A DNA stretch of 64,000 nucleotides, taken from assembly GCA_963771175.1 (NCBI GenBank), contig CAVYSY010000026.1, positions 64,001-128,000 on the forward strand, read 5' to 3'. The DNA comes from an uncultured delta proteobacterium (GTDB taxonomy: Bacteria; Myxococcota; Myxococcia; Myxococcales; Myxococcaceae). A program made the translations under genes and the position numbers. Below the pieces are notes generated by a model. It saw only the letters and a program-made list of their open reading frames with translations, ran no database searches and was not told the DNA's origin. This document shows, one piece after another, positions 1 to 64,000 of the stretch. Positions within the stretch are counted from its first letter, which is position 1. Each line of letters starts with the position of its first letter.

Positions 1-461
1 ACGATGAAGCGCTGGTTCTTGGGGAAGTTCATGCCGAACGTGAACCCGGGCTCCAACTGGATACCGGAGGCCCCGGCATAGCGACCCCGGCGCATCCACG
101 CGGCATCCCGGTAGCGGAAGGCCAGGTCATCGGTGACCGCATTGGGGATGCCGGTGCCGAGCACGATGGGGTAGTTGGCCTTGAGGTTGGACGGCAGCAC
201 GGTGGTGCCGAAGTCGAACGCGATGCGCGGATCCACTCCGTAGCCGGCCATGCGCATCCGCTGCTCGATGAAGTTCGTCGCCGTCCGCAATCCCTCCACC
301 GCGACCTTGATGCGCGACTCGGTCTGGTAGGAGGCCTGCACGCCCATGACGGTCACCGCCACCGCGGAGAGGATGATGGTGGTCGTCACCGCTCCGACCA
401 GGAGCTCGATCAGAGTGAAGCCGCGCGGCGGCGAGGGCGGAGGGGTTTTCGACAGGGCCAT
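1..461 (-). CDS. Type IV minor pilin, PilW-like (3' end outside window)
   Basis: Manual translation from ATG 461 gives MALSKTPPPSPPRG|FTLIELLVGAVTTTIILSAVAVTVMG, a class III prepilin cleavage/methylation motif. Third gene of a pilin cluster. Confidence 0.8.
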   Translation of the reverse strand, partial: MALSKTPPPSPPRGFTLIELLVGAVTTTIILSAVAVTVMGVQASYQTESRIKVAVEGLRTATNFIEQRMRMAGYGVDPRIAFDFGTTVLPSNLKANYPIVLGTGIPNAVTDDLAFRYRDAAWMRRGRYAGASGIQLEPGFTFGMNFPKNQRFI

Positions 462-476
462 GTTGACCGCTCTGGA

Positions 477-1094
477 TCAGATCTCGACGTTGGTCTCGTT
501 GCCGAACGGACCCGGGTCATAGAAGCCGAAGTACTGCCGCACGAACCGACGCCGACCCAACTCCACCCACGATACCACGACAGTGACCTGGTGGATCGCC
601 ACGCCCGTGACCTCGTCCGGCTTCTCGATCACCACCAGGACGCGCCGGTAGCGGTCGAGGTCCGAGGTCGAGTAGCCAGGGAGCAGCCGGCTGTCGACCG
701 CCTTCGCCTTCTCGGCGGCATCGAGGTCGTAGATGCACCGGACGGCCCACGCATCCCCGGTGCCCGGCGTCAGGGTCTCCATTCCCCCGGCGAGCGCCAG
801 GACATCCTTGTTCGTCGTGCACCCGGCGCCACTGAGCATGCCGGGGCTGGCCGTCGAGCCGATCACCCGCTCGCGGCCCTGGGTGTCCAGCGCCACGCGC
901 ACCTGCGAGGCGATGCCGGAAGCGCGGGTCGCCAGGTTGGCCATGGAGTTCTGCCGGCTGGCCACCATGATGCCCTGGAAGACGCCCATCATGCCGATCA
1001 GCAGCACCACCGAGGCGGTCATTCCCTCGATGAGCGAGACACCACGCTGGGCGGCACGGTTGCGTCGGACACGGCGGCGGGAGAAGGTGTCCAC
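477..1094 (-). CDS. Type IV minor pilin, PilV-like
   Basis: GTG 1094 is preceded by GGAGG. The protein has the QRG|VSLIEGMTASVVLLIGMMG prepilin motif and a C-terminal VTVVVSW strand typical of PilV. Confidence 0.75.
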   Translation of the reverse strand: MDTFSRRRVRRNRAAQRGVSLIEGMTASVVLLIGMMGVFQGIMVASRQNSMANLATRASGIASQVRVALDTQGRERVIGSTASPGMLSGAGCTTNKDVLALAGGMETLTPGTGDAWAVRCIYDLDAAEKAKAVDSRLLPGYSTSDLDRYRRVLVVIEKPDEVTGVAIHQVTVVVSWVELGRRRFVRQYFGFYDPGPFGNETNVEI

Positions 1095-1108
1095 GGCGGT
1101 TCCTCCGG

Positions 1109-1795
1109 TCAGAGCTTGTCGGGGGCGAAAGTGGCCATGTAGCCGGCGGGGCCGGAGATGGCGAAGAGGTACTGACCACGGCCTTCCACGCTGCTGAAGG
1201 CCAGGGACTGGTTCGGGGTGGTGAGGAAGCCGCCCTCCCCGTCCACGAAGCGGGCCCCTCCATCCGGGAAGAAGACGACGGCGCCGCGCGAGTAGCCGGA
1301 GCCGGAGCAGAAGCTGCATGTCTGCACGGACAGCCCCTTGAAGGGCGCACCGAACAGGTCCGTGCGACCGGGCGTCAGCGCCTCGAAGCGCGCCTTCTTG
1401 CTGTAGTCCTGCAGGTAGGTCACCTGCGTGACGCCCTCGAGGTCCGCCAGCGCGGCCGACATCACCACGTGGGAAGCGCGCAGGTAGGTACCGTTCTGAT
1501 CCTCCACCACCGCGAACGAGCCCAGGCCCCCCGTCTTCGCCGTGCGGCTGGCCGTCGGGAAGACCAACACCCAGACCGGATAGCCCCGCGACACCGCCCG
1601 CGTGCGCGCCGAGCTCAGCACGCCCTGGAAATCGAAGGCGGCGTTCTGCAAGGCCCCACGCCGGCCCACCTCGGAGTAGGCCACCATGGACAGGCCCACC
1701 AGGATGCCCAGGATGGCCAACACGACTACCAGCTCGATGAGGGTATAGCCCCCATCTCGATGCTCCCGCTTCGCTGGATTCGCGTGATTGCTCAT
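1109..1795 (-). CDS. Type IV minor pilin, FimU/FimT(GspH)-like
   Basis: G|YTLIELVVVLAILGIL motif, followed by 'LSSARTRAVSRG' and 'FFPDG', which are FimT/FimU-type motifs. Confidence 0.8.
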   Translation of the reverse strand: MSNHANPAKREHRDGGYTLIELVVVLAILGILVGLSMVAYSEVGRRGALQNAAFDFQGVLSSARTRAVSRGYPVWVLVFPTASRTAKTGGLGSFAVVEDQNGTYLRASHVVMSAALADLEGVTQVTYLQDYSKKARFEALTPGRTDLFGAPFKGLSVQTCSFCSGSGYSRGAVVFFPDGGARFVDGEGGFLTTPNQSLAFSSVEGRGQYLFAISGPAGYMATFAPDKL

Positions 1796-2223
1796 GCCGC
1801 CCATTTTGTACTAGAGAACACGTTACCCGGCTTTACACAAAAAACAAAAGATTCTTAGATTATCGAAAGTTGGGTGACCAACCCAACCTGTCAGATCTGC
1901 ATCCCGCCTCGTTGACCCTCTCCAGCGGAGAGGATCCCTCATTGTCCCGAGTGGACGCAATCCGGTGCGCGAACCACACGGGAAGCCCACCGGAAAACCC
2001 GAGCACGTCTATTATCGAGTGAGCCTGGGCCTGGTTGCTCAAACTCTTTCTCTTTTGGGGCATTGGAGCGGGAACAATCCCCGCCTTCTGCTTCACCTGA
2101 AAGAGTTGGAGGCCCCTGTGCATGGCCCGGCAGTCAAGCAAGAGGCAGGCCGCCTGCCAACCCCCTGAAATGACGAGTGCCTGGGAGCACGCACCGCAGG
2201 TGTTGCGGTGTGAAACCCCGCAA

Positions 2224-2244
2224 AGTTTGCGAGGTCCGCAAACT
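2224..2244 (-). terminator. Hairpin just downstream of DHH gene, possible terminator
   Basis: AGTTTGCG-N5-CGCAAACT, an 8-bp stem 15 nt after the stop codon. The U-tract is weak. Confidence 0.4.
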
Positions 2245-2258
2245 CTTGCACCTTGTGA

Positions 2259-3215
2259 TTAACCAGACAGCTCGGAGAGGATTTCCAGGAAGGCGGAACG
2301 GGCCCGCTCCAGCTCGCCGGCCTTGAAGCTGATGGCGGCCACCACGGGGTGACCGCCCCCGCCGTAGCGCGAGGCGATGGAGGCCAGATCATGCCGCCGC
2401 GACTCGGGGCGCCACGGGTTGGAGCCGAGCGACACCTTGGCGCGCGTGGGCCCCTGCCCCACCCAGAGGGTGTAGCGGGCCTCGGGGTAGAGGGCGTAGG
2501 CGATGAACTTGTTGAGGCTGTCGACGCCCTCGTCCGCCAGGTCGAAGGAGACGACGCCGTTCTCGTAGCGGGCCTTGGCGCGCACCAGGTCGATGTGGCG
2601 CCGGTGGCGCTCGAGCAGCGGCGCGAGCGGCCCGGCGATCAGCGGCGAGGCGGCGATGGACGCCAGCGACTCGGTCTGCAGGCGTTCAATCACCTGGGGG
2701 ATGAGCGCCGGGTCCTTGTTGGCCTCGAGCACCGTCATGATGCGCAGGGCGGGCTCCTCCAGCGCCACGGCCATCTCGGGGCTGGGGAAGAGCGCGCCGT
2801 CGATGATCTCCGCCCAGTGGAGGAGCTCGGCCATGGGCGAGGGATCCCACCCGAAGCGCTCGCGCGCCACGTCCGCGAGATAGCGCGTGCAACTCTTGCG
2901 GTGCGCGTCGTGGAACTTGTGCCCGCTGGCGTCGGCCCGGAAATGGGCCTCGTCGCCGGGCTGCTGGAAGGCGGAGACGTGGTGGTCGAACCACCAGGAG
3001 AGCCGCGGGTCCTGGCTGTAGCGGAAGTCGACGATGGCGTTCTCGTCCCCGGAGAAGACGGCCGGATCAATCGCCGCGCCCCCCGCCTGGTGGGCCAGCC
3101 CCTGGTAGGTGAAGCGGGCATCCCCTCGGATGCGCTCGCGGTAGAAGCGGGTGAAGACCGCCGCGCTCGCGGCGCCGTCGAAGCAACTATCGTGGAAGAG
3201 GACGTGGACGTTCAT
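2259..3215 (-). CDS. DHH/DHHA1 family phosphoesterase
   Basis: HDSCFDG, IVDF, FDHH and GGGGH motifs. Start reassigned to ATG 3215. Confidence 0.85.
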   Translation of the reverse strand: MNVHVLFHDSCFDGAASAAVFTRFYRERIRGDARFTYQGLAHQAGGAAIDPAVFSGDENAIVDFRYSQDPRLSWWFDHHVSAFQQPGDEAHFRADASGHKFHDAHRKSCTRYLADVARERFGWDPSPMAELLHWAEIIDGALFPSPEMAVALEEPALRIMTVLEANKDPALIPQVIERLQTESLASIAASPLIAGPLAPLLERHRRHIDLVRAKARYENGVVSFDLADEGVDSLNKFIAYALYPEARYTLWVGQGPTRAKVSLGSNPWRPESRRHDLASIASRYGGGGHPVVAAISFKAGELERARSAFLEILSELSG

Positions 3216-3510
3216 GGGCAGGCCTTTACTGCAAGGGGACGCCGGCGCCCACCGCCGCGAACAGGCCCTCGGAGGCCTCCAGCGAGCTGGGGCGCGCCTG
3301 ACAGGTGTGTACAAAAAGACTCAACGAAACGAGCCATTTCCCCTGGAAGAGTGAACGAATCATGGAACCCCTCCCCGCGGTTCGAGACGGTTGCTGACTG
3401 CAAGTCCCTGATTTCCCGTGGGGGCAAGTAGACGAGCGCTCGGTACGTTAATTGCTTGAAGTCTGGCCTCATCAGTCCAGCAACCCACGCGGTGCGGGTG
3501 GGAGGACACC

Positions 3511-3741
3511 ATGGCCAAGACGGCGACACGCAAGCGCGGCTCGGTCCAACGCCAGGGGCGACGGGTGATGCCGACGCCCCGGAGGGCCTCGCAGCGCAAG
3601 GCGCCCCCGGCGCTGACGGTGGGCGAGCTCATCGCGGCGGCCTACGACACGGCCGGCGGCGAGCAGTGCGAGGTGCTCAAGATCGTCACCTCGCCCCAGA
3701 TGAGCCGGGTGCTGGGACGGCGCATCGTCCTGGTGGGCTGA
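3511..3741 (+). CDS. Small basic hypothetical protein
   Basis: GGAGG RBS, high GC3 codon usage, K/R-rich N-terminus and a TVGELIAAAYD helix. Confidence 0.7.
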   Translation: MAKTATRKRGSVQRQGRRVMPTPRRASQRKAPPALTVGELIAAAYDTAGGEQCEVLKIVTSPQMSRVLGRRIVLVG

Positions 3742-3856
3742 GCGGACCCGACTCCCCTCCCCCTTGTTGCGGCCCGAGGGAGTGTGCACAGGAGAACGCC
3801 CGCGCCTCGTGACCACCGAGACGCGGGCGTCGGGCCCTACCCCGCTCTACAGAGGA

Positions 3857-5373
3857 CTACCGCGGCTGCCAGCGAGGACGGTGGTCGTCGGCGCGGTTGC
3901 TCGGGAGGGTGCTACCGGCCCAGGTGTGCGTGATGGGGTCGCCCACCTTGAACACGGCCTCCTCCGTCGCCGTCGGATCGATCTGCTGGACCCTCAGCTT
4001 CCCGCCGGAGAGATACGCGATGAAGTGCCCGTCCGGAGAGAACGACGGCAGGGTCGCCTCGGTCGCGAACAAGAACGCGCTGCCCACCGGCGCGCCCGTG
4101 GCGTCGACACGCTGCACGTAGAGGACGTTGCCCTGCTGGCCCCCGCAGTTGGCCTGACCGCTGCAAGTGACGGCGGAACCAGAAGTCGGTTGGAAGTAGT
4201 AGGTCCGGACGTAGGCGACGTGCGTCCCGCCCGGTGCCCACGTGTGGTTGGCGATGTACGACTTGAGCTTGCCCCCGGAGATCGCGTCTTCGGAGACGTT
4301 CGCAACCGCCACGGGAGCGGGCGGGGTCGTCCCCCCGCCGAGGGATTGAGGGTGAAGAGCGCGGTGAGAGGAGTCTCCGAGCCGCTGATCACCAGCGCGG
4401 GCCTGTCCTGGACATCGAGGTAGAGCAGGACGCCATTGGCCTCGTTGTGCAGCGGCTGCTCGGCCGTCGTGGGCGAACCCGCCACCGAGGTCTCCGCTCC
4501 GCCGACCACCTTGTTCTTCAGCCCCAGGGTGTTCAGGCTGAAGGCGAAGCTGTTGCCGTCCGCCGCCCAGGAGGGGAAGCCCCCCGCGGAGGTGCCGGTC
4601 TGGACGTCACCGCCCGTCCCGGCGATGTAGAAGATGCCCGAGGTGCTCGCTCCAACCTTCTTGGTCCAAGCGATGTTGGACGAGGGCGCCCACTCCAGAT
4701 GGCTGAACTCCTCGGTACCGCCAGCGGCGGCGTTGGTCACGAGAGTGGTCGTCTGTCCCGCGGTGAGCGGGATGTTCCGGGAGACGAGCATCGGGCCGCC
4801 GGTGGCCCCCTCTTCCACGAAGGCCACCGCGGTGCCGTCCTTGTTCCAGCGTGGGAACCGGCTCTGGTTCGTGAGGCTCTCGCTGAGCTTCGTCGGCTCG
4901 GTGGTGGCCTTGTGGCGCACGACCACCGCATCCGTGGTCGAACCAGCGGTCAGCGTCCTCGTCACCGCGAGGTGGAGCTGCGCGCACTTCCTGGAATCAC
5001 CGGACAGCTCGCAGCGCAGGCCCGCCATGCACTCGTTGCTGGTCGTGCAGGCGCCACCCTCGGCGACGGTCATCGTGCCCGCGTCCGTCTGCGTCCCCGC
5101 ATCCGTCTCCGTGCCCGCGTCCGTCTGCGTCCCCGCATCCGTCTGCGTCCCGGCATCCGTGTAAGTGCCCGCGTCCGCCTCCGTCCCCGTACCGGGCGAC
5201 TGCGTGACGTCCTCGAGGACGCACTCGTTCTCGACGCAGGCCCACTGCCTGCCCTCGGCGGGAGTCCCCTTGTCCTCACGACAGTCGAACACGTCGGTGC
5301 ACTCATCAGAACAGCCGGTCACTACCAACATCAGCGCGCTCATGAGCGCACCGAGGACAACACGCTTGGTCAT
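3857..5373 (-). CDS. Lipoprotein with Cys-rich N-terminus, DAGT-repeat stalk and TolB/PD40-like beta-propeller (one frameshift near 4320)
   Basis: Lipobox VTGC. Repeated P.W..DG...AF blades (PRWNKDG, PSWAADG, TWAPGG, PSFSPDG) continue across ORFs 3994..5442 and 3857..4312. Confidence 0.75.
5074..5194 (-). repeat. 18-bp coding tandem repeat (6 x T-x-T/A-D-A-G)
   Basis: Protein reads GTEADAGTYTDAGTQTDAGTQTDAGTETDAGTQTDAGT. Confidence 0.9.
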
Positions 5374-5505
5374 ATGGATCCTCCGAAGCCAACGCGTGCG
5401 TAGTAGGTACAGCACGGGCCCTCGGGAGGCGGGTTGACGCAACTACACCGCTCCCGCTGTCTCGGGATGAACGACGGACGAACGAAGCACCCCCGGACCT
5501 TTCCG

Positions 5506-6303
5506 ATGATTGACACCCACTGCCACCTTGACGCATCGCGCTTCGAGCCGGACCGCGACGACGTGCTCGCCCGCGCCTGGGCCGCCGGACTGCACGGCAT
5601 CCTCGTTCCCGGCGTGGGCCCGGAGAACTGGGAGCCCCTGCTCGCCATGTCCCGCGCCGAACCACGCATCCAGGTGGGGCTCGGCATCCACCCGCAGTTC
5701 CTCCCGGACCTCCCCCCCGAGGAGGACGAGCTGCACCTGGAGCGTCTGGACGCGCTGCTCGCGCGAGGGGGCGCCATCGCCGTGGGCGAGTGCGGGTTGG
5801 ATGGGCCCTCGGCCGCGGGGGCTCCCATGGAGCGCCAGGTGGCGGTGCTGCGGCGGCACCTGGCGCTCGCGCGCAAGTACGAGCTGCCCGTGCTGATGCA
5901 CTGCTTCCGCGCGCACCCCGCGCTCATCGAGCTGTTCAAGGAGGAACCCCTGCCCGAGGCCGGCGTGCTGATGCACAGCTACGGCGGGGGCGCGGACCTG
6001 GCGCGCTTCTACATCCAGAAGGGCTGCCACTTCTCCTTCGCGGGCCCCGTCACCTGGGCCGAGGCCCGCAAGCCCCTGGACGCCCTGCGCGTCATCCCCC
6101 CCGACCGGCTGATGGCCGAGACGGATGCCCCGGACCAGGCCCCCACGCCCCACCGGGGGCAGCGCTCGGAGCCCGGCTACCTGCCGCGCGTCATCGAGGG
6201 CATGGCCCGGGTGCTAGGGGAACCGGTGGAGGTGCTTGCCCAGCGGACGACCGAGAATGCCCGCCGCCTCTTCCGGGAAGCCTTTCCCCCGCCTTCGCTG
6301 TAG
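5506..6303 (+). CDS. tatD: TatD family DNase
   Basis: IDTHCHL, GIHP, GECGLD, MHC, MHS and ETDAP motifs. Confidence 0.92.
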   Translation: MIDTHCHLDASRFEPDRDDVLARAWAAGLHGILVPGVGPENWEPLLAMSRAEPRIQVGLGIHPQFLPDLPPEEDELHLERLDALLARGGAIAVGECGLDGPSAAGAPMERQVAVLRRHLALARKYELPVLMHCFRAHPALIELFKEEPLPEAGVLMHSYGGGADLARFYIQKGCHFSFAGPVTWAEARKPLDALRVIPPDRLMAETDAPDQAPTPHRGQRSEPGYLPRVIEGMARVLGEPVEVLAQRTTENARRLFREAFPPPSL

Positions 6304-6330
6304 GGGAGCGTCGCGCTATAGAGGCCCACC

Positions 6331-7197
6331 ATGAATCCGCAGCCCACTCCCCCCGAGACCGTCCCTGATACCCGGCACCCCTGCCCCCTCGGAGCCCAAG
6401 CCCTTCAAGCTGCACCGGCGCTTCGACCGCACCGGCCGCCTGCTCGGCGACCTGGCGATGGAGCGGCTGTCGAAGGCCCGTGTGGTGGTGTTCGGCCTGG
6501 GTGGCGTGGGCAGCTACGCCGCCGAGGGCCTCGTGCGCAGCGGCGTCGGCCACCTCACGCTGGTGGACTTCGACGACGTGTGCGTCACCAACGGCAACCG
6601 GCAGCTCCACGCCACCGCGAAGACGGTGGGCAAGCCCAAGGCGGAGCTGATGGCGCAGCGCTGCAAGGAGATCAACCCCGACGCCAACGTGGTGGGCCTG
6701 CGCGAGTTCTACCGCGACGAGCTGGCCGACCAGCTGCTCTGCTCCCGGTAGCTACGACTACGTGGTGGACGCCATCGACAACGTGAAGGCGAAGCTGCAC
6801 CTGCTGCACCGGTGCGTCAGCCTGGGGATTCCCGTGGTGAGCTCCATGGGCGCGGCGGCCCGCCTGGACCCCACCGCCATCCGCGTGGAGGACCTGTGCG
6901 AGACGCACATGGACCCCTTCGCCAAGGACATCCGCAAGCTGCTCAAGCGCAAGTACGGCGTGCCCACCGAGCGGCCCACGGGCATCACCGCCGTGTACTC
7001 CATCGAGGCGCGGCGCCAGCCCCTGTCGCTGCGCTACGACGTCGGACGACGGCTTCTCGTGCGTGTGCCCCAACGACAACGACTTCCACAGCTGCGAGCA
7101 CCGCAACCAGATTGACGGCAGCGTGGCCTTCGTCACCTCCGTGTTCGGCATGAACGCGGCGGGCGTCGTCGTGCGACGCCTCTCCGTGGGGCGGTAG
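6331..7197 (+). CDS. tcdA: tRNA threonylcarbamoyladenosine dehydratase (ThiF family), several indels
   Basis: GLGGVGS, LVDFD, TNGNRQL, VDAID, SSMGAA and DPF motifs spread over three reading frames. Confidence 0.8.
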
Positions 7198-7200
7198 GCC

Positions 7201-8151
7201 TCAGGCCACCTTCGCCGCCGCTCCCTCGCGACCGCAGGGGCGGCGGAAGGCACAGCGCGCACAGGAGGACAGCTCGTCCGTCAGCGGGAAGGCGGACGCG
7301 TCCTTCGGCGTGTTGGTGGCGGGGTCGGCCAGCAGCTCGCGCATCCGCGCCACGCTCTGCGCGAAGCGCGCCTTGAAGCCCTCCATCGCGTCGCGGTCCA
7401 CCTGCACCGCGTGCTCCACCCCGTCGTTCAGGTACACCAGCGAGGCGCGCACCTTCTCCAGCGGCTGCTGGTAGCGCTGCGACACGTACAGCGCGTAGCC
7501 CAGCACCTGCTCGTCGTAGCCGTCCCGCGCCTTCCCCGTCTTCCAGTCCACCACCACCGGCGTGCCGTCCGCCTCCAGGTAGGCGAAGTCGGGGATGGCG
7601 AACACCTTCACCCCGTCCAGCGTGAAGGTGGAGAAGTCGGCCCCCGCGTCCACCTCCAGCCACTGCGCCGGCTTCAGCCCCCGCGCCAGCTCCGGCCAGC
7701 GCGAGTTGAAGAACCAGCCCAGCGCCGAGCGCACCGTCTCCGCGTTCTGCTTCCACGCCTCGTCCGGCACCGGCTCGTCGTACTCGTGTTCCACCAGGCC
7801 CGAGAACGTCTTGCGGTACTTCTGCGTCCAGTACCCCTTGCTCCGCGAGTACCGGAAGTCCTCCCGCATCAGCCCGAGCGCCCGCGCCTCCACCTTCGCC
7901 GGGTCCACCGAGCGCCCCGCGCGCCAGTCCAGCAGCGCGTCCTTGACGGCATCGTGCACCACGCTGCCCGCCCACGCGTAGCGGTTGCCCAGCTTCTTCA
8001 GCACGTACAGCTCGCGCACCTCCTTCGGCGCGCCCGACTCCCAGCCGCCCCAGGAGCGGTAGTAGTAGTAGTAATACGCCCGCTGGCACTCCTGGAGCTT
8101 CTCGTGGCGGCTCTTGGACCAGGAGAAGTCGTTGCTGAAGACACGTCGCAT
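7201..8151 (-). CDS. PD-(D/E)XK nuclease, Cas4/AddB-like with 4 Cys
   Basis: IPD...VVDWKTG...QVLGY nuclease motifs. N-terminal LQECQR Cys plus C-terminal CxxCxFxxxC. Confidence 0.85.
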   Translation of the reverse strand: MRRVFSNDFSWSKSRHEKLQECQRAYYYYYYRSWGGWESGAPKEVRELYVLKKLGNRYAWAGSVVHDAVKDALLDWRAGRSVDPAKVEARALGLMREDFRYSRSKGYWTQKYRKTFSGLVEHEYDEPVPDEAWKQNAETVRSALGWFFNSRWPELARGLKPAQWLEVDAGADFSTFTLDGVKVFAIPDFAYLEADGTPVVVDWKTGKARDGYDEQVLGYALYVSQRYQQPLEKVRASLVYLNDGVEHAVQVDRDAMEGFKARFAQSVARMRELLADPATNTPKDASAFPLTDELSSCARCAFRRPCGREGAAAKVA

Positions 8152-8264
8152 GGAGGCCGCGCATCCTAGACGGCCCCTCGCTTCTCTAGAAGGGGGACAG
8201 GCGAGCAGGCACGCCCCCGCAGGTCCTTTTCCGGCACGGGCGAGCCGCTAAGGTGCGCGCCGCC

Positions 8265-9074
8265 ATGGCGACCCAAGACTTCCAGGACAAGGTGGTGCTC
8301 ATCACCGGTGCCTCCAGCGGCATCGGCCGCGCGGCGGCGAAGGCCTATGCCTCCCGAGGTGCCCACATCGTGCTCGCCGCCCGTCGCGAGCCCCAGCTCC
8401 AGGACGCCGCGCGCGAGGTGGAGGCACTCGGGGTGCGGGCCCTCCCCGTGCGCTGCGACGTCACCCGGGAGGAGGACGTGGCGCGGCTCGTGCGCGAGAC
8501 GGAGGCCGCCTTCGGTGGGCTGGACGTCCTCGTCAACAACGCCGGACTCGGCCTCTATGGCCCCGTCGAGGCCTTGAGCGAGGCGCAGCTCCGCCAGGTC
8601 TTCGACATCAACTTCTTCGGCCTCGTGCGCGTCACCCGCGCCGCCCTGCCGCTGCTGCGCAAGCGCGCTCCCGGCTCGCAGGTGGTCAACGTCAGCTCCG
8701 TGCTGGGCCACCGGGGCCTGCCCCTGCTCGGCGGCTACGGCGCCTCCAAGGCCGCGGTGAACCTCCTCACCGAGTCGCTGCGCGCCGAGCTCGCCACCGA
8801 GGGCATCTCCGTGCTGCTCGTCTCCCCGGGCCTCACCGAGACCGAGTTCCGCGACGCCCGCCTCAACGCCGAGGGCTGGCAGCAGGACGCCATCCCCTTG
8901 AACGCGATGAGCTCCGAGGCCGTGGCCTCCGCCATGGTCCGCGCCAGCCGCCGCAAGCGCCGGGAGACGGTCCTCACCCTGCCCGGCCGCGTCATGGTGC
9001 TCGCCAACCGGCTCGTCCCGGGTCTCTTCGACCACGTGGCGCGCCGCATCGCGAATCCCGCGAAGAAGCCATGA
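8265..9074 (+). CDS. Short-chain dehydrogenase/reductase
   Basis: TGASSGIG, NNAG and YGASK motifs. Confidence 0.92.
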   Translation: MATQDFQDKVVLITGASSGIGRAAAKAYASRGAHIVLAARREPQLQDAAREVEALGVRALPVRCDVTREEDVARLVRETEAAFGGLDVLVNNAGLGLYGPVEALSEAQLRQVFDINFFGLVRVTRAALPLLRKRAPGSQVVNVSSVLGHRGLPLLGGYGASKAAVNLLTESLRAELATEGISVLLVSPGLTETEFRDARLNAEGWQQDAIPLNAMSSEAVASAMVRASRRKRRETVLTLPGRVMVLANRLVPGLFDHVARRIANPAKKP

Positions 9075-10201
9075 GCCCTCCGCGCAAGCGCAAGGAGCCC
9101 GCCCCCGAAGTCCTCATCGCGCCCGAGCGCCGCGAGTCCCTGCGCGCGCGGCTGCTGGAGTGGTACGACCGGCAGAAGCGCGACCTGCCCTGGCGCCGCA
9201 CGAGAGATCCCTACGCCATCTGGCTCAGCGAGGTGATGCTGCAGCAGACGCAGGTGGCCACCGTCATCCCCTACTGGGAGCGCTTCCTCCTGCGCTTCCC
9301 CACGGTGGAGGCCCTCGCCGCCGCGCCCCTGCCGGACGTGCTCGCCGCGTGGCGGGGGCTCGGCTACTACTCGCGCGCGCGCAACCTGCACCGCGCCGCC
9401 CAGGAGGTGGTGGCCCGCTTCGGCGGCCGGCTGCCCTCCACCGCCGCCGAGCTGCTCACCCTCCCCGGCTTCGGCCGCTACACCTCGGGCGCCGTGGCCT
9501 CCATCGCCTTCGGTGAGCCCGCGCCGCTGGTGGATGGCAACGTGGCCCGCGTCCTCTCCCGCCTCTTCGAGGTGGAGGGCGCCCCGGGAGACCGCGCCCG
9601 CGAGGCCCGGCTGTGGGCGCTCGCCACCGAGCTCGTCGTGGGCGAGCGCCCCGGCGACTTCAACCAGGCGCTCATGGAGCACGGCGCCACCGTGTGCCGC
9701 CCGGAGAGCCCCCTGTGCCTGCTGTGCCCCGTACGCGAGGGGTGCCTCGCGTACCTCCATGGCCGCGTCGACGAGCTGCCGCCGGCCAAGGTGCGCGCCG
9801 CGCCCAAGCGGATGACGCTCGCGGTGGCCGTCTGGGCCCATGAAGGCCGGTTGTTGCTCGCGCGCCGCGCGGAGAAGGGACTCTTCGGCGGCCTGTGGGA
9901 GCTGCCCGCCGCCGAGGTGGAGGACGACACCCCCGACGCGGAATCCGCCACCCGGCTGGCCACGGCGCTCGGCGCGAAGCTCTCCGCGCGAGGCCACCTC
10001 GGCACCGTGCGCCGGCAGCTCACCCACCGCGCGCTCTCGCTCCGCCTGCTCCGGGTGGACGGCCATCAACGCCCCACCCAGGCCCCCGCCTTCCGCGAGC
10101 TGCGCTGGTGCACCCCCGACGAGGCCTCGGCGCTCGGCATGAGCACCGCCATGCACAAGGCCCTCGAGGCCGCCATCGCCGCGGGCGCGCTCCAGGAGTG
10201 A
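9071..10201 (+). CDS. mutY: A/G-specific adenine glycosylase
   Basis: RDLPWR, SEVMLQQT, GLGYYSRA, LPGFGRYT, VDGNVARV, an Fe-S Cys cluster and a C-terminal NUDIX-like domain. Confidence 0.96.
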   Translation: MSPPRKRKEPAPEVLIAPERRESLRARLLEWYDRQKRDLPWRRTRDPYAIWLSEVMLQQTQVATVIPYWERFLLRFPTVEALAAAPLPDVLAAWRGLGYYSRARNLHRAAQEVVARFGGRLPSTAAELLTLPGFGRYTSGAVASIAFGEPAPLVDGNVARVLSRLFEVEGAPGDRAREARLWALATELVVGERPGDFNQALMEHGATVCRPESPLCLLCPVREGCLAYLHGRVDELPPAKVRAAPKRMTLAVAVWAHEGRLLLARRAEKGLFGGLWELPAAEVEDDTPDAESATRLATALGAKLSARGHLGTVRRQLTHRALSLRLLRVDGHQRPTQAPAFRELRWCTPDEASALGMSTAMHKALEAAIAAGALQE

Positions 10202-10336
10202 GCACCGCTGTCCGGCAGTGGACGGATCTCGATTCGACGTGTCGCTCCGAGAACTCAGGGACCCGGGTCCAATTCCCCTGGCCCGGGTGCGTGCCGATGC
10301 TCCGGGCCGCAATCTTTCCACCAGAGGAGACCCCTG

Positions 10337-10552
10337 ATGGCACGCCCATACTCCAACAAGACGTCCCACATGCCGACCCAGCAGGTGCCCGAGTCCTCGG
10401 CGCGCAATGCCGCGACCTCCAACCGCAACGGCCCCACCTACGAGCAGATCGCCAGGCGCGCCTATGCGCTCTTCCTCGCGCGCGGCGGCGGCCACGGCCA
10501 CCACGAGGACGACTGGCATCAGGCCGAGCGCGAGCTGAAGCTCGGGCGATGA
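10337..10552 (+). CDS. DUF2934-like small protein
   Basis: IARRAYALFLARGG..GH..DDWHQAEREL signature and a GAGGAG RBS. Confidence 0.85.
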   Translation: MARPYSNKTSHMPTQQVPESSARNAATSNRNGPTYEQIARRAYALFLARGGGHGHHEDDWHQAERELKLGR

Positions 10553-10572
10553 GCGGGAAACGGCGGTAGACA

Positions 10573-10606
10573 CGCCCCACGCCCTCTCTCGGAGAGGGTG
10601 GGGGCG
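10573..10606. repeat. REP-like palindrome between convergent genes
   Basis: CGCCCC-AC-GCCCTCTC-TCG-GAGAGGGT-G-GGGGCG stem-loop. Confidence 0.55.
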
Positions 10607-10625
10607 CTACGCTCAAGCACCGTCC

Positions 10626-13343
10626 TCACTCCGGGCGCGGCGCGTTGCCCGTCCACGCCTCCGCCGCGTCGCGCATCACGGACTCGTCCCCCTCGAGCGA
10701 CACCACCAGGTTGCCAGCGCATAGCGCGAAGTCACGCTGAAGCTCCGCGGGAGTCACGGCGGCGAGGTGCTTCGGAAAATCCTCGACCGAGGACAAGGGC
10801 TGACCCAGTCCGCGTGCGGAGAGCACGGCCTGGGCCAGTTGCGCCGAGGTCCCGAGCGACAGTGCGTGCCGCTGCTGTAACCGCCGACGCGCGGCCTCGA
10901 GCTCCACCGGCTGCCAGTGCCCTTCCGACAGCTCCCCCAGCGTCTGCCGCACGGCGGCGAGTGCCCGCGGAAGCTGGGCGTTCTCCACGGCGCCATGCAC
11001 CTCCAGGTGAGCGGCACCACCCTCGTACACCACGCTTCTCCCGGAGAAACCGTAGCTGGCGCCCAGCGAGGAGCGCACCTGCCGGTAGAGGCGCGTGCTC
11101 GCGAGCTCCGCCATCAAGTCGTAGCGCGCCTCGGCGGCCGCGTCCGCCCCACGCAAGGGGCAGCCCCAGGACACCTGCGTCTGGGTCGCTCCAGGACGGG
11201 CGGTCCTGAGCACCTGGGTCGGACGCGCCGGGCCTGCCTCGAGCGGCGGAGGCGGGCGCACCACACCACCCGAGCCACTCCACCCGGACAACCAGGTGCG
11301 TGCCTGCTTCTCGGCCTCATCGAGGTTCAGCTCGCCCACGATGGCCACCACCGCGTTGGTCGGGCGGTAGGTGCGCGCCACCCACGCCTCGATTTCCCGC
11401 TCTCCCACCGCCTGGAGGTCCGCGGCGAGCGGCATGCGGCCGTAGGGGTGTCGCGGATAGAGGGCCGCGCGAAAGGCGCGAGCGGCCACGTACTCGGGTC
11501 GAGCCTCGGCCTTCTCGATGTACGGGATGATCTGATCCCGGAAGAACCGCACGTACGCGTCGGAGGTCTCCAGGGAGGAGAGCTGCTCGGCCGTCATGGC
11601 GAGCATGTTGGGCAGGTTGCCCGCCGCACCCGAGAACCTGAAGAGGGCATGGTCGGTGAAGACGTAGCTGCTCCGGCGCAGCCCGAAGTCGGACGCACTG
11701 CCCTGGAAAGTGGAGTTGGGGAAGACGAGGGAGTCGGCAAGCTCTCCCACACCGAACGGCTCGCCGCTCGCGGAGCCACCATGCAGCCACACCGCGACCG
11801 TCGCCAGCGGCATGCCGGGCGTAGACCCGAGCACCACCTCCAGCCCGTTCTCCAGCCGGATGGTGCGGAAGCCCACCATCGACGGTGGCGGCGTGAGCGG
11901 CCCCTTGGCCGGGACGTCCTCCTCGACCGACAGCGGGGCCACGCGCCCGGCGGCGGAATCCGCGGCGCCGCCCGTGGTGGGCCACACCATCACCATGCGC
12001 GCGCGCTCGCGCTGCAGGTACTCATAGGCGAAGCGGGTGACGCGGGTACCGTCCGCCTGGGCCACCGCGGCCAGCGAGCGCGTGTAGGCGCGCGGGTCGA
12101 GCGTGAAGTGCGTCAGCTCCGCACGGCGAAGCGCGCGATCCATCAAATCCTCGGCCTCGAGCGCCATGCCCGTGAGGACCGACAATCTCTGGCGCTGCAC
12201 CTGGGACTGGGCGGCGAGGATGTTGCCCGCATGGGTCTGCCCATCCCAGACATGGAAGAGCTGATCGAGCACCCTCTCGGCCGACTTCTTCGGGTGCTCG
12301 CCGCTGCGCAGCGCCACCCGAACCACGAGCAAAGAAGCATGCTTGCCAGGAATGAGCCAGGTGGAGAGACCCACGATGTCCCCATCCTCCCGGAGCGATC
12401 GGTAGAGCTCGCTCGGCAGGGTGCGCTCGACGAAGTCCTGCAGGAAGCTGTCATCGTCATAGCCACGCGGCAGCGTCCAGCTCAGGTAGAGCTCGGGCGT
12501 GGGCACGGCGGCCTTGCGCTCGATGAACTCCACGCGAGGGTTGAGGGGTACGGGGGGAGGCGCATCCGGCAGGCGCTTGTCCAGGGCGAGCGGCATGAGC
12601 CCGCTGCCCAGCAGCCGCGCCGGTACGTGTTGCGCGATGAGCTGGTCCACCGTGGTCGGGTCCACATCGCCGATGATGACGAGGGTGGTGTTCTCGGGAC
12701 GGTAGTGGTTGCGCACGAAGGACTGCGCATCGGCCAGGGTGAGCGCCGAGAGGCTCTCGTGCCCGCCAATGATGGGACGGGAATAGGGGTGGTCCTCGGG
12801 GAAGGAGGCCTGCTGGACGAAGGAGAGGACCTGTCCCACGAAGCCCGTCTCGTTGCGCTGGCGCAGCTCGTTGCGCACCACCTCGCGCTCGACGTCGAAG
12901 ATCTCGGGCGTCACGCCCTGGAGCGGGACCGCGAGGCGCTCCCCTTCGATGCGCAACAACTCGGCGAGCGACTCGCGCGGCGCCATCTCGTGGTACACGG
13001 TGGCGTCGAACGCGGTGTAGGCGTTGAGCCGCCCCGCTCCGGCAGCCTCGAGCTGGCCCCAGCGACTGGGGCGCTCGGCGGAGCGGGCGCGGAAGGTGAG
13101 GTGCTCCACCAGGTGCGCCAGGCCCTCCTTGCCCTTGGGATCGCTCGCGCCGCCGCTGCCCACCAGGGAAACAACAGCGACCACCGGCCGCCGGTCATCC
13201 TGCTCCACGAGGACGCGCAGGCCCGAGGCGTAGCGCAGATCCCTCACGGGGAACTGCACGTCGCGCATGGCGAGCCGGCCACGGGGCGGGAGCGTGGCAC
13301 ACGAGGCCAATGACAGAAGCAGCAGGGCAATAACGGGACGCAT
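10626..13343 (-). CDS. M16 (pitrilysin/insulinase) zinc peptidase, lipoprotein
   Basis: Lipobox LASC. HLVEH (HxxEH), LNAYT and EREVVRNE motifs. A second, inactive M16 half starts at LENGL. Confidence 0.9.
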   Translation of the reverse strand: MRPVIALLLLSLASCATLPPRGRLAMRDVQFPVRDLRYASGLRVLVEQDDRRPVVAVVSLVGSGGASDPKGKEGLAHLVEHLTFRARSAERPSRWGQLEAAGAGRLNAYTAFDATVYHEMAPRESLAELLRIEGERLAVPLQGVTPEIFDVEREVVRNELRQRNETGFVGQVLSFVQQASFPEDHPYSRPIIGGHESLSALTLADAQSFVRNHYRPENTTLVIIGDVDPTTVDQLIAQHVPARLLGSGLMPLALDKRLPDAPPPVPLNPRVEFIERKAAVPTPELYLSWTLPRGYDDDSFLQDFVERTLPSELYRSLREDGDIVGLSTWLIPGKHASLLVVRVALRSGEHPKKSAERVLDQLFHVWDGQTHAGNILAAQSQVQRQRLSVLTGMALEAEDLMDRALRRAELTHFTLDPRAYTRSLAAVAQADGTRVTRFAYEYLQRERARMVMVWPTTGGAADSAAGRVAPLSVEEDVPAKGPLTPPPSMVGFRTIRLENGLEVVLGSTPGMPLATVAVWLHGGSASGEPFGVGELADSLVFPNSTFQGSASDFGLRRSSYVFTDHALFRFSGAAGNLPNMLAMTAEQLSSLETSDAYVRFFRDQIIPYIEKAEARPEYVAARAFRAALYPRHPYGRMPLAADLQAVGEREIEAWVARTYRPTNAVVAIVGELNLDEAEKQARTWLSGWSGSGGVVRPPPPLEAGPARPTQVLRTARPGATQTQVSWGCPLRGADAAAEARYDLMAELASTRLYRQVRSSLGASYGFSGRSVVYEGGAAHLEVHGAVENAQLPRALAAVRQTLGELSEGHWQPVELEAARRRLQQRHALSLGTSAQLAQAVLSARGLGQPLSSVEDFPKHLAAVTPAELQRDFALCAGNLVVSLEGDESVMRDAAEAWTGNAPRPE

Positions 13344-13506
13344 CGACCCCCCTCCAGGAATGAGCCGGCGCGCTTCTACCATGAAGCACGGAGCGTCCTG
13401 GCCGAAACTCCCCGCCAGGACGAGCGCGACTGGCGGGGAGTTTCATCCTGGTAACGTTCAACGCCCCCAGGGGCTACGGCACGGGAGCTGCTCGTGCTCT
13501 CGCGGC

Positions 13507-14496
13507 TCAGCGAGCGAAGACGAAGAAGCCCTGCTGGTGCGCGAGCAGCAGGAAGTCTCCGGACAGCTCGATGTCGTAGGTCACCGACGTGGCATAGCGC
13601 TTCACCGGTACCTCGTAGTTCCCGCGCACCGGCGCATCCGGCGTGCTCAGGTCATAGTCGTACAGCACCCCGTTGTTGGAGGGCACGATGAGCTGTGAGC
13701 CATTGAGCAGGATGCCATTGGCCTCGAGGCCCGAGCCCTGGCCGGGTGACACGACGCGCGGCACCCGCGGGTCCGACACGTCGATGACGGCGATGTCTCC
13801 CATGTCGCCGACCGAGCCGTACAGCCACCGGCCGTCGTACAACGCCAGATCGCTCATCATCGGCACCTTCACGCTCCCGAGCGACGACAGGCCGTTGTCC
13901 AGCGAGACGATGGTCAACCCGCCGGCACCGCCCGCGTACAGCCGGCCTCCCTCCAGGAGGATGGACTTCGCGTGTGTCGGCGTGACTGTCTCGGGGACAC
14001 CCGGAGCCAGCGGGTCCGACACGTCCATGCGGCGCACGCCCGTGTCATGGTTGGCGAAGTAGAGCCAGTTCCCGTCGAAGACGAGCTGCCCCACCCCGGT
14101 GCTGCCCACCTGGACCGCGGAGATCTGCCGGGGGGTCTCCCCTGGCTCGTACGCGAAGAACACCACCCGGGAGCCATGGCCCAGCGCCACGAGCCCCTTC
14201 TTCACGGCGATGTTGTTGCTGCCCTGTGGCGACTGGGGCTCGACGCGCGCGCTCGTCACGAACTCCGCGTCATGGCCGTCATTGAGGCGGTACACCTGGA
14301 AGCCGTAGCTGTCGCGCACGAAGGCCTCGCCGTCGAGCACCTCGACGTCGAAGGCCGCGCCCGTGGGCGAGCTCGAGGTCTTGAACGACTCGAGCTCCTC
14401 GATGGTCGACAGGTCGATGGGCGAAGGTCCGGCCAGTCCGCACCCGGCGAGCAGCGCCACGAGCCACAGCCCACCGCGAATCCTCGAGGCGCTCAT
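13507..14496 (-). CDS. Lipoprotein with LVIVD-type repeats
   Basis: Lipobox LAGC. Repeats MDVSDP, VIDVSDP and YDLSTP. Confidence 0.8.
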   Translation of the reverse strand: MSASRIRGGLWLVALLAGCGLAGPSPIDLSTIEELESFKTSSSPTGAAFDVEVLDGEAFVRDSYGFQVYRLNDGHDAEFVTSARVEPQSPQGSNNIAVKKGLVALGHGSRVVFFAYEPGETPRQISAVQVGSTGVGQLVFDGNWLYFANHDTGVRRMDVSDPLAPGVPETVTPTHAKSILLEGGRLYAGGAGGLTIVSLDNGLSSLGSVKVPMMSDLALYDGRWLYGSVGDMGDIAVIDVSDPRVPRVVSPGQGSGLEANGILLNGSQLIVPSNNGVLYDYDLSTPDAPVRGNYEVPVKRYATSVTYDIELSGDFLLLAHQQGFFVFAR

Positions 14497-15626
14497 GGCT
14501 GCTCACCACACATGGAGCACTCCAGCGACTCGGGCACCAGCTTCCACAGGCCCGTGGCGCTGTCGCTGCTGTCCCACATCCAGATGCCGTCCTTGCTGTC
14601 CATCTGCAGGTGCAGCACGCGCGGCAGGCCGGTCGCCACCGTCACCCACTCTTTCTGCGCGGCACCCTTCAGGTGGGCGAGCACGTGACACTCACCGCCA
14701 ACCTGCTCCGTGCGCATCACCACGTAGGCGTTGCCCTCGCTGTCGACGACCATCCCCTGCGGCCCACCGAAGTACTCCTGCTCGTTGATGGGCATGCGGA
14801 GCACCGCGCGCTTCGTCAGCCTGGTGTCGCCCGGCCGGAACGAGTACAGCTCCGCCTCGTCGTTCGCCATCGCGAGCGTCAGCGTCCCATCCCCGCCGAG
14901 CCGGATTCCACCGACGACGAGGCGCGAGCTCACGCCGCAGGAGCCCAGCTCACGCGTGTTGCAATCGAACAGCTTCGTCGCGCTCGACAGGTCCCCCGCG
15001 AGCTCGAACACCCGCGAGCCGTTCGTGGCGTAGATCTTCCCGTTGGGATGCCGGACGGCGCTCGCGGGCGCATTCGCCGTGCCCGTGCTCGGATCGGTGC
15101 CGGCAATCTCCTCCCACACCGACGCTCCCGGCGCGAGGCGCAGCAGCTTCGAGAACGCGTAGAAGTTCCTCGATGCTCCGAGCACCGTGCCGTTCTCCGC
15201 CACCAACAAGGGCAAGATCGGCGTGCCGTCCGCGAGCCCGGGCAACTGCGTGACGCCCTGGTCGGTGATAGCGAGGTACACGGAACGGTTATCGCCGCCG
15301 TAGCCGAGACCGATGAGGCCCACGCCCTCTACGAAGCCGAGGAGGTCCGTCGGCAGGACGGAGTCTTCGCGCCTCACCCAGACCTGGGTGTCCTCCTCGA
15401 GCGAGCCCTTGAGCTCCCACAAACCACCCTTTGACATGAGCACGAAGGGGCGCCCCTCGGGCGACACGATGAACGAGCCCAGGGACCTGCCACTCGGTGG
15501 GAAGCCGAGGTTCACCGCCTTGAGCGAGCCCGGGTCGATTCCACCGCACCCGGTGCTCGCCACCGCGAGGACAGCCACGAGCAGAGAAGAGAGCTTCGAA
15601 GATGAGAGATTCAAACCGCACTCCAC
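14493..15626 (-). CDS. Hypothetical lipoprotein, probable beta-propeller
   Basis: Signal peptide ending STGC. Beta-blade-like repeats (SPEG, HPNG, DSEG, DSKD). ATGA overlap with the next gene. Start uncertain. Confidence 0.65.
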   Translation of the reverse strand: MECGLNLSSSKLSSLLVAVLAVASTGCGGIDPGSLKAVNLGFPPSGRSLGSFIVSPEGRPFVLMSKGGLWELKGSLEEDTQVWVRREDSVLPTDLLGFVEGVGLIGLGYGGDNRSVYLAITDQGVTQLPGLADGTPILPLLVAENGTVLGASRNFYAFSKLLRLAPGASVWEEIAGTDPSTGTANAPASAVRHPNGKIYATNGSRVFELAGDLSSATKLFDCNTRELGSCGVSSRLVVGGIRLGGDGTLTLAMANDEAELYSFRPGDTRLTKRAVLRMPINEQEYFGGPQGMVVDSEGNAYVVMRTEQVGGECHVLAHLKGAAQKEWVTVATGLPRVLHLQMDSKDGIWMWDSSDSATGLWKLVPESLECSMCGEQP

Positions 15627-15759
15627 GTACCTGCCGTGAAGCTCCAGGAGGATTGAGCTGGAGCCCAGGCAGCACTCGGAGCGAAGTTTTACAGCGGAAG
15701 TGTTTCACCGCCAAGACACCACACGGGTGCAACCCGGGGGAGAGGGTCGTCCCCCGCGC

Positions 15760-16851
15760 TCAGCTCGCGAAGGGCGGCCGGAGCGAAGGAAGCTCGGCCA
15801 CCAACGCCTCGCGGAGACCGCGCTGAGCCACCTTGAGCTGCGCGAGGACGCGCTCGGCATCCACCACCGTGCGCATGGCCAGGCCGCATGCCGGCGTCAG
15901 CAGCACCTGGGAGCCCACGTGTGGGAAGGAGTGCCCCGGGGGCAGCGCCGCCTTGAGCGACACCTCCACCGCGTCCACCAGTTCCCCCACGTCGTACGAG
16001 GAGGCCAGGTCCGTGGGGATGATGCCCAGGCTCAGCGTCGCCCCCGAGTCCAGGAAGCGCGAGAACGCACCCGACTCCTCCAGCACCGCGTCCAGCGACA
16101 GCCGCACGTCCAGCGACAGCACGTCCAGCCCCAAGTCCAGCAGGCTCGCCCAGTTCGTGTTGCCGCAGCAGTGCACGCCCACCAGCGCGCCCTCGCGCTG
16201 CAGCGCCACCACCAGCAGCCGCAGCTCCTGCATGGCCAGCAGGTGCCTCGGGTTGGCACGCTCGAAGGCGAACAGGCCCGGCTCGTCCAGGAAGAAGAGG
16301 GGCGTCGTCCCCGCCCGGCGCAGCGCCTTCACCATCGCCAGCGTCCGCGCCAGCACCAGCCGGAAGATGGCCTCGTCCAGCCCCGGCACGTCCAGCGTCG
16401 CGCGCCCGTCCGTCGTGCGCGCCACCGAGCGCACCGTGAAGGGGCCCGCGAGCTGCGCCTTGGCGAAGGCCAGCTTCCGGTGCTCCACCTCCCAGAGGAA
16501 CGGCCGCCATGCCCGGCAGGCCTCCAGCGAGGGCTCGAAGGACTCCAGCGCTCCCGAGGACAGCGCCGTCTCCAGCCGTGCCAGGAAGTCCGCGCGCCCC
16601 GCCTCCCACGCCTCCAGGTCCACCGTGCACATGCCCTCGTCGTCGAACCGCAGGCCCGGCAACCCGTCGAGCGCCTGCGGAATCATGAACTCCGAGGGAC
16701 GTCCCACCGGAAGCTGCGGCAGGAAAGGGATGTCCAGCGCGAGCGCGGCCTGGAGGCCCATCTCGAGCTGGGTGTGCGGAAGGCTCCCGATGCCCGTGGT
16801 GGCACAGGTGGGCAGGAGCTGGATGGCTCGGCGGATGTTCGACGCGCTCAT
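15760..16851 (-). CDS. 'Core' cobalamin-independent methionine synthase-like protein (catalytic barrel only)
   Basis: TTGIGSLPH, PQLP, LAGPFT, LDEP, Zn motif VHCC, LGIIPT and TPACG. Only 363 aa, with no N-terminal MetE half. Confidence 0.7.
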   Translation of the reverse strand: MSASNIRRAIQLLPTCATTGIGSLPHTQLEMGLQAALALDIPFLPQLPVGRPSEFMIPQALDGLPGLRFDDEGMCTVDLEAWEAGRADFLARLETALSSGALESFEPSLEACRAWRPFLWEVEHRKLAFAKAQLAGPFTVRSVARTTDGRATLDVPGLDEAIFRLVLARTLAMVKALRRAGTTPLFFLDEPGLFAFERANPRHLLAMQELRLLVVALQREGALVGVHCCGNTNWASLLDLGLDVLSLDVRLSLDAVLEESGAFSRFLDSGATLSLGIIPTDLASSYDVGELVDAVEVSLKAALPPGHSFPHVGSQVLLTPACGLAMRTVVDAERVLAQLKVAQRGLREALVAELPSLRPPFAS

Positions 16852-16860
16852 GACGCCACT

Positions 16861-17772
16861 CTAACCCACGGCCCGGGCCACATGCTCCGACGCAGTGCGT
16901 CCCGCTCCGTCGAGCCAGCGTTCGACCGTGGCGACGAACTCGTCCGGAATCTCCATCATCGGCGTGTGGCCGACACCGGCGTACTCGACATACGTCCAGT
17001 CCGGACGCACCCGGGCCAGCTCGCGGGAGTTGGTCACCGGCACCAGCCGGTCCTCGGTGCCCTGGACGAGCAGCGTGGGCACCCGAATCCCCAGCTCCAT
17101 CGCGCGGAACCGCTTCTTGCGAAGCAGCGTGAACACCAGCGAGCGCGCCGCCTCGACCAAGGCATCGTTGCTCCAGGGCATCCGCTCGTGCCGCTCGCGG
17201 GAGAACTCCACGTGTGCCCGCACCAGGTCCTCCGGGAAACGGCTCAAGTCGCGGCAGCAGAGCTGGAGCATCCCCCGCGTCAGCTTCTCGGGCCCGAACC
17301 GGGCCATGCGCCGCTTCATGTAGAGCTCGCCCACGCCTGGAACCGTGTAGAGGGCGAACTGCGTGAGGACGGCCCGCTCCAGCCGGGTGCCAGCGGCCTG
17401 AGGCTGCGCCGGGTTCACCAACACCAGCCCGGAGACCCGCTGGGGCTGACGCGCCGTCTGCAGCACCGAGATGGCCCCGCCCATGGAGTTGCCCACCAGG
17501 ATGACGGGCTCGTTGGGGGACATCGCCTGGAGGAAGCGGTCCAGCAGCGTCTGGTTGGCGTGGACGCTCGCCGAGCGCCCCGCGAGTGGCGTCAGGCCGA
17601 AGCCCGTCAGGTCCAGGGCCAGCACCCGCGCGCGCCGGGCCAGCTTCTCCCCCACCCACATCCAGTTGAGGTGCGAGCCACCCAGCCCGTGCACGAGCAC
17701 CATCGTCGGCCCGGAGCCGCCGAAGTCCATGTAATGAACGGGTCCACCCAGGTCGACCGTGCGCGTGAGCAT
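16861..17772 (-). CDS. Alpha/beta hydrolase
   Basis: HGLGG, GNSMGG nucleophile elbow, GTEDRLV and GHTP. Start ATG 17772. Confidence 0.9.
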   Translation of the reverse strand: MLTRTVDLGGPVHYMDFGGSGPTMVLVHGLGGSHLNWMWVGEKLARRARVLALDLTGFGLTPLAGRSASVHANQTLLDRFLQAMSPNEPVILVGNSMGGAISVLQTARQPQRVSGLVLVNPAQPQAAGTRLERAVLTQFALYTVPGVGELYMKRRMARFGPEKLTRGMLQLCCRDLSRFPEDLVRAHVEFSRERHERMPWSNDALVEAARSLVFTLLRKKRFRAMELGIRVPTLLVQGTEDRLVPVTNSRELARVRPDWTYVEYAGVGHTPMMEIPDEFVATVERWLDGAGRTASEHVARAVG

Positions 17773-17830
17773 GGCCCCTTGCCTATCACGTCCCGAGAGG
17801 GCCGCCTCGCTGTGATGAAAGTCGGGTAGC

Positions 17831-18694
17831 TTGGCGCGCACGCATGCTGAAGCTCCCCCCCTGCCCTCCTCCCTCTCCGCCTGGCGCGAGCGCATCGAAT
17901 CCGTCGTCGCGCCCGCCATCCTCTTCACGACCCGTGACGAGGACGACCCCGCCATCCCTGGATGCCGCTACGGAGGGCACCCGCTCGTGCCACCGGGCAC
18001 GGAGTGGCCCCGCTCTCCGAGTGGACTCCTCGCCTTCGTGGGCCAGCTCGATTTCGCCGAGCTGGCCGCGAGCCGGGGCGAGGCCCTGCCGAACCTGCCT
18101 CGCGACGGCGTCCTCGCCCTCTTCTACGACGTGCAGGAGCAGCGCTGGGGCTTCGACCCCAAGGACAGCGCCTTCTGGAAGCTCGTCTGGACGCCGCACA
18201 GTGAGGACGCGGTGCCGCTCGCGCCACCGAAGGAGCTGGAGGACGCGGGCCTCGCCTTCGACCTGCCCCTGAAGCTGACGCCCCGGCTCGGCCTGTCGCT
18301 GCCGGACATCTGGGACGGCCGCACGCCCCTGCCCGCTGACGGGTGGGGCGAGGCGCAGTCGGACGACTACGCGGTGCTGCGCGAGCGGCTCACCGGAGGC
18401 GAGCACGCGCACCAGGTGGGCGGCCATCCCTGGTGGGTACAGAGCGACGCGCGCCTGGAGGCGCAGCTCGTCACGCACGGGCTCTACTGTGGTGACTCGC
18501 GGGGCTACGACTCCCCCCAGGCCCGGAAGCTGGAGTCCGGCGCCGCCGACTGGAGCCTGCTGTGGCAGATCGGCTCGGACGACCAGACCGGCTTCATGTG
18601 GGGCGACAACGGCAACCTCTACCTCCTCATCCGCGACCAGGACCTGCGCGCCCGCCGCTTCGACAAGGCGTGGCTCGGCCTGCAGTGCGGATGA
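17831..18694 (+). CDS. YwqG/DUF1963 family protein
   Basis: GGHP...WP...L.FVGQLD, HQVGGHP.WVQ, LLWQIGSD...MWGD.GNLY and LQC motifs. Confidence 0.85.
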   Translation: MARTHAEAPPLPSSLSAWRERIESVVAPAILFTTRDEDDPAIPGCRYGGHPLVPPGTEWPRSPSGLLAFVGQLDFAELAASRGEALPNLPRDGVLALFYDVQEQRWGFDPKDSAFWKLVWTPHSEDAVPLAPPKELEDAGLAFDLPLKLTPRLGLSLPDIWDGRTPLPADGWGEAQSDDYAVLRERLTGGEHAHQVGGHPWWVQSDARLEAQLVTHGLYCGDSRGYDSPQARKLESGAADWSLLWQIGSDDQTGFMWGDNGNLYLLIRDQDLRARRFDKAWLGLQCG

Positions 18695-18709
18695 GGAGAC
18701 GCGGGGCCG

Positions 18710-21700
18710 CTACGTCACCGCGAAGTAGTGCGCCTGCGGGTGGTGGAAGACGAGCGCGGAGACGCTGGCCTCCGGCTCCATCATGCACCCGTCCGTGAGC
18801 TGCACGCCGATGTCCTCCGGCCGCAGCGCCTGGAACAGCAGCGTCTGGTCCTCCAGGCGCGGACAGGCCGGGTAGCCGAACGAGTAGCGCTTGCCCTGGT
18901 ACTCCGCCCGGAAGCGCTCCAGCATCGTCATGTCCGGCTTGTCCGGGAAGCCCCACATGCTGCGCAGCTGCGTGTGCAGCATCTCGGCGTAGGCCTCGGC
19001 CGTCTCCAGCGCGAGCGCCTGCACCGCGTGCATCTTCAGGAACTCGCCCTTCGCCTTGTACTCCTCGCTCAGCTCGCGGATGCCCTGCCCCGCCGTGACC
19101 ACGAACATGGCCACGTTGTCCCGCGGCTCGCCGTTCTCCAGCGGCTTCACGAAGTCCGCGAGGCACAGCCCGCCCGGCTTGTCCTGACGCGGCAACTCGA
19201 ACGCCACGCCCGGCCGGCCCGTCTCGCCGTCGAAGAGGTGGAGGCGGTTGCCGTCGCTGCCCGCCTTGAAGAACTGGAACACGGCCTTGGCCTGCATGCG
19301 CCCGCCGCGCAGTGAGCCCTTGATGGACTCCACCTGCTCCTTCAGCGCGAGCGCCTTGCGGCCCTCCTCCGTCTTCGCCAGCTCCGCCTCGGCCGGCGTG
19401 CCCAGCGCGCGCGCAGGCCGTGCGCAGGCCCAGGTGCCGCCCGTACAGCATCACCGGGTTGATGAAGCGCCAGATGGTGTCCAGCGGCGTGTTCGTCAGC
19501 ACGTGCCGCTCGTAGTCCGGCGCCGGCGGCACCTGCTCCAGGATGGAGACCTCCTTGCTGCGCGCCGCCGACACCGGGGCGCACGCCTTGGGCCGGTCCT
19601 TGTCCTGCTGCGACAGCTTCGCGCGGCGCTCGGCCAGCTCGCCCTTGAGCTTCTCGTGCCCCGCCGGGTCGACGATCTGCTTGGCCAGCTCCAGGCCGCT
19701 CATCGCGTCCTGCGCGTACGCCACCGTGCCCTCCGTAGGCCGGGGCGATGTTGCCGGTCCACGAAGTTGCGGCTCAGCGCGGCGCCGCCCACCAGGATGG
19801 GCACGTCCACGCCCGGCGCGCTGCAGGTCCTCCGCCGTGGCCACCATCTGGTGCGCGCTCTTCACCAGCAGGCCGCGAGAGCCCGAGGATGTCCGGCTTG
19901 TGCTCGCGCACCGCCTGCACGAGCTGCTCGGGCGGCACCTTGATGCCCAGGTTCACCACGTCGAAGCCGTTGTTGGCGAGGATGATCTCCACCAGGTTCT
20001 TGCCGATGTCGTGCACGTCGCCCTTCACCGTGGCGAGCACCATCTTGCCGCGCGCGGCCGCCTGGGCCTTGCTCATCTGCGGCTCCAGGTAGCTCACCGC
20101 CGCCTTCATCGCCTCGGCGCTCTGGAGCACCTCGGCCACGATGAGCTCGTTGGCCCCGAAGAGCCGGCCCACCTCGTCCATGCCCTTCATCAGCGGGCCG
20201 TTGATGATGTCGAGCGGCGCGTACTTCTTCATCGCCAGCGTCCAGGTCCGCGATGGAGGCCGTCGCGGCTGCCCTCGATGATGTAGCGCTGCAGCCGCTC
20301 CTCCAGCGGGCAGCGTGCTCACGTCCGCCTTCTTCGGCTTGCGCTCGCGGAAGTGCGCGGCGAAGGGCGTCACCGGATCCGCGCCCCGGTTGTAGAGCAG
20401 GTCCTCGGTGAGCTGGCGCTCCTCGGGAGGCAGCGACGGGTAGCGCTCGAGCTTCTCCGAGTTGACGAGCGCCATGTCCAGGCCCGCCTGGACGCAGTGG
20501 TAGAGGAAGACGCGAGTTGAGCACCTCGCGGCCCGCGGTGGGCAGGCCGAAGGACACGTTGGAGATGCCCAGCACCGTCTTGCACTGCGGGAAGCGCTGC
20601 TTGATGAGGCGCACGCCCTCGATGGTCTCCACCGCGCTGCCCGTGTACTGCGCGTCGCCCGAGGCGCACGGGAAGACGAGCGGATCGAAGTACAGGTCCT
20701 CCGCCTTCATCCCGTACTTGCCGGTGAGCAGCTCGAAGGAGCGCTCGGCCACCTCGAGCTTGCGCTGGCGGGTGACCGCCATGCCCTTCTCGTCGATGCA
20801 GCCCACCACCAGCGCCGCGCCGAACTCGGCGCGCCAGCGGGACCACCTTCTCGAAGCGCTCCTCGCCGTCCTCCAGGTTCACCGAGTTGATGATGGCCTT
20901 GCCCTGGCAGTAGGTGAGCGCCATCGCGATGACGCGCTCGTCCGTGGAGTCGATCATCAGCGGCACGCGCACCTTCTTGACGACCACCTCCAGGAAGCGG
21001 CGCATGTCCTCGAGCTCGTCGCGGTCCGGGTTCGCCAGGCAGATGTCGATGACCTGCGCGCCGCGCTTCACCTGGGCGCGGGCGATCTCCGACGCGTCCT
21101 CGAGCTGCCCCGCGACGATGAGCTCCTTGAACTTCTTGCTGCCGATGACGTTGGTGCGCTCGCCGACGATGACGGGGCGCACCTCCTCGCGCACCTCCAG
21201 GAAGTCCACGCCGGAGAGCGTGGAGCGCGGCGGCGGCACCTCGCGGCGCGGCACGAGGCCCTTCACCGCCTCGGCGAGGGCGCGCGACGTGGCCCGGCGT
21301 GCGTGCCGCAACAGCCGCCCACCACGTTGAGCCAGCCCTGCTCACAGAAGCGGCGCAGCGAGCGCGCCAGCATCTCGGGCGACTCGAGGTAGTGCCCGTT
21401 CTCGTCCGGCAGGCCCGCGTTGGGCACGCAGCGACACCGCGAAGGGGCTGCATGGCCGCCAGCGAGCGGATGTGGTCCGTCATGAACTCGGGGCCGGTGG
21501 CGCAGTTGAGGCCCAGGTAGAGCAGCTCCACGTGCTCCAGCGAGGTCGCCAGCGCCTCCACCGACTGGCCCGCGAGCATGGTGCCCATGGGCTCGATGGT
21601 GCCGGACACCGCCACCGGCAGCTTCGCACCCCAGCTTGCGGAAGGCCCGCTCGATCCCCAGCAGCGCCGCCTTCACGTTGCGCGTGTCCTGGCAGGTCTC

Positions 21701-22238
21701 CACCAGCAGGTAGTCCGCGCCGCCCTCAGCGCGAGCCCCTCCGCCTGCACGGCGAAGTTGTCGACCAGCTCCTCGAAGGTGATGCCGCCGGTCACGCGAG
21801 ATGGCCTTGGTGGTGGGGCCGATGGAGCCCGCCACCCAGCGCATCCGCCCGTCCTTCGCCTCGGCGGCCGCGGCGGCGTCGCGCGCCAGCTCGGGCGGCC
21901 GACGTTGATCTCGAGCGCCTTGTGCGACAGGCCGAACTCGCCGAGCACCAGCGGCGTGGCGCCGAAGGTGTCCGTCTCCGTCACGTCCGCGCCGGCGCGA
22001 AGTAGTCCGCGTGGATGCTCTCGATGACGTCCGGGCGGGTGAGGACGAGGTGCTCGTTGCAGCCCTCGTACTCGGGCCCGCCGAAGTCCGCCGCCTTGAG
22101 GTTCTGGTTCTGCAGCAGCGTGCCCATGGCGCCGTCCAGCACCAGCACGCGCTCGCGCAGGGCGGCCCGCAGGGCCTCCACGCGGCGGCCGTTCTCACCC
22201 GGGGGAGGAGGAAGAGGTGCGGGAAGGTGGCTGCTCAT
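18710..22238 (-). CDS. metH: Cobalamin-dependent methionine synthase (many indels)
   Basis: [43 protein letters not shown] and [10 protein letters not shown] motifs appear in order over shifting frames. Confidence 0.92.
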
Positions 22239-23132
22239 CGCTGTTTGACTCCGGTGAGAAGGAAGACGCGGAAGGGGCTCGCCCCCTCGCGGGCATGCGT
22301 TTCGCGGGTGAGGGAGCCGAAGCCCACCTCCCGCATGGAGCTCTCGAGCGTCTCCGGCTCGAAGCCGAGGTGCCGGTGGCCCAGCCGCTCCAGCACCCAC
22401 CGCTCGTCGTGGGGCATCAACTCCAGCACCACCAGCCTTGCCCCCGGGCTTGAGGATGCGGGCGGCCTCGGCGCAGCACCGCCGGCGGGGACTCCACGTG
22501 GTGGAGGCTCTGGGAGATGACGACCAGGTCGCGCTCGCCCGTCGGCAGCGACAGCCGGTGCAGGTCCTCGCGCAGGAAGGTGATGTTCGCCTGACCCTCG
22601 CGGGCGACGCGCTCGCGGGCCTGCACCAGCGCGGCCTCGCTCTGGTCGATGGCCCACACCCGACGGGCCCAGCGGGCGATGGCCACCGAGAGCACGCCCG
22701 TGCCGCAGCCGAAGTCCGCCACGTCCAGCGGCGGCAGCAGCGAGGCCAGCGCCCCCGCCCAGAGGAACCAGGACTGCCCCGGCTCCAGCAGCCGCTCGTT
22801 GAGGGCCTGCCGGTCCGCGCGCATGCGCAGCAGGTCCTCGAGCCGGGCGAGGTCGCCCCCGTCGTCCGCGCCTCGCGGGCCAGCAGGATGAGCGGCCAGC
22901 GCGCGTCCGTCGGCTCCAGCGCCAGCGAGTAGTAGGTGAAGCCGGCCTGCCGCTCCTCGCGGATGAGCCCCAGCCCCTTGAGCTTCCCCAGGTGGTGCGA
23001 CACCGAGGACTGCGCCACCCCCACCAGCGACACCAGCTCCGACACGTTCAGCGGCGCCCGCGCCACCAGGCGCAGGATTCGCAGTCGCGTCGGGTCACCC
23101 AGGGCCCGGAAGGATTGGGAGAGTTCCTCCAT
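22235..23132 (-). CDS. sahR: ArsR-HTH + SAM-methyltransferase fusion regulator (SahR/SamR type), indels
   Basis: [11 protein letters not shown]...VSHHL HTH followed by DFGCGTG and SLHH...RILKPGG. ATGA overlap with metH. Confidence 0.8.
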
Positions 23133-23140
23133 ATCGTCGA

Positions 23141-23156
23141 ATCAACATATGTCGAT
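23141..23156. promoter_or_regulatory. Predicted SahR operator
   Basis: Near-perfect palindrome ATCAACATATGTCGAT just upstream of the regulator ATG. It resembles the ATCAA-N6-TTGAT core of SahR sites. Confidence 0.7.
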
Positions 23157-23236
23157 GCGGATCAGAAAGACCAGGGGAGATGCGAAGGGCGACGCGGCGC
23201 GTTGCCCAGTGGGGAACGGTCGTCTAGAGACTGCGC

Positions 23237-24112
23237 ATGGCCGCTCCCACCCTGAATCAACTCCTCGAAGGCAAACGTTTCGGACTCGTCCTTTCCGCCG
23301 GCTATTTCGGCTTCTATGGACACGCGGGCTTCCTCAAGGGGCTGGCGACCACGGGGCTGAAGCCAGCGGCGTACGCGGGCACGAGCGCGGGCGGGCTGGT
23401 CGCCGCCTATGCCGCCGCGGGAGCGAGCGTGCAGGCCATCGAGGAGCTGGTCCTCCAGCAGACGCGGAACAACTTCTGGGACCCGGACCCCATCGGGGCG
23501 GTGCTCAACGCCTTCCCGAGCGATGGCCACGGCGCCACCGGCCTGCTCAAGGGCGAGCGCTTCCGCAAGCTGCTGGAGCGGACGCTGCCGGTGCACAGCT
23601 TCGAGGAGCTGCCCCATCCGCTGCTGCTCGCGTCGGCCAACCTCACCCAGGGCACGCACGAGGTGTTCACCTCGGGCGAGCTGGCGCCGCGGGTGCACGC
23701 CACGTGCGCCTACCCGGGCCTGTTCCGCGCGGTGCGCCTGGGACGAGACCTGTACTGGGACGGCGGGCTGGTGGACAAGGCGCCCGCCCTGTCGATGAGG
23801 GAGAGCGCGTTCGGCAAGGACCTGGACGCCATCCTCGTGCACTACCTGCCGAGCCGCACGCGCAAGATGCTGGGTGGACCCATGGCGTACGCGCAGGGCA
23901 TCGCCGCGGGCTCGGCGGCGCTGCGGCACGACCACTTCCGGCTGCAACTGTCGCTGCTGAAGGAGCGCGGCTTCCCCGTCTACGTGGTGGTGTCCAACCT
24001 GCCGCCGGTGTCGCCCTCGCAGCTGGAGCGCGGCTTCGATGCGCTCCACCAGGCGAAGCTGAGCACCGAGCGCGCCCTGGCGCGCCCTCCGGTGCCCTTC
24101 GAGGAGGCGTGA
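23237..24112 (+). CDS. Patatin-like phospholipase
   Basis: SAGYFGFYGH, GTSAG and DGG motifs. Confidence 0.9.
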   Translation: MAAPTLNQLLEGKRFGLVLSAGYFGFYGHAGFLKGLATTGLKPAAYAGTSAGGLVAAYAAAGASVQAIEELVLQQTRNNFWDPDPIGAVLNAFPSDGHGATGLLKGERFRKLLERTLPVHSFEELPHPLLLASANLTQGTHEVFTSGELAPRVHATCAYPGLFRAVRLGRDLYWDGGLVDKAPALSMRESAFGKDLDAILVHYLPSRTRKMLGGPMAYAQGIAAGSAALRHDHFRLQLSLLKERGFPVYVVVSNLPPVSPSQLERGFDALHQAKLSTERALARPPVPFEEA

Positions 24113-24132
24113 AGAGCTGGATGTTGCAGAAT

Positions 24133-24148
24133 TAGGTCAATCGACCTA
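24133..24148. promoter_or_regulatory. Predicted TetR operator
   Basis: TAGGTC-AATC-GACCTA palindrome 10 bp upstream of the dehydrogenase-TetR operon. Confidence 0.65.
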
Positions 24149-24158
24149 TTTTCCTGGC

Positions 24159-25283
24159 ATGCGAACCCAGGAACAGGAAATCCTCGTGCCGGACACACTC
24201 CGGTGCGCCCCCGAAGGCGCCGTGGTGCTCGTGGGAGGATATGGAGTCGTTGGCGGCGAGGTGGCCCGGATGCTCCGGGCCCGTCACCCCTCGCTGCCAC
24301 TGGTGCTGGCGGGACGGACGCCCTCTCGGGGCGAAGCCCTGGCCAAGGAGGTCGGGGCGACGCTCCTCGCGCTGGACCTCGCGGGTCCGGCGCCACTCGA
24401 CTTCTCCGCACGAGCCGTCGTCTCCCTGGTGAATGATCCCTCGGACCGGCTGCTGCGCGCCTGCATCCGCGCCGGCATCCCCTACGTGGACATCACCCGC
24501 TGGACGGCGCGCGTCCAACAGGCGTTGGCCCTGGTCGCGGTGGAGCCTCCGCGAGCCCCCGTCGTCCTGTCCTCCGGATGGATGGGAGGCGTCGTCCCGC
24601 TGGTGGGCGCGGCGCTGGCCAGCGAGTTGGGGGGCGCGACCTCCATCGACACGTCCATCCTCTACGACCTGGCCGACCGTGCGGGCGAGGACTCCATCGA
24701 GTTCATGGACCGCATGAACTTTGCCTTCGAGGTGACGGAGGACGGACGGCGCCAGGTGGTGGAGCCGCTCACGGAAGCGCGCCACGTCCGGCTCGGGGGC
24801 CAGAACCGCCGGGTGGTCCGACTCGACACGCCCGAGCAGCTCACGCTGCCCCTGGTGCTCGGCGCCCGGACGGTCTCCACACGCATCGGATTCAGCGACG
24901 GTTCGGCCACGCTCGCGCTCCAGGCCCTCCAGGGGTTGGGAGTCTTCCACCTGCTCCGGGGGGAGCGCTTCCGGGGCCTGCGCCGAGCCCTGTTGCGCAG
25001 CTCGGGCCGGGGCGGGAGGGCCGTGCTCCACATCGAGGTCTCCCGGGGTGGCGAGTCGCGCTCGGCCGAGCTGGTGGATGCTCGGGGACAGGCCCACCTG
25101 ACCGCTGCGGGAGCCACGCTGGCGTTGGAGCGCGCACTGGGACTGGATGGGGACGCGCCGCCCCGAGGCATCGCCTTCCCGGAGCAGAGCACGTCCCCCG
25201 GACGCGCGGTCGAGGCGCTGCGCTCGCTGGGCGTGGAGATCGAGCTACGCTCCGGCGCGAACACGGAGAAACGGGCGGCATGA
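24159..25283 (+). CDS. Saccharopine dehydrogenase-like NAD(P)-binding oxidoreductase
   Basis: VGGYGVVG...LAGR Rossmann fold, PYVDI, and GQAHLTA...PE C-terminus. Confidence 0.75.
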   Translation: MRTQEQEILVPDTLRCAPEGAVVLVGGYGVVGGEVARMLRARHPSLPLVLAGRTPSRGEALAKEVGATLLALDLAGPAPLDFSARAVVSLVNDPSDRLLRACIRAGIPYVDITRWTARVQQALALVAVEPPRAPVVLSSGWMGGVVPLVGAALASELGGATSIDTSILYDLADRAGEDSIEFMDRMNFAFEVTEDGRRQVVEPLTEARHVRLGGQNRRVVRLDTPEQLTLPLVLGARTVSTRIGFSDGSATLALQALQGLGVFHLLRGERFRGLRRALLRSSGRGGRAVLHIEVSRGGESRSAELVDARGQAHLTAAGATLALERALGLDGDAPPRGIAFPEQSTSPGRAVEALRSLGVEIELRSGANTEKRAA

Positions 25284-25891
25284 GCACGCGAGGCACCTCA
25301 CGAAAGGGACAGGAGCGAAGCGAGGCCATCCTCGACGAGGCGGAGCGGCTGCTCGTGGACGAGGGACATGCGGCCCTCACCCTGCGTGGGGTGGCCCAGC
25401 GCGCCGGCATCCGGCTGGGCAACCTCCAGTATTACTTCGCCACCCGCGAGGAGCTGGTGCGGGCCCTGCTCGCACGCGTCCTGGAGCGGGCGACAGCACG
25501 GCTCGAGGAGCGGATGGGCACCGCGGGACATCCGGCCAAGGCGCTCGACGCGGCGCTGGATTCACTGTTGGAGGAGCAGAGGGAGCCCACCAGCTACCGG
25601 CTCTATTACGACCTGTGGGCGTTGGCGGCACGAGAGCCCGCCATCGCCGCGGAGCTCCGGACCTTCTACGTCTGTTACATCGATGCGGTGGCGGAGCTGC
25701 TGAGCCGGGTGGCCCCGGAACTGCCCCGCGCCGAGGCTCGCTCGCGAGCGGAGCTGCTGGTGGCCCTGTTGGAGGGACTCTCGCTCTTCCGCTCCGGGAC
25801 GCTCGGCGAGCCCGACCCGAAGGTGGAGGCCGAGCTGCGGCGCATGACCTCCTGGCTCACCTCCACGCCCCAACGCACTCAGCGCCCGTAG
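25280..25891 (+). CDS. TetR family regulator
   Basis: LTLRGVAQRAGIRLGNLQYYFATREEL HTH. ATG 25280 overlaps the upstream stop. Confidence 0.9.
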   Translation: MSTRGTSRKGQERSEAILDEAERLLVDEGHAALTLRGVAQRAGIRLGNLQYYFATREELVRALLARVLERATARLEERMGTAGHPAKALDAALDSLLEEQREPTSYRLYYDLWALAAREPAIAAELRTFYVCYIDAVAELLSRVAPELPRAEARSRAELLVALLEGLSLFRSGTLGEPDPKVEAELRRMTSWLTSTPQRTQRP

Positions 25892-26320
25892 CGCCGGTGG
25901 TCCACCATCAGGCAGCGGTCCTGCACGACCTTGATGCCCGCCTCGGCCAGCCGCCGGGCCGCCACGTCGTTGCGGATGCCCGACTGGAACCACACCGCCT
26001 TGGGCTTCTTGGCGAGGATGTCGTCCACGTGCTGGTCGATGTCCTGCGGTCGCCGGAACACGTCCACCAGGTCCAGGTCGCCCGGAATGTCCACCAGCCT
26101 CCGGAACACCGGCCTCCCGAGGATGTGCGTCACGTCCGGGTAGTAGACGGGCACCGGCACCACGTCCACGCCCGCCTGCGCCAGGTACTGCGGCACGTAG
26201 AAGGCCGGCTGGCCCTCCTGCTGCTCCGTCTTGATGCCCAGCACCGCCACGCGCTTGCTCGCCTGCACCACCGCGCGGATGCCCGCCTCGTCCTCGATGA
26301 GGTTCTGCTCGTGAGCTCAT
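25879..26320 (-). CDS. CoA-binding protein (YccU-like), one extra base near start
   Basis: VAVLG, DLVDVFRR, VWFQSGI and VVQDRC motifs. ATG 26320 comes into frame if one T is removed. Confidence 0.85.
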
Positions 26321-27222
26321 CGCTGCTCCTCCTCGGGCGCCTGCAGCGACTCCAGTGCCGACTGCGTTGCCCACGTCCAGGTCTCGCCATCCAACGTCGC
26401 CCGCAGAGTGAGCCCGCGCCGCACCGGCAGGAAGCGCCCCTTCCCGAGCAACTGTTCTCCCTCGCACTGAACTCCCGGCGTCAGTTCGGGATACCCCAGC
26501 TGCCACAGGGACTGGCGCACCTCCGCGGGCAACCGCTCCACGGGCTCGTCCAGGCAGCGCAGCGTGAGCACCACCGCCTCGCCGTACTCGGTGAGCAGCG
26601 TCCCCGTGAAGGTGCGCTCCAGCAGGTACGTCACCTCGCGTCCGCCCAGCGGCACCGTGCCCACCACGTAGGTCCGTCCCCCCGGCTCCAGGGCCTGCCC
26701 GTAGAGGTTCCCGTACTTCACCTCCCACTCGTCGCGAGTGCGCGCATCCAGCACCTCCGGGGCGAAGAAGCGCTCCAGCGACGAGGCGTCCAGGTCCGAC
26801 GGAGTCACCTCCTTCAGCGCCGTCAGCGCGGCGCCCGGCTCCACCACCTGGATGTAGGTGCCATCCGCCGCGAGCCGCACGCGCAGGGGGAAGCGAGTGA
26901 GGACATCCTCTACCAGCGTCTCCACCGGAGTCCCGTCCAGCGAGTAGTGCGCCCGAATCACACGCTGGGTGAGGAGCCAACCCGCCGGATCCGGAGAGAA
27001 GCGCGTGACGGTGGCCATCTCCGCCTCCTGAACGCCCGGCGCGCCACTCCGGCGCACGGAGCTCTTCACCGTCTCGGAGAGGACCGAGTCGCCGGGAGGA
27101 AGGAACTCGAGCCGCAGGGGTGGCGGGGTTCCCAAAGCGGGCACCAGGGAGGGGATGTTGCGGCTGCACGCGGCGGCCGAGACCGCGAGGAGCAGCAGGG
27201 AGCACAGGCGGTGGATACGCAT
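26317..27222 (-). CDS. Hypothetical lipoprotein
   Basis: MRIHRLCSLLLLAVSAAAC lipobox and good GC3 codon usage. Confidence 0.7.
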   Translation of the reverse strand: MRIHRLCSLLLLAVSAAACSRNIPSLVPALGTPPPLRLEFLPPGDSVLSETVKSSVRRSGAPGVQEAEMATVTRFSPDPAGWLLTQRVIRAHYSLDGTPVETLVEDVLTRFPLRVRLAADGTYIQVVEPGAALTALKEVTPSDLDASSLERFFAPEVLDARTRDEWEVKYGNLYGQALEPGGRTYVVGTVPLGGREVTYLLERTFTGTLLTEYGEAVVLTLRCLDEPVERLPAEVRQSLWQLGYPELTPGVQCEGEQLLGKGRFLPVRRGLTLRATLDGETWTWATQSALESLQAPEEEQR

Positions 27223-27305
27223 GACGTGCGCGAACGCTGGCAGAAAGCGCCGGGACTCGCGAGCGCTTCGACACGGCGAGAGCAACCACGCCCCGGTCAC
27301 GCACC

Positions 27306-28187
27306 TCATTGGTCGAAGTCGAACGTGCACAACCCGGGGTTGTCCTTCCATACTCCCGAGCACTTCTCCAGGGGCCCGCAGGTGCCCGGCGCATCCGAGT
27401 TGCAGCTCTGGATGCAGCGACCGCGCAGGCAAGAGGAGCCCTCGGGACACGGCCGCGCTTGGGCGTCGCATTCAAGCAGGCATCTCATTCCCACGACATT
27501 TCGTGATTTCTTCACCGCGACTTCGCATATCTGACCCGTCGGACAGGGAGTGAGCTGGCAATCCGTTCCTTTCACCAGCGCGCAAATCGATATTCCGTGC
27601 TCCAGTGCGACACATCGTTGTCCCTCGGGGCACGAGCGCCCCTCGCAGGTGGGTAGACACACGGGTCCCTTCACATCCGCGGCACTACAAAAATAGCCCT
27701 CGGGACAACTCCGGGGCGCTTGGGGTTGGCAGGGACGGCGGCATCTCTGATGCGTACACATCAAATCTGGCGCGCACGCCATGCCGCGCGAATAGGGCAG
27801 TTCCATGCATAACTCCCCTTCCGCCAGCTCACCTGGAGCACCACACAGGCGCAACACGCGCTCTCCCGCCGCGATGGAATGGCAGGAGAGGCCTCGGCTA
27901 CAGTCCGCATCCGTCGCACAGGTGCTCGCCAGACAGGCGTGATCCAACATGAGCTGGTCACGAAGGCAGGCGAGCGGGGCATCGCAGTCCTCATTCCTTT
28001 CGCAGGGCCTCTCGAAGGTGAGCAGTCGCCTCGTCTCGTCGGGAGGGAGTATCGGGACGAACTTGCTTCCATCCTCGCGCGCGATGGGCGCCTTCCATCC
28101 GCCCCAGAGCAGCCTGCTCGAAGCCCAGATCAAGGGAACCGGCAGCAAAACCCCCAACAGAATGGCGAGCCCTGCACGCCATTTCAT
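27306..28187 (-). CDS. Membrane-anchored Cys-rich repeat protein (copy 1)
   Basis: N-terminal hydrophobic anchor MKWRAGLAILLGVLLPVPLIW, then dense C..D.DC / CPEG..C repeats. Confidence 0.75.
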   Translation of the reverse strand: MKWRAGLAILLGVLLPVPLIWASSRLLWGGWKAPIAREDGSKFVPILPPDETRRLLTFERPCERNEDCDAPLACLRDQLMLDHACLASTCATDADCSRGLSCHSIAAGERVLRLCGAPGELAEGELCMELPYSRGMACAPDLMCTHQRCRRPCQPQAPRSCPEGYFCSAADVKGPVCLPTCEGRSCPEGQRCVALEHGISICALVKGTDCQLTPCPTGQICEVAVKKSRNVVGMRCLLECDAQARPCPEGSSCLRGRCIQSCNSDAPGTCGPLEKCSGVWKDNPGLCTFDFDQ

Positions 28188-28415
28188 TGCCGGTCCCTTT
28201 CCTTCATCCCCTTGATGCATCTTTCCATGCACTCATCGAAGTCGTCGGGCCCACACAAGGCATCAACGGCCGCAGACTGGCAGCGTCCACGGATCAGCTT
28301 ATCCATTCTCGTCCCTGAACAAGGCTTGATGGAGCACCCCCGCGCCCCCGCCCACGGGGCACCCCGTCTCGAGCGCCACCACCAGCATCCATGCGGCTGC
28401 GTTCACGCGGTTCAT
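28184..28415 (-). CDS. Small lipoprotein (~76 aa) with C-x8-C-x7-C-x3-C, one extra base near 28307 (copy 1)
   Basis: Reconstructed as MNRVNAAAWMLVVALETGCPVGGGAGVLHQALFRDEMDKLIRGRCQSAAVDALCGPDDFDECMERCIKGMKERDRQ. ATGA overlap with the Cys-rich gene. Confidence 0.6.
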
Positions 28416-28612
28416 CAACCCGTCCCTCCAGACGCCTTGGAGGTATGAGCCTACATGCTGGAACCGGGCTGAATCCACGGTGCCGTGGAAGAAGCGGAGA
28501 CCACGCCGCATCTCCGGAGTCACCTCCTCCGAAATGACTACACGAGTAGGTTTCTCCTTGCCCCCACGAATGGGCATCCCCTAACCTGCGCGCCTGCCCC
28601 GAAAGTCCCCGC

Positions 28613-29450
28613 GTGCGCCCAGGTTCCTGGCTTCTCTTCCTGTCCCTCCTGCTCTCCGCTCCGGCCGCCGCGCAGGTCCGGTTGGATTCTCCCTGGCTCC
28701 GGCGGCGCCTGCTGGTGGCCCCTGTCAGGCCCGATCAGGTACCGCCCCTGGAGCTGCGGGTGGCGGGCCGGCGTGGCCGCGCTCGTCATGCTCGAAGCGC
28801 CTCTGAGTCTCGGGGCCGTGAGGCTTCCCGTGGACGAGAAGCGCATCCAGCTCGTTCCGATGAGCGACGGCTCGCTGATCATCGTCCCCACCACGGACCT
28901 GGCCGAGGGTGAGCAGGTCCCCCTCACCGTGGAGGCCGGACCCGGTGCCGAGCCCCTCCGCTTCGTGCTCGTCACCGGGCGCGACGCGGTGGACCTCCAG
29001 GTTCGCGTGGTGAAAGGCGAGCCCTCCGCCGACGAGGCCGCCCTGGAGCCCCTGGCCCGGAGCCTCCTCGCCGCGCCAGATAGCCGCGCCACGCTCGCCC
29101 TTCCCCAGGAGACGGTGGACCTCCAGCCACGAGCCTCGCGGGGAGAGGTCGAGGCCCTGCTCTGGATGGAGCGGCGCTTCTTCGCCACCGTGGCCGTGCG
29201 CAGCCGCAGGAAGGGGGCGCCCCCGTGGAGTCTGGTGCAGGCGCGCCTGCGGGCGACACTCGCGGACGGCGTCCTCCTGGAATGGCCCGCGCACCTGGTC
29301 TCGGGAGCGGCGGGGTCGATACGCCAGCGCCACATCCTGACGGGTGTCCTCCCGGAAGGCGCCTCGCGGCTGGAGCTGGCGCTGGACGGAAAGGACTCGC
29401 CCGGGGCCTTCCAACCGCTCCCCCTCGAAGAAGCGCGGGTGCGCCCATGA
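28613..29450 (+). CDS. DUF2381-type myxobacterial secreted protein (frameshift near 28765)
   Basis: Signal peptide, then ELRVA.G..ALV..EAPL, LTV...G....FVLV....VDLQVRV and PW...QARL. Directly precedes a kinase. Confidence 0.7.
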
Positions 29451-31331
29451 GCCCGCCACTGCATCCCAACCAGACTTCGCGCGGGGCACTGGATACGGGA
29501 CTTCCTCGTCGTGCGCCGGTTGGGCGTCGGGGGTTTCGCCTTCGTCTTCCTGGTGGAGCGCGAGGGCCGCCGCCATTCGCTGAAGATGGCGGCCCGATCC
29601 GCCTCGGAAAAGGACGAGGACCGGGTGGATGACTGGATACGCCGCGAGGCGGCCTCGCTGGAGCACCTGGAGCATCCCCACCTGCTGCCGGTACTCGAGT
29701 GGGGCCGTTGGCCCGACCCGGAGAAGGGCTACGCCTACTTCGTCACTCCCCATGTCGCCGGGAGCACCTTCCACGTCTGGCGCTGGCGCGAGCGTGTCAC
29801 ACTGCATCGGGCCGTGGGCGTGCTGTGCGAGTTCTTGAAGACGCTCGAGGTGCTGCACGAGCGCGGCATCTGCCACCGGGACATCAAGGCGGAGAACCTG
29901 CTGGTGCGCGAGGGAGATGACACTCCCTTCCTCATCGACTTCGGCGCGGTGCACCTGCCCTGGGCGCGCGTGCTGACGGAGGGACTGGCCCCGGGGACGC
30001 TCCATTGCCAGCCGCCCGAGGCCGTCTTCTTCCTGGCGTCCCTGCTGTCGGGCACGCCTCCCCGGGACGCGCGGCTGGAGGCCCGCCCCTCCGCGGACCT
30101 GTATGCCGTGGGCGTGCTGCTGTACGAGCTCCTCACCAACTGCCGTCCCTTCAGCACCCGGGTGCCACTGGAGCAGGTGCTGGCGGCCATCGCCTCCACG
30201 CCGCCCCTGGAGCCGGGGCGGCTCGCGCCCGATGCACCCGAGTCACTGTGCGGGCTGGCCCTGCGGCTGCTGGCGAAGGAGCCCGCGCAGCGCCCTCCGA
30301 GTGCCCGCGCCGTGCGCGAGGAGCTGGAGCGGCTGCTCGAAGAAGAGGGGCGCACAGCACCCTGGCGGGCTCCGGCGAAGCGTCCCTCCGAGTGCGCGCG
30401 GGTGCGGGAGCTGTTCCCGGACGTGGACATGCTGGAGGAGCCTCGGGAGGAACCCTCGGAGCCGGAGCCCTCCGCTCCTCGGGAAGCCCTTCCGCCGGCG
30501 CGCGTCGGGTGGGCGGGAAGGCGGCTGTGGCGCTTCGTCGCGCTGGCCCTCGGGCTGGGGGTGCTCGGGATAGGGTGGACGCTCCTCCGCGCGCAACAGG
30601 CTCCTCCTCGGGAGGACGGCTGGCGCGCGGAGCCCACCGCGCCGGCCGCTCCGGCGCATTCCGAGAAAGGAACACAGCCCGTGCCTACCTCTTCCCACTC
30701 CGAACCCCCCGTGACAACTCCCCCCCGCTCCCCGGAGGGCTCGCGCGTGTGCGCGCTGCTCACCAGCCTGCTGGGAGCGGCCACCGCGCAGTTCCTCGGG
30801 TGTGCCACCACTCCCACGCGGCCCGACCCCATCGGCTACCTCGCGCGCTGCTCCCCCGAGGCCCGCGCCACCCCCGTCAAGCTGGGCATCAAGCCCGACG
30901 AGCAGGGCTCCTTCCTGGAGACGGGCACCGCGGTATCGGATGAATCCATCGAGGAGGGAGGCGCCCTCAACCTCAAGCCGGGCCCCGTCACCGCGTCCAT
31001 GCTGGTGGAGTTGAAGGGCAAGGAGCAGTACGTGAAGATCACCGGCGAGGCGGTGACGACCCCCAACCGCGTCTACATCCAGCTCGACCGGCTGTACCTG
31101 CCGGACGGCACGTCGCATCCCATCTGCGGTGTGGCGCTGGATGGCAAGCACCAGTACGGAATCCCCACGTACGCGAGGCTGCCCATGCATGGCGCCAAGG
31201 TGGACCCGGCCCGAGTGGACAAGAGCCCCGGCAGCGTGGTGCTCAACGACCCGCGCTTCGAGACGGTGTTGCAGGGGCCGGAGGGCTACTACATGCCTCG
31301 CGTCGACCTGGCCCCGCCGGACCGGCGCTGA
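29447..31331 (+). CDS. Hanks-type Ser/Thr protein kinase with TM segment and C-terminal domain (indel near start)
   Basis: GVGGFAFV, HRDIKAEN, DFG, GT..CQPPE and DLYAVG motifs. TM segment LWRFVALALGLGVLGIGWTLL. Confidence 0.92.
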
Positions 31332-31415
31332 GTCCTTCCGCTCGGGCCCTTCGGGACCGCGGCGCTCCCTGCGCCGCGTGTCTCCGGGAGGAAGACCGGG
31401 CGCGGTGCATGCGTC

Positions 31416-32294
31416 TCATTTGTCGAGGTCGAACATGCACCACCCGGGTTCGTCCTCCGACAACCCCGCACACTCCTCCAAGGGCCCGCAGGTGCCCGGC
31501 GCATCCGAGTTGCACCGCTTCAGGCAGAAGCGACCCAGGCACGAGAGGCCCTCGGGGCACGATCGCGCCTGGGGGCTGCATGAAAACCTGCATCCCATCC
31601 ACACCTCATTTCGTGACTCCTGGGCCGCGATATCGCATTGCTGACCCGCCGGGCAGGGATTGAGCTGGCAATCCATTCCTCGCACCCGCGCGCAAATCGA
31701 TACTCCATGCTCCAGGGCCACGCATCGTTGTCCCTCGGGGCAGGAGCGCCCCTGGCAGGTCGGAAGACACACGGAGCCCCTCGCATCCGCGGCATGGCAG
31801 GAGTACCCCTCGGAACAACTCTGGGGCTCCTGGGGTCGGCAGGGGCGTCGGCATTTCTTGTGTGTACACCTCAGATCTGGCGCGCACGCCATGCGCCGGA
31901 AGCGGGGCAGTTCCTGGCAAAACTCCCCCTCCGCGATCTCACCTGGAGCGCCACACAGGCGCAACACGCGTTCACCCGCTGCGATTGAATAGCAGGAGAG
32001 GCCCTGGCTACAGTCCGCATCCGTTGCACAGGTGCTCGCCACACAGGCTCTTCCAACATGAACTGGCCGGCAAGCAGACGAGCGGGGCGTCGCAGTCTTC
32101 ATCCCCTTTGCAGGCTCTCTCAAAGGTGAGCAGCCGTCTCGTCTCGTCGGGTGGGAGCATGGGCACGAACCTGCGGCCATCCTCGCGTGTGGCGGGCGCG
32201 TTCCATCCGCCCAGTAGCAGCCTGCTCGAGGCCCAGATCAGGGAAGCGGGAGCAGAAACACCCACAGGACAGCAAGCCGGGCACGCCACTTGAT
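31416..32294 (-). pseudogene. Cys-rich repeat protein, copy 2 (ATG->ATC, indels)
   Basis: Collinear with 27306-28187 (LPPDETRRLLTFER, CATDADC, CPEGQRCVALEHG, CNSDAPGTCGPLE). Confidence 0.75.
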
Positions 32295-32519
32295 CTCCGG
32301 GCCCTTCGCTCCTGCTCCTGTGCGCATTCCGCCAGGCACGCGTGGAAATCCTTACTCCCACACAATGTCTTCGACATCCGCAGGCTGGCAACTGTCACGC
32401 GCCAGTCTTCCGTCCTCATCCATGAGCAGGGCCTGGAGCACCCCCGCCTCGCCGCCCACAGGGCACCCCGACTCGAGCATCAACACCAGCATCCATGCTG
32501 CTGCGTACACGCGGTTGAT
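32291..32519 (-). pseudogene. Small lipoprotein, copy 2 (ATG->ATC, indels)
   Basis: (I)NRVYAAAWMLVLMLESGCPVGGEAGVLQALL...CQPADVETLCGSKDFHACLAEC, with the same Cys spacing as copy 1. Confidence 0.65.
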
Positions 32520-32562
32520 CAGCCGCTGACTTCTCGAGGGCCATGAGCCTAGAACTCGAAGC

Positions 32563-34082
32563 GTAAGACGTCCACCGAGCAACGGCATGTCTTCCGCAGG
32601 AGGGCCGAGCGGCTGCCGGGAGTCCAGCAGCAGCTGCGGCGCGAGCAGGCCGGAGAAGAGACGCCGAGGCACGCCGACGGCAGGCACTGGACAAGCGCCG
32701 CCAGCGTGCGGCCCGCCGGGCCGAGGCGCCCACGCGCGCAGGTGCACCACGCTGTCCCCGAGGAGCTGCGCGTCTGTCCCGGGTGTGGTGGGCGCGACCT
32801 CAAGCCGCTGGGCCAGGGGCGCACCACGGAGGTGTACGAGTACCTGCCGGCGCGCTTCGAGCAAGCAGCTGCACGTACAAGAGACGCTGGCCTGCGCGTG
32901 TGGCCAGGGCGTGGTGACAGCGCCCTCGCCGCGCGAAGGTGGTGGACAAGGGCGAGTACGGCCCGGGCTTCCTCGCCCACGTGGTGGGCTCCAAGTGCGC
33001 CGACGCCATGCCCCTGCACCGGCTGGCGCAGCGGCTGGAGCGCGGCGGCGTGCCCATGAGCCGCAGCACGCTGACGGACCTCTTCCACCTGTCCGCCGAG
33101 GTGCTGCTCGCCGCTTTCGCGTGCGCCTGTTGCAACGCATTGCCTCGTGCCGAGGTGGTGTGGGCCGACGAGACGCCCCTGCGCGTGCTGGACGTGAAGA
33201 AGACGCGCCTGGGCTACCTCTGGACATTCCTCACCCAGAACGAAAACGGCGAGTGGCTCATCGGCTACCGCTTCAGCATGGGCCGGGCGAGCAAGACGCC
33301 CAAGGAGGTGCTGGGCGGCACCACGGGCGCGCTCGTGGTGGACGCGTACACCGGCTACAACGCGGTGACGCTGCCCGACGGCCGCGTCCGCGTCGGCTGC
33401 TGGGCGCATGTGCGCCGCCGCTTCTTCGACGCGCTGGCCACCGACGCCCGAGGCCCGCCAGGCGCATGGACTTCATCCTCGTCGCTCTACCGGGTGGAGG
33501 CCCAGGCGCGCGAGGCCGAGGTGGTGCGCACGGCCGCCCACCGCGCGCTGCGCCAGCAGCGCAGCGCGCCCGTCCTGGAAGCAGCTGCGCACGTAGCTGA
33601 CGGAGCAGGCGCCGCGGCACCCGCCCAAGGGGCCGCTGGGGCAGGCCATCTCCTACGCGCTCAAGCAGTGGGAGGCGCTGAGCCGCTTCGTCTCGGACGA
33701 GCGCCTGCCGCTCGACAACAACCGCGCGGAAGGCGCGCTGCGCAAGGCGGCGCTGGGCCGCAAGAACTTCCTCTTCGTCGGCCACGAGGCCGCGGGCGAG
33801 AACCTCGCCGGCCTCTACGCGCTGGTGGCCACCTGCGAGGCCAACGGCGTCAACCCCGAGGAGTACCTGGCGGACGTGCTGCTGCGCGTGCAGACGCACC
33901 CCAACTCGCGCATCGACGAGCTGCTGCCGCACGAGTGGAAGCGCCTGCGCGCCGCCGACTCCTCCTGAGCGCTCCCGCGCTCGCAGCCCGCCCTGCTCAT
34001 CGCCATCCACCAGCTCGCGACCGCCGCCGAGCACGGCCCTCGTCCGCCCTCAATCACCCTCGGCACGTCGTCCGCCGGACGG
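32563..34082 (+). mobile_element. IS66-family element remnant with internal deletion
   Basis: Left end GTAAGACGTCC. Degraded TnpC (CPGCG zinc finger, ADETP, VVDAYTGY, GCWAHVRRRF, PLDNNRAE, LGRKNFLF, TCEANGVNP..YL, ELLP.EW) ends at TGA 33968. Right end ...CGCCGGACGG lacks the terminal TTAC. Confidence 0.88.
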
Positions 34083-34181
34083 CGCGCTCAGTCCACCCAG
34101 CAGAAGCCAGCTCGAAGCCCAGAGCAGTGGAACCGGGAGCAGAAACACCAACAGGACAGCAAGCCGGGCGCGCCACTTCAT
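34083..34181 (-). pseudogene. 5' fragment of a third Cys-rich protein gene, truncated at the IS66 end
   Basis: MKWRARLAVLLVFLLPVPLLWASSWLLLGG matches the N-terminus of copy 1. Confidence 0.75.
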
Positions 34182-34311
34182 TTCTCCACACTACCGCACT
34201 CGTTGAGTCCACGTACATGACCTGAGTCGTAGAAAGCGAAGCGCCCGCGAACACTGGCCATGCACGGCCAACGCTCGCGAGCGCCTCAACGCTCAGCGCA
34301 TCGTCGCTTCT

Positions 34312-34629
34312 CTACGGATGCCGCGTGTGTCCTTTCGGAGCGTTCTCCACCAGGTCGCGGCCGATGTTGCGCCGGTCGCGATCCACCCCGTCATCGTCTC
34401 GCAGGCCGCCGCGCCCGAAGCGCCGCGCCGCCTCCGCCAGGTCGCGCATCACATCTTCTCGGGACTGGTACTCTTCCTGGGGCAGCGATTTGAGGACGTT
34501 GATGATGTCCATATACGCGCCGTTGTCCGCCGCGGCCGATACGAGCTGCTCGCGCGTCGCCGGGTAGTCCACGGAGTCGAGGTGCGGCGTGATGGAGAGC
34601 GCCGGGTCCTCCGCAAATCCGAATGCCAT
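34312..34629 (-). CDS. DUF2795-like small protein
   Basis: LDSVDYPATREQLVSAAADNGA..DIINVLKSLP..EYQSREDV signature. Confidence 0.8.
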   Translation of the reverse strand: MAFGFAEDPALSITPHLDSVDYPATREQLVSAAADNGAYMDIINVLKSLPQEEYQSREDVMRDLAEAARRFGRGGLRDDDGVDRDRRNIGRDLVENAPKGHTRHP

Positions 34630-34804
34630 CGTGTCTCTGCCTTTCCGCCCGGGCTTCCCTCCACTCCCGGGGCTTGCTTCCAACCTGGGGACGGAATCTC
34701 GAGCGGGCCACCTCGCCACGGCCCCCCGGTCGGCGTCTCCCAGGCAGCCAGCCGGCCAGCGCCCGGGTAGACTGGTGCTTCCCAGACCCCTTCCCCTGGT
34801 CCCG

Positions 34805-36383
34805 ATGATCTCCACTCCCCTGCTCGTCACCTGGCTCGTGCTCGCCACCCCGACCGCCGCCCCCACCGCCGACGCCACGAGCGTCTACTCGCTGGAGGAC
34901 CCGGCCTTCGTGGACCAGGCATTGAGGGACCTGGAAGCCCTCGAGCACCACGCCCAGGGCCTGCGCGCCCTGCAGCAGCACATCTCCAAGACGCGCGCTC
35001 TCTACACGCGCAAGCAGGACATCCCCTACTCGCCCGAGGAGAAGCGCACCCTGCTCACCACCTGGGCGGCCTTCTCCGACTACTTCGCCTCGCTCGAGGT
35101 CATCCGCCAGCGCTACTGGGACTTCGTCAAGGTGCCCGCCCTCACCCAGGAGACGAAGCACGCCTGGGGCTTCCTGCTCACCCACGGGGCGCTCACCACG
35201 GAGCTGGCCCACGGACTGACGTACGCGGAGCTCACCAACGGCCGCAAGCAGCTCGAGGTGCTGCTGGACGAGCCCTCCGAGGAGTACGGCCTGCCCTCGC
35301 GAGCCTTCGCCCGCTTCAAGGAGCGGGCCATCCACGTCTCCACCGCCACCCAGCTCATGACGGGGGACACCTACGCCGAGCAGCTCCGGCCCCTGCTGAA
35401 GAAGACGGGCATCCTCGACGTGCGCCGCGCGACCTGGCTGGTGCCGGGAGATGAAGGAGAACTCCAAGGTGGCCCGGGGCAAGCTGCTCAAGCGCGGGCT
35501 TCACCCTCTTCGCCAAGGCCGGCGCGGACCTCGTCCAGGACAGCCACCGCCAACGCCATCTTCCCCGTGCAGCGCTCGGTGGCCGAGTGGATGGGCGACA
35601 CCCGGGTGAAGCGCATCGGCAAGCCGCTCATCTCCCGCGAGCAGGCGCTCGCCCTGCTGGCCCGCATGCAGCCGGGCGACATCCTCGTGGCGCGGCAGAA
35701 CTGGTACCTCTCCAACATCGGCCTGCCCGGCTTCTGGCCCCACGCCGAGCTGTACGTGGGCACTGCCCCAGGATTGGGTCACCGCCTTCGACGGCGACCC
35801 CGAGGTGCAGGCCTGGCTGAAGACGCTGCCCGGCGCCCCGAAGACGCTCGCCGAGCACCTGGCCCGCGCGTACCCCGCCAAGTGGGCCACCTACACGGCC
35901 ACGGACCGCCACGGGGACGCCCTCCGCATCATCGAGTCCATCAGCGAGGGCGTCTCCTTCACCGGCCCCGAGCACGGCCTGCACGTGGACTACCTCGGCG
36001 TCATGCGCCCGCGCCTCGCCCCGGTGGAGAAGGCCCGCGCCATCGCCCGCGCCTTCCACCTCCAGGGGCGGCCCTACGACTTCAACTTCGACTTCTTCTC
36101 CGACTCCACCCTCGTGTGCACCGAGCTCGTGTACAAGTCCTACGTCCCCTCCCAGGCGACGAAGGGCGTGCGCATCGACCTGGTGGACGTGGCTGGCCGG
36201 CGCACCCTGCCCGCCAACGAGTTCGTCCGGCTGTTCGATTCGGAGTACGACAGCCCCGACCGGCAGCTCGATTTCGTTGCTTTCCTGGACGGCCGCGAGC
36301 AGGAGCGGAATGCGCGGGAGGGCGACGTGGAGTCCTTCCGGCGCAGTTGGCGCCGGGTGAAGTGGGACATCGCCCAACATTGA
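34805..36383 (+). CDS. Secreted permuted papain-like (YiiX/YebB, NlpC/P60) hydrolase, indels
   Basis: Signal peptide, QPGDILV, FWPHAELYVG, IESISEGV and GRPYDFNFDF....LVCTELVY (His before Cys). Confidence 0.8.
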
Positions 36384-36402
36384 AGGCGAGGAGACACGCG
36401 CG

Positions 36403-36680
36403 ATGACGGAAGAGACTGGACTGGGAGATGCTGGAGATCGCCAGCAAGCTCTTCGAGCGGATGATTTCCCAGCAGCAGGCCAAGGTCCTCCGCCTGGCCC
36501 GCGAGGTGGTGCCCAACATCACCCCCGAGGAGCTGCGCAATCCCCATGACTTCCCGACAACTCAAGGAACACCCGACCTTCGAATTCGAGGACGGGCTGC
36601 TGTCGGGCCTCATCTCGGCGCAGGTGGCCTTCAACGCGGAAATCAAGGGCCGCCTGTTGCCCCCCGAACCGCCCCGGTGA
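36403..36680 (+). CDS. Small hypothetical protein, indels
   Basis: GAGGAG RBS. Reads MLEIASKLFERMISQQQAKVLRLAREVVP...NPHDFP.LKEHPTFEFEDGLLSGL across frames. Confidence 0.6.
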
Positions 36681-36734
36681 CGCCTGCCTGCCTGCCTTTG
36701 CCGTCCGCCCGAGCCTGGGTTAGTCCTTCCCGCC

Positions 36735-37592
36735 GTGAGCCTCACCTCCCTCTTCAGCCCGCCAGCTCGCCCGCGAGCGCCTCGTCTCCGCGCTCGCGGC
36801 CGATCCCCCGCGGCTGGACCTGGCGGCGCTCGCCATCGCGACGCTCAACCGGCCGGAGCTGGACACGGCCGGCCTACCTGCACACGCTGGATGCGCTGGC
36901 GGCCCGGGTGCAGGTGGAGATGGAGCGGCACGCGGGCCAGGGCGAGGTGCTCGCCGGCTCACCGCGCTGCGTCACGTGCTGGCGGACATCGAGGGCTTCC
37001 GCGGCAACGAGGACGACTACCAGTCGCCGGACAACAGCTTCCTGGACCAGGTGCTGGAGCGGAAGGTGGGCCTGCCCATCACGCTCTCGGTGGTGTACCT
37101 GGAGGTGGCGCGGCGCGCGGGCATCCCCCTCTACGGCGTGCCCTTCCCCGGGCACTTCCTGGTGGCGTGCGAGGCGGGGGACCACAAGCTGGTGGTGGAC
37201 CCGTTCCACGGCGGGGAGATCCTCACCGAGGAGGGCTGCAAGGAGCTGCTGGAGCGGGTGGCGCCGCAGCTCAAGTTCGACGCCCTCCATGCTGGCGCCG
37301 GCGCCGGTGGAGCTGATTACCTACCGGATGCTGTCCAACCTGCGCCGGGTGTACCTGGAGCGCGAGGACTGCGAGCGGGGCCTGGCGGTGGTGGACCTGC
37401 TGCTGCATGCTGGCGCCCAACCACCCGGGCGAGCTGCGCACGCGGGCGGCGCTGCTGGCCAACCTCGGGGCCTACCGCGCGGCGCTCAAGGACGTGGAGC
37501 GCTGCCTGGAGCTGTCGCCGGACGCGCCGGACCGGGAGCGGCTGGAGTTGACGGCCCGGGAGTTGCGCGACCGCGCCGCCCTGTTGAACTGA
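36735..37592 (+). CDS. SirB1-like transglutaminase-fold + TPR protein, indels
   Basis: GFRGNEDDY.SPDNSFLDQVLERKVGLPITLS, FPGHFLV, VDPFHGG, RMLSNL and a C-terminal TPR. Confidence 0.85.
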
Positions 37593-37596
37593 GCCC

Positions 37597-38160
37597 ATGA
37601 GACGCCATCCCAAACCGTGGCCCCGCCTGCGCCGGGGCCTGCGAGCACGACTACCACGTCCTCAAGGTCCGCCAGGACGTGGTGGCCGACCCCCGCACCG
37701 GCCACGAGCACCCGCGCGTCGTCATCGACACCCCGGACTGGGTGAACGTCATCGCGGTGACGAAGGACGAGCAGCTGGTGCTCATCCGCCAGTACCGCTT
37801 CGGCATCGCGGAGACGACGCTGGAGATTCCCGGCGGCATGGTGGAGCCGGGCGAGGACCCCGCGCGGCCGCCGCGCGCGAGCTGGAGGAGGAGACGGGCT
37901 ACGTGCCGGGCCGGGTGGTGACGCTCGGGCAGGTGCACCCCAACCCCGCCATCCAGAGCAACCGCTGCCACAGCTACCTCGCGCTCGACTGCGTGAAGGC
38001 GCACGAGGGCCAGCAGGACGCGGGCGAGGACATCGCCGTGGAGCTGCACCCGCGCTCGGCGGTGCCCCAGCTCATCCAGAGCGGCGCCATCACCCACTCG
38101 CTGGTGGTGGTGGCCTTCTTCCTGGAGCGCCTGCGCGCCGAGGCCCAGGGCACCCGCTGA
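37597..38160 (+). CDS. NUDIX hydrolase (ADP-ribose pyrophosphatase-like), indels
   Basis: LIRQYR...LEIPGG...AARELEEETGY Nudix box. Confidence 0.88.
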   Translation: MRRHPKPWPRLRRGLRARLPRPQGPPGRGGRPPHRPRAPARRHRHPGLGERHRGDEGRAAGAHPPVPLRHRGDDAGDSRRHGGAGRGPRAAAARELEEETGYVPGRVVTLGQVHPNPAIQSNRCHSYLALDCVKAHEGQQDAGEDIAVELHPRSAVPQLIQSGAITHSLVVVAFFLERLRAEAQGTR

Positions 38161-38279
38161 AATTGTCGGGTGTCACCCGCGTTTGACGGCGGCGTCACGC
38201 AGGTGACCCCTCACTGCCGGGGGGGCCGGTGACACGGAATCGGGGCGGGATTAGCCTCTGCCCCCGAGGTGAGCTCGCC

Positions 38280-40607
38280 ATGGCGGAAAGCCTGACGCAT
38301 CCACTCGAGGAGCCCCTGCCGCGGCCTCCGCTGGCCCTGCCCCCCGATGCCGGCCACGAGGCCGCGCGTCTCCACGAGAGCGCCAGCCCCCGCGTCTCCC
38401 TTCCGGACATCCTCCCCGACGAGGACGTGTTCGCCTACGTGCGGCGCGTGCGCGGCGCCTTCGAGCCCCGGCTGTACCAACAGGTCGTTGGTGCCGCGAA
38501 TGAGCTCAAGGAGGGGGACGTGACCATCGGCGTCGCCGCGGCCGACGAGGCGTCCCGCCGCAACGCCCGGGCCCTGCTCGCGCACACGCGGCTCGGCGAC
38601 CTCGACGCCACCCGCTGGTGGAGGACGGCTGTACTGCGTGCATGCAGGGGGCGCTCGACGCCTCGGCGCAGGCGCGCACCGCGGGCTGGACGCTGGGCGA
38701 GCTCAAGGCCTTCCTGCTGTCGGCGAGCGAGGAGGAGATCCACGAGCCGTCAAGGACGGGCTGACCAGCGACGCGATCGGCTGCGTGGTGAAGCTGATGA
38801 GCAACGAGGAGCTCGCCGCCGTCGGGCGCAAGGTGTTCAACCCGCTGCCCGGCAGCAAGGTGGGCGCGGGGCTACCTGGGCGCGCGGATCCAGCCCAACT
38901 CGCCGACCGACCACCCGGACGACATCCGCTGGCAGGTCTTCGACGGTTGGTGTTTCGCGGTGGGCGACGTGGTGCTCGGCACCAACCCCGTGTCCTCGAG
39001 CGCCCGAGTCGGTGGCCGCCGTCGAGTCCGCCCTGCACGACATCCTGGTGACGTTCGGGCTCGCAGGACGTCCTGCCGCACTGCGTGCTCGCGCACGTCG
39101 ACGTGCAGGCGGAGGTCGAGGCGATGCAGCCGGGCACCACGGGCATCTGGTTCCAGAGCCTCGCCGGCAGCGACGGCCGCCAACGCGCACCTTCGACGTG
39201 ACCCTGGAGAAGATGCTGGCCCACGCCGCCGCGCGCACCGGGCGCTAGGGCCTGTACTTCGAGACGGGCCAGGGCGCCGACTTCACCAACGGACAGCGGC
39301 CAGGGCGTCGACATGGTGATGCACGAGTCGCGCAAGTACGGCTTCGCCCGCGCTGCTGACCCAGCGCGTCGCCGCCGCGCAGGCCCGCGCCGGGCACGAG
39401 GCCGCCCCGTGGGTCATCGTCAACGACGTGGCCGGCTTCATCGGCCCCGAGGTGTTCCGCACCCGCGAGCAGCTCGTGCGCTGCTGCCTCGAGGACATCG
39501 TCATGGGCAAGCTGCACGGCCTGACCATCGGCCTGGACGTCTGCTCGACCCTGCACATGGACGTCTCGCTGGACGACCTGGACTGGTGCCTGGAGCAGAT
39601 CGTGCCGGCCAACCCCGGCTACCTCATGGCGCTGCCGACCAAGAACGATCCGATGCTCAGCTACCTGACCACGGCCTTCCAGGACCACGTCCGGCTGCGC
39701 GAGACGTTCGGCTACAAGGTGGACGACCGGATGTGGGCCTTCTTCCAGCGGCTCGGCGTCATCGACGCACAGGGACGCCCCACCGAGCACTTCGGCGACC
39801 CCGCCTGGGTCTACCTGCAGTACCGCCGCCACAAGGGCGACACCCGGCCGGACGCCGACGTGCTCGCCGAGGCCGCACGGCAGATGGCCGAGGTGCGCGC
39901 CCGCGGGCGTCCCGCTCGCCGAGGGCCACGGCGCGAAGCCGTGGGACCTGGAGCCCACGCTCGACCGGGAGATCCGCGGGCTCTACGACGACGCCAAGGC
40001 CGGCCTCTGGTCCGACCTCTCCCCGGACTTCGTCGCGACGCTTCCCGACGCCGTGCGCCTGCGCACCCGCGCCGACCAACCGCCGCGACTACATCCTCCA
40101 CCCGCCCTCGGGCGAGCAGTTGGACCCCGCCTCCGAGCACCTCCTGGAGTCGCTGCGCGCGCGCCACGCCGGCCGGTACGACGTGCAGCTCGTCATCTCG
40201 GACGGGCTGAACGCGCGCTCCCTCATGGACGAGGGCCACCTGCGCCCCTTCCTCACCGCGCTGCGCGCCCGGCTGGAGGCCGCCGGCCACCGCGTGGCCC
40301 CCGAGCACCTCGTGCTGTCGCTGGGCGCGTGCGCGCCGGCTACCGCGCCGGGGAGATCCTCTTCGGGGACTCGACGGCGGAGGGGCCCCGAGCGCTCATC
40401 CACGTCATCGGCGAGCGCCCCGGCTCCGGACACCACAGCTTCTCCGCCTACGTCACCGCGCCTCTGGCCCGCGTCTGGGCGAAGCCGGGCACGGTGGACC
40501 ACAACATCACCCGCGTGGTGGCGGGCATCTCCGACACCAGCCTGCGGCCCGAGACCGCGGCGACGGAGGTGGCGCGCCTCCTCGGCGAGCTCACCTCCGC
40601 GTCCTGA
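38280..40607 (+). CDS. eutBC: Ethanolamine ammonia-lyase, EutB-EutC fusion (many indels, one in-frame TAG)
   Basis: EutB motifs (KEGD, VKLMSN, RIQPNSPTD, GDVVLGTNP, CVLAHV, YFETGQG, VAGFIGPE, GKLHGL) run directly into EutC motifs (DVQLVISDGL, GRV, IGERPG). Confidence 0.85.
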
Positions 40608-40610
40608 GCC

Positions 40611-41598
40611 TCAGCGGGCCAGGGAGCGGATCCACGCGTCGATGCGCTCCCAGCCCTCCACCCGGCTGTAGTGACCGTTGAAGACGTGCCCGGTGTGGGA
40701 GATGCGGGTCCACCCACACGCGCGGCGAGTGGGGGTACGCCTGGGCCTCGGTCGCGGCGTTGGCGGCCGGCGCCATCAGGTCGTTGTCCCCGAGCTGCAC
40801 CATCACCGGCACGGTGAGCGCCTGGGTCGGGATGAGCTGCGGATAGGCCAGCATCGTCAGCAGGTCGATCATCTGGCCGCGCGACACCACGTCCGAGATG
40901 ACCTCGTTGTCGTAGGCGATGACCGCCGGATCCGCGTTCGCCGCGTCGTAGAAGAGGGCACCGCGCATCTCGCCAGGGAGGCGGATGTAGGGGCCCTGCT
41001 GCAGGACGGCCCCGATGGCGCCCGGGTCCACCGGCACCGAGTGCAAGGTGTTCAGCCAACCCGTCATCACCACCGCCTGCGCGTCGCCGTACAGCGCCTG
41101 CGCGAAGGTGGAGATGAGCGCCCCGTTCGAGTGCCCCACGTAGACGAGCGTCTCGAAGGTGTTCTTCTCCGCCGTGGCCCGGAGCTGCGAGGCCACCTGG
41201 TGCAGGGCGCTCGCCGACTCCGCCAGGTTGAGGAAGTCCCCATCGGGCTTGTCGCTCTCTCCGGCGCCCGGCAGATCCAACGCGAGCACCGCGTAGTGCT
41301 GGCGGGCCATGTAGCGCGCGTACGAATAGTCCTGGCCGTCGATCTCCGGCAGGTCCCAGTACCCGTGGTTGTAGGTGATGCCGTGGGTGAGGATCTGCAC
41401 CGGCCGGTTCTTCAGGCTGCCCTGGTAGTAGAGGTAGCCCACCACCGAGTAGGTGCCCCCATCGGACAGGCGGACCGGGAACACCCGGCGCTCCACCTTC
41501 ACGTCCCGTGGCCCCTTCGCCTCGGCCGTCCCCGGCAGAGCGAGCACCGCCCACAGCACCAACGCCACCCAGGCTCCCACGATACGCATCGTCCTCAT
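40611..41598 (-). CDS. Secreted alpha/beta hydrolase (indel near 3' end)
   Basis: Signal peptide ending AEA. HGITYNHGYWD, DLPGAGES and GHSNG motifs. Confidence 0.85.
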
Positions 41599-41623
41599 GG
41601 CCCCACCTCCAAGCACTTCTTTA

Positions 41624-41708
41624 CTGTAAAGTTTTACAGACATCAAAAACACCGGAGAGGGCCTGATATTCTGGGTTGTCCGGCAGATCCAATGAAAATA
41701 TCTTTTCA
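41624..41708. promoter_or_regulatory. AT-rich divergent promoter region with two palindromes
   Basis: CTGTAAA-GT-TTTACAG (41624-41639) and TGAAAA-TATC-TTTTCA (41693-41708). Confidence 0.55.
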
Positions 41709-41842
41709 CGGAAAGCACAAGACACCGGGGAGGAGCAAGACTCCGAGTGAGAGGGCTCGAGTCCGGGGTGGGCAACGCCGCCGCCCGTGCGCGCGGGAGA
41801 TCTGCCACGATGGCTCGCCTAGGACCCGGAGGGGACGCAGGC

Positions 41843-42645
41843 GTGAGGAATGACGACTCGGTGAAGGCCCGGCTGGAGCGGATGGAGCTGCCATTCAACG
41901 CGTACGGGGTGGATCCCGTACGGCGTGTCCAAGTGGCACCTGAGCGTCTTCTTCGAGGTGATGTCCTTCTTCTACCGGCAGCTACTTCCGGGTGAAGTGC
42001 CACGGCATCGAGCACGTCCCGGCGCGCGGGAGGGCCATGCTGGTGGGCAACCACTCGGGCGGGGTGGCGGTGGACGGGGCCATGGTCATCACCTCGTGCT
42101 TCCTGGAGATGGAGCCGCCGCGGCTGGCGCAGGGCATGGCGGAGAAGTTCATCAACGCCATGCCGGTGGCCTCCACGTGGACCAGCCGCTGCGGCCAGTT
42201 CCCCGGCCTGCCCGAGCACGCGGTGCGCCTGCTGGAGGAAGACCGGCTGCTGATGGTCTTCCCGGAAGGCGCTCGCGGCACCGCGAAGCTCTACCCGCAG
42301 CGCTACGACCTGGTGGATTTCGGCACGGGCTTCATGCGCCTGGCGCTGAAGACGCGCTCGCCCATCGTCCCGTTCGGCTTCCTCGGGGGCGGGGCCGCCA
42401 TCCCCACGGTGGCCAACCTCTACCGACTGGGCAAGCTGCTCGGGGTGCCCTACGTCCCCGTCACCCCCTACCTGCTGCCCCTCCCCCTCCCCGTCCCGCT
42501 GGAAATCCACTATGCCGAGCCGATGCTCTTCGAGGGCACGGGCAACGAGGATGACTCGGTCATCCAGGGCTACGTGGAGCAGGTGAAGGCGCGCATCGCG
42601 GACATCATCGATCGGCGCCGTCACGAGCGCTGGGAAGGGCGTTGA
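41843..42645 (+). CDS. Lysophospholipid/glycerol acyltransferase (PlsC-like), indels near start
   Basis: NHSGGVAVD (HX4-5D), FPEG and GFMRLA...PIVP motifs. Confidence 0.88.
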
Positions 42646-42648
42646 GCC

Positions 42649-43626
42649 ATGAGGGTCCTCATCCTCGGCATTGGTGGAGCGGTGGCGCAGCGGGTGGCAC
42701 TGACGCTGCGGGACCAGGGTCACGCGGTCATGGGCATCGACACGCGGCCGTGGGAGGACGCGCCCGCGGACATCGAGGTGCACGAGGTGGACCTGCGCAA
42801 GCGGGCGGCGGAGGACGTCTTCCGCACGCGGCGCCCCGAGGTGGTGGTGCACATGGCCACCGTGACGTCGCTGCGCGTGCAGGGCGAGGAGCGCCACCGC
42901 ATCAACCTGGGCGGCACGCGCGTGGTGTTCGAGCACTGCCGCACCTACGGGGTGAAGCACGCCATCTTCGTGGGCCGGCACACCTTCTACGGGGCGGCCT
43001 CGGACTCGGCGCTGTACCACACCGAGGACGAGCCCCCGAAGGAGCTGGCCTCCTTCCCGGAGCTGGCGGACCTGGTGGCCGCGGACCTCTACGCCTCCAC
43101 CGCGCTGTGGCGCTACCCGGAGCTGACCACCTCGGTGCTGCGCGTGTGCTACACGCTCGGGCCCTCGGCGCAGGGCACGCTGGCCACCTTCCTGCGCGGC
43201 CGGCGCGTGCCCATGGTGGCGGGGTATGATCCGCTCTTCCAGTTCATGCACGAGGACGACGTGGCGGCGGCCATCGCGCTCACGGTGGAGAAGCGCACCC
43301 GCGGCGTCTTCAACGTCGCGGGACCGCAGCCGCTGCCGCTCTCCGTCATCATCCGCCAGGCCCAGCGCCAGCCGGTGCCACTGCCCATGATGGTGCTGCG
43401 CCAGCTCCTCGGCCGCTTCGGACTGCCGCGACTGCCGCCCGGGGCGCTCTACCACCTGCAGTACCCCATCGTGGTGGACGCGCGAGCCTTCCAGACCGCC
43501 ACCGGCTTCACCTACCGCCACGACGAGGTCCAGACCATCCAGTCCTTCCTGGAGGCCCACCCGCCTCCGCGCCCGCGGCGGGAGGAGCTGTTCGACCGGC
43601 TGGAGGCGCTCGGGGTGCTGAAGTAG
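42649..43626 (+). CDS. NAD-dependent epimerase/dehydratase family
   Basis: [30 protein letters not shown] and FNVAG motifs. Confidence 0.88.
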
Positions 43627-43700
43627 CGGTGCTCCAGGGCTCGCGCTCCGGACCCCATCCCGGCTAGCCTCCTGGCGCAATCTCGACTCAGGGGGATTCG

Positions 43701-45984
43701 ATGCTCGTCGTACCGTCCGTGCTGGATGCGGTCACCGTCCATGCCGAGGGCGCGCTCTGCACGCGCCTGGCATCGGTTCCTTTCGACAAGGGCAGACTCC
43801 CCGTACAGGTGCGCATCGAGGGCCTGCCGCTCGGGCTGCGCACCGGCTCGCTCCGGGCCGCCGTGCTCAAGGGCCCCCAGGGACTCCAGGTGCGGGACAT
43901 CCGGCCCGCCTTCGACGTGCGGCTGCCTCCGGAGACGGACATCCCCGCGGCGCAGCGCGCCCTGGAGGACGCCCAGGAGAAGCTCCACGGCCTCTCCGCC
44001 GAGCTGGAGCGCGTGCAGCGCGACCTCCAGTCCCTCCAGAAGCTCAAGCCCGCCTTCCCGCCGCGCAAGAAGGAGGAGCCGAGCGAGCCCCGCGAGTCGG
44101 CGCTCACGGCCCTCCTCTCGCTCGCGGGCTTCGTCGACACGGAGCTCGCCGCCCTGCACGCCCGGCACCTGGAGCTGGAGCGCCAGCACCGCGACGCCAC
44201 CGAGGAGGTGGAGCTGCGCCGCCGGAGGCTGGAGGAGAGCTCGTCCGCGGTGCGGGGCCAGCGCGCCCAGCTCTACCGGGCGGCCGTCCTCACGCTCTCC
44301 GAGGTGGGCCCGGTGGACGAGGGCGCGCAGCTCGCGCTCGAGTACGCGGTCCACGGGGCCCGTTGGGTGCCCGGCTATGACCTGCGGATGCCCCGGAGCC
44401 TCGACGGGGGCACGCTGAACATGCGCGCCTCCATCATCCAGCTCACCGGCGAGGACTGGAGCAACGTGCGGCTGTCCCTGTCCACCGCGGACCTGGCTCG
44501 GCGCGCCGACGTGCCGGAGCTGAAGGCCCTGCGCATCGGCCGTCATCAGCCGCCCCCGGCCCGCTCGGGCTGGCGCGAGCCACCGCCAGGGCTCGACGAG
44601 CTGTTCTCCGGCTACGACTCGGCCCGGCCTTCCCCGCGCAAGCCCGCGCCCCGGCAGGAGCGCACCCGGGCGCGCGAGTTCCCCATGCCTCCGCCGGCCG
44701 AGCCCATGCCGCAGCAGGCGCCCTACGGGAGTGCGCGCCGCCTCCGCCCCCCGCCCCGATGGCGGCGGCGCCGATGCGCGTGTCCCAGTCCATGCGCGCC
44801 GTGGGAGGCGCGCCCGAGACCGCCGAAATGGCCGCGCCCGCGATGGCCCGGCCCTCCATGCCCCTGCGCGGAGGAGCCCCGCCCCCTGCAGCCCGGGAGC
44901 ACCGCCTCCGAGGCCCAAGAGCGCGAACATGATGAAGAGGCGCAGCATGCCCGCCGATGAGGCGCCCATGGAGATGGCGAAGGAGGCGAAGGCGGACATG
45001 CTGTCCGACCTCGATGACGAAGACTCGTTCTCCGACGGATTCGGAGGAGGAGGCGGCCTCGGGGGGAGAGAGCAGCGGCAGGACGCCGGGCTGGAGCCGG
45101 CGGGAGGCCTGCTCGACTACGGCAGCCTGGAGATGGGCTCCGCGAAGGACCCGGCACAGCGTGGGCGGCTGCAGCCCCAGCCCGAGGCCCTGTCTCGGGA
45201 GCTGCTCTCGCTGATGGCCGTCCACGTGCGCGTGGATGTCGTGGCGATCATGGCCCAGTACGAGCGCACCGTGTCCTCCGTCCGGGACGTGCCGCCGCCG
45301 ACCTGGTCCGTGCCGCCGCGCCAGTCCTCGCCGCACTTCGACCACCGCTTCGACGTGGAGGTGCGCGCCGAGGTGCCCTCGGATGGCGTGTGGCACATGG
45401 TGCCCGTCTTCTCCGCCCCGGTGGGACTGAGCGCCGAGTACGTCTGCGTGCCCTCCATGGAATCGCGCGCCTTCCGCACCGTGAAGGTGGAGAACCGCAC
45501 GCCGCACGCGCTGCTCGCCGGCCCGGTGGACGTCACGCTCGGCGACGAGTTCCTGATGACCTCGCCCCTGCCCACGCTCGCGCCCGGCGCCACGCAGCGG
45601 CTGGGCCTGGGCGTCGAGGAGTCCATCAAGGTGTCGCGCAACACGCGCTTCGACGAGGCCTCCGGCGGAATGTTCGGCGGCTCCAACGTGCTCACCCACC
45701 ACGTCAGCATCGAGCTGGCCAACCGCACCCCGCAGCGGGCCGTGGTGGAGGTGCTGGAGCGCATGCCCGCGGTGCCCTCGGCCGAGAAGGACATCAAGGT
45801 GGAGGAGTCCGAGGTCAAGCCCGCCTGGAGCAAGCGCTCGCTCCTGCCCGGCGAGACGCCCGTGGAGGGCGAGCGGGCCTGGAAGGTGACGCTGCAGCCG
45901 GGTGAGACGCAGGCGTTGAACGCGACGTGGGTCGTACGGATTCCCTCGAGCAAGATGCTCGTGGGCGGAAACCGGAGGACGTGA
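43701..45984 (+). CDS. DUF4140/DUF4139 (MuiA-like) protein, frameshift in Pro-rich linker
   Basis: VTVHAEGA...LP....GSLR, coiled coil, LEY.V..ARW.PGYDL, Q.TGEDW.NV.LSLST, VPSDG and LLAGPV motifs. Confidence 0.85.
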
Positions 45985-47537
45985 TGAGCACCCCCATCCA
46001 TCTGCCCGTCGTGAAGGTCACCGTCCTCGAGGATCGCGCGCTGGTGGAGCGCCGCGGAGACGTGGTGCTGTCCGCCGGCCCCCAGCGGCTGCGCGTGGAG
46101 GGGCTCTCGCCGCTCGCGGTGGACCGGTCGCTCCAGGCCCAGCTCTCGGGGGGCAGCGTGGCGCAGGCCCGCGTGAACCGCACCTGGAAGGAGAAGCCCC
46201 GCGAGGGCGCGCGCGAGCGGAAGACGGAGCTGCGCAACCGCGTGGAGGACCTGGAGGCCGAGTGGAAGCGCGCCCACGCGGACGTGCAGCGGCTCCAGTC
46301 CCGGCTGGAGGTGGTGAACGTGGCGCGCGAGGACGTGCTGCGCTCCATCGCCGAGTTCTCGGGCGTCGGGCGCGCGAAGCCGGAGTCCTGGCACGAGCAG
46401 CTCGAGACGGTGCGCAAGGAGCTGGCCTCCACCGAGGAGGCGCTCCGAGAGGCGCGCAAACACGCGGAGGTGACGCGGCTGCGGCTGGTGGAGACCCAGG
46501 CGGCCATCGCCCAGAGCGAGCAGCCGGAGCCCCAGCTCGTCACCGCCGCCGAGCTGGAAGCGAACCACCCGGAGGGAGGCACAGTCTCGCTGCGCGTGAC
46601 GTACCTGGTGCCGTGCGCCGTGTGGCGGCCGGCGTACCGCGCCACGCTCACCCCCGCCGAGAAGGGTGAGGCGGTAACGCTCGAGTGCGAGGCGGTGGTG
46701 TGGCAGCACACCGAGGAGGAGTGGAAGGACGTGGAGCTGCTGTTCTCCACGGCTCGCCCCACCCTGGGTGCCTCGCCGCCGCGACTGGTGGAGGACTGGC
46801 TGCGGCTGCGCGACAAGAGCGAGCAGGAGAAGCATACGGTGGAGGTGTCCATCCGCGAGGAGGTCATCCAGACCACCGGCGAGGGCGGCGCGAGCCAGAC
46901 GGAGGACATGCCGGGCCTGGACGACGGCGGCGAGGCGCTGACGCTACGGGCGCAGCACCGGGCCACCGTGCCCTGCGATGGCGCGCCCCACCGCGTGCCG
47001 CTGTTCCAGTTCACCGCCCCGGCGACGTCCGAGCTCATCGGCTACCCGGAGCACTCGCCGCTGGTGCACCGGGTGGCGCGCTTCGACAACCGGGGGAGCT
47101 CGGTACTGCTGGCGGGCCCGGTGGACCTGGTGCGCACCAGTGGCTACGTGGGCCGCGCCCAGCTCAAGTTCACCGGCGTGGGCGAGCGGCTCAAGCTGGG
47201 CTTCGGCAGCGAGGACACCCTGCGCATCGCCCGGCTGGAGGACTCGAAGCAGGACACCAACCGGCTCACCGGCCGGCGCACCCGGACGCAGCAGGTGAAG
47301 CTCTTCCTCTCCAACACCGGCACCCGCCCCGAGAAGGTGGTCATCGAGGAGCGCATGCCCGTCTCCGAGGTGGAGGCCGTGGAGGTGAAGCTGCTTCAGG
47401 AGCAGACGAAGCCCGCCCCCGCGAAGGTGAGCGAGGACGGCATCGTGCGCTTCGAGCTGGCCGCCCCGCCGCGCTCGCAGCAGGAGCTCGCCTTCGCCTT
47501 CTCGGTGGCCAGTTCCTCCAAGGTGGCCGGGCTCTGA
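45984..47537 (+). CDS. DUF4140/DUF4139 (MuiA-like) protein
   Basis: VTVLEDRALVER, Y.V..A.WRPAY, Q.T.EEW.DV.L.FSTARP, LLAGPV and IEERMPVS motifs. Confidence 0.9.
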   Translation: MSTPIHLPVVKVTVLEDRALVERRGDVVLSAGPQRLRVEGLSPLAVDRSLQAQLSGGSVAQARVNRTWKEKPREGARERKTELRNRVEDLEAEWKRAHADVQRLQSRLEVVNVAREDVLRSIAEFSGVGRAKPESWHEQLETVRKELASTEEALREARKHAEVTRLRLVETQAAIAQSEQPEPQLVTAAELEANHPEGGTVSLRVTYLVPCAVWRPAYRATLTPAEKGEAVTLECEAVVWQHTEEEWKDVELLFSTARPTLGASPPRLVEDWLRLRDKSEQEKHTVEVSIREEVIQTTGEGGASQTEDMPGLDDGGEALTLRAQHRATVPCDGAPHRVPLFQFTAPATSELIGYPEHSPLVHRVARFDNRGSSVLLAGPVDLVRTSGYVGRAQLKFTGVGERLKLGFGSEDTLRIARLEDSKQDTNRLTGRRTRTQQVKLFLSNTGTRPEKVVIEERMPVSEVEAVEVKLLQEQTKPAPAKVSEDGIVRFELAAPPRSQQELAFAFSVASSSKVAGL

Positions 47538-47576
47538 TACCCGGCTGCTGTAGCCCTGCGAGGGTCCGCCGTGCGC

Positions 47577-48260
47577 TCAGGTGTAGTCCCGGACGATGAC
47601 CTCGCCGGGCTGGGGCGCGGCCAGCAGCAGGTTCAGCGCATCCATGAGGATCCACTTCTGGAGCGCTTCGTCCCCAGGCTTCCCGAGCGAGTGCCCCGCG
47701 ATGAATCCACGCGGGCACAGCGCCCGGGGTGGCCGGGCCTGAGCACTCTCCTCGGGCTCCACGGTGATGAGCACCGTGGGGATGCCGATCATCTCGATGA
47801 ATCTCTGCACCGTGACCACGGTGCGATGGCAGAGGCGTCAACCGCCGGTGAGCAGCACCGCGTCCGGCCTCACCTTGTCCACCTCGCGGACCAGCTCGGG
47901 GATGGTGGTCTCGCGCAGCTCACGCAGGGCCTGACTGAAGCCCAGGGAGAAATGCTGCTCGCTCAGGCCCCCGATTCGCCCCTCGCGCGTCAAAGAGCAC
48001 AGCCGGTCGATGGGAAAGACACAGTTGAGGTCCTTGTCGACGCACGCATGGTCGTAGTGGGTGTCGTCGTAGGCGAGGTCCGCGGTGGTCATGTCGCTGC
48101 GGATGACACGGAAGCTCGTGTCCCCTTCCAGGGCGAAAGGCTTGTCATTCTTCTGACGGACCGCGGCGGTCGTCACGAGGCAGATCGATGACTCCTCGAG
48201 CTTGCGGCGGAACGGCGTGAACGGAATGCAGTAGCGAGAGAGCTCGATCGGTTTTTGCAT
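47577..48260 (-). CDS. PrdB/GrdB-like selenoprotein (Sec at in-frame TGA 47838-47840, UxxC)
   Basis: ORFs 47838..48269 and 47577..47819 share one frame: DAVLLTGG-U-RLCHRTV...IEMIGIPTV. Motifs LVTTAAV, GDTSFR, HYDH..VDKDLNCVFPIDRL and G..LGKP match reductase selenoprotein B. 227 aa. Confidence 0.88.
47803..47834 (-). promoter_or_regulatory. Bacterial SECIS-like hairpin
   Basis: mRNA reads UGA-cgc-CUCU-gccauc-GCACCGU-GGUC-ACGGUGC-AGAG. The G-led tetraloop begins 20 nt after UGA. Confidence 0.75.
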
Positions 48261-48283
48261 CTGCCTCACCAGTGTCCGAGGAC

Positions 48284-48316
48284 CGCGGGGTGGCCGCGCG
48301 GAGGAGCCACCCCGCG
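48284..48316. repeat. Intercistronic 11-bp stem-loop
   Basis: CGCGGGGTGGC-N11-GCCACCCCGCG between the two selenoprotein genes. Confidence 0.7.
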
Positions 48317-48349
48317 AAGGGTTGCCGCCGATGAAACACGCGCCAGCGC

Positions 48350-48856
48350 CTATTTCAGTTTGTCGAGTGCCTCCATGATCTTGTCGGTGGGCGGCTGCTC
48401 GCCGATGTCGTGGATGTCGATGTACCGAAGGATGCCCTGCTTATCGACGACGAAGATCGCCCGTTCGACGGTGCCTGAACCTCTCATCACACCGTACTGG
48501 GTCGCGACAAAACCATACGGCCAGTTGTCGCTCAGGAGCGGATAGGACAACCCGCCCATCGACTTCGCCCACGCATCATTGCTGTAAACCATGTCCGTCG
48601 AGATGCCCAGGACCTGGGCATTGCGCCGCTCGAACTCGGAGAGATCCTCCTCGTACGACGGCATCTGGATCGTTCAAACAGGTGTGAACGCGGCGGGGTA
48701 GAAGACGAGCACCACGGCCTTCTTGCCGCGGTAATCACTCAGACGGATCGTCTTGTGCTTCTCTCCCTTGCCGGCGGTGTCGCCGGTGGCCATGAGCGCG
48801 AAGTCGGGGGCTTCTTCTCCGACCGAGAGCTTCCAGACCGGCCTGTGCGTCGCCAT
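48350..48856 (-). CDS. Selenocysteine peroxiredoxin, AhpE-like (Sec at in-frame TGA 48674-48676)
   Basis: ORFs 48674..48856 and 48350..48664 are in frame: VLVFYPAAFTPV-U-TIQM, the PxxxTxxC peroxidatic motif. LGISTD, PLLSDNWPYG and ERAIFVVD also present. 168 aa. Confidence 0.92.
48643..48671 (-). promoter_or_regulatory. Bacterial SECIS-like hairpin
   Basis: mRNA reads UGA-ac-GAUCC-agaug-CC-g-UC-GUAC-GA-GG-a-GGAUC. The GU-led loop begins 17 nt after UGA. Confidence 0.65.
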
Positions 48857-49136
48857 GACGGGTCTCCTGGGTGAGGGTTGGGTACGGCGGCCCTACGTTA
48901 GAGGCACTCCCAGCCGAATCTAGTCACGGCGCGGCATCAGCGTTGGCCAGCCGACAAGGGGCGCCCTGGTACGCTCCCACTCCGAGCACCCAGGGCCGCA
49001 TCCGTGCCCGACCCGAGCGCGATCACCGCGCGACTTCGTCAAAGCAGCTCTTGCTTCCTTCCGGAAGCGGACGCTTTGCTGCTCGCCCCGAGGAGCGCCC
49101 GGTGGAGAACCCCTTCCCCCCGGGCACACACGCCCC

Positions 49137-52100
49137 ATGACAGACAGAAGGATCCTCCTGCACCCCGGCCTGCTCGTGCTGGCCGTGTGCATGACTGGCA
49201 ACGTGGCCCTGGCGCAAGGCACCTCCGTGCTCCTGGGCACGGTGGTGGATGCCTCCAACCGGAAGCCGGTGATGGACGTGGTGGTGACGGCGACCTCGCC
49301 CGCCCTCCAGGGCGAGCAGACGGTCGTCACCGACCAGTCCGGCCAGTACCGCATCCCCCAGCTTCCTCCCGGCGTGTACACGCTGAGATTCGACAAGGAG
49401 TCCTACAAGCCCCTCTCCCGCGAGAACATCGGCGTCCGGTTGGACTACTCGGTGCGCGTCAACGTGGAGCTCCTGCCCGAGGCGCTCGGCGAGGAGATCA
49501 ACGTGGTGGCCCAGGCGCCCACCGTCGACATCGGCTCCACCTCCACGGGGGTGAACGTCAGCAAGGACTTCCTGCGCAACATCGCCGTCGTCTCCCCGAG
49601 CGGCAAGGGCGCGGCGTCGCGCTCCTTCGAGTCGCTGGCGGAGCTGGCCCCGGGCGCCAACGCCGACACCTACGGCGTCTCCGTCAACGGCGCCACCTCG
49701 CCGGAGAACCAATACATCGTCGACGGCGTCTCGGTGAATGACCCGGGCTTCGGCATCAACGGCACCCCGCTGAGCGTGGAGTTCATCGGCGAGGTGAGCG
49801 TCATCAGCGGCGGCTACCTGCCCGAGTACGGCCGCTCCACCGGTGGCGTGGTCAACGCGGTGACGAAGTCGGGCTCCAACGAGTTCCACGGCTCGGTGTT
49901 CGGCAACCTCACCCCGGGCGCACTCTCCCCCCGGGGAACGGAGCTCCGCCAGGAGGCCGGCACCATCTCCGGTCAGGCGTCGCCGTGGAACCTGGGGGAC
50001 TTCGGCTTCGAGGTGGGAGGCCCCATCCTCCGGGACAAGCTCTGGTTCTACACGGGCGTGGCCCCCTCCTTCACCCGCTACCAGTTGGAGCGCAACCTCA
50101 ACGCCCTGGTGCTGGACGAGAACGGCAACACCGTGCAGGACGAGCGGGGCTTCACCCAGACCCAGCGCATCGAGGGCACGCGGCGGCTCTACTTCGCGGA
50201 CCAGCGCACCTTCCAGTTCATCGGCAAGCTCACCTACCTGCTCAACCAGGACCACAACGTCAGCGTGTCCGTGACGGGTACGCCCTCGTCCTCGGGAGGC
50301 GAGGGTCGCTTCGCCATCAGTGAGCGCACCGGCGCCCCAGAGGTGGAGCGCATCTCCGGCCAGCAGGGGGCCATCGCCACCCAGCGCATCGCCAGCAGCT
50401 TCGACACCAGCCTCAAGTGGTCCTCCTCCTTCCTGGACAAGCGCCTGCTCTTCAACGCGACCCTCGGCTGGCACCACCAGGATGCCAGCGTGCGCGCCTC
50501 GGACGGCTCGCGGGCCGGCAGCCTCACGGGGCTCTCTGGCGTCTCCAACACCACCTGGCAGCGCACCACCCCGGGCCAGCACTCCATCACCGAGTTCGAG
50601 GACCTGCCGGATCCCTCCGTCTGCCTCTCGCCCACGCCCGAGCTGGCCACGCGCTGCCCGGTGCTCAGCTACATGACGGGTGGCCCGGGTCGCCTCGACG
50701 AGAGCAAGCTGGACCGCTACCAGGGCAAGCTGGTGGGCACCCTGCTGCTCCAGGGCGCGGGCCAGCACGTCATCAAGGCGGGCGTGGACCTCGAGCAGAT
50801 GCGCTACGACCACATCCGGGCCGTGAGCGGCAGGACCGTCCTCATCGAGGCGGATGACGGGGCCTATTTCTATGACTACCGCCAGTACGGGTACCTCACC
50901 GGCCCGGACCAGGTGCTCATCCAGGACTTCCAGCACCCGGTGTCCACGTCCAACTCCATCGGGGGCTTCGTGCAGGACAGCTGGAGCCTGTTCGACATGG
51001 CCACCCTCAACGTGGGGTTGCGCTACGACGTCCAGCAGCTCATCGGCGGTGGACAGCTCGCCATGGTGCTGGCCAACCAGTGGTCGCCCCGGCTGGGATT
51101 GATCGTCGACCCCACCCGCTCCGGCAAGGCCAAGCTCTACGCCAACTACGCCCGCTACTACGAGAGCGTCCCGTTGGACCTCGTGGACCGCTCGTTCCCC
51201 GGCGAGCCCGGCGTGCGCTCGGAGAAGGACTCCCGCGTGTGCGATCCGAGAGATCCGGCGCAGCAGCAGGGCACCTGCTCCAACGACAGCGCGCGCCTGG
51301 CCTTCCGGCCCGGGCTGGACGCCAACCGCCTGTGGGAGACCGTGGGCGCTGGCGCCACCATCGTGGACCCCACCATCCAACCCCAGTCCACCGACGAGTT
51401 CGTGGTGGGTGGCGAGTACGAGCTGCTGGCCAACGCCCGTGCCGGCCTGTCCTATACGCGGCGCTCCCTCAACATCGCCATCGAGGACATGAGCCGGGAT
51501 GACGGCGCCACCTACTTCATCGGCAACCCGGGGCGCGGCTTCGCCAAGGACTTCGTCGAGCCACAGCGCACGTATGACGCGGTGACGCTCTTCTTCCAGA
51601 AGAACTTCGCCGACCAGTGGCTCGCCCAGGTCAGCTACACGTGGTCCTCCCTGCGCGGCAACTACGAGGGCCTGTTCCGCTCCGACACCGGCCAGCTCGA
51701 TCCGAACATCAACTCCGACTTCGACCTCGTCTCCCTGCTGCCCAACCGCCAAGGCCCGCTGCCGGCCGACCGCACACACCAGCTCAAGGCGTTCGGCGCA
51801 CGCGAGTTCGTCCTGCGACCCGACCTGAGCATCAACCTCGGCATGTCCTACCGGGGCGCCTCCGGCACGCCGTACAGCTACCTCGGGGCGCACGAGGACT
51901 ACGGTCCGGGACAGGCCTTCATCCTGCCGCGCGGAGAAGCGGGCCGCCTGCCCTGGGTGCACCGCATCGACAGCCGTCTGGCCCTCAACTACCGGCTGAC
52001 CCGCGAGCTCACCGCCTCGCTCAGCGTGGATGTCTTCAACCTCTTCAACTTCCAGGCGCCCGTCTCGTACGACCAGAACTACACGTACTCGGCCGTGCTG

Positions 52101-52256
52101 CCCATCGAGGGGGGAAGCGCGAGCGATCTGCCCGCGAAGCTGGTGGACCCCGACGGCAACCCGGTCGATGCGGCGTCCCTCAACAAGAACTTCGGCAAGC
52201 CCCTCGCCTACCAGTCGCCGCGCTCCTTCCGGTTCGGCGCCCGGGTGTCCTTCTAG
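49137..52256 (+). CDS. TonB-dependent receptor, Oar-like
   Basis: Signal peptide, CarboxypepD_reg-like N-domain, plug (ENQYIVDG, PEYGRSTGGVVNAVTKSG), beta-barrel and terminal PRSFRFGARVSF. Confidence 0.93.
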   Translation: MTDRRILLHPGLLVLAVCMTGNVALAQGTSVLLGTVVDASNRKPVMDVVVTATSPALQGEQTVVTDQSGQYRIPQLPPGVYTLRFDKESYKPLSRENIGVRLDYSVRVNVELLPEALGEEINVVAQAPTVDIGSTSTGVNVSKDFLRNIAVVSPSGKGAASRSFESLAELAPGANADTYGVSVNGATSPENQYIVDGVSVNDPGFGINGTPLSVEFIGEVSVISGGYLPEYGRSTGGVVNAVTKSGSNEFHGSVFGNLTPGALSPRGTELRQEAGTISGQASPWNLGDFGFEVGGPILRDKLWFYTGVAPSFTRYQLERNLNALVLDENGNTVQDERGFTQTQRIEGTRRLYFADQRTFQFIGKLTYLLNQDHNVSVSVTGTPSSSGGEGRFAISERTGAPEVERISGQQGAIATQRIASSFDTSLKWSSSFLDKRLLFNATLGWHHQDASVRASDGSRAGSLTGLSGVSNTTWQRTTPGQHSITEFEDLPDPSVCLSPTPELATRCPVLSYMTGGPGRLDESKLDRYQGKLVGTLLLQGAGQHVIKAGVDLEQMRYDHIRAVSGRTVLIEADDGAYFYDYRQYGYLTGPDQVLIQDFQHPVSTSNSIGGFVQDSWSLFDMATLNVGLRYDVQQLIGGGQLAMVLANQWSPRLGLIVDPTRSGKAKLYANYARYYESVPLDLVDRSFPGEPGVRSEKDSRVCDPRDPAQQQGTCSNDSARLAFRPGLDANRLWETVGAGATIVDPTIQPQSTDEFVVGGEYELLANARAGLSYTRRSLNIAIEDMSRDDGATYFIGNPGRGFAKDFVEPQRTYDAVTLFFQKNFADQWLAQVSYTWSSLRGNYEGLFRSDTGQLDPNINSDFDLVSLLPNRQGPLPADRTHQLKAFGAREFVLRPDLSINLGMSYRGASGTPYSYLGAHEDYGPGQAFILPRGEAGRLPWVHRIDSRLALNYRLTRELTASLSVDVFNLFNFQAPVSYDQNYTYSAVLPIEGGSASDLPAKLVDPDGNPVDAASLNKNFGKPLAYQSPRSFRFGARVSF

Positions 52257-52285
52257 CGACCATGGACAGGAAAGGTCTCTCACAC

Positions 52286-52942
52286 ATGACTCGACGAATC
52301 CTCGGGCTGGCGGCGGCCGCCGCCCTCGCTCCCGCCTGTGACACGACGCAGCCGCCCATCGGCTGCCCGGTGCAGAGCCTGGAGTGGGCTGCCACCTACA
52401 AGCCGAAGGGCACGAGCACCTGCCCCGTGAAGGCGGGGGAGCAGCTCGGCATCCAGAAGTTCTCCACGCCCACCGGCGACGAGCGGCTCTCCATCAACCC
52501 CGCGACGCTCGTCGCGCTCGGGGAGCGAGACCCGGCGCACGTGTCGCACTCGCTCGGCGCGCTGGCCAGGGCCTCGGACGAGGAGGGGTTCTGCTCCGTC
52601 ACGGACGTGGCGGTCGCGGAGAAGCACGCTCCCGCCGACCCGAGCCGGGATCTGTCCTCCTCGGACATCGTCTACCGTTGGAGCAACGTCCGGGTGCTCG
52701 CCACTCCGCGGGCCCCGGGGACGCAACTGGTGGCGGAGCTGGAGTACACCGAGAACGGGTGCACCGCGCAGTACGAGGTGTGGGCGATGTGGCCTGGGGA
52801 CATCGACTGCGCGGACGCGGCCGGAAAGCCCGACAACACCCTTTGCGAGACGGCGGGGAGCATCAATCCCGATTTCGAGGTCACCTGCGATCCCACCCAG
52901 CTCCGCTGCGTCCCGGCGAAACGTCCGCCGTCCCTGAAGTAG
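52286..52942 (+). CDS. MlpA-like lipoprotein
   Basis: Lipobox APAC, Cys-rich, with GTQL..ELEYTENGCTAQY.V. Lies directly after the Oar-like gene, as in the M. xanthus oar-mlpA arrangement. Confidence 0.7.
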   Translation: MTRRILGLAAAAALAPACDTTQPPIGCPVQSLEWAATYKPKGTSTCPVKAGEQLGIQKFSTPTGDERLSINPATLVALGERDPAHVSHSLGALARASDEEGFCSVTDVAVAEKHAPADPSRDLSSSDIVYRWSNVRVLATPRAPGTQLVAELEYTENGCTAQYEVWAMWPGDIDCADAAGKPDNTLCETAGSINPDFEVTCDPTQLRCVPAKRPPSLK

Positions 52943-53080
52943 CTCCAGAGGGTTGAGCCATAGCGGACCCCGAGGGAGCGGACGCGCGTTCCTTCGGGGT
53001 ATCCACCCGTGCGGGTTGTCAGTGGCCCTTGCTATACGTCGCGCCGCTGCCACGTACCGCAGCCCGAGGGGAAACCGCAC

Positions 53081-53668
53081 ATGAACCGCTTCATCGCCGT
53101 TGCTTCGTTGTTCGCCGCTGCTCAGGCGTTCGCCGCCGAGCCGTCCGCCACCGTCAAGGTGGAGCCCAAAGCCGCCTTCGAGCGGATGAAGTCGCTCGCT
53201 GGCGAGTGGAAGGGTCAGGCGGGCCATGGGGAGCAGACGTTCCCCGCGGTCGTGACGTACAAGCTCGCGTCCAACGGCTCGGTCGTCATGGAGACCCTCA
53301 TGCCGGGCACTCCGCACGAGATGATCTCCATGTACCACCTCGATGGTGGGGAGCTCGTGATGACGCACTACTGCGCCATGGGGAACCAGCCGCGGATGAA
53401 GCTGGACACCACCGCCTCCACCCAGGACGAGCTGAAGTTCGCCTTCGTGGGCGGCACGAACCTGGATCCGGCGAAGGACGGCCACATCCACGCCGGCGCG
53501 CTGAAGTTCGACGGCGCGGCGCTGCTCGCCGACTGGACCTTCTGGGCCGGTGGCAAGGAGCAGGGCCACAACAAGTTCAACCTCAAGCGCTCCAATGGCG
53601 CCGCCGTCGTTGCTCCCGCCGCGCCCGCCGCCAGGCCGGCCGCGGCGCCCCAGCCGAAGCACCACTGA
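53081..53668 (+). CDS. Secreted hypothetical protein
   Basis: Signal peptide ending AFA. KSLAGEW, SMYHLDG..L.MTHYCAMGNQPRM and GHIH motifs. Confidence 0.75.
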   Translation: MNRFIAVASLFAAAQAFAAEPSATVKVEPKAAFERMKSLAGEWKGQAGHGEQTFPAVVTYKLASNGSVVMETLMPGTPHEMISMYHLDGGELVMTHYCAMGNQPRMKLDTTASTQDELKFAFVGGTNLDPAKDGHIHAGALKFDGAALLADWTFWAGGKEQGHNKFNLKRSNGAAVVAPAAPAARPAAAPQPKHH

Positions 53669-53738
53669 CAGGCTCACCCCGTCTTCCTAGCCGCCAACCT
53701 GAAACAGCATCGGCGGCTCGGGTACGCCCTCGGGGAGC

Positions 53739-54992
53739 TCAGCCCGCGGTGTAGAGGCGGCGGTGCTCGCGGATCTCCGCGAGGCGGAACTCGCCCGGTG
53801 CCGGAGTCAGCGACTCCGGCGCGTCCGAGGGGAGACGCATGATGCGCTCGTACTCCTCAATGGAGACGCGCTCCCGCTTCGCGAGCACCGCCTCCACGTC
53901 CGTCTGGGCCATCCGCCGCGCGGCCCCCTCCCCCACCACGCCCGAGTAGAACTCCGAGCAGCAGCCGCTGCCGTAGGAGAGCAGGCCGATCCGCTTGCCG
54001 GCCAGCTCCGCGGCCTCGCCGTGCAGCAGGCCCGCGAGCGCCAGGTACAGCGAGGCGGTGTACACGTTGCCGATGCGGGAGTTGAGCCCCAGGGACGAGG
54101 CCACCTGCGCCTCGTAGCTCGCCGAGGACTTCGCCGCCTCCTCGCGCGCCGCCGGAGTGCTGGCCTGGGCGCCCGGCGCGTCCTCCAGGTCGCACAGCCG
54201 AAGCTGCGTGTGCGCCTTGCGCGCCATCTTGCAGAAGGGCACGTGGTAGAGGATGCGCGCGAGCTGCTCGCCCGGGAGCGTGTCCCCCCAGCGCACCACC
54301 TCGTGCGCCAGCGCGCGCTCGCGCCAGCCGCGGTACGCCCCCGAGAGCGCCTCCAGGTAGCAGTTGATGGAGTAGTGCCCGTCCACCACCGCCTCCCGCC
54401 GGCCGAGCGGCCGCCAGAAGTCGTACACGTCCATGGTGCAGACGCCGTTGAGCCCGATGTCCATGGCCAACAGGTCCGGCTGCTCCGAGACGAGCAGGGC
54501 CACCGCGCCGCCGCCCTGCGTCGGCTCGCCCGCGGTGTTCAGCCCGTAGCGGGCGATGTCCGAGCAGATGACGATGGCCGAGCGGCCCGCGCCCGCGCCC
54601 GAGGCAATCCACTCCACGGCCGCCATCAGCCCCGCGGTGCCGCCGTAGCACGCGTGCTGGGCGTCGAAGGTCCGCATCGACCGAGGCAGCTTCAGCATCC
54701 CCTGGACGTGCGAGGCCACCGCCTTCGAGTGGTCCACGCCCGTCTCGGTGCCCACCACCAGCATGCCCACGCGGGCCGGGTCCACCGCGTGGCGCTGGAG
54801 CAGCCGGGACGCGGCGCTCGCGGCGAGCGCGACGGAGTCCTCCCCCGGGTCCGCCACCGCCATCTCCTTCGCCCCCAGGCCCGAGGTGAACTTGGCGGGG
54901 TCCACGCCCCTCGCCCGGGCCAGGTCCTCGATATCCACGTAGCGGCGGGGCACCGCGATGGCCAGCGCTTCGATTCCAACCTGCTTCTTCAT
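53739..54992 (-). CDS. mvaS: HMG-CoA synthase
   Basis: VGTETGVDHSK, HACYGGT, EPTQGGGA, HVPF, GNVYTAS and SYGSG motifs. Confidence 0.95.
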   Translation of the reverse strand: MKKQVGIEALAIAVPRRYVDIEDLARARGVDPAKFTSGLGAKEMAVADPGEDSVALAASAASRLLQRHAVDPARVGMLVVGTETGVDHSKAVASHVQGMLKLPRSMRTFDAQHACYGGTAGLMAAVEWIASGAGAGRSAIVICSDIARYGLNTAGEPTQGGGAVALLVSEQPDLLAMDIGLNGVCTMDVYDFWRPLGRREAVVDGHYSINCYLEALSGAYRGWRERALAHEVVRWGDTLPGEQLARILYHVPFCKMARKAHTQLRLCDLEDAPGAQASTPAAREEAAKSSASYEAQVASSLGLNSRIGNVYTASLYLALAGLLHGEAAELAGKRIGLLSYGSGCCSEFYSGVVGEGAARRMAQTDVEAVLAKRERVSIEEYERIMRLPSDAPESLTPAPGEFRLAEIREHRRLYTAG

Positions 54993-55046
54993 GGGAATTC
55001 CTCGCTTCTGCTCGGGTGGGGGGAGCTGCTCGGACCGCCGATGGGC

Positions 55047-56087
55047 CTACTGTCCCTCGGGGGGCACCAGCACCAGCCGTCCCGCCACCTCGCGGTTCTC
55101 CAGCCGGAAGTGCGCCCGCGCGGCCTCGGCCAGCGGGACCGTCTCCGCTACGAAGGGGCGGATCTTCCCCTCGGCCACCAGCCGGAGCGACTCGTCCAGC
55201 TCCTCGCGCGTGGTGGCGTAGGCCCCGAGGATCTCCAGCTCCTTGACGATGACCAGACCCGGGTTGAGGTTCACCGAGCCCGTCTCCAGGTTGCCCACCA
55301 CCACCACCCGGCCGCCCGGCGCCATCGCCTTCAGCGTCTGCTCGAAGGTGGCGCTGCCGACGATCTCGATGGCCACGTTGACGCCCTCGCCTCCCGTGCG
55401 CTTGCGCGCCTCGGACGCGAAGTCCAGCCCACGCGAGACGATGACCTCGTCCGCTCCCGCCTCGCGCAGCGCCTGCACCTTGGCCTCACCGGACGTCACC
55501 GCGATGACGCGCGCCCCGTCCAGCTTCGCGAGCTGCACCGCCGCGAGTCCCACGCCTCCGCTGGCTCCGGTGATGAGCACCGTCTCGCCATCGCGCACGC
55601 GCCCCCGCGTCCTCACCGTGTGGACCGCGGTGCCCAGGGTGCAGCACACCGTGGCCGCTACCGGCCAGGGCAGCCCCTCGGGCACCCGGCCCAGCCCCGC
55701 CACGGGCGCCGTCATGTACTGCGCGTAACCGCCGGAGATCTCCTCTCCGAAGAAGCGGTTGTCCTTCTTGCACAGGCTGTTGCGACCGCTCTTGCACAGG
55801 GCGCACTCGCCGCACGAGAGCCGCTGGAGCGTGGCCACGCGATCCCCCACCTTCCACCCGGGCGTGTCCGGGCCCACCTCCACCACCTCGCCGGCGGCCT
55901 CGTGACCGAGGATGGCGGGCACGTGGGTGCGCGGCAGGTTGCCCCGGCGGTTGATGACGTCGTGGTAGCAGACGCCACAGGCGTGGACGCGGATGAGCAC
56001 CTCGCCCCGCCCCGGCTGGGGGTTGGGCATGTTCTCCATCCGCAGGTTGCTGGCCGCACCAAACTCACGCAGAACGACAGCCTTCAT
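55047..56087 (-). CDS. aibC: Zn-binding MDR reductase (3,3-dimethylacrylyl-CoA reductase)
   Basis: GVCYHD, GHE, CxxCxxC...C and GASGGVG motifs, plus its position in the aib operon. Confidence 0.88.
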   Translation of the reverse strand: MKAVVLREFGAASNLRMENMPNPQPGRGEVLIRVHACGVCYHDVINRRGNLPRTHVPAILGHEAAGEVVEVGPDTPGWKVGDRVATLQRLSCGECALCKSGRNSLCKKDNRFFGEEISGGYAQYMTAPVAGLGRVPEGLPWPVAATVCCTLGTAVHTVRTRGRVRDGETVLITGASGGVGLAAVQLAKLDGARVIAVTSGEAKVQALREAGADEVIVSRGLDFASEARKRTGGEGVNVAIEIVGSATFEQTLKAMAPGGRVVVVGNLETGSVNLNPGLVIVKELEILGAYATTREELDESLRLVAEGKIRPFVAETVPLAEAARAHFRLENREVAGRLVLVPPEGQ

Positions 56088-56118
56088 CCGAAGACTCCCT
56101 GAAAATAAAGACGGTGTG

Positions 56119-56859
56119 TCAGGCCCCCACGAGCTGGTCGCGGAGTCCTTGGGGATCGATCGCCCGGATCGCCGAGACGGTGCGCGCATCCGGGAGCGGG
56201 GTGACGGGTAGCGGCTCCTCCACCTGGAAGGGGAAGCCGGTGCGCGCGCTGATGTCCTCGAGGCTCGCCCAGGGGTGACGGGCGAGGAGCCGGGCCCCGC
56301 TGGCCCCGAGCTCGAAGATGCCGAGGTCGGAGATGAGCTTCACCGGACGCTGCTCGTCGCGCGTGGTCGCCACCTGCACCTCGGGCACGAGGTTGCGGCG
56401 CGACTGGCGCGGCACCAGCAGCACCGGCCGACGCACCCACCGCCGCAGCGTGGCCGCGCCCGCCACACCGGGGAACTTGCTCCGAGGCCGCTCCAGGCTG
56501 CCCGAGGCCGTCATGTTCGTCCGCCCCTGGGCATCCACCTCCGCGGCCCCGAAGAAGACGGTGTCCACCCTCCCCCGCCGCGCATGGTCGAAGAGATCGG
56601 GAATGGTGATCTCCGCCGAGCGTCCCTCCAGGTAGCCGAGGTCCTCGGACGAGGGCAACAGCCGGGGAATGTCCGGATCCAACGAGCCGACGCACGCCAG
56701 GTACGTCAGTCCGGGCGCGTGCGTGGCCCGGGCCACGGCGATGGCGAGGATGGCCAGCGGCGAGGCGACTCCGGTGGCAACCACGGCCCCGTCATCGATC
56801 TCCTGGGCGAGCAGCGAGACCACCACCTCGGCGGGGGTGACGGAAGACTCCGCGCTCAT
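56119..56859 (-). CDS. aibB: 3-methylglutaconyl-CoA decarboxylase subunit B (CoA-transferase fold)
   Basis: VATGVAS, FFGAAEVD..G.TN and PGVAGA motifs, plus operon order. Confidence 0.9.
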   Translation of the reverse strand: MSAESSVTPAEVVVSLLAQEIDDGAVVATGVASPLAILAIAVARATHAPGLTYLACVGSLDPDIPRLLPSSEDLGYLEGRSAEITIPDLFDHARRGRVDTVFFGAAEVDAQGRTNMTASGSLERPRSKFPGVAGAATLRRWVRRPVLLVPRQSRRNLVPEVQVATTRDEQRPVKLISDLGIFELGASGARLLARHPWASLEDISARTGFPFQVEEPLPVTPLPDARTVSAIRAIDPQGLRDQLVGA

Positions 56860-57656
56860 GCCGCACTCCGTGTCTGGAGAAGGGAGTTCAGGAACTCCGC
56901 CTCGCGCCCGGCCTCGGCCAGCGAGAGGTAGTCCGCCAGCATCGCGTCGTCGTGCGGGTACAGCCCGATGCAGCCGGTGGGGAGCGCGCCTTCTCGCGCC
57001 AGCGCGACGCGCTCCACCTGGAAGCCCGGAATCGTCACCCGAGGCAGCCGGGACACGCGCTCCTCGGCCGTCGCCAGCACCCGGCGGGCCGCTCCGGCCA
57101 CGAGCAGGTCCGTGGTGGGGTCCTCGATGAAGAGGTTGCCCCGCTCGTCCGCGGCGCGTGCGTGGATGAGCGCCACGTCCGGGTAGAAGGCCTGCTCGAC
57201 CGGCACGGACTGCCCGGTGAAGGGATCCACGACGACCTGGAGCGGCTCGGCCTGGGCCAGCTCGGACACGTCCGCGTCCGGCGCGGGCAGGAACGGCACC
57301 CCCATGGCCGCCGCGCGCAGCCGCTGGACGACGCGGTAACCGTCATGCTCGCGCCAGGAAATGCGCCCCTGCTCGATGGCCCTCTTGAGGCACGGCATCG
57401 AGCGCACCCGGCCCTCCAGGTTCAGCGCGCCGAAGGGGAACTCCACCCGCGACAGGCACCCACCCGCCACCAGGAACTCGGCGGGCAGCGGGTTGGGCAG
57501 CGAGATGAGCTTGAGGTCCTTGCGGCCTTGGGCGATCAACTCCAGCACCATCGCCATGGGCGCGCGGCCCAGCATGAAGCCCCCGGTGGCCAGCCACGCC
57601 CCGTCCGGGATGGAGGCCACCACCTCGGCCAGCGAACCCCAGCGACCGGGCTTCAT
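56856..57656 (-). CDS. aibA: 3-methylglutaconyl-CoA decarboxylase subunit A (CoA-transferase fold)
   Basis: GGFMLGRAPM, LRAAAMGVPFLP and PDVALIHARAADERGN motifs. Confidence 0.9.
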   Translation of the reverse strand: MKPGRWGSLAEVVASIPDGAWLATGGFMLGRAPMAMVLELIAQGRKDLKLISLPNPLPAEFLVAGGCLSRVEFPFGALNLEGRVRSMPCLKRAIEQGRISWREHDGYRVVQRLRAAAMGVPFLPAPDADVSELAQAEPLQVVVDPFTGQSVPVEQAFYPDVALIHARAADERGNLFIEDPTTDLLVAGAARRVLATAEERVSRLPRVTIPGFQVERVALAREGALPTGCIGLYPHDDAMLADYLSLAEAGREAEFLNSLLQTRSAA

Positions 57657-58321
57657 GACCCCTCCCCCACCGCGGCGGGAGGCACGATCGACAGCATGGG
57701 AGCACCCGTCGGGGAGGCGGCCAGCGTCGCGGGGGAGACCAATCCGGCGAAGAGCAGGTCCACCATGCCGTCAGAGACCTGCTCGGCCGAGAGCCGCCCG
57801 TCGGGCTGGAACCACTTGTAGATCCACAGCACCATGCCGAGGAACGAGAACGCGGCGACGGTGGGCTGCACGGGGCGGATGCGCCCCAGGCGCACGGCCT
57901 CGGAGAACGAGTCCTCGAGGAACCGGACGTAGCGCTTCTTGCGGCTGTCGATGAAGGCGCGGGCCTCGCCGGTGAGCGTGGCGTGCTCGTGGAGGATGAT
58001 GATGACCTCCTTGCTGCACCCGCCCGTCACCAGGTGGATGTTGAGCCGCATGCACTCGCGCAGCCGCTCGACGGGGTCGGCGATGTCCCGCACCTTCTCG
58101 AGCACCACTTCCTCGAAGGCGGACATCCCGTAGCTCATGATGTCGAAGAGGAGCTGCTCCTTGTTCTGGACGTGGTGGTAGAGCCCCGCCTTCGTCATCC
58201 GGCACGCGGCGGCGATCTCCTGCATCGAGGTGCCCTCGTAGCCGCGCTCGCAGATGAGGCGCGCCGCCGTCTCCAGGATGGCCCGGTAGCGCTCGTCGCT
58301 CTTGTGCCCCGAATGCGTCAC
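57653..58321 (-). CDS. aibR: TetR-family isovaleryl-CoA-responsive repressor
   Basis: GYEGTSMQEIAAACRMTKAGLYHH HTH. GTG 58321 has a GGAGGT RBS. First gene of the aibR-A-B-C-mvaS operon. Confidence 0.9.
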   Translation of the reverse strand: MTHSGHKSDERYRAILETAARLICERGYEGTSMQEIAAACRMTKAGLYHHVQNKEQLLFDIMSYGMSAFEEVVLEKVRDIADPVERLRECMRLNIHLVTGGCSKEVIIILHEHATLTGEARAFIDSRKKRYVRFLEDSFSEAVRLGRIRPVQPTVAAFSFLGMVLWIYKWFQPDGRLSAEQVSDGMVDLLFAGLVSPATLAASPTGAPMLSIVPPAAVGEGS

Positions 58322-58362
58322 GTGTCCTACCTCCCGGTCGGCCGCATGCCCCAAGGGCGACC

Positions 58363-58378
58363 TACCGACCGGTCGGTA
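58363..58378. promoter_or_regulatory. Predicted AibR operator
   Basis: Perfect 16-bp palindrome TACCGACCGGTCGGTA upstream of aibR. Confidence 0.8.
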
Positions 58379-58406
58379 AAGTGCCGAGACCGACGCGAGG
58401 CGTCAA
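58378..58406 (-). promoter_or_regulatory. Putative sigma70-type promoter of aib operon
   Basis: Minus strand TTGACG-N17-CACTTT, abutting the palindrome. Confidence 0.5.
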
Positions 58407-58535
58407 GGCGAAAGTCACTCGGGGAGCCGGGAAGCCCGGCGGCTTCCTCCTGCACCGAGAGGGCGGGGGCCCGCTGCATGGAGAGCACCCACATGACCAC
58501 TTTCGTCACGCCAGGGGTCTGGCAGGAGGTGGACG

Positions 58536-58889
58536 ATGGTCCTCGGAGTGAAGACGCGGCTCGTGCTGGCGGGTGCGGTGCTCGGGGCGGCGCTGATGGC
58601 GCTGGCGACGGCGGACGCGCAGATCGATCCCTCGACCGGTGCGCCCACCACACCGGGAGTGCCCCAGACGACCCCGGGGGTCTCGCCCACGCCGGGAACG
58701 ACCCCCGGAACCACTCAACCAGACCTCTCGGGACTCAATGCGGATGCGGGCCTCGGGGGCTCCGGCTCGATGATGCCCCCGTCGACCTACCCCTCGCTCT
58801 TCGGAGAGGACGCGGGATTTGGCGGCACCGGCTTCTCTCCGTACTCGCCTTTCGGGGGGTCGGATGCCGGAACCGGCCTGGGATTCTGA
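58536..58889 (+). CDS. Small secreted low-complexity protein (TTPG and DAG motifs)
   Basis: GGAGG RBS, signal peptide ending ADA, and TTPG repeats. Confidence 0.65.
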   Translation: MVLGVKTRLVLAGAVLGAALMALATADAQIDPSTGAPTTPGVPQTTPGVSPTPGTTPGTTQPDLSGLNADAGLGGSGSMMPPSTYPSLFGEDAGFGGTGFSPYSPFGGSDAGTGLGF

Positions 58890-58890
58890 G

Positions 58891-59385
58891 CTACCGGCGG
58901 CGAGGGGTCTTGCGCGTGGGACGGCGGGTCGCGGCGGGCTTCTTCTCACCGCCCTCGCGGTCCCAGGTGCCAGAGCGGCCGCCGGACTTGTGGTCCAACT
59001 GCACGCGCTCCATCACCATGCCGCGGTCCACGCTCTTGCACATGTCGTAGACCGTGAGGGCGGACGCGCAGGCCGCCGTGAGCGCCTCCATCTCCACGCC
59101 CGTGCGGTCCACCGTCCGCACCGTCGCGCGGACTTCCAGCCCGGCCTCCACCGGGGTGAGGTGGACCTCTACCCCGGAGAGAGCGATGGGATGGCACAGC
59201 GGGACGATGTCCGGGGTGCGCTTGGCCGCCATCACCCCCGCGAGGCGCGCGGCGGCCAGCACATCCCCCTTCTCCACCTTGCCCTGGAGGATGCGCTCCA
59301 GCGTCGCGGGAAGCATGCGCAGGAGCGCGGTGGCCACCGCCACGCGCTCCGTCTTCTCCTTCCCGCCCACGTCGACCATCTTCAT
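58891..59385 (-). CDS. moaC: Cyclic pyranopterin monophosphate synthase
   Basis: MVDVGGK, KGDVL, IVPLCHP, TGVEMEAL, YDMCKSVD and KSGG motifs. Confidence 0.96.
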   Translation of the reverse strand: MKMVDVGGKEKTERVAVATALLRMLPATLERILQGKVEKGDVLAAARLAGVMAAKRTPDIVPLCHPIALSGVEVHLTPVEAGLEVRATVRTVDRTGVEMEALTAACASALTVYDMCKSVDRGMVMERVQLDHKSGGRSGTWDREGGEKKPAATRRPTRKTPRRR

Positions 59386-60571
59386 CGTTTCATCGCCTCC
59401 GCGACCGCGGCGAGCAGGTCGTCCGCGATGTCATCTGGATCCTCCAGGCCCACCGAGACGCGGATGAGGCTCTCGCCGATGCCGGCGGCCTGCCGCTCCT
59501 CGGGCGTCATGCGGCGGGCGCTCGCGCTGGCCGCGTGCATCACCAGCGTGCACACGTCCCCGAGCGACGGGGCCGCCCGAGCCAGCTTCACCGCCTCCAG
59601 GAAGCGGAAGCAGTCGGGCCGGCCCGCGCCCTTGATGTCGAAGGCCACCATGCCGCCGAAGCCGCCCTCCAGCACCTGACTGCGCCACCGCGTGGTCCGG
59701 GTGGCCCGGCAGGCCCGGGTAGTGGACGCGCTCGACGAGCGGCGATCTCGGAAAGCCGCTTCGCCACGTGGGCCGCGTGCTCGCAGTGGGCCTTCATGCG
59801 CACCGGCAGCGTGCGCACCCCGCGCAGGGTGAGCCACGCCTCGAAGGGGCCCAGCACATCACCGGCGAAGAGGCGCGCGGCCCGCAGCGGCGCCATCTTC
59901 TCGCGGCTGCCGCTCACCGTGCCGCCCAGCGCGTCGCTGTGCCCGTTGAGCCACTTGGTGGTGGACTGCACGGCGTAGTCCGCGCCCAGCTCGCACGCCC
60001 GCTGTCCGTAGGGCGAGGGGAAGGTGGCATCCACCGCGAGCGCGGCGCCCACTTCCCGGCATGCCCGCGACAGGGCCCGGATGTCCGGCACGCGCAGCAG
60101 CGGGTTGGTGACGCTCTCGGCCAGCACCAGCTTGGGACGCAGGGCGACGATGCGCTCGGGCGCCGAGGCGTCGGCGAGGATGAGCGCCTCGATGCGCACC
60201 CCGGACCGCGCGGCCAGGTTCTTGAAGAGCGAGCGGGTGACGCCGTAGCCGTCCGCCGGCATCACCACCACGTCGCCGGCCTTCAGGTTCATCACCTCGA
60301 AGACGGCCCGGAGCGCGGCCATGCCGCTGGCGTAGGCCACGCAGGCCTCCGCGCCCTCCAGCGCCGCCACCGCCTCCTCCAGCAGGGCGGCGTTGGGAGC
60401 GGCGATGCGCGAGTAGACGTAGTCCTTGCCATCCAGCGCCGCGTCCAGCTCGTCGCTGCTGTCGAAGAAGCTCACCGCCGACACGTGGATGGGCGGCACC
60501 ACCGGCTGGGACTTGCTGCCCGTCAGTTGCGAGCCCGCGTGTACCGCCACCGTCTTCCGCTTGTTGCTCAT
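59382..60571 (-). CDS. PLP-dependent trans-sulfuration enzyme (Cys/Met metabolism family), indels near 3' end
   Basis: YSR...PN, ASGMAA, ESVTNP, VDATF, STTKWLNGHSD, SLGD and IRVSVGLED motifs. Confidence 0.88.
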
Positions 60572-60595
60572 GGGTGTTTGCGCGTCCCTGGTGGC

Positions 60596-61555
60596 CTACT
60601 CGCCCTCTTCGATGAGCCAGCGCTCGGCGTCGATGGCGGCCATGCAGCCGGTGCCCGCCGCGGTGATGGCCTGCCGGTAGTAGCTGTCCTGCACGTCGCC
60701 GCAGGCGAACACGCCCGGGATGTTGGTGCGGGTGCTGCCCGGCACCGTCTTGAGATAGCCGGTCTGCTGCGTCTCCAGCACGCCCTGGAAGAGGTGCGTG
60801 TTGGGCGTGTGGCCGATGGCCACGAACAGGCCCGTGGCCGCCACCAGCTTCGTGTCCCCCGTCTTCAGGTTGCGCACCACCGCGCCCGTCATCCCCTTCT
60901 CGTTGCCCACCACCTCGTCGACGGCGCTGTCCCACAGGAAGGAGATCTTCGGGTTGTTGCGAGCCCGGTCCTGCATCACCTTCGAGGCGCGCAGGGTGTC
61001 GCGCCGGTGCACGAGGGTGACGCTGTTGACGATCTTCGCCAGGTAGTTGGCCTCCTCCATGGCGGTGTCGCCGCCGCCCACCACCAGCACGTCCTGCTTC
61101 TTGAAGAAGGCGCCGTCACAGGTGGCGCAGGCGGACACACCCCGGTTCTTGTAGGTGTCCTCGCCCTTCACGCCCAGCCACTTCGCGCTCGCCCCCGTGG
61201 CGATGATGACGGTCTCCGAGTAGCAGCTCACGCTCTCGCCCTGGATGAAGAAGGGGCGCTTGGAGAAGTCCACCTTCACCACGTTCTCCATGTGGATGAC
61301 GGTGCCGAAGCGCTCGGCCTGCTTCTGGAAGCGCTCCATGAGCTCGGGGCCGGTGATGGCCTCGGGGAAGCCGGGGTAGTTCTCCACGTCGGTGGTGGTC
61401 ATCAGCTGGCCGCCGGGCACGCGCTGAGCGTCCTCGAGCGTGGGGCCACCGGAGAACATGACCGGCTCCAGGTTGGCACGCGCGGCGTAGATGGCCGCGG
61501 TGTAGCCCGCGGGCCCCGAGCCGATGATGGTCACCTTGTTGATCTTCTCCGCCAC
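60596..61555 (-). CDS. trxB: Thioredoxin reductase
   Basis: IIGSGPAGYTAAIY, VENYPGF, CATCDG, VGGGDTAMEE and ACGDV motifs. GTG start at 61555. Confidence 0.96.
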   Translation of the reverse strand: MAEKINKVTIIGSGPAGYTAAIYAARANLEPVMFSGGPTLEDAQRVPGGQLMTTTDVENYPGFPEAITGPELMERFQKQAERFGTVIHMENVVKVDFSKRPFFIQGESVSCYSETVIIATGASAKWLGVKGEDTYKNRGVSACATCDGAFFKKQDVLVVGGGDTAMEEANYLAKIVNSVTLVHRRDTLRASKVMQDRARNNPKISFLWDSAVDEVVGNEKGMTGAVVRNLKTGDTKLVAATGLFVAIGHTPNTHLFQGVLETQQTGYLKTVPGSTRTNIPGVFACGDVQDSYYRQAITAAGTGCMAAIDAERWLIEEGE

Positions 61556-61633
61556 GGGTCGTCGCTCCTGTTTCTCGAAGATGGGGCGCCACCGTACCAG
61601 AGCCCTCCGGGACGTGGTACGAACTGGCGCCAC

Positions 61634-62092
61634 ATGGATGCCTCGCTCCTCAAGAAGGTTGCGCTCTTCGAGGGCCTCACCCAGAGTCAGCTCCACCGCG
61701 TGGCGTCGATCGCCCGCCCCCGGGGCTACGAGGCAGGGGCCTGCCTGTTCCGCGAGGGAGACACCGGCCGGGAGATGTTCATCATCCTGGAGGGCAAGGT
61801 CCGCATCTCCCAGCAGGTGCCCGGGATGGGCGAGGAGGCACTCGCCATCCTGGAGAAGGGCCAGTATTTCGGGGAGATGTCGGTCATCGAGGACATCCCC
61901 CGCTCGGCGGATGCCTTCGCCCACACCTCGTGCACGCTGTGGGTCATCGAGCGCGAGCAGCTCGACCAGCTCATGTTCACCGACAAGGACCTGGCCTACG
62001 TGCTGCTGTGGACCTTCGTCCGCACCCTGTCCGAGCGACTGCGCGAGACGAACGAGAAGGTGAAGACCTTCCTGGCGCTCGCACGCTTCTGA
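61634..62092 (+). CDS. Stand-alone cyclic-nucleotide-binding domain protein
   Basis: LFREGD...MFII.EG.V and YFGEMS...PRSA motifs. 152 aa, with no HTH. Confidence 0.88.
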   Translation: MDASLLKKVALFEGLTQSQLHRVASIARPRGYEAGACLFREGDTGREMFIILEGKVRISQQVPGMGEEALAILEKGQYFGEMSVIEDIPRSADAFAHTSCTLWVIEREQLDQLMFTDKDLAYVLLWTFVRTLSERLRETNEKVKTFLALARF

Positions 62093-62106
62093 GGGCCCGC
62101 CAACCC

Positions 62107-62844
62107 TCACCGACTCGGAGCCAAGGGGATGTCCCAGGGCTGGAGTGGCTTCAGCAGCCCGGCCCGCTCCAATACTTCCGCGACCTGGTTGGCCAGCTCC
62201 ACGTGCGCGGGATTGCTCGCGGTGAAGCGCTCGGGAGTGAGGACGACGAGCGTGCCCTTGTCCTCCACCGGCTCGACGTGCACGGGGGCTGGCAGCGGCG
62301 GCACCGGGCCCCGGCGATGGGAGAAGTACATCACCCAGCCTGGGAACGTGCCCACCTTGGTGGCCTTCAGCACCTGATCGCGGTGAACATGAGAGGTCGC
62401 AATGCCCCACTCCGGATCCCAAGACAGAACCATCGCGCGAAGTATCTGGGTGAGAACAGGGGCAGACAACACTCGCTCCGCGACAGGGCCTTCCGAGGGC
62501 GGCCTGAGCACGCATGTGCTGGGAACAATCTGGGACGAAGATCCGCAGGAAAATCGGAGCGTGCTGTCGTCAGCACTGCTCTCTCCATTCCAGGCACTCA
62601 CGGAGAAGCCACCTTTAACCCCCTGAGAGTCTTCCCTGCCGAACATCTCCAGAAATGTCGTGGCATCGGGCTCGAAGCGAAGCTTCAGTGCATCCTCACG
62701 CGAGTACGCCTTTTCAAACCACTGGGTAAAGGTCGGATCGCAACGGGACAGGAGGCGGAAGAAAGATTCCGCGCGACGGGCGCATACCTCGGCCGATTCC
62801 TTCCGGCCAAGCCAGTAGCTGCCTGCATAGTAGGTCTCGCTCAT
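62107..62844 (-). CDS. Imm52-type immunity protein
   Basis: YYAGSYW..R.ES...CARR, GFS.SAWNG, W.PEWG, GWVMY and VEPVEDKGTLVVLTPERF...NP.H motifs. Lies immediately downstream of the toxin. Confidence 0.8.
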   Translation of the reverse strand: MSETYYAGSYWLGRKESAEVCARRAESFFRLLSRCDPTFTQWFEKAYSREDALKLRFEPDATTFLEMFGREDSQGVKGGFSVSAWNGESSADDSTLRFSCGSSSQIVPSTCVLRPPSEGPVAERVLSAPVLTQILRAMVLSWDPEWGIATSHVHRDQVLKATKVGTFPGWVMYFSHRRGPVPPLPAPVHVEPVEDKGTLVVLTPERFTASNPAHVELANQVAEVLERAGLLKPLQPWDIPLAPSR

Positions 62845-62857
62845 TCGGAACTCTTCC

Positions 62858-64000
62858 TCACGGAACCGCGGGCCTGTGGATGACCTCGATCATGCCCAGA
62901 CCTTCATCCATGAACCGCAACCGCATGGCATCCGCGACCTCTCGCTCCGCGAAGTACCACTGGATGGGAATGCCATTGGCTGATTCAACCTGCCTCATCG
63001 CTTGCTCCACCATCTTGTCGGCTCCCCTGAACCAGCCATCAGGCTCGCCCCCCTTCTTGAAGAGGTCGAGGTAGCCAGGCCCTTTGGCCTCCAGCAACAC
63101 ACCATTCTTGTACCCATCGAACTTCACGTCTCCAATCTTGTAGACATAACCCTCCGGTGCCCCCGTGATCTGCGCCTGATACTCGAGTGCGCGTGGCTTC
63201 ATGGACTCGGTGGCCTTCACCCACTGTCCAGGCCCTCCGGGTGGTGGCGGTCTGGGCACATGACCACCGCCCCCGCTTCCCATGTTGGCCATGTGGAGGA
63301 TGTAGAGGGAGCCCACAGCTGGCCCCACCGCCGTGACAAGCTGGCCCACCGGCACCGCCACGAGGCGCAGAGACATCGTTCCTTCGGCGGACAGGGAGAG
63401 GAGCGGCATCCCGAGGCGTCCCAATCGACTGCCCGCGGAAGCGATGCGCGCACTGCCCGCCCCCGCGGTGCCCACCGTGATGAGGACATTGGTGAGCAGG
63501 CGCGACACGGCACGAACCTGCGCCCCGTGGGGCATCGCTCGAAAGTGCTCCCAGTAATCGGGAGAGTTCTGGATCAGCGTCCTCACGGCCCCCGGTAACT
63601 GCGTCAACCCCTCCAGGCTCTCGATGGGGTGCAGCACGAGGGTCACCAGGCCCGTCACGGTGTCCACCACCGCCGCTCCCGCCCCTTCCAGCATCGGCCC
63701 GACAGTCCCCTCGTCCGGTGCCCAGACGCCGGACATCACCGCGTCTGGGTGTATCTCCAGATCTGCCTCCACCGGGTACAGGTAGTGCCCGCGCACCGTG
63801 TAGAAGGGGCCCACCTCGAAGCCCTCCGCGCGCAGGGCATCCCCCTCCAGTCGTACCTCTCCCGCGTATTGCACGGCCCGACCGGTGGTGGCCTTCACCA
63901 GATAGCCATCGGGCCGCAGCACCAGCAGGGGAACGAAGCGCCGCATGCGCTCATGCAGCATCTCGCGTGAGACCGGGGCGCCCCCTTGCGCCACCTGCCA
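62858..64000 (-). CDS. Polymorphic toxin with C-terminal Tox-REase-5 nuclease (5' end outside window)
   Basis: PGQW....ESM...A..YQ.QITG, VKFDGY..GVLLEAKGPGY, QA.RQ and IQWYFAE motifs, preceded by a hydrophobic G/A-rich region. Confidence 0.85.
   Translation of the reverse strand, partial: WQVAQGGAPVSREMLHERMRRFVPLLVLRPDGYLVKATTGRAVQYAGEVRLEGDALRAEGFEVGPFYTVRGHYLYPVEADLEIHPDAVMSGVWAPDEGTVGPMLEGAGAAVVDTVTGLVTLVLHPIESLEGLTQLPGAVRTLIQNSPDYWEHFRAMPHGAQVRAVSRLLTNVLITVGTAGAGSARIASAGSRLGRLGMPLLSLSAEGTMSLRLVAVPVGQLVTAVGPAVGSLYILHMANMGSGGGGHVPRPPPPGGPGQWVKATESMKPRALEYQAQITGAPEGYVYKIGDVKFDGYKNGVLLEAKGPGYLDLFKKGGEPDGWFRGADKMVEQAMRQVESANGIPIQWYFAEREVADAMRLRFMDEGLGMIEVIHRPAVP

Follow-up and report, generated by a model that had tools for sequence, protein, structure and literature searches.

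The locus consists of two genes on the minus strand of the window (the whole stretch of 64,000 nucleotides that was analyzed), and it is confirmed as a real two-selenoprotein locus. The initial annotation had read four listed open reading frame fragments as two genes, each split by one TGA at the redox-active residue, co-oriented about 90 bp apart and with a hairpin 3' of each TGA, and all of this was reproduced. With TGA translated as selenocysteine (Sec, U), two open frames result, of exactly the proposed lengths, 168 aa for the peroxiredoxin (Prx) and 227 aa for the PrdB-like protein; both are on the minus strand, 89 nt apart, and folding found a hairpin in both genes. U61 of the Prx aligns with a peroxidatic Cys, and the TGA of the PrdB-like gene falls in a UxxC motif. 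The features are the following:

48350..48856, minus strand: gene of the AhpE-like peroxiredoxin, predicted 1-Sec form, 168 aa plus stop (translation with TGA as Sec; Pfam AhpC-TSA)
48674..48676, minus strand: predicted Sec codon UGA of the Prx, residue 61 (located in the sequence; context FTPV-U-TIQM)
48625..48662, minus strand: SECIS-like hairpin in the Prx mRNA (counting from the U of UGA, nt 15-52, with the apical loop at nt 31-35)
48350-48352, minus strand: stop codon of the Prx (translation)
48261..48349, minus strand: spacer of 89 nt between the Prx and PrdB-like genes, with a G+C-rich 10-bp inverted repeat
48258-48260, minus strand: ATG start of the PrdB-like gene (translation; alternative GTG start at 48269)
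47577..48260, minus strand: gene of the PrdB-like selenoprotein, 227 aa plus stop (translation with TGA as Sec; TIGR04483, GRDB)
47838..47840, minus strand: predicted Sec codon UGA of the PrdB-like gene, motif G-G-U-R-L-C-H (located in the sequence; context LLTGG-U-RLCH)
47806..47831, minus strand: SECIS-like hairpin in the mRNA of the PrdB-like gene (counting from the U of UGA, nt 10-35, with the core stem at nt 19-32; apical loop GGUC)

Public gene calls end both genes at the UGA, leaving fragments of 140 and 104 aa, or translate it as Trp, so that the pair is hidden from annotation-based surveys.

Recoding of the two TGA codons

Regarding the recoded sites, 124 of the 126 related Prx loci have TGA there, as do 142 of the 144 for the PrdB-like gene, and the two exceptional loci carry TGC in both genes; these totals include some loci twice, and the unique 210-nt sequences number 100 and 112, respectively. 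TGA was retained among relatives down to about 61-68% protein identity, and natural Cys homologs were found for both proteins, those of the PrdB-like protein having the motif G-G-C-R-x-C-H. The initial annotation had proposed to look in homologs for Cys or a conserved TGA at these sites: TGA is conserved nearly throughout and Cys forms exist, and a conservation of this extent argues against chance and against sequencing error. Among the 40 differences listed, out of 179, in public assembled contigs, none fell on either TGA.

Both hairpins are under constraint at the RNA level, and this includes one compensatory synonymous swap. In the Prx mRNA, ten of the 12 pairs are invariant and the outermost two each fail in 1 of 26 sequences (RNAalifold, 26 unique sequences); the variation is limited to loop columns 33-35, to the unpaired columns 18, 48, and 49, and to these two outermost pairs. 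Over codons +5 to +17 the commonest synonymous codon has a mean share of 0.95, whereas over the 30 codons upstream this share is 0.68. As for the PrdB-like hairpin, pair 21-30 is C-G in 46 sequences, G-C in 41, G-G in 7, and U-G in 1, and never C-C (95 unique sequences, 21 unique minus-strand sequences being left out of the count); the swap exchanges synonymous Thr codons (ACC..ACG to ACG..ACC) and is compensatory. No Rfam model matched positions 47300-49300 in permissive mode.

The genes of the Sec machinery, for which a genome search had also been proposed, were all found in this genome, which is 81.66% complete: selD (380.8 bits, above cut-off) contains a TGA itself, tRNA-Sec (71.4 bits) has the anticodon tca, and selA and selB are both frameshifted in this assembly. 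It is very improbable that the two genes are dead relics or artifacts here, with the TGAs acting as true stops or with selA and selB as real pseudogenes and Sec insertion lost. Such a reading could draw on selA, which is distributed over several frames, on the three 1-nt insertions of selB that are not in three relatives, and on a 5-kb comparison in which all three unpaired 1-nt indels lie inside selB. However, the essential genes rpoB (in three pieces) and fusA are frameshifted as well, and a DUF4139 gene within the window is split, which points to indel errors of the assembly; the frameshifts of selA and selB therefore look like assembly errors too, and their status as pseudogenes, considered because of the selB indels, was rejected. 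Moreover, neither selenoprotein gene is frameshifted with respect to a 94%-identical relative, and both tRNA-Sec and the TGA-containing selD are intact. The conserved TGA, the Cys homologs, the constraint on the SECIS-like hairpins, and the Sec machinery together identify both as selenoprotein genes, and the two in-frame UGAs are shown here, at the level of sequence, to be Sec codons, which would be read with local SECIS hairpins by the genome-encoded machinery.

The two predicted proteins

The first product is shown here, as judged from its sequence, to be an AhpE-like Prx in which Sec is the one chalcogen residue. It matched Pfam AhpC-TSA (PF00578) with 121.1 bits (cut-off 26), and its best solved relative was Mycobacterium tuberculosis AhpE (Rv2238c, E 2.8e-26), with U61 on the peroxidatic Cys; AhpE entries represented six of the eight best solved matches, the top six among them. 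P54, T58, U61, and R132 are invariant across 53 Prx sequences, in agreement with the P-x-x-x-T-x-x-C/U motif and its conserved Arg. The Prx of the window has no Cys at all, so that Sec is the sole chalcogen residue and a resolving Cys is absent; with AhpE as the closest solved relative, the proposed 1-Sec AhpE type is upheld. Residues 22-29 (MATGDTAG) are an eight-residue stretch that is gapped relative to AhpE, and constitute the start of a nearly invariant ATGDTAGKG motif. The top NCBIfam match was PrxU (NF040737), with 69.5 bits, far under its cut-off of 270, which places the Prx of the window in another subfamily.

The second product is shown here to be a full-length, divergent homolog of the D-proline reductase subunit PrdB. 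It covered positions 20-232 of the 238 of NCBIfam TIGR04483 (PrdB) with 147.8 bits, below the cut-off of 300, and its relatives in databases are named "D-proline reductase (dithiol) PrdB"; the initial description as a PrdB/GrdB-like UxxC protein thus stands, for a homolog that remains under the cut-off of the family model. Pfam GRDB (PF07355) was matched with 23.2 bits (cut-off 22) at model positions 220-345 of 347 only, and the GrdB models were below cut-off (TIGR01918, 44 against 65.45; TIGR01917, 39.6 against 602); what the protein has in common with the superfamily is its C-terminal module alone. A U-x-x-C motif for PrdB and a U-x-x-C-x-x-C motif for GrdB are given in PMC13188914; the U-R-L-C-H-R of the window agrees with the former and lacks the third Cys of the latter. 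A second invariant Cys (N-C-V-F-P) and many other invariant residues lie outside the UxxC. The ESM Atlas, queried with a natural Cys homolog (P0003), returned only PrdB/GRDB clusters, the nearest being PrdB of Bacillota.

In the AlphaFold2 model of the PrdB-like protein (pLDDT 94.2), the UxxC is placed at the end of a β-strand and the start of a helix, and the predicted fold appears to be a generic three-layer α/β, not a thioredoxin fold. The best VIA-align Z scores, 8-9.3, were to generic α/β sandwich proteins (LacI type, B12-binding domains, SDRs); Foldseek gave no match to the model at E ≤ 0.001, and a sequence search of solved structures gave nothing at E ≤ 1. With no solved relative found and an apparently non-thioredoxin fold, this protein has no structural precedent as a redoxin.

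Conservation of the pair

The Prx and PrdB-like genes are inherited as one unit that is tightly conserved in myxobacteria. The Prx gene is directly upstream of the PrdB-like gene in 5/5, 31/31, 79/80, and 28/28 loci of four sets, the one exception in the 80-locus set having just 11 nt of upstream sequence; as to whether the genes stay adjacent in homologs, which the initial annotation had proposed to check, they do so wherever the flanking DNA suffices. Among 401 sampled Myxococcota genomes, which are related and not independent samples, the PrdB-like gene was found in 46 (E ≤ 1e-99), every one of which also had a Prx orthologue, and 46 of the 47 with a Prx orthologue had the PrdB-like gene. 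The genome G039 is an exception, having a 62%-identical Sec-Prx but no PrdB-like partner, and other PrdB-like Sec subfamilies of the same phylum occur without Prx. A metagenome scan gave only close relatives (68-86% identity), and the pairing is thus assessed within this clade.

The spacers in relatives range from 3 to 105 nt and are of 3-9 nt in many loci, lengths that suggest translational coupling. Contigs of relatives from metatranscriptomes and RNA libraries include portions of both genes and run across the spacer, a weak hint at most and no proof of transcription; promoter and terminator consensus scans found none, and no terminator-like site was found in the spacer. No third gene is conserved beside the pair, the flanks of 10 loci having no family in common; what does recur is confined to Anaeromyxobacter-type loci and comprises a metallophosphoesterase gene and, at some of these loci, a second Cys-type AhpC/TSA, which sits just upstream.

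The Cys forms are limited to two loci (L142 and L143), both with Cys in both genes. Their genomes retain an intact selA (513-517 bits). In G248, a congeneric genome, both genes are of the Sec form. The matched change between Sec and Cys probably took place just once in evolution, within a single genus. A fusion of the two genes in the Cys-form loci was rejected, since they are two separate open reading frames in different frames.

As for the Stickland partners, which the initial annotation had not seen in the window, neither PrdA/GrdE nor GrdA was detected genome-wide: PF09338 (PrdA/GrdE) and PF04723 (GrdA) had no match in this genome at its 81.66% completeness, in searches that lacked a positive control and gave zero matches in 14 control genomes as well. 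Five further genomes that carry the pair, including at least one complete genome, had no PF09338 match either, and no such pyruvoyl subunit occurs in the flanks of 10 pair loci.

Proposed function and comparison with known systems

The reading that we cautiously prefer is that of a two-gene operon whose selenoproteins would cooperate in peroxide reduction, the PrdB-like protein re-reducing the 1-Sec Prx instead of being a Stickland reductase subunit. The initial annotation had already suggested such a recycling as a possibility, and those of its points that could be checked all held up. By analogy, the PrdB-like protein would probably serve the Prx as a dedicated redox partner and have no role in fermentation, taking toward the Prx the part that mycoredoxin-1 has toward mycobacterial AhpE. 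The Prx selenolate would reduce a hydroperoxide and become a selenenic acid; since the Prx has no resolving Cys, the proposal is that the selenolate of the PrdB-like protein would attack the oxidized Prx, so that the two proteins become joined in a mixed Se-Se intermediate. Resolution of this intermediate would fall to the Cys of the U-x-x-C, leaving an intramolecular selenenylsulfide in the PrdB-like protein, a bond that thioredoxin or another general system would reduce again. It should be noted that the invariant Cys of N-C-V-F-P and the many invariant residues would also fit a substrate-binding enzyme, and that the Sec-Prx without partner in G039, the non-thioredoxin fold of the model, and the single Sec/Cys switch speak against a redox partner.

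A rather unlikely alternative, although the strongest of those weighed, sees the PrdB-like protein as a selenoenzyme with a specific substrate, for example one that cleaves a small molecule reductively in the manner of PrdB and GrdB, with the Prx as electron carrier or acceptor or as protector of the selenol, so that the pair would be a metabolic reductase. The homology to PrdB over the whole length, the many invariant residues beyond the UxxC, second Cys included, and the predicted non-thioredoxin fold are consistent with it, as are the other PrdB-like Sec subfamilies that stand without Prx in this phylum, which imply Prx-independent functions in the superfamily. However, neither a PrdA/GrdE pyruvoyl subunit nor GrdA was found, no third gene is conserved beside the pair, and the full peroxidatic set P, T, U, and R is invariant in the Prx, which argues that the Prx is an active peroxidase rather than just a carrier. 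Far less probable still, and the least so of all, is that the protein belongs to a classical D-proline or glycine reductase as one of its subunits, the partners being encoded elsewhere in the genome; the database names of the relatives and the Bacillota PrdB clusters nearest to P0003 in the ESM Atlas would suit it, but the TIGR04483 score of 147.8 is far under 300, PF09338 and PF04723 are not matched in this genome, nor PF09338 in five other carriers (at least one complete), and the PrdB-like gene always adjoins a Prx.

It is also improbable that the two genes simply belong to one oxidative-stress or selenium regulon and are transcribed together, without direct exchange of electrons between their products. 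Adjacency and co-occurrence alone are no proof of contact, and the extra Cys-type AhpC/TSA upstream in some Anaeromyxobacter loci hints at a general antioxidant neighborhood; nevertheless, the co-occurrence is near-perfect (46/46 one way, 46/47 the other), many loci have spacers as short as 3-9 nt, which suggests that translation is coupled, the two genes agree in their Sec/Cys state despite the retained selA, and a 1-Sec Prx requires some reductant.

If two selenoproteins that cooperate in peroxide reduction are indeed encoded here, this would be a new type of Prx-reducing protein and one of few instances in which two selenoproteins react with one another. The wider claim, that the orphan "proline reductase PrdB" selenoproteins, a puzzle in catalogues of aerobic soil and ocean selenoproteomes, are not Stickland enzymes and would form a new class of Prx reductant with a non-thioredoxin fold, acting in a diselenide relay with a 1-Sec Prx and with chalcogens matched as Sec-Sec or Cys-Cys, is offered tentatively, at somewhat less than even confidence. 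The PrdB family is among the commonest selenoproteins in surface oceans and soils (PMC1088965, PMC2398784), and the label PrdB implies anaerobic amino-acid fermentation, a poor fit to these habitats and to aerobic myxobacteria; with a Sec Prx as its fixed partner, the PrdB-like family would have a definite function that can be tested.

Selenoprotein catalogues have listed both families since 2005-2006 (PMC1088965, PMC1794560, PMC2398784). The "proline reductase PrdB" UxxC family of the Sargasso Sea (2005), Anaeromyxobacter dehalogenans (2006), and GOS (2008) catalogues has the label and motif found here, but these catalogues handle the Prx and PrdB families separately, and the parts of them that were available do not describe the pairing, nor does it appear in the selenoprotein-operon section of a 2026 review. 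The Prx and PrdB counts in the ocean sets are nearly equal, 43 and 42 in one and 253 and 235 in the other (PMC1088965, PMC2398784), and an excerpt of PMC1794560 lists "peroxiredoxin (3), proline reductase" among the selenoproteins of A. dehalogenans.

Compared with PrdB itself (TIGR04483; Clostridium sticklandii and C. difficile type), the PrdB-like protein shares the length class, the end-to-end homology, and the Sec in U-x-x-C, but it reaches half of the cut-off score, has no PrdA/PrdC context that was found, and is always beside a Prx. PrxU of Eubacterium acidaminophilum has Sec at the peroxidatic T-x-x-U, like the Prx of the window; it differs in being named thioredoxin-dependent in the name of the NF040737 model. 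To our knowledge, mycothiol is not expected in this phylum. AhpE (Rv2238c), the best solved relative, is described in an excerpt of PMC4360819 as a 1-Cys enzyme without resolving Cys, reduced by the dedicated CxxC redoxin Mrx1; the Prx of the window likewise lacks a resolving Cys and aligns at the peroxidatic residue, with Sec in place of the Cys of AhpE, and its candidate reductant, in contrast to mycoredoxin-1, is predicted by the model to have neither a glutaredoxin nor a thioredoxin fold.

Two selenoprotein genes behind four ORF fragments

The ORF list for the locus gives four minus-strand fragments, which become two frames once TGA is read as selenocysteine (Sec): a gene for an AhpE-like peroxiredoxin (Prx) and, 89 nt away in the same orientation, a gene for a PrdB-like protein. 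The initial annotation had described the fragments, the in-frame TGAs and the co-oriented neighbours, and was accurate in all details.

Features of the locus (window coordinates; translations with TGA as Sec)
43701-45984, plus strand: DUF4140/DUF4139 gene, split into two overlapping frames
47577-48260, minus strand: PrdB-like gene, 227 aa from the ATG at 48260, ...LLTGGURLCH...
47838-47840, minus strand: PrdB-like Sec codon
48261-48349, minus strand: spacer between the genes, with a G+C-rich 10-bp inverted repeat and no T-run
48350-48856, minus strand: Prx gene, 168 aa, ...FTPVUTIQM...
48674-48676, minus strand: Prx Sec codon

As for the surroundings, the convergent DUF4139/DUF4140 gene lies on one side of the pair and a divergent TonB-dependent-receptor-like gene (49137-52256) on the other; the latter is absent in a 94%-identical relative, because the upstream DNA of that relative (L031:1-225) matches window 53029-53250, resuming 4 kb further on. 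The neighbourhood is thus variable, and no conserved third gene was found in the flanks of 10 pair loci. The spacer repeat occurs in both Archangium-type loci (spacer 75-90 nt) and is missing where the spacer is 3-36 nt. Several Anaeromyxobacter-type loci carry a second, Cys-type AhpC/TSA peroxiredoxin (L038:4519-5070, plus strand; also L158, L164, L166 and L168), 31-33% identical to the Sec-Prx and 0.5-1 kb upstream of it.

Decoding of the TGA codons

The comparative evidence says that both TGAs are selenocysteine codons. The conservation check proposed in the initial annotation was run on all related loci gathered, some of them counted twice: the Prx site is TGA in 124/126 loci (100 unique sequences) and the PrdB-like site in 142/144 (112 unique sequences), the two remaining loci having TGC in both genes; natural Cys homologues exist for both proteins. 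The hairpins reported after each TGA were likewise found. That of Prx has 12 pairs at nt 15-52 3' of the UGA, 10 of them invariant in 26 unique sequences and the two outermost each broken in one; within it, only these outermost pairs, the apical loop and three unpaired columns vary. Across codons +5 to +17, the most frequent synonymous codon has a share of 0.95, versus 0.68 upstream. The PrdB-like UGA is followed by a hairpin with a GGUC loop. Of 95 unique sequences (21 more were left out as out of register), 46 have C-G at one of its pairs, 41 have G-C, 7 have G-G and one has U-G, through exchange of synonymous Thr codons; a smaller set gave 8, 21 and 4 for the same pair.

Seven "full-length" database relatives of Prx (P0132, P0172, P0181, P0207, P0215, P0217 and P0218) have Trp at the Sec position (FTPVW or FTKVW), where gene callers apparently read UGA as Trp; most remaining entries are 104-aa or 140-aa fragments ending at the UGA. 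A Cys-form Prx, 64% identical, comes from an Armatimonadota MAG according to its source name.

Regarding the Sec machinery, the proposed search for selA, selB, selC and selD found all components encoded in the window's genome (G000). The selD gene (G000:C26:42756-43685, minus strand; 380.8 bits) sits ~21 kb ahead of the window, on the contig that also holds the pair, and carries its own in-frame TGA; the tRNA-Sec scores 71.4 bits with anticodon tca. Both selA and selB are frameshifted in the present assembly, selB by three 1-nt insertions that are missing from three relatives, in which the ORF is intact at 682-683 aa; in a 5-kb comparison, all three unpaired 1-nt indels fell inside selB. Real decay of the two genes is disfavoured, and assembly error preferred, because rpoB is broken into three parts, fusA is frameshifted (G000:C25:96748-100856 and G000:C22:132100-134200) and the DUF4139 gene is split as well. 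Such errors fit the completeness of 81.66%, an estimate that frequent 1-nt indels probably lower. No coding indels were seen in either selenoprotein gene against the 94%-identical relative. The locus is a genuine, mis-annotated two-selenoprotein operon.

The two proteins and their pairing

Prx matches Pfam AhpC/TSA at 121.1 bits (cut-off 26), and its best solved relatives by sequence comparison are Mycobacterium tuberculosis AhpE entries (best E 2.8e-26), with U61 aligned to the peroxidatic Cys. The window protein has no Cys; P54, T58, U61 and R132 are unchanged across 53 orthologues.

At the profile level, the PrdB-like protein is an end-to-end homologue of the D-proline reductase subunit PrdB: TIGR04483 (PrdB) covers it over model positions 20-232 of 238, at 147.8 bits with a cut-off of 300, and GrdB models match over their C-terminal module only. 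A sequence search of solved structures gave no relative. In a confident AlphaFold2 model from 69 sequences (pLDDT 94.2, pTM 0.92), the Sec comes after strand 134-138 and before helix 142-157; fold searches with it returned only generic alpha/beta sandwich matches (Foldseek E ≥ 0.016, VIA-align Z ≤ 9.3). In model numbering, Sec/Cys141, Cys144 and Cys80 are unchanged in the 69 sequences, and Cys11 is nearly invariant. Myxococcota hold at least three more PrdB-like selenoprotein subfamilies (L170-L177; for example L174:5001-5672, L172:5001-5624 and L173:5001-5651), with motifs UPFCC, UPMCH and UGTCN and one TGA per gene; no Prx neighbour was found beside them.

The proposed adjacency check found Prx immediately 5' of the PrdB-like gene in 5/5 loci from relatives, 31/31 from a species-genome collection (by title Anaeromyxobacter species, Myxococcaceae and Myxococcales MAGs and one Archangium MAG), 79/80 metagenome contigs (spacer 3-105 nt; the last contig has just 11 nt upstream) and 28/28 loci of the phylum survey. 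Since related genomes are not independent, these counts are descriptive and no test of the pattern. In an even draw of 401 Myxococcota genomes, 60 gave a PrdB-like match of some kind, 46 of them in the present subfamily (E ≤ 1e-99), and all 46 are included in the 47 with a Prx orthologue (E ≤ 1e-45). The one Prx carrier outside the 46 is G039, whose Sec-Prx (G039:C33:10514-11005, minus strand) is 62% identical and which lacks any PrdB-like match. The spread is patchy, with some PrdB-like match in 35/67, 8/17 and 9/171 genomes by family, and the window protein is matched in 1/17 other genomes of its genus.

Cys forms occur at only two loci, L142 and L143, in genomes G407 and G306 of a single genus; there both genes carry Cys and remain neighbours as separate ORFs. 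G248, of the same genus, has Sec in both. Loss of the Sec trait does not account for the double change, because selA is still intact in G306 and G407 (513-517 bits). As the change was probably one evolutionary event, the matched Sec/Cys state of the partners is no more than suggestive.

Possible function and comparison with known systems

Classical PrdB and GrdB have Stickland partners, none of which the initial annotation saw in the window. Searches of the genome with PF09338 (PrdA/GrdE) and PF04723 (GrdA) were likewise negative and had no positive control, the control genomes being equally without match; PF09338 was also without match in five other pair carriers, including a complete Anaeromyxobacter genome.

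Since the peroxidatic Sec is its only redox residue, Prx needs an external reductant. Mycobacterial AhpE has a dedicated one, the CxxC protein mycoredoxin-1 (PMC4360819), and Prx is here adjoined by a UxxC PrdB-like gene. The most economical reading would be that the UxxC protein re-reduces the Prx selenenic acid via a mixed Se-Se intermediate, which its own Cys would resolve, a general thiol system then recycling it. It is with moderate confidence that the PrdB-like partner is taken to act as the Prx reductant; the main rival is that it is an enzyme for another substrate, with Prx as its redox companion.

Both families have long been catalogued, as abundant families with near-equal numbers in two ocean selenoproteomes: Prx (TxxU) 43 and "proline reductase PrdB" (UxxC) 42 in the Sargasso Sea (PMC1088965), and 253 and 235 in the GOS data (PMC2398784). 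A 2006 survey entry for Anaeromyxobacter dehalogenans reads "peroxiredoxin (3), proline reductase" (PMC1794560), and in a 2022 review PrdB is classed with D-proline reductase (PMC9312934). The pair is absent from the selenoprotein-operon section of a 2026 review (PMC13188914), and a full-text literature search on PrdB-like proteins returned unrelated papers only, although supplements may hold gene-neighbour tables. What is already known is the two selenoprotein families; what is new is their obligate pairing and, suggestively, their matched Sec/Cys state.
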